10,412 nt of DNA, taken from NCBI RefSeq assembly GCF_003334255.1, contig NZ_QOWU01000084.1; one strand, written 5' to 3'. Made by a program: the position numbers and the translations under genes. This stretch comes from Escherichia coli. Its GTDB lineage: Bacteria > Pseudomonadota > Gammaproteobacteria > Enterobacterales > Enterobacteriaceae. Below the pieces are notes generated by a model that saw only the letters and a list, made by a program, of their open reading frames with translations, was not told the DNA's origin and did no database searches. Positions 1 through 10,412 of the stretch are shown here, one piece after another (within the stretch, counting starts at the first letter, position 1; each line of letters starts with the position of its first letter).

Positions 1-86
1 AATCGGTGGAGCTGCATGACAAAGTCATCGGGCATTATCTGAACATAAAACACTATCAATAAGTTGGAGTCATTACCGAATTTATT

Positions 87-425
87 ATGAGTTCAGAGCG
101 AGATCTGGTTAATTTTCTTGGCGATTTTTCAATGGATGTGGCCAAAGCAGTTATAGCCGGTGGTGTTGCAACCGCTATTGGAAGTCTGGCTTCTTTTGCC
201 TGTGTTAGCTTTGGCTTTCCAGTAATTCTTGTCGGAGGAGCAATTTTACTGACAGGGATAGTGTGTACAGTTGTTTTAAATGAAATCGATGCTCAATGCC
301 ATTTATCAGAAAAATTAAAATATGCAATTAGAGATGGACTAAAACGGCAACAGGAACTTGATAAATGGAAAAGGGAAAACATGACTCCATTTATGTATGT
401 TCTTAACACTCCACCCGTGATATGA
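87..425 (+). CDS. yafU: Small inner-membrane protein of unknown function (YafU-like, 112 aa); two predicted Gly/Ala-rich transmembrane helices
   Basis: ATG at 87-89 with GGAG at 66-69 upstream; ORF of 112 aa; hydrophobic stretches VAKAVIAGGVATAIGSLASFACVSF and FPVILVGGAILLTGIVCTVVL; very AT-rich codon usage; length and position match my recollection of K-12 yafU (symbol from memory, not searched). Confidence 0.65.
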   Translation: MSSERDLVNFLGDFSMDVAKAVIAGGVATAIGSLASFACVSFGFPVILVGGAILLTGIVCTVVLNEIDAQCHLSEKLKYAIRDGLKRQQELDKWKRENMTPFMYVLNTPPVI

Positions 426-434
426 GGATTAACC

Positions 435-914
435 ATGCGTTTACATGTTAAATTAAAAGAGTTTCTTTCGATGTTTTTTATGGCCATATTATTTTTCCCT
501 GCATTCAATGCTTCTTTGTTTTTTACCGGAGTTAAACCTCTATATTCAATAATAAAATGCTCCACGGAAATATTTTATGATTGGAGAATGTTGATTCTGT
601 GCTTCGGTTTCATGTCGTTTTCCTTTTTAAATATTCATGTAATTTTACTTACGATAATAAAATCATTCTTAATCAAAAAAACGAAGGTAGTCAATTTCGC
701 CACAGACATAACAATACAGCTAACTCTTATATTTTTACTAATAGCTATCGTAATAGCACCTTTAATAGCTCCTTTTGTCACAGGATATGTCAATACTAAT
801 TATCACCCCTGCGGTAATAATACGGGAATTTTCCCAGGAGCAATCTATATTAAAAATGGCATGAAATGTAATAATGGATATATTTCTCGCAAGGAAGATT
901 CAGCAGTTAAATAA
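435..914 (+). CDS. ykfM: Small polytopic membrane protein of unknown function (YkfM-like, 159 aa)
   Basis: ATG at 435-437 preceded by GAGGA (424-428), which overlaps the yafU stop (TGA 423-425), so the two look translationally coupled; about four hydrophobic segments; extremely AT-rich with many rare codons (ATA, TTA, AAT); TAA stop at 912-914. Confidence 0.6.
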   Translation: MRLHVKLKEFLSMFFMAILFFPAFNASLFFTGVKPLYSIIKCSTEIFYDWRMLILCFGFMSFSFLNIHVILLTIIKSFLIKKTKVVNFATDITIQLTLIFLLIAIVIAPLIAPFVTGYVNTNYHPCGNNTGIFPGAIYIKNGMKCNNGYISRKEDSAVK

Positions 915-1016
915 TTAAATATTCTAAAACAAACAGTTTTTAACTCCGGATTCCATGTCCTTTCTTGCACTGTCTTTGTCAAGAAAAATTTCTTATGCAA
1001 AGAATTTTGTATTATT

Positions 1017-1038
1017 GCCGCCAGAAATTCCTGGCGGC
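1017..1038. terminator. GC-rich hairpin (8-bp perfect stem GCCGCCAG / CTGGCGGC, 6-nt loop) between convergent ykfM and yafT; putative bidirectional terminator
   Basis: Seen directly: gccgccag-aaattc-ctggcggc embedded in AT-rich DNA, 13 nt beyond the yafT stop and about 100 nt beyond the ykfM stop. The flanking A/T runs are imperfect, so intrinsic termination is uncertain. Confidence 0.35.
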
Positions 1039-1050
1039 AGATATAATTTA

Positions 1051-1836
1051 TTATTGATAGCGGTTAACCAAATCTTTTACCATCGCTTTATAGGTCTTTT
1101 GCTTAAGTTGCATGATTTGCTGCTCTGTCATATCAGTCGTACTGGCTTCATTCTTGTCGGGCAATGGTGGAAGCACTTTATATTCATAATTCACCGGCGA
1201 CCAGGTAGCCCACTCACCTGTTGCCACATCCACCAGCGTGAAACGTACCAGGTAGCGCAGGGAGATAGCGTCAGTGAGTTTGTCATTTTTATAGTCGGAC
1301 CATACTGTTGATTTCAGCGCAGAGTCATATTTTCCTGTCTGCAACATATCCTGGTAAACAATAATCGCTTTCTGATGTCCTTTTGCAGCCACAAAACGCA
1401 GTGCCTGCATCCAGTTCATATTCTCAGCACTGGCAACATCCTCGTTCTCATTTTTATCTTTGTTTTTGTTACAAGTCAGAGGCTTTTGCCTGTCCGGGAT
1501 ACCAGAGAATGTGGAAACAGTATAATATTTTCGCATCTCCTCCTGCATAATGGTTTCCGGTGCGCGGTTGCCGGATTGAACAAGTATTACAGGAGAATTA
1601 AGGGGAACGCGGAACTCATCTCCATCAAGCGCAGCTTGAATATCCTCTTCGGATACGGCCAGAGTGGTTTCATTACCGAATAAATCTTTGTCTGTCAGTT
1701 GCTGGGGAGTGTTTTTATTAATATTACTTTGTGTGACTTGAGCTTTTTTCTTCTTTTCATCAATAGAAGATTCAGAGGCACATCCTGCAAGCAGCGAGAA
1801 TAACACACATATGCAACAAAGCTTTTTTGAATTCAT
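1051..1836 (-). CDS. yafT: Lipoprotein YafT (261 aa), probably outer-membrane anchored; function unknown
   Basis: ATG at 1836 (plus-strand 'cat' 1834-1836) with GAGGGAG Shine-Dalgarno upstream on the minus strand; signal peptide [19 protein letters not shown] with lipobox LAGC; Ala at +2 after the Cys suggests Lol sorting to the outer membrane; lower GC than the core genes to the right. Confidence 0.8.
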
Positions 1837-2103
1837 AATTGGACACTCCCTCGCCTGTCATAATGATTAGAATATTTAGCATTGATAACGGACTCTAATT
1901 ATATACCTCACTTAAATAATAACAAACAAAATCAATTTGAAATATACATTCATTTAATCAATATAAATTTATTCTCTAGAAATATATTTAAGCTGAATGG
2001 TTCGATATCATTATTGAATTTTAATGAATGAGACAACAAGCGAGAATCACGCACCTACGCCAGAGTAAAATCATTGAACAGAGAAATGGTGGAATTCAAA
2101 TAC

Positions 2104-2133
2104 AAAAAAACCGCAAAATTAAAAATCTTGCGG
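2104..2133 (-). terminator. Rho-independent terminator downstream of tRNA-Asp (aspV)
   Basis: Minus-strand transcript reads GCCGCAAGAUUUUUAAUUUUGCGG followed by 7 U (plus-strand A run 2104-2110); stem of about 9 bp with one mismatch, starting about 30 nt beyond the tRNA 3' end. Confidence 0.6.
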
Positions 2134-2163
2134 CTCTCTGAACTCATTTTCATGAGTGAATAG

Positions 2164-2240
2164 TGGCGGAACGGACGGGACTCGAACCCGCGACCCCCTG
2201 CGTGACAGGCAGGTATTCTAACCGACTGAACTACCGCTCC
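2164..2240 (-). tRNA. aspV: tRNA-Asp (anticodon GUC), 77 nt, CCA encoded
   Basis: Reverse complement of 2164-2240 is GGAGCGGTAGTTCAGTCGGTTAGAATACCTGCCTGTCACGCAGGGGGTCGCGGGTTCGAGTCCCGTCCGTTCCGCCA, which matches the E. coli tRNA-Asp sequence; anticodon loop CUGUCAC. Identical to the copy at 10167-10243. Confidence 0.97.
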
Positions 2241-2268
2241 GCGTTGTGTTCCGTTGGGAACGAGGCGA

Positions 2269-2297
2269 ATATTACGGATTGCCTCGACCTTCGTCAA
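2269..2297 (-). promoter_or_regulatory. Sigma70-type promoter for aspV: -35 TTGACG (2292-2297), 17-bp spacer, -10 TAATAT (2269-2274), GC-rich discriminator
   Basis: Minus strand reads ccgTTGACGaaggtcgaggcaatccgTAATATtcgcctcg; consensus-like hexamers at optimal spacing, about 22-30 nt upstream of the tRNA 5' end; an upstream A-tract (gagaaaaacc) resembles an UP element; the GC-rich discriminator is typical of stringently controlled stable-RNA promoters. It lies in the dnaQ 3' flank. Confidence 0.5.
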
Positions 2298-2372
2298 CGG
2301 TTTTTCTCATCTTTTGAATCGTTTGCTGCAAAAATCGCCCAAGTCGCTATTTTTAGCGCCTTTCACAGGTAT

Positions 2373-3104
2373 TTATGCTCGCCAGAGGCAACTTCCGCCT
2401 TTCTTCTGCACCAGATCGAGACGGGCTTCATGAGCTGCAATCTCTTCATCTGTCGCAAAAACAACGCGTAACTTACTTGCCTGACGTACAATGCGCTGAA
2501 TTGTTGCTTCACCTTGTTGCTGTTGTGTCTCTCCTTCCATCGCAAAAGCCATCGACGTTTGACCACCGGTCATCGCCAGATAAACTTCCGCAAGGATCTG
2601 GGCATCGAGTAATGCCCCGTGCAGCGTTCGTTTACTGTTATCTATTTCGTAGCGAGCACATAACGCATCGAGGCTGTTGCGCTTACCGGGAAACATTTTC
2701 CTCGCCACCGCAAGGCTATCGGTGACCTTACAGAAAGTATTGGTCTTCGGAATATCGCGCTTAAGCAACGAAAACTCGTAGTCCATAAAGCCGATATCGA
2801 ACGCTGCGTTATGGATCACCAACTCCGCGCCGCGAATATAGTCCATGAACTCATCGGCTACTTCGGCAAACGTGGGCTTATCGAGCAAAAATTCATCGGC
2901 AATACCATGTACGCCAAAGGCTTCCGGATCCACCAGCCGATCGGGTTTGAGATAAACATGGAAGTTATTGCCCGTCAGGCGACGGTTCACCACTTCAACG
3001 GCACCAATCTCAATGATCTTGTGGCCTTCATAGTGCGCACCAATCTGGTTCATACCGGTGGTTTCGGTATCGAGAACGATCTGGCGTGTAATTGCAGTGC
3101 TCAT
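2373..3104 (-). CDS. dnaQ: DNA polymerase III epsilon subunit (3'-5' proofreading exonuclease, DEDDh family), 243 aa
   Basis: Translation contains Exo I LDTETTG, Exo [11 protein letters not shown] and Exo [13 protein letters not shown] motifs and the C-terminal region; start placed at the ATG giving MSTAITRQ (243 aa). An in-frame ATG three codons upstream (3113, MTAMST...) is the ORF-track start and cannot be excluded from sequence alone. Confidence 0.93.
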
Positions 3105-3168
3105 AGCGGTCATTTATGTCAGACTTGTCGTTTTACAGTTCGATTCAATTACAGGAAGTCTACCAGAG

Positions 3169-3636
3169 ATGCTTAAACAGGTAGAAATTTTCACCGATGG
3201 TTCGTGTCTGGGCAATCCAGGACCTGGGGGTTACGGCGCTATTTTACGCTATCGCGGACGCGAGAAAACCTTTAGCGCTGGCTACACCCGCACCACCAAC
3301 AACCGTATGGAGTTGATGGCCGCTATTGTCGCGCTGGAGGCGTTAAAAGAACATTGCGAAGTCATTTTGAGTACCGACAGCCAGTATGTCCGCCAGGGTA
3401 TCACCCAGTGGATCCATAACTGGAAAAAACGTGGCTGGAAAACCGCAGACAAAAAACCAGTAAAAAATGTCGATCTCTGGCAACGTCTTGATGCTGCATT
3501 GGGGCAGCATCAAATCAAATGGGAATGGGTTAAAGGCCATGCCGGACACCCGGAAAACGAACGCTGTGATGAACTGGCTCGTGCCGCGGCGATGAATCCC
3601 ACACTGGAAGATACAGGCTACCAAGTTGAAGTTTAA
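3169..3636 (+). CDS. rnhA: Ribonuclease HI (155 aa)
   Basis: ATG at 3169 with AGGAAG at 3153-3158; translation [23 protein letters not shown]... carries the RNase H catalytic residues (TDGSC Asp, MELMAA Glu, STDSQY Asp, C-terminal His/Asp). The ORF-track N-terminal extension (from 3058) would run back across the dnaQ start and has no ribosome-binding site. Confidence 0.95.
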
Positions 3637-4355
3637 GCCTGTGGTTTACGACATTGCCGGGTGGCTCCAACCGCCTGGCGAATTCGTGGCTTGTTTTTAC
3701 TCTGTTTCATCGGATTTAGCGTTAAAGGAATAGTCCGTTTCCGGGCAACAATAAGTTGTAAGCAACCAAGCGCAGGAATATGCGCATTCAATAGTTTTCC
3801 TCCGTGTTTGTTCCACGGGAGAACGTGGAAACGGCTGGCGTGTAGCACTTCAAAATTCAACAAAGAGAGCCAGTCCAGCTGCCGCATCAGAGTAAACATC
3901 CGGCTGTTATAGGGCGAGGTTTTGCGCAATACCGGCACAAGTTTGCGTAATCCCATAAAACTGATGGGATTGAAGCCACTAATGACCAGCCAGCCATCAT
4001 CAATCAATACCCGATCGGCTTCACGCAATAAACGATGCGGATCGGTGCACCACGGCAATGTATGTGCCAGTAGACAAACATCAACGGATTTATCGGCAAA
4101 AGGAAGATGAAGTGGGTCCGCCTGTACCTGGACGGGCATTCCTTGCGCAGAAACATTCACTTGATGAGAAACCGCGCACGCTTCGCAATTGATTTCTGCG
4201 CTTAAATTGCCAATCTTAAGCAGATGAAAACCATACATTTTAGTGAACCACGGGTTGAGCTGGCGCTCCAGCGCCTTGCGATAAAGCTTTCCCCAGGGCA
4301 AATCGCCCCAGCAATCAGGAGCCACGACAGTTTGAGGGACTCTTGCCGGTTTCAT
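3633..4355 (-). CDS. yafS: Class I SAM-dependent methyltransferase-like protein YafS (240 aa), with a degenerate Gly-rich loop
   Basis: ATG at 4355 (plus 'cat' 4353-4355) with GGAAGG Shine-Dalgarno on the minus strand; the ORF-track start at 4373 is a GTG six codons upstream. Motif II/III-like segment [17 protein letters not shown]...[20 protein letters not shown]. The 3' end overlaps the rnhA stop by 4 bp. Confidence 0.85.
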
Positions 4356-4385
4356 CACAACCTTCCGTTTCACACTGAGAGGTAA

Positions 4386-5144
<759 letters not shown>

Positions 5145-5154
5145 TAAAACTTTC

Positions 5155-5183
5155 TTGTCATCGGCTCCGTTCGCCGTTATGAT
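5155..5183 (+). promoter_or_regulatory. Candidate sigma70 promoter for mltD: -35 TTGTCA (5155-5160), 17-bp spacer, -10 TATGAT (5178-5183)
   Basis: Seen directly in the 71-bp gloB-mltD intergenic region; good hexamers at consensus spacing, about 33 nt upstream of the mltD ATG. Not validated. Confidence 0.35.
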
Positions 5184-5215
5184 CGGTCGTCTTTTAAGCA
5201 ACTATTGACACACAC

Positions 5216-6574
5216 ATGAAGGCAAAAGCGATATTACTCGCCTCTGTCCTGCTCGTGGGTTGCCAGAGTACCGGCAACGTTCAACAGCACGCACAGAGCC
5301 TTTCTGCAGCTGGTCAAGGGGAAGCAGCAAAGTTTACAAGTCAGGCACGATGGATGGACGATGGGACGTCTATCGCGCCAGATGGTGACTTGTGGGCTTT
5401 CATTGGCGACGAGCTAAAGATGGGAATTCCGGAAAATGACCGGATTCGCGAACAGAAACAGAAATATTTACGCAATAAGAGCTATCTCCACGATGTAACT
5501 TTACGGGCAGAGCCGTATATGTACTGGATAGCAGGGCAAGTTAAAAAACGTAACATGCCTATGGAACTGGTACTACTACCCATAGTGGAGAGCGCTTTTG
5601 ATCCTCACGCAACGTCTGGCGCCAATGCCGCAGGCATCTGGCAGATCATTCCGAGCACGGGGCGCAATTATGGTTTGAAACAGACCCGCAATTATGACGC
5701 GCGTCGCGATGTTGTTGCTTCAACAACTGCCGCGCTGAATATGATGCAGCGTCTGAACAAAATGTTTGACGGCGACTGGCTTCTGACCGTAGCGGCTTAT
5801 AACAGCGGCGAAGGTCGGGTCATGAAGGCAATTAAAACGAACAAAGCGCGTGGGAAATCCACGGACTTCTGGTCGTTACCGTTGCCGCAGGAAACGAAGC
5901 AGTACGTGCCTAAAATGCTGGCATTGAGTGATATTCTCAAAAACAGCAAGCGTTATGGCGTACGTCTGCCAACGACCGATGAAAGCCGTGCTCTGGCGCG
6001 TGTGCACCTGAGCAGCCCGGTTGAAATGGCGAAGGTAGCAGATATGGCGGGGATTTCCGTCAGCAAGCTGAAGACATTCAACGCTGGCGTAAAAGGCTCC
6101 ACGCTGGGCGCAAGTGGCCCGCAGTACGTGATGGTGCCAAAGAAGCATGCAGATCAACTGCGTGAATCTCTGGCTTCAGGCGAAATTGCTGCTGTACAGT
6201 CGACGCTGGTTGCCGACAATACGCCGCTTAACAGCCGTGTTTACACCGTACGCTCTGGCGACACGCTTTCAAGTATCGCTTCACGTCTCGGCGTAAGCAC
6301 CAAAGATTTGCAGCAGTGGAACAAACTGCGCGGATCTAAGCTGAAGCCAGGCCAAAGTTTGACGATTGGTGCAGGCAGTAGCGCACAGCGACTGGCAAAC
6401 AACAGCGATAGCATTACGTATCGTGTGCGCAAAGGCGATTCGCTTTCAAGCATTGCTAAACGCCACGGCGTGAACATCAAAGATGTGATGCGCTGGAACA
6501 GCGACACTGCGAATCTGCAACCAGGCGATAAGCTGACGTTGTTTGTGAAAAACAACAACATGCCAGATTCCTGA
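5216..6574 (+). CDS. mltD: Membrane-bound lytic murein transglycosylase D (lipoprotein; SLT catalytic domain plus two C-terminal LysM domains), 452 aa
   Basis: Signal peptide with lipobox MKAKAILLASVLLVGC; transglycosylase motifs LPIVESAFDP (catalytic Glu) and AAYNSGEG; two LysM repeats (YTVRSGDTLSSIASRLGVSTKDLQQWN and YRVRKGDSLSSIAKRHGVNIKDVMRWN); TGA stop at 6572-6574. Confidence 0.95.
   Translation: MKAKAILLASVLLVGCQSTGNVQQHAQSLSAAGQGEAAKFTSQARWMDDGTSIAPDGDLWAFIGDELKMGIPENDRIREQKQKYLRNKSYLHDVTLRAEPYMYWIAGQVKKRNMPMELVLLPIVESAFDPHATSGANAAGIWQIIPSTGRNYGLKQTRNYDARRDVVASTTAALNMMQRLNKMFDGDWLLTVAAYNSGEGRVMKAIKTNKARGKSTDFWSLPLPQETKQYVPKMLALSDILKNSKRYGVRLPTTDESRALARVHLSSPVEMAKVADMAGISVSKLKTFNAGVKGSTLGASGPQYVMVPKKHADQLRESLASGEIAAVQSTLVADNTPLNSRVYTVRSGDTLSSIASRLGVSTKDLQQWNKLRGSKLKPGQSLTIGAGSSAQRLANNSDSITYRVRKGDSLSSIAKRHGVNIKDVMRWNSDTANLQPGDKLTLFVKNNNMPDS
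6242..6500 (+). repeat. Intragenic tandem duplication within mltD encoding two LysM peptidoglycan-binding modules (about 80 nt each, roughly 180 nt apart)
   Basis: Nucleotide-level similarity between about 6242-6328 and about 6419-6500 (e.g. GGCGA(C/T)(A/T)CGCTTTCAAG(T/C)AT(C/T)GCT, GGCGT(A/G)A(G/A)CA(C/T)CAAAGAT, (T/G)GGAACA), giving near-identical protein repeats. Confidence 0.6.
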
Positions 6575-6584
6575 CAAACCAGAT

Positions 6585-6620
6585 AATAAAAAGGCACCGA
6601 TTCCCCCGGTGCCTTTTTTA
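6585..6620. terminator. Bidirectional rho-independent terminator between convergent mltD and yafE
   Basis: Perfect 8-bp stem AGGCACCG (6592-6599) / CGGTGCCT (6607-6614) with 7-nt loop, flanked by an A-run upstream (6585-6592) and a T-run downstream (6614-6619), so it can terminate either strand; lies between the mltD stop (6574) and the yafE stop (6622). Confidence 0.75.
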
Positions 6621-6621
6621 T

Positions 6622-7245
6622 TTATGCCGCTTTATGTGCATCTACCATGATGATATCACTGGTGAAAAAGCCATCATTCTGCAAGGCAAAATACGTTCTC
6701 ACCTCTGTCGATGCGCTCTGTTGGTAAATGCGAATAGCGTCTACTAACGCTTCTGGCGTACGCATTCTCGCGACCCATGAAGAAAATTCCAGCGGTAACT
6801 TATCTGTAATTAAATTATCAACTATCAGATTGGCTTCATTGATTAACGTCAACCACTCACCGCTGGCGTAGTTTCGTACGTGAGAGGTATCGCGTAATGC
6901 TTCTACCGTCTGTAACCAGATGTCGCGCACTGGGTGACCCGGAGACATTACGTCCATCACAATCAGCCTACCGCCAGGTTTCAATATCCTATTCACTTCT
7001 CGCAGTGCTGCACCAACATCATGCCAGTGATGGGCAGAATAACGGCTGATAACAATATCAAATGCGTTATCGGCAAATGGCAGACTTTCGGCATATCCCT
7101 GGCGGGTGGTGATATTTTTCAGTTGCCGGGCTTCGGCAGCTTGTGCCACGACATCCAGCATGTGGGCAGATAAGTCATACGCCACCACCGCGCTCACGTT
7201 TTGCGCAGCGCCAAACGTTGGTCTGCCCTGTGGCAGACCTGACAT
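6622..7245 (-). CDS. yafE: SAM-dependent methyltransferase-like protein YafE (207 aa); begins inside the canonical motif I region and lacks strand beta1
   Basis: ATG at 7245, only 3 nt after the yafD TAA stop (operon arrangement, same frame); class I methyltransferase motifs: post-I VVAYDLSAHML, motif II LPFADNAFDIVISRYSAHHW, motif III LKPGGRLIVMDV; no hh(D/E)hGxGxG strand is encoded upstream in any frame. Confidence 0.85.
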   Translation of the reverse strand: MSGLPQGRPTFGAAQNVSAVVAYDLSAHMLDVVAQAAEARQLKNITTRQGYAESLPFADNAFDIVISRYSAHHWHDVGAALREVNRILKPGGRLIVMDVMSPGHPVRDIWLQTVEALRDTSHVRNYASGEWLTLINEANLIVDNLITDKLPLEFSSWVARMRTPEALVDAIRIYQQSASTEVRTYFALQNDGFFTSDIIMVDAHKAA

Positions 7246-7248
7246 ACC

Positions 7249-8100
<852 letters not shown>

Positions 8101-8155
8101 CTACTGTTATAGGGATTTTAGCTCACTCTTTCAACGAGCAATTGTATATTGTTAT

Positions 8156-8171
8156 GTAAGCAAGTGCTTAC
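8156..8171. promoter_or_regulatory. Perfect palindrome GTAAGCA-AG-TGCTTAC in the yafD/yafC divergent intergenic region; candidate operator
   Basis: Seen directly: 7-bp inverted repeat with 2-bp spacer at 8156-8171, about 107 bp from the yafD start and about 119 bp from the yafC start, in a 240-bp region that must hold two divergent promoters. Confidence 0.25.
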
Positions 8172-8289
8172 ACCGGTCAGAATTTTGCTCATTATGGAGA
8201 ACATTAAATCGCATGACATATCACGCATCCTGATGGTTTAATGACAAATAAATTCAAAATATCTCTTCTATTTTGCAACAGGAGCAAAA

Positions 8290-9204
8290 ATGAAAGCCAC
8301 GTCGGAAGAACTCGCCATTTTTGTTTCGGTCGTCGAAAGCGGCAGCTTTAGCCGGGCAGCGGAACAATTAGGGCAAGCAAACTCAGCGGTAAGCCGGGCG
8401 GTGAAAAAGCTGGAGATGAAACTTGGCGTTAGCCTGCTTAATCGGACCACGCGACAACTTAGCCTGACGGAAGAAGGCGAGCGTTATTTTCGTCGCGTAC
8501 AGTCAATTTTGCAGGAGATGGCAGCGGCAGAATCAGAAATTATGGAGACGCGTAATACACCGCGTGGACTGTTACGGATCGATGCCGCAACTCCAGTGGT
8601 GCTGCACTTTCTGATGCCGTTAATTAAGCCTTTCCGTGAACGCTATCCGGAAGTCACTTTGTCGCTAGTCTCCTCCGAAACGATTATTAATTTGATCGAA
8701 AGAAAAGTGGATGTCGCGATACGCGCTGGTACGTTAACGGATTCCAGCTTACGTGCCAGGCCGTTATTTAACAGTTATCGAAAAATTATCGCCTCCCCCG
8801 ATTATATTTCCCGCTACGGGAAGCCAGAAACGATCGACGATTTAAAGCAACATATTTGCCTGGGATTCACTGAACCCGCTTCCCTCAATACCTGGCCGAT
8901 AGCCCGTAGCGATGGACAATTACATGAGGTGAAGTACGGTTTGTCATCCAATAGTGGGGAAACACTGAAACAGCTTTGCCTGAGTGGCAACGGGATTGCG
9001 TGTTTGTCCGACTACATGATCGACAAAGAAATCGCTCGCGGAGAATTGGTGGAGTTAATGGCAGATAAAGTGTTGCCAGTGGAAATGCCATTCAGTGCCG
9101 TCTATTACAGCGACCGTGCGGTAAGTACGCGCATCCGGGCTTTTATCGATTTCCTTAGCGAGCATGTAAAAACAGCTCCCGGAGGAGCTGTCAGAGAGGC
9201 TTAA
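8290..9204 (+). CDS. yafC: LysR-family transcriptional regulator (304 aa)
   Basis: ATG at 8290 with AGGAG at 8280-8284; N-terminal winged-HTH typical of LysR-type regulators ([56 protein letters not shown]), followed by a periplasmic-binding-protein-like effector domain; divergent from yafD-yafE. Confidence 0.9.
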
Positions 9205-10004
9205 TCCCATTCAGGAGCCAGACCTTCCGGGCTAACCAGGCGGTCGTTGCAATCCAGTGCGGCGATCGCTTTTTTATCTTCGGCATCAAGCTGTAAATTT
9301 TGTGCCTTAAGATTACTTTCCAGGTTTTTACGTTTAGTAGAAGAAGGAATTACTGAGTAACCTTCCCCCATAGCCCACGCCAGAATCACTTGTGCCGGAG
9401 TCGCATTGTGTTTAGCTGCGATACGAGCAATAACCTCATCTTTCAGGGCCTTACCATACGCCAGCGTCATATAGGAAGTAATATGGATGCCGTGCTGTTT
9501 AGCCCAGGCAACCACTTTACGGTTTTGCAGATAAGGAGAGAGTTCAATCTGGTTAGTAGCGATGTTTTCAGCACCAACAGCAGCAATCGCTTTTTCCATC
9601 AACGGGATCGTGAAGTTGGAAATACCGATCTCACGCGTCAGCCCTTGTTTTTTGGCTTCCAGCAGCGCCTGCATAAACTCTTCAACAGAGACTTCATCGT
9701 TTGGTGACGGCCAGTGGATTAGCGTCAGATCAACATAATCGGTACGCAATTTTTGCAGGCTCTCTTTCAGACTTGGGATCAATTTGTCTTTGCTGAGATT
9801 TTCAATCCAGATTTTAGTGGTGATGTAGAGTTCATGACGTGGCACGCCACTTTCTGCAATCGCCTGACCTACTGCGGCTTCGTTATCATAGATTTGTGCG
9901 GTATCAATTGCGCGATAACCAAGTTCAAGCGCCGTTATCACAGATGAAATAACAACGTCGTCTTTCAGACGGAAAGTACCTAAACCAAATGCAGGGATAG
10001 CCAT
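9201..10004 (-). CDS. dkgB: Aldo-keto reductase, 2,5-diketo-D-gluconate reductase B type (267 aa)
   Basis: ATG at 10004 with AAGAGG upstream on the minus strand; AKR catalytic tetrad context visible ([10 protein letters not shown] with Asp/Tyr, ITTKIW Lys, LIHWP His); NADPH-binding C-terminal region; stop overlaps the yafC stop within TTAA (9201-9204). Confidence 0.9.
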
Positions 10005-10126
10005 AATATGCCTCTTTTAATGCTATTTTCGTTAACTGAGGTGATTATGGGCTTCAGACTGTTGAGGAAAAAGAGCGTAAAATGCAGAGGATTTTTGCGA
10101 TTCTGGCAATAATAGATATACAGACG

Positions 10127-10154
10127 AAAAAAAACCTCGAGCGTTAACTCGAGG
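10127..10154 (-). terminator. Rho-independent terminator at the distal end of the rRNA operon (after tRNA-Asp aspU)
   Basis: Minus-strand transcript: CCUCGAG-UUAACG-CUCGAGG (7-bp perfect stem) followed by 8 U (plus-strand A-run 10127-10134), starting 13 nt beyond the tRNA 3' end. Confidence 0.75.
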
Positions 10155-10166
10155 CTTCTTAATAAG

Positions 10167-10243
10167 TGGCGGAACGGACGGGACTCGAACCCGCGACCCC
10201 CTGCGTGACAGGCAGGTATTCTAACCGACTGAACTACCGCTCC
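10167..10243 (-). tRNA. aspU: tRNA-Asp (anticodon GUC), 77 nt, distal tRNA of an rRNA operon
   Basis: Sequence identical to the copy at 2164-2240; sits 52 nt downstream (on the minus strand) of the 5S rRNA. Confidence 0.97.
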
Positions 10244-10295
10244 ACCGAATTCTTTTACAACCACCGGTTTTATGACCGGCTTACTGCTTAATTTG

Positions 10296-10412
10296 ATGCC
10301 TGGCAGTTCCCTACTCTCGCATGGGGAGACCCCACACTACCATCGGCGCTACGGCGTTTCACTTCTGAGTTCGGCATGGGGTCAGGTGGGACCACCGCGC
10401 TACTGCCGCCAG
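10296..10412 (-). rRNA. rrfH: 5S ribosomal RNA, partial (117 of 120 nt; the 5' three nucleotides lie beyond the window edge)
   Basis: Reverse complement of 10296-10412 matches E. coli 5S rRNA from GGCGGCAGUAGCGCGGUGGUCCCACCUGACCCCAUGCCGAACUCAGAAGUG... to ...GGGAACUGCCAGGCAU; the rrfH label rests on the neighbouring dkgB/yafC context (other rrn operons carry near-identical 5S genes). Confidence 0.95.

Follow-up and report, generated by a model that had tools for sequence, protein, structure and literature searches.

Results

Features and limits of an AT-rich islet beside aspV

The window (the whole 10,412-nucleotide stretch of Escherichia coli DNA analyzed here) carries an AT-rich islet to the left of the tRNA-Asp gene aspV. 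RefSeq names on 100%-identical K-12-type DNA are ykfM, lipoprotein YafT, tRNA-Asp and dnaQ, and the features recognized at this end of the window are:

1..77, plus strand: right end of IS1, cut by the window edge; matched by IS1 DNA in thousands of chromosomal and plasmid records
78..425, plus strand: yafU, predicted 3' remnant of a tme gene (ORF 87-425, 112 aa), from homology to a 304-aa Hcp-linked protein
435..914, plus strand: ykfM (159 aa), intact, DUF1240-like, three-TM, from its position downstream of Tme and profile comparison
1015..1040, no strand assigned: GC-rich hairpin where ykfM and yafT converge, probably terminating both, from stem-loop inspection
1051..1836, minus strand: yafT (261 aa), lipoprotein of Pfam family PF25851 (YafT), with lipobox LLAGC and Cys19
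1898..1925, minus strand: promoter-like site upstream of yafT (TTGTTA, 16 nt, TATAAT), by consensus match only
2105..2139, minus strand: intrinsic terminator of aspV (stem-loop, then T-run), in island-specific DNA
2157..2163, no strand assigned: right boundary of the variable region, from comparison of occupied with empty sites, whose matches begin at 2157/2158
2164..2240, minus strand: aspV, tRNA-Asp(GTC), core flank of the variable region, by ARAGORN and Rfam

The stem of the hairpin between ykfM and yafT counts 10 pairs, seven of them G-C, and leads into a tail rich in A/T; the promoter-like site matches the consensus at 10 of 12 positions.

GC content is 36.6% for positions 78-2163 of the window, compared with 48.7% for 2164-10412. 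In 400-nt windows it runs at 31-39% across 1-1200, 43-45% over the body of yafT and 34% at 1600-2200, and lies mostly at 46-55% to the right of aspV. Individual genes follow the same pattern: yafU (GC 39.2%, GC3 25.7%), ykfM (30.6%, 28.7%) and yafT (42.7%, 43.5%) all fall below the comparison genes dnaQ (50.2%, 53.0%) and rnhA (50.4%, 50.6%), bearing out the compositional shift and the AT-ending codons that a sequence-only reading of this DNA had noticed left of aspV; neither GC content nor codon usage resembles that of the core neighbours. The bias is strongest in the effector/immunity cargo module (yafU and ykfM) and in the spacers (32% GC at 915-1050 and 30% at 1837-2163), yafT being only "moderately AT-poor". 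The 3' half of gloB is as AT-rich as the islet (GC 34%, GC3 27%), and such composition is thus not unique within the window.

The same reading had drawn the islet from 1 to 2135, and although the AT-rich stretch is real, both of its limits move. Bases 1-77 (or 1-83) match IS1 transposase-annotated DNA and K-12-type homology begins at 78; because the end of IS1 falls 9 bp short of the yafU ATG, bases 1-77 lie outside the islet proper. The exact IS1-yafU junction of the window found no contiguous match among the 5,426 complete E. coli genomes that made up our comparison set. On the right, empty-site homology stops about 6 nt beyond the 3' end of the tRNA-Asp gene, so that the boundary falls at about 2157-2163 rather than at 2135. 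Because this boundary sits at the tRNA 3' end, the aspV terminator is counted as island-specific DNA; empty-site strains have a different hairpin, inside their 98-bp spacer.

yafU is a predicted remnant of a Tme effector gene

YafU is 96% identical to the C-terminus, residues 193-304, of WP_000908071.1, a 304-aa protein that strain E28 encodes directly after hcp; PGAP annotates yafU as a pseudogene with a missing N-terminus. WP_000908071.1 is listed in Supplementary Data 5 of the study on Tme, a family of T6SS membrane-disrupting effectors, with its Tme domain at residues 122-277 (E ~1e-36/-37) and Hcp 43 bp upstream (Fridman et al., 2020; PMC7046647). There the family is recognized by three marks in order: the DxxK motif, a TMH, and then a D. 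In the full-length protein the DxxK motif is DVAK at residues 209-212 (17-20 of YafU), followed by a hydrophobic, glycine-rich TM stretch and then by D260, all of which are kept in YafU and are invariant in eight homologues down to 35% identity. YafU is identical at 11 of the 12 invariant columns of this eight-sequence alignment (D205, M208, D209, K212, P237, D260, S266, K270, I273, P293 and L298); at the twelfth, E196, the aligner shifted YafU by one column, and the local SSERD equals that of E28. The YafU of the window holds only residues 193-304, and its Tme domain is thus incomplete. Because direct Pfam/NCBIfam scans of full-length Tme and of YafU returned nothing significant, the Tme assignment is based on the published PSSM table and motif inspection. 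NCBIfam scans of alternative O157 cargo proteins were likewise without a usable match.

The linkage of Tme to the T6SS is observed well beyond this locus. Hcp is encoded directly upstream in E. coli E28 and D53-1, Salmonella, Citrobacter and Buttiauxella; the gene order is T6SS-Hcp-Tme (63% identity)-DUF1240-...-DUF1240-YafT-dnaQ in Salmonella and Hcp-Tme (36%)-three DUF1240-like genes in Buttiauxella, and in Rahnella a Tme (39%)-DUF1240 pair adjoins an orphan hcp. With its 304 aa, the effector would be a large cargo for the Hcp lumen. We also considered whether yafU could be the tip of the Rhs protein encoded at the far end of the interval and rejected this, as its orientation is wrong and the full-length homologue follows hcp, not rhs. 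Judged from its sequence relationships, yafU appears to be the dead 3' remnant of a Tme toxin gene, and neither an immunity nor an envelope gene.

ykfM is a predicted Tmi immunity gene

In the published table, K-12 YkfM (WP_001236645.1) is entered as the protein whose gene starts 9 bp after those of E. coli Tme proteins; the same table gives WP_001521857.1 as the alternative partner of WP_000908071.1 at this distance, assigns YkfM three TM segments by Phobius, and accompanies a description of Tmi immunity proteins as DUF1240 or DUF1240-like (Fridman et al., 2020; PMC7046647). The 9-bp gap from yafU or tme to ykfM, on the same strand, is found both in the window and in full-length loci. YkfM shares 51% identity (E=1e-47) with the DUF1240 protein encoded next after Tme in Salmonella, aligns with DUF1240-positive proteins at 97.9% probability in hhalign (E=6e-13), and belongs to an alignment in which five of seven homologues match PF06836 and which shares an invariant tail, Y-x2-C...G...Y-x-K...C. 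YkfM itself was negative in direct Pfam/NCBIfam scans, and since its support comes from transitive and profile-profile homology, we class it as DUF1240-like and not as a Pfam member. Its three hydrophobic segments fall within the range of three to six TM helices of Tmi proteins. ykfM is hence predicted to encode the Tmi immunity partner of Tme, now orphaned. Our literature search found no paper joining ykfM with T6SS, nor, in the literature searched, an experiment showing secretion or toxicity of E. coli Tme or protection by YkfM.

yafT closes a T6SS cluster

Related yafT loci were collected with a 14-sequence YafT alignment (two distant homologues lay on contigs too short to show their context). 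In about 26 of the 31 informative loci, from many genera, yafT is convergent to the Hcp/VasL end of an i1-type T6SS, a position kept down to 34-40% identity (Budvicia, Phytobacter). Most YafT loci with a T6SS lie away from dnaQ, indicating that this arrangement is independent of chromosomal site. No T6SS gene lies closer than 10 kb to yafT in the remaining five loci, and the yafT contexts of Citrobacter and E. fergusonii likewise have none nearby.

The predicted model of YafT has an LptE/PelC-like fold, and its structural neighbours (LptE, PelC and CsgG) are non-enzymatic lipoproteins. Direct Pfam/NCBIfam scans of YafT gave nothing significant and no peptidase match; with such neighbours, the label of aminopeptidase that databases frequently attach to YafT was rejected. 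Its conserved position argues that YafT is the terminal gene product of a T6SS cluster, and not an immunity protein. The sequence-only reading had taken yafU and ykfM for two small membrane proteins and suggested that immunity-like genes had been kept at this locus. Both ideas hold for ykfM, as the predicted Tmi of a published effector family; they fail for yafU, a toxin remnant that is not a complete gene, and the second fails for yafT, the terminal gene of a T6SS.

The aspV-yafV interval across E. coli genomes

Most of the 5,426 genomes have a full or partial T6SS cluster between aspV and yafV, with yafT adjoining aspV. About 2,600 show the order yafV-ISAs1-Rhs-VgrG-T6SS core-VasL-Hcp-[304-aa protein]-ykfM-yafT-aspV, bearing out the earlier surmise that aspV hosts large islands with T6SS clusters in other E. 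coli. The 5' part of tme is present in 2,612 genomes, the 3' part of yafU together with ykfM in 3,083, and yafT with its spacer in 4,299, while the site is empty (yafV, 98 bp, aspV) in 766; the three islet genes are accordingly not universal. The truncated state accounts for about 400-470 genomes, a figure obtained by subtraction between two separate searches. In strain E28, Hcp, the 304-aa protein, ykfM, yafT (minus strand) and aspV follow one another, with a full T6SS, VgrG-Rhs and ISAs1 beside yafV; in D53-1, the T6SS is internally deleted, tme is intact, and the YkfM and YafT accessions are identical to those of K-12.

Comparison with these strains exposes both junctions of the K-12 state. 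K-12 homology to full-length tme begins at tme nucleotide 559, and the piece of ISAs1 that K-12 retains shares 97.9% identity with the E28 copy beside yafV (itself frameshifted). Because both K-12 end points lie inside genes, the ISAs1 transposase and tme, that are complete or nearly so elsewhere, the event was a deletion. The suggested origin of the islet from an eroded T6SS island at aspV is thereby supported, by the clusters themselves and by end points in ISAs1 and an effector gene.

Its companion idea, that the tRNA gene marks the insertion point, fared less evenly. The variable region does begin within about 6 nt of the tRNA, but no integrase is annotated in any of the aspV-yafV variants examined, and the 25-nt 3' sequence of aspV occurs in the loci examined only at the aspV and aspU genes. 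Lacking both an integrase and a tRNA 3'-end repeat, the locus is therefore a tRNA-adjacent variable region and not a classical integrase-borne island. The classical integrative-island model was dropped when the search for a distal repeat gave only aspV and aspU.

Discussion

A proposed deleted T6SS island and its rivals

We propose, at a probability of roughly 85%, that positions 78-2163 of the window are the stump of a deleted i1-type T6SS island in which yafU, ykfM and yafT have the roles described above. The islet would be the aspV-proximal end of an enterobacterial island that filled the yafV-aspV interval, its ancestral order running yafV; ISAs1; Rhs immunity, Rhs, VgrG and Hcp; tssB...tssM, vasL and hcp; tme and tmi (ykfM); yafT on the opposite strand; and aspV. 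One deletion in the K-12-type lineage, from the interior of ISAs1 to about codon 187 of tme, would have taken out some 30 kb, and with it the entire secretion apparatus and the first 60% of tme; later, in the strain of the window, an IS1 probably inserted 9 bp upstream of the leftover yafU ORF. In intact strains, Tme would be loaded via the adjacent Hcp and depolarize the inner membrane of the target, YkfM would be the inner-membrane protein that neutralizes incoming Tme, and YafT, a predicted outer-membrane lipoprotein, would normally close this T6SS cluster. As an orphan immunity gene, ykfM could then guard against the tme carriers, which make up about half of E. coli.

Could yafU and ykfM instead encode small membrane proteins in their own right, serving K-12 in housekeeping or under stress (for example in tolerance of envelope stress or in porin-like permeability), and adjoin T6SS genes in other strains only by accident? 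Both are intact ORFs in the window, an RpoS-holoenzyme SELEX peak lies within yafT, beside the convergent ykfM, and in a QMS-seq study of 2025 ykfM was mutated more often than any other gene under three antibiotics and was guessed to be a porin (PMC11742677). However, yafU runs colinear with part of a larger conserved protein (residues 193-304) and is called a pseudogene by PGAP, and pairs of Tme and a DUF1240-like protein recur beside hcp in Salmonella, Rahnella and Buttiauxella. YkfM, as a predicted alpha-helical protein of three TM segments and 159 aa, is unlike porins. The mutation cluster was described at a TM/cytoplasmic boundary (PMC11742677), and since the only A7 run of ykfM (675-681) lies at such a boundary, slippage is the simpler account of it. 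We regard a stand-alone role as highly improbable.

That yafU and ykfM form an addiction-like module, in which the YafU fragment is still membrane-toxic and ykfM is kept because its loss would be lethal, not as a shield against attackers, is also very improbable: YafU keeps the conserved C-terminal core residues of its family and an in-frame ATG start, and ykfM is intact in K-12-type genomes, but residues 122-192 of the Tme domain (122-277) are missing from the fragment, its start has no good Shine-Dalgarno at the right distance, and the region is silenced in K-12. Least credible, to the point of being nearly negligible, is that an integrase inserted the islet independently at the 3' end of tRNA-Asp, or that the K-12 state is ancestral and received the T6SS later. 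The closeness of the variable region to the tRNA 3' end and the islands that Salmonella has at the same aspV site would suit such an insertion, yet every annotated variant lacks an integrase, a second copy of the tRNA 3' end is absent from all island loci examined, and the gene-internal end points of K-12 speak against both versions.

Within the deleted-island reading, a bolder proposal goes further, and we hold it only tentatively, at less than even odds: that YafT is an unrecognized accessory of i1-type T6SS, an outer-membrane lipoprotein, and that YkfM is a working K-12-type orphan immunity protein against Tme. Its part on YafT draws on the gene's having accompanied the Hcp/VasL end in ten or more genera; the accessory would have the LptE/PelC-like fold of the model and possibly be ring-forming or channel-associated. 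Expression bears on the part concerning YkfM. In K-12, the yafT locus is a published tsEPOD, silenced by nucleoid proteins and itself silencing reporters, which the AT bias of the islet fits; because the locus is transcriptionally silenced in K-12, ykfM may go unexpressed.

Three K-12 y-genes thus receive candidate identities: yafU as a dead Tme fragment, ykfM as a Tmi-type immunity gene, and yafT as a T6SS-linked lipoprotein, flagged here as a candidate conserved T6SS accessory. The identity of ykfM is relevant to the recent work that treats it as an uncharacterized membrane protein and possible resistance porin (PMC11742677). As the probable stump of a foreign T6SS, the islet would account for the locus appearing as a silenced AT-rich domain in chromosome-position studies. 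We further predict that K-12, which has no T6SS of its own, may still resist one common T6SS toxin of E. coli.

Comparison with known systems

The systems found here belong to known kinds and represent no new kind of biology. As in the orphan T6SS immunity genes of Vibrio cholerae, which occur in arrays, and those of the acquired interbacterial defence islands of Bacteroidales, ykfM is kept with neither a working cognate effector nor a secretion system, and the Salmonella locus has extra DUF1240 copies in an array. Unlike such cassettes, ykfM would have reached this state by deletion of the weapon in situ rather than by acquisition, and its protection is a prediction.

With the Tme/Tmi family (Tme1/Tmi1 and Tme2/Tmi2 of Vibrio parahaemolyticus; PMC7046647), whose own table includes the full-length relative of yafU, that relative shares the C-terminal DxxK, TMH and D core, a T6SS gene (hcp) just before it and, 9 bp after it, the multi-TM DUF1240-like ykfM. 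In contrast to those pairs, the effector in the window is cut to its last 112 residues and the T6SS is gone, which leaves just the immunity half whole; the pair in E. coli is a predicted one, and YkfM has no direct DUF1240 Pfam match. YafT resembles LptE, PelC and CsgG in fold only (8-13% identity) and differs from them in a disordered linker and in a long additional helix at its C-terminus, and no LPS, Pel or curli function is carried over to it from this likeness. The tsEPOD and xenogeneic silencing domains include the yafT locus among the silent domains tested, fitting AT-rich foreign DNA, and the tsEPOD papers handle the locus as a chromatin feature, leaving aside the origin of its genes. 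A further close counterpart is the aspV-associated i1-type T6SS island of E. coli, called 'T6SS/1' or 'T6SS2' depending on the author (PMC5422975, PMC4232414, PMC5363993): it fills the same interval, from aspV/yafT to yafV, its genes follow in the same order and it has Rhs and ISAs1 at the far end, and the window differs in being without about 30 kb of it, only the cargo module and yafT being left.

Gene content and composition of the aspV islet

The window is the aspU-aspV region of E. coli, reversed relative to K-12 coordinates. Its RNA genes were called with ARAGORN and Rfam, and the names ykfM, lipoprotein YafT, tRNA-Asp, dnaQ and rnhA are those that RefSeq gives to DNA matching the window at 100% identity over positions 78-3200.

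Features of the window
87-425, plus strand: yafU ORF (GC 39.2%, GC3 0.257)
435-914, plus strand: ykfM ORF (GC 30.6%, GC3 0.287)
1051-1836, minus strand: yafT ORF (GC 42.7%, GC3 0.435)
2105-2139, minus strand: aspV terminator
2164-2240, minus strand: aspV, tRNA-Asp(GTC)
10167-10243, minus strand: aspU, tRNA-Asp(GTC)
10298-10412: 5S rRNA

A sequence-only reading had proposed an AT-rich islet running from base 1 to the aspV terminator, which we located as listed. The shift in composition is real: GC is 36.6% over 78-2163 as against 48.7% over 2164-10412. The bias peaks in yafU, ykfM and two spacers of 30-32% GC and is only moderate in yafT; dnaQ has GC 50.2% and GC3 0.530, and rnhA 50.4% and 0.506. 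The islet itself begins at base 78, where K-12-type homology starts, and not at base 1: bases 1-77, overlooked in that reading, are the right end of IS1 and match copies of that element in thousands of chromosomes and plasmids. This end, oriented toward yafU-ykfM, stops 9 bp short of the yafU ATG; the exact junction is contiguous in none of the 5,426 complete genomes of E. coli compared. IS1 occupies other nearby positions in other strains, such as 27 bp further left in WEM25 and within the yafT-aspV spacer in D53-1.

Elsewhere in the window, the 3' half of gloB (about 4767-5144) forms a second dip, AT-rich like ykfM (GC 34%, GC3 27%; first half 46% and 44%). At the yafE/yafD junction (6622-7249), yafE encodes 207 aa and abuts yafD, as in K-12, whereas in O157, E28 and others the gene is 256 aa long and comes with a 77-bp spacer, which implies that a deletion of about 221 bp took away the 5' end of yafE; the gene is labelled "missing N-terminus" in one RefSeq record.

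yafU and ykfM as probable remnants of an effector-immunity pair

YafU corresponds to the end of a longer protein: the C-terminal end of a 304-aa protein of other E. coli is 96% identical to it, the yafU ATG being Met193. Direct Pfam and NCBIfam scans gave no match for the 304-aa protein, and its homologues are few (E. coli, Salmonella at 63% identity, Rahnella at 39% and some metagenomic sequences). Their gene neighborhoods are conserved: the Salmonella order is ClpV, VasI, TssA, TssM, VasL, Hcp, homologue, DUF1240, two small ORFs, DUF1240, YafT and dnaQ; Rahnella has the homologue plus a DUF1240 gene beside an orphan hcp; and in Buttiauxella Hcp and the homologue precede three DUF1240-like genes. 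The Salmonella slot (L008, 8926-11010) looks like an immunity array, with Tme followed by DUF1240 genes and small ORFs, two of each.

Within the literature searched, DUF1240 is mentioned only by Fridman et al. (2020), who defined Tme as a family of membrane-disrupting T6SS effectors whose C-terminal domain carries DxxK, a TM helix and a following Asp, and proposed DUF1240 and DUF1240-like proteins as the immunity family, Tmi. Their Supplementary Data 5 lists the E28 protein (WP_000908071.1) and further E. coli alleles as Tme (domain 122-277, E about 1e-36 to 1e-37), with an Hcp gene 43 bp upstream and, 9 bp downstream, WP_001236645.1 or WP_001521857.1, each with three predicted TM helices; WP_001236645.1 is K-12 YkfM. 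Eight homologues share without exception the DVAK motif, P237, D260 and other positions toward the C-terminus, all of which YafU of the window retains.

YkfM itself had no match in direct Pfam and NCBIfam scans, PF06836 included; five of seven aligned homologues match PF06836. It is 51% identical to a Salmonella DUF1240 protein (E=1e-47), its profile-profile comparison gave 97.9% probability (E=6e-13, 142 columns), and the alignment has an invariant C-terminal motif, Y-x2-C ... G ... Y-x-K ... C. No link between ykfM and T6SS was found in the literature searched; a 2025 paper treats the gene as uncharacterised, guessing a porin, and in its QMS-seq data ykfM was the most-mutated gene under all three drugs, with mutations clustered at a TM/cytoplasmic boundary (PMC11742677). 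The only A7 homopolymer in ykfM (675-681) encodes an IKKT stretch at a boundary of this kind, and slippage or sequencing error there is a simpler explanation than selection.

A truncated end of a variable T6SS region

Across the 5,426 genomes, the yafV-aspV interval has four recurring arrangements, and the proposal that larger islands occupy this locus elsewhere is borne out.

Layouts that recur between yafV and aspV
Full or partial T6SS island: in E28, yafV, transposase remnant, ISAs1, small gene, Rhs, VgrG, Hcp, tssB...tssM, VasL, Hcp, 304-aa protein, ykfM, yafT (opposite strand), aspV
T6SS island with other cargo between the last hcp and yafT
K-12 type: yafV, ISAs1 remnant, yafU fragment, ykfM, yafT, aspV
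Empty site: yafV stop codon, 98 bp, aspV

In O157:H7 the cargo (L001, 18029-19377) comprises 73-aa, 198-aa and DUF1311 genes, with no useful NCBIfam match for the slot proteins; in an APEC strain the slot is empty. The empty-site spacer occurs in 766 genomes, yafT with its spacer in 4,299, and the yafU 3' part with ykfM in 3,083 (2,974 at ≥80% coverage). The 5' part of the 304-aa gene, absent from K-12, is present in 2,612 (2,574 at ≥80%), which puts the truncated form at about 400-470 genomes, by subtraction of the two counts rather than genome by genome. PGAP annotates K-12-type yafU as a pseudogene, "missing N-terminus".

K-12 homology to the 304-aa gene starts at gene nucleotide 559 (about codon 187), and the ISAs1 remnant directly to its left matches the frameshifted ISAs1 on the yafV side of the E28 island (97.9% identity over 280 nt). 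Each K-12 end point thus falls within a gene that other strains have in complete or near-complete form, which polarises the change as one deletion of roughly 30 kb in the K-12-type lineage rather than an insertion in other lineages. In D53-1 a Rhs C-terminal fragment is fused directly to a TssM C-terminal fragment (L013, 1511-3521). This independent deletion within the island inactivates the T6SS and spares hcp-tme-ykfM-yafT; the strain's 304-aa gene is intact and its YkfM and YafT are identical to those of K-12. In E2 (L004, 27266-41044) the aspV site is empty and a T6SS-VgrG-Rhs-ISAs1 block abuts a truncated dkgB at the usual aspU/rrnH place, suggesting that an ISAs1-associated rearrangement relocated or replaced the island.

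Insertion at the tRNA gene, as the sequence-only reading had it, fits in that variable DNA adjoins the aspV 3' end: divergence from empty sites begins about 6 nt past it and 13 nt before the yafV stop codon. However, no integrase is annotated in any interval variant, and no second copy of the 25-nt aspV 3' end occurs in the island loci compared. The locus is therefore a variable region beside a tRNA gene rather than an integrase-borne island of the classical type.

YafT, a lipobox protein (LLAGC, Cys19), is a member of PF25851, a Pfam family defined only recently; the common label "aminopeptidase" found no support. A scan of one genome per species gave 35 YafT loci, 31 of them informative, and by tblastn of flanks about 26 of the 31 have yafT convergent with Hcp and/or VasL-TssM-TssA-VasI, in genera including Escherichia, Citrobacter, Pseudocitrobacter, Lelliottia, Buttiauxella, Enterobacter, Trabulsiella, Phytobacter, Superficieibacter and Budvicia. 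Identity falls to 34-40%, most loci are not beside dnaQ, some have no T6SS genes nearby, and the hcp-yafT gap, from tens of bases to 4 kb, fits a cargo slot. Immunity, one of the roles suggested for the islet genes, is predicted for ykfM, DUF1240-like and downstream of Tme; YafT is better regarded as a conserved lipoprotein that accompanies the T6SS cluster than as an immunity protein. The yafT alleles fall into identity bands of about 99%, 90-95% and 80-90%. In O157-type and APEC-type alleles nucleotide homology does not extend left of about 1182 (window 1051-1182, the yafT 3' end), and the final ~45 residues look instead like those of the E. fergusonii allele, which points to a recombination breakpoint inside yafT.

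Proposed function and relation to known systems

In intact strains, Tme would probably be delivered by the T6SS, likely with the neighboring Hcp, would depolarise the recipient inner membrane, and would be blocked by the membrane protein YkfM/Tmi. Because only the immunity half is intact in the window, ykfM may act as a putative orphan immunity gene. Against this, the K-12 yafT locus is a tested tsEPOD (transcriptionally silent extended protein occupancy domain) that strongly represses inserted reporters (PMC4191405, PMC9561378), making ykfM expression uncertain; an RpoS-holoenzyme SELEX peak lies inside yafT, beside convergent ykfM (PMC5493296). The aspV/yafT T6SS island is already in the literature, as is the Tme/Tmi family, whose supplement includes the E. 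coli proteins. The present result adds a new annotation that is well supported and stays within these known kinds.

Follow-up and report, generated by a model that had tools for sequence, protein, structure and literature searches.

The Tme proteins, described as type VI membrane-disrupting effectors (Fridman et al. 2020, PMC7046647), are defined by a domain with a conserved DxxK, a predicted transmembrane helix and a flanking Asp (PMC7046647). In Vibrio parahaemolyticus, Tme1 and Tme2 are toxic in a periplasm-dependent manner, cause loss of membrane potential and entry of propidium iodide, and are rescued specifically by their cognate Tmi (PMC7046647). VasX served as the positive control in these assays. 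From the cytoplasm, Tme2 somewhat slowed the growth of E. coli and Tme1 was non-toxic (PMC7046647). Immunity genes of type VI secretion systems (T6SS) are also found as orphans, as in Vibrio cholerae (Kirchberger et al. 2017), and have been noted in E. coli (review PMC6730261). It has been proposed that such genes protect their bearers from toxin-carrying kin.

Other T6SS toxins target membranes and are paired with membrane immunity proteins, i.e. VasX/TsiV2 (V. cholerae), Tse4/Tsi4 (P. aeruginosa) and Ssp6/Sip6 (Serratia marcescens). All of these toxins act from the periplasm by depolarising or permeabilising the inner membrane, and each is countered by a cognate immunity protein. In pore-forming colicins, such as A, E1 and Ia, a hydrophobic helical hairpin lies among amphipathic helices. 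Their immunity protein, which has three to four helices in the inner membrane, intercepts the toxin in that membrane.

We analysed a stretch of 10,412 nucleotides of E. coli DNA (the window), in which the ORFs 87-425 and 435-914 encode 112 aa (yafU) and 159 aa (ykfM). Our results indicate that this region is very probably the stump of a T6SS effector-immunity cassette, made of the remnant of a toxin gene followed by an orphan immunity gene. The cassette is of a known kind and does not represent a new kind of system; the description of the Tme family in 2020 already accounts for most of the finding. It resembles Tme1/Tmi1 and Tme2/Tmi2 of V. parahaemolyticus (PMC7046647) in having the same C-terminal Tme domain, a linkage with T6SS and, directly downstream, a (predicted) immunity gene for a protein with three to six transmembrane helices, probably of the DUF1240-like class. 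Unlike the Vibrio effectors, the one of E. coli is encoded directly behind hcp and not behind vgrG, PAAR or MIX modules, and its N-terminus carries a conserved stretch of about 45 residues that is its own. The copy in the window is cut to its last 112 codons and its T6SS is gone, and for the E. coli pair toxicity and immunity are predicted.

The likeness to the V. cholerae orphans lies in a (here predicted) immunity gene that has outlasted its functional effector and stands beside the remains of the effector locus, but there one effector was replaced, whereas here the entire secretion system was lost. The orphan state is largely that of one clonal lineage, and hence selection for the retention of ykfM is a proposal. 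VasX, Tse4 and Ssp6 showed no sequence or fold relationship to Tme in Pfam, NCBIfam and the PDB. Pore-forming colicins may be likened to Tme by mode of action only: Tme does not appear to be one of them, colicin domains gave no structural match to the Tme model (best PDB Foldseek E = 0.075, TM <= 0.2), and delivery would be by T6SS instead of a receptor and Tol/Ton import.

The yafU ORF is a fragment of a tme gene

The coordinates of the features of the locus are given in Table 1; we write yafU' and YafU' for the truncated gene and its product. The first 77 bases of the window are the right end of IS1, with the C-terminus of insB (ending in SVELHDKVIGHYLNIKHYQ before the stop) and the terminal repeat (...CATTACC); thousands of records contain IS1A/IS1B copies that are 97-100% identical to them. 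In the alignment, homology to MG1655 and to a T6SS-positive strain begins only at position 78, which is codon 190 of a gene encoding 304 aa. The start codon of the annotated ORF, ATG87, is the internal Met193 of that protein, and the 112 residues of YafU' are 100% identical to residues 193-304 of the intact WP_000908066.1 of strain 300709. Because its 5' end was cut by an IS, the annotated yafU is a dead 3' fragment. The copy of MG1655 is likewise a pseudogene, 'incomplete; missing N-terminus' (NCBI PGAP), and in K-12 only an ISAs1 fragment lies between yafV and the stump. The exact IS1/yafU' junction of the window was absent as a single piece among 5,426 genomes. In other strains, IS1 is located elsewhere within tme. 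The IS1 end of the window is transcribed toward yafU'. We also considered a conserved internal start at Met193, i.e. a separate small protein, and rejected it, because this Met is not conserved in homologs with 35-39% identity.

Table 1. Features of the cassette and its surroundings in the window.
Feature	Position	Strand	Details
IS1 right end: insB 3' end (stop 60-62) and terminal inverted repeat ending at 77	1..77	+	
tme 3' remnant, nt 568-915 of 915, codons 190-304 and stop	78..425	+	annotated yafU ORF 87-425
DxxK codons, D17-V-A-K20 of YafU' (D209..K212 of the intact protein)	135..146	+	
Two hydrophobic helices, then D68 (D260 of the intact protein)	147..290	+	hydropathy, AlphaFold2, conservation
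Effector-immunity junction	423..437	+	TGA 423-425, Shine-Dalgarno GAGGA 424-428, ykfM ATG 435-437; read from sequence
ykfM, intact, 159-aa three-helix inner-membrane protein; predicted Tmi (DUF1240-like)	435..914	+	WP_001236645.1
Conserved C-terminal tail of YkfM, residues 120-147, predicted periplasmic	792..875	+	alignment A3, Phobius
GC-rich hairpin, probable bidirectional terminator	1015..1040	.	10 pairs, 7 G-C; between convergent ykfM and yafT
yafT, lipoprotein gene, border gene between T6SS island and aspV; context, not part of the pair	1051..1836	-	
tRNA-Asp (aspV), site of the T6SS island	2164..2240	-	ARAGORN, Rfam

The stump present in K-12 retains all three elements of the Tme motif (D17, K20 and D68), and the hydropathy scan places the hydrophobic segments of YafU' at residues ~21-41 (Gly/Ala-rich) and ~45-67. 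The ORF of the window lacks residues 1-192, i.e. the probable delivery region and about 70 residues of the Tme domain. Among the latter are G129, G138, G164 and G175, each conserved in at least 90% of 58 sequences. The yafU' of the window is a pseudogene fragment of a member of the Tme family, and not a functional member.

The stop codon of yafU and the start of ykfM are 9 nt apart, and the Shine-Dalgarno of ykfM overlaps the TGA of yafU. This junction is identical in intact operons (L002, L008), and the published table gives the same distance of 9 between tme and the gene downstream (PMC7046647 Supplementary Data 5). The genes of the homologous pair are separated by 1 nt in Salmonella and by 0 nt in Rahnella, and in all three taxa a Shine-Dalgarno lies at, or overlaps, the 3' end of the upstream ORF. 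As judged from these sequences, the tight junction is a conserved trait of the intact operon. At the other end of yafU', there is no Shine-Dalgarno at a usable distance from ATG87 (the closest GGAG is 19 nt upstream, within the IS1 end) and no sigma-70-like promoter was detected upstream of yafU'/ykfM on the + strand. Since the truncated yafU has neither a usable ribosome-binding site nor a recognised promoter, we regard its co-translation with ykfM in this window as doubtful. ykfM itself retains a good ribosome-binding site of its own (GAGGA). Downstream, the hairpin probably ends the transcript of the cassette. Two antisense ORFs (293-565 and 205-327) received no support. The two genes form an AT-rich islet, with a GC content of 0.39 (yafU') and 0.31 (ykfM) vs about 0.49 in the remainder of the window, and this islet adjoins the tRNA-Asp gene aspV.

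A preliminary description of this DNA presented yafU and ykfM as a coupled pair of small membrane-protein genes. Its coordinates, its 9-nt gap and the GAGGA placed over the stop codon all agree with the sequence, as do the AT-rich islet and, by hydropathy, the hydrophobic helices, including the Gly/Ala-rich one in YafU'. The pair stands as a tightly coupled module whose two products are membrane-embedded, but yafU is not a complete gene for a small membrane protein: it is the last 112 of the 304 codons of a T6SS effector gene. The view that the two ORFs are almost certainly co-translated must be weakened to doubtful in this window, given an ATG87 devoid of Shine-Dalgarno and promoter.

The intact effector and its context in other genomes

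Of the 5,426 complete E. coli genomes over which all our counts were taken, about 47% encode the intact 304-aa protein. Two of its accessions, WP_000908071.1 and WP_000908066.1, are listed as Tme with a domain at residues 122-277 and E-values of ~1e-36 to 1e-38 (PMC7046647 Supplementary Data 5). The same table places the Hcp gene 43 bp upstream and WP_001236645.1 9 bp downstream of E. coli Tme, and gives a Phobius transmembrane helix at 234-256. The protein has D209-V-A-K212, followed by hydrophobic helices (213-259) and by D260. When scored over 58 diverse family members, K212 is invariant, while D209 and D260 are conserved in at least 90% of them. A profile search retrieved 702 clusters, whose distant members align at their C-termini to residues ~120-283. 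Some of these distant relatives bear N-termini of the PAAR (135-138 bits; NCBIfam cut-off 124) or VPA1263-like MIX types. The N-terminal region of E. coli Tme is conserved over about 45 residues and is probably used for loading onto Hcp or the T6SS machinery. We considered matches restricted to the N-terminus as a modular delivery domain on other toxins, but they are deletion fusions or IS1-truncated copies (P0059, P0103, P0115, P0141).

The AlphaFold2 model of the intact effector (pLDDT 76) has four long helices at residues 165-290, with helices 199-234 and 238-263 at pLDDT ~80-90. Foldseek searches of the PDB with this model and that of YkfM gave no match (best E = 0.075, TM <= 0.2), and profile searches of PDB sequences with the two proteins found nothing. 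Given the moderate models (pLDDT 76 and 65) and no match in the PDB, a membrane mechanism would rest on the homology with Vibrio. Scans of NCBIfam, Pfam and PADLOC with the stump, the intact effector, YkfM and YafT returned no meaningful family match. Identification came from synteny and the literature and not from such scans.

In T6SS-positive E. coli, a type VI secretion cluster of about 31 kb closes with hcp and, immediately behind it, tme. For instance, the gene order is tssB...tssM-VasL-hcp-tme-ykfM-yafT-aspV in FDAARGOS_1276 and in strain 300709. The homolog of Salmonella likewise follows hcp directly and closes a complete T6SS cluster, and that of Rahnella adjoins an orphan hcp; both are followed by PF06836/DUF1240 genes, at 1 nt and 0 nt, respectively. 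The T6SS is absent from the window itself, where an Rfam scan found only two tRNA-Asp genes and a 5S rRNA. The E. coli T6SS island has been associated with aspV (PMC5363993). yafT is a conserved neighbour of the cassette, whether or not the E. coli strain has a T6SS; it occurs likewise in O157:H7 and in Salmonella, and the Salmonella product matches PF25851 YafT.

We found ykfM in 2,998 of the 5,426 genomes, so that about 45% lack it. The 5' part of tme was present in 2,574 and the intact trio hcp-tme-ykfM in 2,549. These counts mean that tme almost never occurs without ykfM, while ykfM does occur without tme. About 420 genomes encode ykfM without an intact tme, and 371 of them have the junction of the K-12 type. 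As so many of these orphans share one junction, the retention of ykfM in K-12 may be a historical accident and not an outcome of selection. The stump and ykfM of K-12 equal or nearly equal living alleles, with 1 nt in 1,923 nt differing from strain 300709. In E. coli B and other lineages most of ykfM was lost too, with deletion end-points inside the gene. These counts provide a clean natural case of asymmetry between toxin and immunity genes, and of a T6SS island being eroded by IS elements.

This distribution bears on what the pair could be. A lack of co-occurrence in other genomes, named in the preliminary description as a refutation, is strongly contradicted by the 2,549 genomes with the intact trio and by the homologous pairs of Salmonella and Rahnella. 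Toxin/immunity, one of the candidate readings offered there, gains support from the hcp-tme-ykfM context, the Tme motif and the published listing; the holin-like and small-regulator ones gained none, with no matches to holin families in Pfam or NCBIfam. It had also been stated that nothing in the sequence identifies which reading applies, but the context in other strains, the Tme motif and the published family assignment do so. A phage lysis or holin module was rejected, as the window has no phage genes and the ORF is a fragment of a gene for 304 aa.

YkfM as a predicted immunity protein

The exact accession of K-12 YkfM, WP_001236645.1, is listed directly downstream of Tme, which is the position of Tmi (PMC7046647). 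YkfM has three long hydrophobic segments (residues ~10-33, 52-81 and 85-121), in line with its published Phobius topology, i12-32o52-75i96-119o, which leaves the C-terminus outside (PMC7046647 Supplementary Data 5). Its AlphaFold2 model (pLDDT 65) has helices at 4-40, 50-77 and 84-122. This is the architecture of a Tmi, which lacks a signal peptide and spans the membrane with three to six helices. In alignment A3 of E. coli, Salmonella and Rahnella proteins, Y123, C126, G131, Y138, K140 and C145 of the C-terminal tail are invariant, and the model has a beta-hairpin at 137-145. This tail may take part in toxin recognition.

YkfM itself has no Pfam match, even at E <= 10. Its identity is 51% (E = 1e-47) to the Salmonella protein encoded at the equivalent position, for which a PF06836/DUF1240 match is recorded, and 56-66% to two proteins that both bear PF06836 (P0037 and P0032). 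When the members of A3 were compared with PF06836, 1/7 matched at E <= 0.001 and 3/7 at E <= 0.1. The link between YkfM and DUF1240 is transitive, as the authors of the family also describe the one between Tmi and DUF1240 (PMC7046647). Taken with its context, ykfM is predicted to be an orphan immunity gene in this strain. Support for a specific neutralisation of Tme by YkfM comes solely from the asymmetry of their co-occurrence.

Proposed scenario and alternative explanations

The truncation, the synteny, the family membership, the asymmetry of co-occurrence and the motif, established here or in PMC7046647, can be fitted into the following scenario, in which we infer that E. coli Tme is toxic, how it is delivered, that YkfM gives immunity and whatever benefit there is today. 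The aspV island of T6SS-positive E. coli ends with hcp, tme and ykfM. Intact Tme would be injected into the periplasm of neighbours and insert in the inner membrane, where, by homology with Tme1 and Tme2 of Vibrio, it would collapse the membrane potential and leave the membrane leaky. Producer cells and their kin would be spared because YkfM neutralises its cognate toxin. The K-12 lineage has lost the entire T6SS, together with codons 1-186 of tme, through a deletion ending at the ISAs1 fragment; in this window the end of IS1 abuts codon 190. If expressed, YkfM would protect K-12 from the Tme of T6SS-positive E. coli. Our search of the literature found no experiment on the E. coli Tme/YkfM pair and no paper joining yafU with 'type VI secretion'; neither the ykfM papers nor a later search on Tme/Tmi made mention of immunity.

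The same origin is compatible with a pure relic, in which neither ORF is active in K-12 and ykfM, intact because the deletion is recent, is silent or neutral. The single nucleotide that separates K-12 from strain 300709 leaves no time for decay, the orphan state is essentially that of one lineage, the upstream + strand has no promoter-like site, and in other lineages the deletions end inside ykfM. Against this, ykfM keeps a good ribosome-binding site, a ykfM::Tn5 mutant has measurable phenotypes, and the frequency of transposon insertions in ykfM is low in TraDIS data. The last two observations suggest either that expression of ykfM is of consequence to the cell or that proteins cover the region. 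On balance, an entirely inert locus seems somewhat unlikely. The only reported phenotypes of ykfM::Tn5 in K-12 are hyperlethality with nalidixate (nalidixic acid), mitomycin C and peroxide (H2O2) and lower killing by SDS. They are modest, about 2-fold, and common to 14 unrelated genes in the same screen. An immunity role does not predict them. They could fit a YkfM that gained in K-12 a housekeeping role in stress protection, unrelated to Tme, and an RpoS-holoenzyme binding site has been reported in the neighbouring yafT/ykfM region. Yet the same accession occurs in strains with an intact toxin gene, ykfM is missing from nearly half of the genomes, and the effects are modest and shared with unrelated genes, which makes such a co-option very unlikely.

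It is also unlikely that the stump is active at a low level with YkfM as its antidote or, in a milder version, that YkfM is maintained as armour against tme-positive relatives. If the armour version held, K-12, the standard prey strain, would be pre-immunised against this one E. coli effector. The stronger version supposes that YafU' is still made and, entering the inner membrane from the cytoplasm, has a mild toxicity, and that YkfM was kept because it neutralises it. YafU' has the DxxK, a hydrophobic hairpin, an Asp and an amphipathic tail. The stump retains the part of the Tme domain that is best conserved, few TraDIS insertions were recorded in ykfM, as in the antitoxins higA, hipB and relB of the same list, ykfM::Tn5 is hypersensitive to several lethal stresses, and Tme2 has some effect on growth from the cytoplasm. 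Such residual addiction would explain both the scarcity of insertions in ykfM and the hyperlethality of ykfM::Tn5 under multiple stresses, and would make a decayed T6SS cassette act as a chromosomal addiction module. However, the ykfM::Tn5 mutant is viable, ATG87 has neither Shine-Dalgarno nor promoter, domain residues 122-192 with their four conserved Gly are missing, Tme1 is harmless from the cytoplasm, and the TraDIS list contains many other AT-rich genes of horizontal origin, which points to an insertion bias. H-NS would explain such a bias. We find this addiction very unlikely. Hardly credible, finally, are two genuine co-translated small membrane proteins of K-12, be they holin-like, small-regulator or a self-contained toxin/immunity pair. 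The 9-nt gap with its Shine-Dalgarno over the stop codon and the hydrophobicity of both products would fit them, but translation would start at what is Met193 in the 304-aa protein, a residue unconserved in distant homologs, and neither a promoter nor a ribosome-binding site serves this start. Some 2,570 genomes have the 5' part of tme, so the 112-aa ORF is there only the tail of the 304-aa gene, and there are no matches to holin, phage or defence-system families.

Reviews say merely that K-12 has no T6SS. With the cassette read as the stump of an effector-immunity pair, K-12, a common prey in T6SS assays, carries an intact predicted immunity gene against an effector of about half of the E. 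coli genomes, and killing by Tme would stay invisible with K-12 prey unless ykfM is deleted. The aspV T6SS of EHEC EDL933 failed to kill MG1655 (PMC5363993). We considered YkfM as the cause of this failure and rejected it: in O157:H7 Sakai, the slot downstream of hcp holds the unrelated ECs_0212-0215, which showed no similarity to the Tme and YkfM profiles. The current RefSeq names are 'hypothetical protein' (yafU) and 'protein YkfM' (ykfM). On the present reading, yafU should be annotated as a fragmentary pseudogene for a T6SS effector of the Tme family, and ykfM as the gene of a predicted immunity protein of the Tmi (DUF1240-like) class.

Truncation of the effector gene in the window

The preliminary description took yafU and ykfM for a translationally coupled pair of small membrane-protein genes. 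Its reading of the layout holds: there are two ORFs separated by 9 nt, and the GAGGA of ykfM overlaps the upstream stop, as read from the sequence (see table). Both products consist mostly of hydrophobic helices by hydropathy (YafU', ~21-41 and 45-67; YkfM, ~10-33, 52-81 and 85-121), and the islet is AT-rich (GC 0.39 in yafU' and 0.31 in ykfM vs ~0.49 downstream). The nature of yafU proved different. It is the stump of tme, a 304-aa gene of the Tme family of T6SS effectors, of which it keeps the codons from 190 on.

Features of the window
Feature	Coordinates	Strand	Remarks
IS1, right part	1-77		insB C-terminus then terminal repeat; insB reads towards yafU'; matches IS1 copies
yafU' ORF	87-425	+	112 aa; stop TGA 423-425
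ykfM	435-914	+	159 aa; ATG 435; Shine-Dalgarno GAGGA 424-428
GC-rich hairpin	1015-1040		between ykfM and convergent yafT
yafT, lipoprotein gene	1051-1836	-	convergent to ykfM
tRNA-Asp	2164-2240		1.2 kb from AT-rich islet
Second tRNA-Asp	10167-10243	-	right edge of window
5S rRNA gene	10298-10412	-	right edge of window

The homologous ORF of FDAARGOS_1276 has 304 aa, and the 112 residues of YafU' are exactly residues 193-304 of the 304-aa WP_000908066.1 of strain 300709, from which window 78-2000 differs by one nucleotide. Alignments to MG1655 and to a T6SS-positive strain begin only at base 78, which is nt 568 (codon 190) of the 304-aa gene; ATG87 is its internal Met193. Positions 1-77 match IS1 copies throughout E. 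coli in a sequence search, and we take them to be the insB C-terminus and the IS1 terminal repeat. The MG1655 copy, labelled 'incomplete; missing N-terminus' by PGAP, is 9 nt longer and then gives way to an ISAs1 fragment; K-12 has lost everything between this fragment and codon 187. A 9-bp target duplication made by IS1 from MG1655-like sequence could account for positions 78-86 (GAATTTATT); the left side of IS1 lies outside the window. A search of 5,426 complete genomes of E. coli did not find the exact IS1/yafU' junction as one piece.

The proposed co-translation with ykfM is doubtful in the window. ATG87 lacks a suitably spaced Shine-Dalgarno sequence, and we found no promoter-like site upstream of it on the + strand of the window; in the intact gene, GGAGAG precedes the start by 6 nt. 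The tight junction between the two ORFs was inherited from the ancestral operon and is conserved across three genera; it is not evidence for translation of the stump. The toxin gene in the window is dead.

Membership of the Tme/Tmi family

Homologs of tme adjoin hcp in Salmonella (63% identity) and Rahnella (39%), and are followed at 0-1 nt by a gene for a 149-160-aa membrane protein matching Pfam DUF1240. The Salmonella enterica locus has two such pairs in tandem downstream of hcp (L005:10001-13010, DALPDZ010000034.1). Its second effector gene is frameshifted and split (11523-12095 and 12052-12534), with an intact DUF1240 gene (12555-13010), another case of orphan immunity.

Fridman et al. 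2020 (PMC7046647) defined Tme as a toxin domain at the C-terminus in which a DxxK motif is almost invariant and is accompanied by a transmembrane helix and a flanking Asp, and Tmi as DUF1240 or DUF1240-like proteins of 3-6 transmembrane helices encoded directly downstream. Tme1 and Tme2 show toxicity from the periplasm alone, dissipate the membrane potential, let propidium iodide enter and are neutralised by the cognate Tmi only (PMC7046647). Supplementary Data 5 of that study includes E. coli 304-aa proteins, among them WP_000908071.1 and WP_000908066.1, with a Tme domain at 122-277 (E ~1e-36). The entries place an Hcp1-family gene 43 bp ahead of the effector gene and WP_001236645.1 (topology i12-32o52-75i96-119o) 9 bp after it. 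The latter is the RefSeq accession of K-12 YkfM. The system is of a known kind, and published supplementary data already contain its intact E. coli members, the exact YkfM protein among them. Neither the article nor the supplements examined mention K-12, MG1655 or yafU by name; new here are the population counts and an explicit meaning for the names of two K-12 genes.

A tme profile built from ten homologs retrieved 702 clusters (E <= 1e-3). The distant members align to residues ~120-283, as the C-termini of variously long proteins, several of which have a T6SS PAAR domain scoring above the NCBIfam cut-off or begin with the N-terminal region of VPA1263, a MIX effector. Across 58 aligned sequences K212 is invariant, and conservation reaches at least 90% at D209, D260, G129, G138, G164 and G175. 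The N-terminal ~45 residues (L002:11434-11570 in an intact E. coli locus, absent from the window; MAGLRxNxKTQNAQWPDYVGxILRGxQPINQLVPQHPYL) are ~85% identical in homologs only ~35% identical overall and match no Pfam or NCBIfam model. They are a candidate loading or delivery motif of Hcp-linked Tme effectors.

YkfM itself has no Pfam match. It shares 51% identity with the DUF1240 protein of Salmonella, and PF06836 is present in homologs that are 56-66% identical to it. In its alignment, conservation is highest in the C-terminal tail (Y123, C126, G131, Y138, K140, C145), which Phobius places in the periplasm and which we infer to be a disulfide-stabilised toxin-recognition element. The AlphaFold2 models (effector, pLDDT 76, four long helices at 165-290; YkfM, pLDDT 65, three long helices and a hairpin) fit the Tme/Tmi picture but have no PDB match.

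Intact loci and orphan ykfM

The order in T6SS-positive strains is yafV, ISAs1, Rhs, VgrG, Hcp, tssB-C-E-F-G, tagH, tssJ-K, dotU, tssH, vasI, tssA, tssM, VasL, hcp, the 304-aa gene, ykfM, yafT and aspV. Among the 5,426 genomes (features counted when at least 80% covered), 2,998 have ykfM, 2,574 the 5' part of the 304-aa gene, 2,549 the intact hcp-304-aa gene-ykfM trio and 371 the K-12-type ISAs1/stump junction. The 304-aa gene therefore almost never occurs without ykfM, while ~420 genomes, mostly of one lineage, have ykfM without the 304-aa gene. This asymmetry is the one expected for a toxin and its immunity gene.

Natural isolates have inactivated tme repeatedly and independently. IS1 lies at several other positions in tme of other strains (including that of the protein P0115), some copies, such as that of the protein P0059, are deletion fusions, with codon 99 of tme joined to the C-terminus of ykfM in one, and some deletions extend into ykfM (H10, H70).

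If it behaves like its Vibrio counterparts in those experiments, the effector of intact E. coli loci would be loaded via Hcp/T6SS and arrive in the prey periplasm, where its hydrophobic hairpin would enter the inner membrane and cause depolarisation; YkfM, resident in that membrane, would block it. With its own GAGGA ribosome-binding site, ykfM potentially remains an orphan immunity gene. In practical terms, K-12 used as prey is probably immune to the Tme effector.

Residual toxicity of the stump would be another reason to keep ykfM. The K-12 stump retains D209, K212 and D260 (its D17, K20 and D68) and two hydrophobic helices, and lacks all four of the conserved glycines along with the entire N-terminal half. 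In TraDIS, ykfM is among the 'low insertion frequency' genes, 'essential only by TraDIS', a list that also holds several antitoxins and many foreign, AT-rich genes (Goodall et al. 2018). A ykfM::Tn5 mutant is viable, and is killed more by nalidixate, mitomycin C and peroxide and less by SDS (Han et al. 2010). Insertions may be scarce through a bias linked to AT-richness or nucleoid proteins, which is the simpler explanation, or because disrupting ykfM carries a true fitness cost; we regard a residually toxic stump as very improbable.

In E. coli O157:H7 Sakai, four unrelated small genes (ECs_0212-ECs_0215) lie between the last hcp and yafT (L007:9873-11514), with no similarity found to the Tme or YkfM profile. 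This makes the slot after hcp a site of polymorphic cargo in E. coli. Since the O157:H7 slot carries unrelated genes, we reject YkfM as the explanation for EHEC's failure to kill MG1655. YafT (its Salmonella homolog matches PF25851) is retained at the aspV border of the island regardless of cargo or T6SS, and a genomic SELEX study mapped an RpoS-holoenzyme site at yafT (K-12 map position 238050). Elsewhere in the window, GC dips locally to 0.34 at 4801-5200, at the 3' end of ORF 4389-5144, which is gloB by synteny, and in the spacer ahead of mltD, and the second tRNA-Asp and 5S rRNA genes are the end of an rrn operon.

Follow-up and report, generated by a model that had tools for sequence, protein, structure and literature searches.

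The window, by which we mean the whole stretch of 10,412 nucleotides of Escherichia coli DNA analyzed here, is collinear with positions 228,759–239,170 of the K-12 MG1655 chromosome in reverse complement, with 51 mismatches and no indels; a K-12 position is obtained as 239,171 minus the window position. Several E. coli chromosomes match the segment 3000–4500 with 100% identity. The window contains two tail-to-tail gene pairs, rnhA/yafS and yafC/dkgB, whose positions are given below together with the tetramers in which the genes meet.

3169..3636, plus strand: rnhA, ribonuclease HI (155 aa); stop TAA at 3634–3636; from the Nissle and K-12 annotation, tblastn, and a search for in-frame stops
3633..4355, minus strand: yafS, class I SAM-dependent methyltransferase (240 aa); stop TAA read from 3635 to 3633; Pfam Methyltransf_11 on the orthologues
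3633..3636, no strand assigned: tetramer TTAA common to the rnhA and yafS stops; the sequence reads gaagtTTAAgcc, in the context gaa gtT TAA gcc
8290..9204, plus strand: yafC, LysR-type regulator (304 aa); stop TAA at 9202–9204; from the RefSeq annotation and orthologues
9201..10004, minus strand: dkgB, aldo-keto reductase (267 aa); stop TAA read from 9203 to 9201; from the RefSeq annotation and orthologues
9201..9204, no strand assigned: tetramer TTAA common to the yafC and dkgB stops; the sequence reads gaggcTTAAtcc, in the context gag gcT TAA tcc

In the mechanical list of open reading frames, the plus-strand frames end at 3636 and 9204 and the minus-strand frames at 3633 and 9201, and the RefSeq annotations of MG1655 and of the identical stretch in E. 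coli Nissle let both pairs overlap by the same 4 nt. The two TTAA overlaps described in the original prediction are thus correct, sequence, reading frames, and RefSeq being in agreement. TTAA reads TAA on both strands, and the sequence and the ORF ends leave zero intergenic space at either junction, as had been stated. The four gene names proposed there are likewise borne out by the RefSeq annotation of Nissle and MG1655, the orthologues, and the Pfam assignments. The four proteins are found at full length with 68–100% identity across genera and carry the expected domains (RNase_H, Methyltransf_11, HTH_1 with LysR_substrate, and Aldo_ket_red, respectively). Both pairs are accordingly members of the 4-nt stop/stop class, i.e., genuine genes on opposite strands, placed tail to tail, with exactly 4 bases in common.

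The remainder of the window contains two further convergent junctions. The third in the window is that of mltD (plus strand) and yafE (minus strand), which contrasts with the two junctions above in having a spacer of 47 bp (6575–6621), filled by a textbook bidirectional terminator, in which an A-tract, a hairpin, and a T-tract follow one another; the hairpin at 6588–6618 is AAAAAGGCACCG-ATTCCCC-CGGTGCCTTTTT. The fourth, ykfM/yafT, has a 136-bp gap and belongs to the left 2.1 kb, which holds K-12-like yafU, ykfM, and yafT. Two tRNA-Asp genes with identical anticodon, aspV and aspU, are located on the minus strand at 2164–2240 and 10167–10243, and the right end of the window enters the 5S rRNA gene of rrnH. 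In the region 6622–7251, the yafE gene encodes 207 aa here and in K-12, with its start (7245) 3 nt after the stop of yafD (7249–7251). The orthologue in E. coli Nissle, Citrobacter, Salmonella, Enterobacter, and Pseudescherichia vulneris has 256–257 aa and a gap of ca. 77 bp, and it seems that a deletion of ca. 222 bp took the N-terminus of yafE and the spacer in the K-12-like lineage.

Terminator motifs inside the neighboring genes

It had also been claimed that genes converging in this way have no room for a terminator. The absence of a spacer stands, but the absence of terminators does not follow from it, because hairpin/U-tract motifs for dkgB, yafC, and rnhA are located inside the coding sequence of the respective neighbor.

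9168..9192, minus strand: predicted intrinsic terminator of dkgB, in the last 12 codons of yafC; hairpin and U5, ΔG −15.7 kcal/mol
9238..9275, plus strand: candidate intrinsic terminator of yafC (predicted only), in the last ca. 24 codons of dkgB; top match of the terminator scan, ΔG −19.9
3647..3698, plus strand: candidate intrinsic terminator of rnhA (predicted only), in the last ca. 21 codons of yafS; ΔG of the fold −24.0 kcal/mol, z = −2.2 for the 101-nt context

The dkgB hairpin starts 8 nt past the stop codon and reads, on the minus strand, GACAGCUCC-UCCG-GGAGCUGUU followed by UUUAC. Positions 9184–9190 pair with 9173–9179 (CAGCUCC/GGAGCUG), the loop is formed by 9180–9183, and the U5 tract occupies 9172–9168. 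The motif thus combines a G+C-rich stem of 7–9 bp with a U-tract, as expected for an embedded terminator, and a simple terminator scan did not list it. It overlies the tail of YafC, outside the region that aligns in other genera. The same hairpin is found in Lelliottia, Citrobacter, Enterobacter asburiae, Franconibacter, and two unclassified Enterobacteriaceae. Over 10 distinct sequences from 7 genera, 98.6% of the stem cells are paired and the loop varies freely; one pair changes from U-A to C-G in three taxa, which may be a single event, and a score as high as the observed one was obtained in 2 of 500 shuffles. The hairpins that Kosakonia, Dickeya, and Pseudescherichia carry at the corresponding position are unrelated.

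The candidate for yafC begins 34 nt past the stop of the gene and comprises a stem of 13–14 bp (9238–9271) and a U6 tract (9270–9275); within dkgB, a 13-bp stem is followed by U6. The U6 tract comes from two Lys codons of DkgB, and the hairpin forms better in the yafC sense because four of the stem pairs are G-U. Escherichia, Lelliottia, Citrobacter, and E. asburiae all have the U6 tract; it is missing in Kosakonia, where a hairpin with a U-tract lies instead within the 36-bp spacer. We retain the yafC hairpin as a prediction only, since its covariation is no better than that of shuffled or slid controls.

A nested hairpin (3647–3688) lies ca. 10 nt downstream of rnhA, with an 11-bp inner stem (3654–3664 with 3671–3681) and an outer stem. 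It is followed by GCUUG and then by UUUUU at 3694–3698. The simple scan missed this candidate because the U-run begins 5 nt after the stem, and for the same feature the structure resembles an intrinsic terminator only in part, having a stable fold and a U5 that is not adjacent to the stem. Judged from the sequence, it is a weaker candidate than those of dkgB and yafC, and outside Escherichia the hairpins at its position differ. On the yafS side, no motif of E. coli reaches the thresholds; a weak hairpin with UUCGUUUU, ca. 45–75 nt downstream, occurs in some other genera only.

We have also looked for published 3′ ends of the four genes. The supplements of Adams et al. 2021, queried by gene name and K-12 coordinate, list no mapped 3′ ends or Rho termination regions for them, and a gene-name search of the TERMITe tables gave no 3′ ends for rnhA, yafS, yafC, or dkgB.

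A bidirectional terminator acting at the TTAA junctions was considered and ruled out, because the U-tract is found on one strand only: the plus-strand tail of 9168–9192 is UCAGAGAGG, and the minus strand of 3647–3698 has no U-tract after the stem. U-tracts serving both directions were found only at the mltD/yafE junction.

The two junctions in other genomes

The original prediction proposed to check whether the TTAA overlap is conserved across species. Both overlaps are present across E. coli genomes, in Escherichia, and beyond that genus. Strain-specific overlaps can be ruled out, since nearly all complete E. coli genomes (5,397 and 5,412 of 5,426) give a gap-free alignment of the 91-bp junction segments at ≥95% identity. 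For the wider comparison, the sample consisted of one genome per species from a yafS scan and of contigs encoding diverged YafC proteins.

For rnhA/yafS, the −4 register, in which the stops overlap by 4 nt, is kept in 17 of 21 enterobacterial loci from at least nine genera. These are all seven Escherichia lineages, two Salmonella, Citrobacter freundii, Enterobacter asburiae, P. vulneris, Franconibacter pulveris, two Kosakonia, Enterobacter sp. Bisph1, and one Lelliottia. The tetramer varies among TTAA, TTAG, and CTAA, and the C-terminal residues differ. In a second Lelliottia the two stops abut (gap 0), and in three deeper-branching taxa the overlap amounts to 41–47 nt. As to the gene order, the promoters of rnhA and dnaQ are divergent and the tails of rnhA and yafS convergent in enterobacteria. 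Thioalkalivibrio has a yafS-like methyltransferase gene, rnhA, and dnaQ all on one strand, the methyltransferase ORF overlapping the rnhA start by 8 nt. Compared with this co-directional order, the enterobacterial arrangement suggests that rnhA alone was inverted in that lineage.

The history of yafC/dkgB can be followed more closely. Its −4 overlap is present in all seven Escherichia lineages, in one of which yafC ends in TAG (TTAG in the orientation of the window). It also occurs in P. vulneris, where the longer YafC (309 aa) and the unrelated upstream sequence show an independent origin. At nine other loci, which belong to seven named genera and two unclassified Enterobacteriaceae, the genes are separated by 11–66 bp: 21 bp in Citrobacter, 29 in E. 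asburiae, 31 and 32 in Lelliottia, 36 in Kosakonia, 13 in Franconibacter, 11 in the two unclassified Enterobacteriaceae, and 66 in Dickeya. The junction of Citrobacter freundii, GGTTAA-AGAGTACAAAGGATTGGGCAA-TTAATCCCA, can be compared with GCTTAATCCCA of E. coli. The Escherichia state is what an exact deletion of 25 bp between two TTAAs would give, with the lengths of YafC (304 aa) and DkgB (267 aa) unchanged. The overlap is derived in Escherichia, and the sequences fit a deletion of the 25-bp spacer between the TTAAs. The alternative origin, in which a lost stop extends one of the reading frames, was rejected for the Escherichia overlap on the basis of this deletion and the equal protein lengths. 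The dkgB hairpin is older than the overlap, because genera that retain a spacer of 13–32 bp carry it as well.

In two strains the pairs have been separated naturally. In E. coli 55989, an IS4-family element (ISVsa5) is inserted between yafC and dkgB exactly at the TTAA, with a 9-bp target duplication, GGCTTAATC. In strain FFFEB2, IS26 is located between rnhA and yafS, again exactly at the TTAA, with an 8-bp target duplication, GTTTAAGC. The TTAA is copied in the duplication in both cases, and all four genes are of full length with their stops kept. Intact genes therefore do not depend on the physical overlap.

Other aspects of the yafC neighborhood vary as well. In Salmonella (subsp. arizonae and another S. 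enterica), dkgB is missing between tRNA-Asp (aspU) and yafC, and yafC converges on the tRNA-Asp gene, with a hairpin terminator in between. A gene for a 391-aa MFS transporter is divergent from yafC in Citrobacter, Enterobacter, Franconibacter, and Dickeya and absent from Escherichia, Salmonella, and P. vulneris. Dickeya retains the convergent yafC-dkgB pair, the rest of its neighborhood being different.

Frequency, origin, and consequences of the overlaps

To put the two overlaps into perspective, we use seven 50-kb stretches of the MG1655 annotation (350 kb) away from the present locus, which contain 50 convergent CDS junctions. Four of these have the −4 arrangement (8%; 95% interval roughly 2–19%), namely nei/abrB (CTAG), mntP/rlmA (TTAA), exoX/ptrB (TTAG), and yfeH/ypeB (TTAA), the sequences of which were checked. 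Three of the four allowed tetramers are thus represented, and gaps of 0, 1, 2, and 3 nt are found among the other junctions of the sample. TAA is the commonest stop codon of E. coli, and since TGA is unable to take part, TTAA is the tetramer expected in the majority of cases.

The sampled fraction, applied to ca. 660 convergent junctions, gives ca. 50 sites of this type per genome with a wide interval, while the older literature implies ca. 20. With 20–50 sites, ca. 0.5–3 chance pairs within 5.6 kb are expected genome-wide, and the chance of at least two −4 junctions in one given 10.4-kb window is ca. 0.7–2%. Two of the sampled −4 junctions are 20.5 kb apart. The view that two such junctions in 10 kb are notable is accordingly not upheld: the arrangement accounts for 8% of the sampled convergent junctions and is a known modal class, and its double occurrence within the window is a mild coincidence without signal.

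The class itself was described by Lillo & Krakauer 2007 (Biol Direct 2:22, PMC2174442), who name the 4-nt stop/stop tetramers TTAA, CTAA, TTAG, and CTAG and report a jump in the distribution of overlap lengths at length 4. They count 58 convergent overlaps in E. coli, with rho-independent terminators inside the partner gene in 21 of the 58. The −4 class is thus a known mode among convergent overlaps.

The proposal that each transcript extends antisense into the neighboring gene is supported and in fact already published. ExcludonFinder (NAR 2025, PMC12288877) lists dkgB-yafC and yafS-rnhA in its Table 1, among 165 convergent excludons of MG1655, defined there as transcription units that overlap in 50% or more of 58 RNA-seq samples from MG1655. 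The same work predicts overlapping terminators in 146 of the 165 convergent pairs and reports a higher synteny of excludon pairs in general. This list also includes three of the four other −4 pairs of our sample, together with pdeD-yoaE (gap 3) and yebW-pphA (gap 0), and the call is nearly automatic for expressed pairs whose coding sequences overlap or abut.

On the basis of these results, the two overlaps are very probably ordinary products of genome compaction, i.e., independent examples of the commonest tail-to-tail overlap in bacteria. TAA and TAG are nearly self-complementary, with TTA and CTA on the opposite strand, so that converging frames could interlock their stops and leave the proteins unchanged. 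Compaction would drive pairs to the −4 state either by deletion of a short spacer or by extension of a reading frame to the next stop, and once it is reached, no neutral site would be left between the genes and the arrangement would tend to persist. Each mRNA would then run ca. 30–75 nt past the TTAA into the coding sequence of its neighbor and end at a terminator overprinted on the last codons of that gene, for which there is a clear motif in the case of dkgB and predicted ones for yafC and rnhA. The predicted 3′ ends are at 9168–9172 on the minus strand for dkgB (K-12 229,999–230,003, plus strand), at 9271–9277 on the plus strand for yafC (K-12 229,894–229,900, minus strand), and at 3694–3700 on the plus strand for rnhA (K-12 235,471–235,477, minus strand). 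The 3′ end of yafS may be set by Rho, by a weak site, or by collision of polymerases. The resulting 3′ ends are predicted to be complementary over ca. 110 nt for yafC/dkgB (9168–9277), which would be scored as a convergent excludon by RNA-seq surveys. The overlaps, the genes, their spread over the taxa, the base rate, and the embedded hairpin/U-tract motifs are shown directly; we infer the 3′ ends, the persistence, and likewise the lack of a dedicated regulatory role.

A different reading is that the overlaps are selected regulatory excludons, in which colliding polymerases, cleavage of the paired 3′ ends by RNase III, or both would let one gene lower its partner; RNase HI might, for example, be tuned by transcription of yafS, or dkgB be opposed by the LysR regulator YafC. 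Both pairs reach the convergent-excludon score in half or more of the 58 samples, and such pairs show higher synteny in general (ExcludonFinder, PMC12288877), but the call is nearly automatic and extends to other −4, gap-0, and gap-3 pairs. The convergent adjacency of yafC and dkgB is kept even in the different neighborhood of Dickeya, but the overlap as such is replaced by spacers of 11–66 bp in nine other loci, and natural IS insertions part both pairs without loss of a gene. In addition, we found no report of reciprocal expression of either pair in the literature searched, nor evidence for a regulatory role of the overlaps at the two loci. We consider this reading unlikely. A point for it, and against compaction, is the rnhA/yafS register, kept in at least nine genera although stop codons and C-termini change, which could reflect selection rather than a mutational trap. 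A version confined to this pair, in which antisense read-through from yafS sets the RNase HI level, or the reverse, and selection maintains the overlap, appears quite improbable to us; if true, it would place an enzyme with a central part in R-loop removal under the control of a conserved excludon. That the register has persisted so long may be explained without function, as no neutral position exists between the genes.

It is also conceivable that the overlaps have no transcriptional consequence at all, the two transcripts being rarely present simultaneously or ending near the stops by Rho, processing, or 3′ trimming. The absence of the four genes from the curated 3′ ends and Rho regions of the Term-seq tables that were searched suggests low expression, and yafS has no terminator motif in E. 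coli, both of which would agree with such a reading. It is nevertheless very improbable, because the transcription units overlap in most RNA-seq samples (ExcludonFinder, PMC12288877) and because the hairpin and U5 located 8–33 nt past the dkgB stop imply that a terminated dkgB mRNA covers the last 11–12 codons of yafC. That one gene of each pair is unreal or ends elsewhere, as an artefact of annotation or ORF calling, is extremely improbable: the general point that ORF lists are mechanical is met by stops that are fixed by the reading frame and by the full-length conservation and expected Pfam domains of the four proteins across genera.

Returning to compaction as the preferred explanation, the locus carries little weight as a discovery, but it offers a clean worked example of tail-to-tail packing, with interlocked stops, overprinted terminators, and complementary 3′ ends. 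For annotation and engineering, it implies that the terminator or the stop of the partner may be lost when the 3′ end of yafC, dkgB, or yafS is deleted or recoded. The two strains with IS insertions and the Citrobacter-type spacer are ready-made controls for effects of the overlaps on expression. The class has been known from 2007 or earlier, and a catalogue of 2025 already contains both pairs; minor additions of the present analysis are the origin of the yafC/dkgB overlap by spacer deletion, the conserved dkgB hairpin in yafC, the taxonomic spread, and the base rate.

Finally, the two junctions can be compared with the systems described previously. Bidirectional termination and polymerase collision at convergent pairs are attributed to Ju et al. 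2019 in the account given in bioRxiv 10.1101/2022.10.23.513370. As portrayed there, the setting is the same as here, namely convergent pairs whose transcripts end in a common region; the TTAA junctions differ from the bidirectional terminators of that account in having no single two-way hairpin, the U-tract at dkgB being on the minus strand only. Head-on collision of polymerases is a plausible contributor where a terminator is not seen, as for yafS. Both pairs are explicitly listed among the convergent excludons of ExcludonFinder; those excludons rest on overlap of RNA-seq coverage, and the membership of both pairs is by that coverage definition, membership in the functional sense being putative. 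The agreement with the class of Lillo & Krakauer is equally close. The geometry is the same, the stops sharing the two central bases and the tetramer being among the allowed four, and the terminators must likewise be located in the coding sequence of the partner, so that the present pairs show no difference in kind from that class.

Follow-up and report, generated by a model that had tools for sequence, protein, structure and literature searches.

The closest relatives of full-length YafE among solved structures are B. subtilis YcgJ (PDB 1xxl and 2glu, E = 1.9e-36) and B. halodurans BH2331 (PDB 1vl5, E = 9.1e-31). Both are structural-genomics methyltransferases, and the alignment with them spans the Rossmann core and the C-terminal region. 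YcgJ and BH2331 each have a complete motif I (VLDIGAGAGH and VLDVATGGGH, respectively), whereas the alignment of the E. coli K-12 protein begins only after this motif. It is well established for the class I methyltransferase fold that strand β1 is at the center of the sheet and that the SAM pocket is lined by motif I. The UbiE/MenG quinone methyltransferases (TIGR01934, PF01209), which are among the top NCBIfam matches, have a Methyltransf_11-type core in common with YafE. However, the TIGR01934 scores of the K-12 protein (60.6 bits) and the full-length protein (72.3 bits) are far under the curated cut-off (158.35), and YafE is therefore not a UbiE/MenG member and resembles these enzymes at the level of the fold only. 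Full-length YafE falls under every curated NCBIfam cut-off. Intact YafE is a Methyltransf_11-type class I enzyme, and for the K-12 allele the most fitting description is that of a remnant, specific to one lineage, of the YafE ortholog of enterobacteria.

Members of the YafE ortholog group are ~255–258 amino acids in length and have a characteristic N-terminus (MTTxSHHDNVEKQF...VLDMGCGAGH), which is absent from the 207-amino acid K-12 form. The full-length proteins of E. coli CFT073 (WP_000211716.1), O157 (WP_000211693.1), and IAI1 (WP_000211726.1) are 256 amino acids long, include VLDMGCGAGH (sequence MTTQSHHDHVEKQF...DASVLDMGCGAGHASFVAAQNVS...), and are encoded at the same locus as the K-12 form, between yafD and mltD. 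A 77-nt spacer separates yafD from yafE in these three strains, and the annotation of CFT073 and O157 accordingly lists yafD, the 77-nt spacer, and a 771-nt class I methyltransferase gene. Residues 62–256 of the full-length protein are 91–93% identical to residues 13–207 of the K-12 form, and the two have AYDLS, motif II, motif III, and the C-terminal extension in common. Full-length YafE has 61 N-terminal residues that the K-12 form lacks, and its gene starts at an ATG 77 nt from the end of yafD, preceded by a Shine-Dalgarno sequence of its own.

The window analyzed here is a stretch of 10,412 nucleotides of E. coli DNA that carries the K-12-type allele. Its open reading frames and gene list place gloB at positions 4389–5144 and mltD at 5216–6574, both on the plus strand, and yafC at 8290–9204, also on the plus strand. 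Between mltD and yafC, on the minus strand, lie yafE (6622–7245; 207 codons and TAA) and an intact yafD (7249–8049), which encodes a 266-amino acid member of the endonuclease/exonuclease/phosphatase family and ends in a TAA at 7249–7251. The order gloB-mltD-yafE-yafD-yafC is annotated identically in K-12 records, and the position of yafE directly 3' of yafD and before the convergent mltD is that of the ortholog group. A hairpin (GGCACCG...CGGTGCC) with an A-run and a T-run on its flanks occupies positions 6586–6619; it resembles a bidirectional terminator common to the convergent mltD and yafE, and the same element is found in L001. In gene orientation, the yafD-yafE junction reads CCT GAT AAA TAA GGT ATG TCA GGT CTG CC, and the yafD TAA and the yafE ATG (7243–7245, minus strand) are 3 nt, or one codon, apart in the same frame. 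The product begins MSGLPQGRPTFGAAQNVSAVVAYDLSAHML, and its unique N-terminal peptide is SGLPQGRPTFGAAQNVSAVVAYDLSAHMLDVVAQAAEAR.

The K-12 ORF has neither strand β1 nor the motif I (hh(D/E)hGxGxG) of class I methyltransferases. Residues 4–96 of the K-12 product match Pfam Methyltransf_11 (PF08241) over model positions 5–95 of 95 (E = 3.1e-23), while in the full-length allele residues 49–145, including VLDMGCGAGH, match positions 1–95. With the UbiE/MenG-type models of NCBIfam, the match to the K-12 product starts only at model positions ~58–70. Likewise, K-12 residue 11 aligns to chain residue 37 of YcgJ (PDB 1xxl), whereas full-length YafE is aligned from chain residue 22, with VLDIGAGAGH included. 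These alignments confirm an earlier note on this DNA, which had described YafE as starting directly after the yafD stop and as missing β1 and the GxGxG loop. The motifs quoted there (VVAYDLSAHML, LPFADNAFDIVISRY, and LKPGGRLIVMDV) are all present, and the post-I acidic residue (in AYDLS), FDIVISRY, and KPGGRLIVMD are retained in K-12 and are invariant or nearly so among the aligned orthologs. No hidden β1-encoding segment was found upstream in the other frames, as had been reported; the upstream DNA is yafD itself. The same note had placed MSGLPQGRP at the position of the Gly-rich loop. MAFFT does pair GLPQGRPTF with GCGAGHASF, but the two segments are not homologous, the K-12 segment being derived from spacer DNA. 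MSGLPQGRP is not a degenerate Gly loop: it is translated former yafD-yafE spacer, and the resemblance is coincidental.

Predicted structures of the two forms differ accordingly at the N-terminus. For the CFT073 protein, AlphaFold2 (with an alignment of 30 sequences; pLDDT 71.9, pTM 0.73) predicts helices at residues 6–21, 25–28, and 31–40, followed by β1 (47–50), the Gly loop (51–57), αA (59–63), and β2 (68–73). In the K-12 model, residues 1–9 are disordered (the first ten residues have a mean pLDDT of 31), and these are followed by a stub of αA and then by β2 onward, with no strand replacing β1. The remainder of the K-12 model looks like the intact protein, a likeness that is imposed by the alignment and is not informative on stability.

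Alignment of the window with the CFT073 and O157 loci revealed a single 221-column gap with repeats on both flanks. The left bound of the gap falls between ACGTTTGG and CGCTGCCC, and the right bound between AGCTTTGT and CGCTGCGC. The breakpoints lie inside an imperfect 11-nt direct repeat, TTTG(G/T)CGCTGC, one copy of which is in the yafD-yafE spacer and the other at yafE codons 60–63. The junction in the window (positions 7205–7215, minus strand) is a hybrid of the left repeat, TTTGGCGCTGC, whose sequence it bears, and the right repeat, TTTGTCGCTGC, with the crossover within CGCTGC (7205–7210). The identical gap occurs in seven deletion alleles from different strains. It is thus very probable that K-12-type yafE is a 5'-truncated remnant of a methyltransferase gene, made by a 221-bp deletion between imperfect direct repeats. 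Slipped mispairing or annealing at the TTTG[G/T]CGCTGC repeats would be the likely route to such a deletion.

Of the DNA missing from the window, 39 nt are from the distal part of the spacer and 182 nt from the coding sequence. The spacer part includes the Shine-Dalgarno sequence AAGGA, 8 nt 5' of the native ATG, and the coding part runs from this ATG through codon 60 and takes in two bases of codon 61. As modeled in full-length YafE, the lost residues form the three N-terminal helices, β1 (VLDM), the SAM loop (GCGAGH), and the first turn of αA. Relative to full-length YafE, the K-12 product has lost its first 61 residues and has 12 unrelated residues in their place; these are encoded by codons 1–12 (MSGLPQGRPTFG, positions 7210–7245, minus strand), which are noncoding spacer DNA in intact alleles. 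The repeat is read in one frame in both contexts (TFGAA and SFVAA), so that the fused ORF stays open. The ATG of the remnant is present in intact Escherichia alleles as well, where it opens a 25-codon upstream ORF that, in CFT073 and O157, ends in an ATGA on the yafE start. A conserved leader peptide was considered for this ORF and rejected, because even the other Escherichia loci, like the other genera, do not preserve its ATG, frame, and stop. By chance, this Escherichia ATG, 3 nt after the yafD stop, is in frame with what remained of yafE, and a 207-codon ORF resulted.

The outgroups place the deletion on the K-12 side of the comparison. We scanned one genome per species and took the 80 best-matching loci outside E. 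coli, from other Escherichia (E. whittamii), Citrobacter, Klebsiella, Raoultella, Enterobacter, Leclercia, Kosakonia, Salmonella enterica subsp. diarizonae, and others. A YafE homolog was present in all 80 of these loci, matching the full-length query from residue 1 (occasionally 2 or 8) through 251–256, and D(M/L)GCG(A/G)GH and the N-terminal region were conserved in those loci that were translated. Since the outgroup loci carry a long YafE with a conserved N-terminus, full length is the ancestral state of YafE, and the K-12 form is derived from it. In the same 80 loci, yafD is immediately 5' of yafE, with a spacer of 70–91 nt. The idea that the abutting genes reflect an ancient junction finds no support here, as the ancestral arrangement is two genes with a 70–91-nt spacer; the tight yafD-yafE junction is derived and limited to part of E. 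coli. Two usual marks of a pseudogene apply to the K-12 allele: the ancestral form is intact in the outgroups, and the lesion that disables the gene is defined. The reading of YafE as a truncated remnant, one of those put forward in the earlier note, is borne out: the proteins of other E. coli and of all sampled Enterobacteriaceae are 49 residues longer in total.

The distribution of the two forms within E. coli was determined by megablast of the yafD-yafE region against 5426 complete genomes. The locus was found in 5425 of these, in most as two pieces over ~1421–1423 bp, compared with 1201 bp in the window. The deleted segment is present in 3811 of the 5426 genomes. The K-12 junction, searched for with a 70-mer across it at a threshold out of reach for half-matches, is present in 1611 (~30%, a frequency that is too high because the collection contains laboratory derivatives of K-12 and B). 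The two classes total 5422 genomes, and each sequence occurs in one place only per genome. This complementarity means that the lost N-terminal segment is not encoded elsewhere and that yafE is not a split gene. Carriers of the junction include K-12, C600, NCM3722, B/BL21, HS, and many human, animal, and environmental isolates, and the deletion allele marks one E. coli lineage (K-12, B/BL21, HS, C600, and relatives).

A synonymous SNP in yafD (position 7330, minus strand; T in gene orientation and C in every sampled intact allele) lies upstream of the junction, at a distance of 115 nt, and separates all seven deletion alleles compared from all 13 intact ones. A 30-mer with this SNP occurs in 1634 genomes, and its linkage to the deletion is almost complete, which favors one founding event in one lineage. 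Two variants of the junction exist, TTTGG in K-12 and TTTGT in B, O145 RM9154, D2, and EC812A1, and they are related to different intact haplotypes. The EC812A1 remnant is identical to the intact O121 RM8352 allele over 623 nt, and the K-12 remnant differs from the intact MLI023K2 allele at 3 of 623 nt, all within 53 nt of the junction. The two variants and their haplotypes imply either that the deletion recurred or that recombination or mutation followed a single event. The evidence on independent origins conflicts, with the haplotypes arguing for them and the shared, nearly exclusive SNP against them.

The loss of β1 and motif I leads us to infer that the 207-amino acid protein is unable to bind SAM and inactive as a methyltransferase, and one published binding assay supports this. 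MG1655 YafE has been cloned and purified to ~90% homogeneity (Nucleic Acids Research, 2025; PMC12096079). Its tryptophan fluorescence was unchanged by SAM, "suggesting no SAM binding," although an assay of this type can miss SAM binding that leaves tryptophan unperturbed, and YafS, tested alongside, bound SAM with a Kd of 0.68 µM (PMC12096079). MG1655 YafE also had no methyltransferase activity on RNA, adenosine, AMP, or ATP (PMC12096079). This null is exactly what the deletion predicts; truncation of YafE is not mentioned in that paper (PMC12096079). Two observations from K-12 count against a remnant. The recombinant protein is soluble, and the Keio yafE knockout had the largest drop in m6A peaks, in one replicate and treated by the authors as noise (PMC12096079). 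A search of the literature for expression of native YafE yielded nothing usable, with recombinant overexpression alone documented.

Translation of the remnant, if it takes place, would need termination-reinitiation after yafD. The ORF is probably translated poorly or not at all, as no more than 1 nt separates its AAGG from the ATG and a stable hairpin forms from about codon 2–3 onward. This hairpin (GGTCTGCC-ACAG-GGCAGACC, positions 7220–7239, minus strand) consists of arms A and B of a conserved RNA element of the intact spacer, described below, and is now inside remnant codons 3–9.

Other lesions and patterns of substitution are consistent with limited constraint on yafE in E. coli. Nearly all strains examined encode an identical YafD (WP_001230983.1), its gene having zero nonsynonymous versus 2–13 synonymous changes. 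For yafE, dN/dS is ~0.16–0.7 among intact E. coli alleles, and ~0.06–0.10 against the highly divergent allele of SCPM-O-B-8794. A small sample of strains yielded several independent lesions: 1-nt deletions in two different GGG runs of the motif I codons (NRZ100600 and CFSAN064036, the latter a haplotype of no more than 26 genomes), an 84-bp deletion in strain A21 that removes residues 20–47 in frame, and an IS5 insertion in TA8571. The gene looks weakly constrained and repeatedly damaged in E. coli. Two further candidates were rejected. The IHE3034 gene, suspected of a frameshift from its match length, is intact, and S243F in DGFFTSD, considered as the loss of an invariant residue in K-12 alone, is not a sign of decay after the deletion, as the intact MLI023K2 allele shares it.

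The remnant might instead have been exapted, its ORF being translated and kept for a SAM-independent function such as substrate binding via the retained C-terminal lid. We consider this very unlikely. The 207-codon ORF is indeed open in all seven sampled deletion alleles, which also speaks against a remnant, but these alleles are too alike for this to carry much weight, and an open frame is expected by default in an allele so young that K-12 is 3 nt of 623 from an intact one. The allele is common, at 1611 genomes, but its frequency is inflated by the laboratory derivatives. Exaptation would also fit the transcriptome-wide effect of the knockout on m6A peaks, which comes from one replicate (PMC12096079). 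Against it, the differences between close deletion alleles are mostly nonsynonymous (~10 versus 2 synonymous), which fits neutrality, with counts far too small for proof. The native Shine-Dalgarno sequence has also been lost, the strong hairpin follows from about codon 2–3, and several such alleles are already designated pseudogenes by PGAP, the annotation pipeline of NCBI. The K-12 allele probably behaves as a pseudogene with an ORF open by chance.

It is very unlikely that truncated YafE is functional with the help of another protein, such as a co-transcribed and stop/start-coupled YafD, that supplies β1 and the Gly loop or steadies the SAM site. The in-frame spacing of 3 nt between the yafD TAA and the yafE ATG would suit such coupling, but this tight junction is a by-product of the deletion and not a conserved design. 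Conserved linkage in the 80 best outgroup loci does suggest that YafD and YafE probably act together, and the solubility of the K-12 protein would be in keeping with a working partner. However, YafD WP_001230983.1 is identical in strains with intact and with truncated yafE, and there is therefore no compensatory change in YafD. YafD is, moreover, an EEP-fold nuclease/phosphatase, without a Rossmann element to donate, and the missing segment is absent from the deletion genomes, so that no N-terminal fragment can be provided in trans. Purified YafE, too, bound no SAM (PMC12096079). The suggestion that YafE needs a partner such as YafD is thus not supported, the intact 256-amino acid YafE being self-contained beside an almost invariant YafD.

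There is practically no chance that the short form is ancestral and the others gained 221 bp, a reading favored solely by the status of K-12 as reference sequence and contradicted by the long form with conserved N-terminal residues in all outgroup genera and by the 221 bp encoding motif I and a Shine-Dalgarno sequence, or that the junction is an assembly or sequencing artifact, the same junction being present in 1611 independently assembled complete genomes. No sign of an insertion in the other strains, such as mobile-element ends, is seen for the 221 bp; the segment encodes the conserved N-terminus.

The spacer that the deletion removed in part has features of its own in intact alleles. Genera of Enterobacteriaceae share four almost unchanged segments, which we call A (CAGGTCTGCC), B (GGCAGRCCTG), C (GGTGCTGCCCTTT), and D (AAGGACA, which is the Shine-Dalgarno sequence), whereas the intervening linkers are variable in both length and sequence. 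The E. coli intact spacer is predicted to fold with −34.3 kcal/mol (z = −5.25), with A pairing with B and C with D, and with a basal stem in which UGUCA just after the yafD stop pairs with UGACA overlapping the yafE AUG. The Citrobacter and Salmonella spacers have the same predicted fold. Over a set of 78 distinct sequences, pairing amounts to 99.8% in the A:B helix, 83.6% in the C:D helix, and 97.1% in a mutually exclusive B:C helix. The B:C helix has six cells changed on both sides, compared with 0.5 in shuffles (0 of 500 reach six) and 0–2 in slid controls. A search of the spacer against Rfam returned no family and only a chance miRNA match (E = 4.2), and a consensus scan found no simple terminator in it. 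A dispersed REP/ERIC-like repeat was rejected, as the spacer is single-copy in every genome.

The folding model suggests that the yafE ribosome-binding site is inaccessible in the ground state. Termination of a ribosome at the yafD stop, 5–8 nt upstream of A, would free B for pairing with C (GGGCAG/CTGCCC, with a U-run next), and the outcome would be either exposure of the Shine-Dalgarno sequence and AUG or a terminator. We tentatively propose, as a possibility somewhat short of an even chance, that the intact spacer is a previously undescribed RNA switch that acts in cis and ties yafE expression to yafD translation. K-12 keeps only A, B, and six bases of C.

Annotation treats the deletion alleles unevenly. 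PGAP flags some alleles with the 221-bp deletion as "incomplete; missing N-terminus," whereas others, that of K-12 among them, are annotated as an ordinary CDS with the name yafE. Among the RefSeq records that we examined, the symbol yafE is on truncated forms only, and intact genes are without a name. The case resembles the K-12 laboratory-lineage lesions ilvG-, rph-1, and rfb-50 listed in the MG1655 genotype (PMC12096079), in that a gene intact in many E. coli is disabled in the reference strain and studied as normal. Unlike these, the yafE deletion is not a laboratory mutation, occurring in B, HS, and many natural isolates, and it leaves an open, annotated ORF.

The K-12 yafE allele is an ordinary lineage-specific, pseudogene-like case, and its value lies mainly in annotation and in the interpretation of K-12 data. 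K-12 is the reference for E. coli gene function, and experiments on K-12 "YafE" study a crippled remnant and not the real enzyme. The Keio yafE knockout served as a candidate RNA methyltransferase mutant in an earlier screen (PMC3936739), and both this knockout and recombinant MG1655 YafE were used as if representing the putative methyltransferase (PMC3936739, PMC12096079). Negative results with K-12 YafE are explained by the deletion and are silent on the real enzyme. For work on the function of YafE or of the conserved yafD-yafE pair, the appropriate choice is an intact allele, for example from CFT073, O157, IAI1, Salmonella, or Citrobacter.

The intact spacer between yafD and yafE (L001:1950–2035 in the CFT073 locus, with equivalent stretches in L002 and L004–L083, further intact loci from E. 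coli and other Enterobacteriaceae) is a single-copy element with four segments that scarcely vary in sequence: A (CAGGTCTGCC), B (GGCAGRCCTG), C (GGTGCTGCCCTTT), and D (AAGGACA). Only positions 7220–7239 of this element remain in the window. Segment D is the Shine-Dalgarno sequence of yafE. Segments A and B can pair with each other, as can C and D, sequestering the Shine-Dalgarno sequence and the AUG; pairing of B with C constitutes an alternative to this arrangement, and compensatory changes were seen in the B:C helix. A search of Rfam with the spacer element gave no match. One possibility is that the element acts as a switch, by translational coupling or attenuation.

In the intact CFT073 and O157 alleles, an ATG located 3 nucleotides downstream of the yafD stop codon opens a 25-codon upstream ORF (L001:1956–2033 in CFT073; product MSGLPQGRPTFGAALLYSNNKRTAQ), whose TGA overlaps the yafE ATG (ATGA). 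Conservation of this ORF does not extend to other Escherichia loci or to other genera. The first 12 of its codons supply the N-terminus of K-12 YafE.

The 221-bp deletion, through which K-12-type alleles lack the distal spacer and yafE codons 1–61, has two junction variants, TTTGG in K-12 and TTTGT in B, O145 RM9154, D2, and EC812A1 (junction base at window position 7211, compared with the E. coli alleles L084, L085, L086, and L088). The TTTGG and TTTGT remnants match different intact haplotypes, although every one of them carries the linked SNP at window position 7330, and this linkage favors one founding event. Either recurrent deletion, or one event with later recombination or mutation, could account for this pattern.

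Further independent yafE lesions occur in E. coli (L090, L095, and L097; H1, a match among complete genomes). These are 1-nucleotide deletions in two different GGG runs within the motif-I codons (NRZ100600 and CFSAN064036), the in-frame loss of 84 bp encoding residues 20–47 (strain A21), and an IS5 insertion (TA8571, NZ_AP024205.1).

In the RefSeq records of L003 and L084–L099, PGAP applies the gene symbol yafE to the truncated form only, leaving intact 256-amino acid genes unnamed, and deletion alleles of identical type are annotated in some cases as pseudogenes ("missing N-terminus") and in others as normal CDSs. NZ_CP026085.1 ("strain DH5alpha," 4.83 Mb; H40) has the 221-bp segment, and thus an intact-type yafE 5' region, unlike the other sampled K-12 derivatives, which carry the deletion. 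This record does not look like K-12 at the yafE locus.

Between the convergent mltD and yafE genes lies a GC-rich hairpin (GGCACCG...CGGTGCC; window 6586–6619) with an A-run on one side and a T-run on the other; the T-run reaches to within 2 nucleotides of the yafE stop codon. The hairpin resembles an intrinsic terminator able to act in both directions.

Compared with other E. coli alleles, the yafE of L004 (NZ_JAATUR010000042.1, a record labelled E. coli SCPM-O-B-8794) has differences at 61–69 of 623 sites, and compared with E. whittamii at 52, while the 3' part of its yafD differs at only 14–19 of 466. This yafE could have arisen as a mosaic or by introgression. Across loci L001–L099, nearly every E. 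coli examined has the same YafD protein (window 7249–8049), with zero nonsynonymous change, whereas YafE (window 6622–7245) differs by 6–9% in amino acid sequence between strains (dN/dS 0.16–0.7). At the level of sequence, a nearly invariant YafD beside a variable YafE is a striking asymmetry for co-oriented neighbors.
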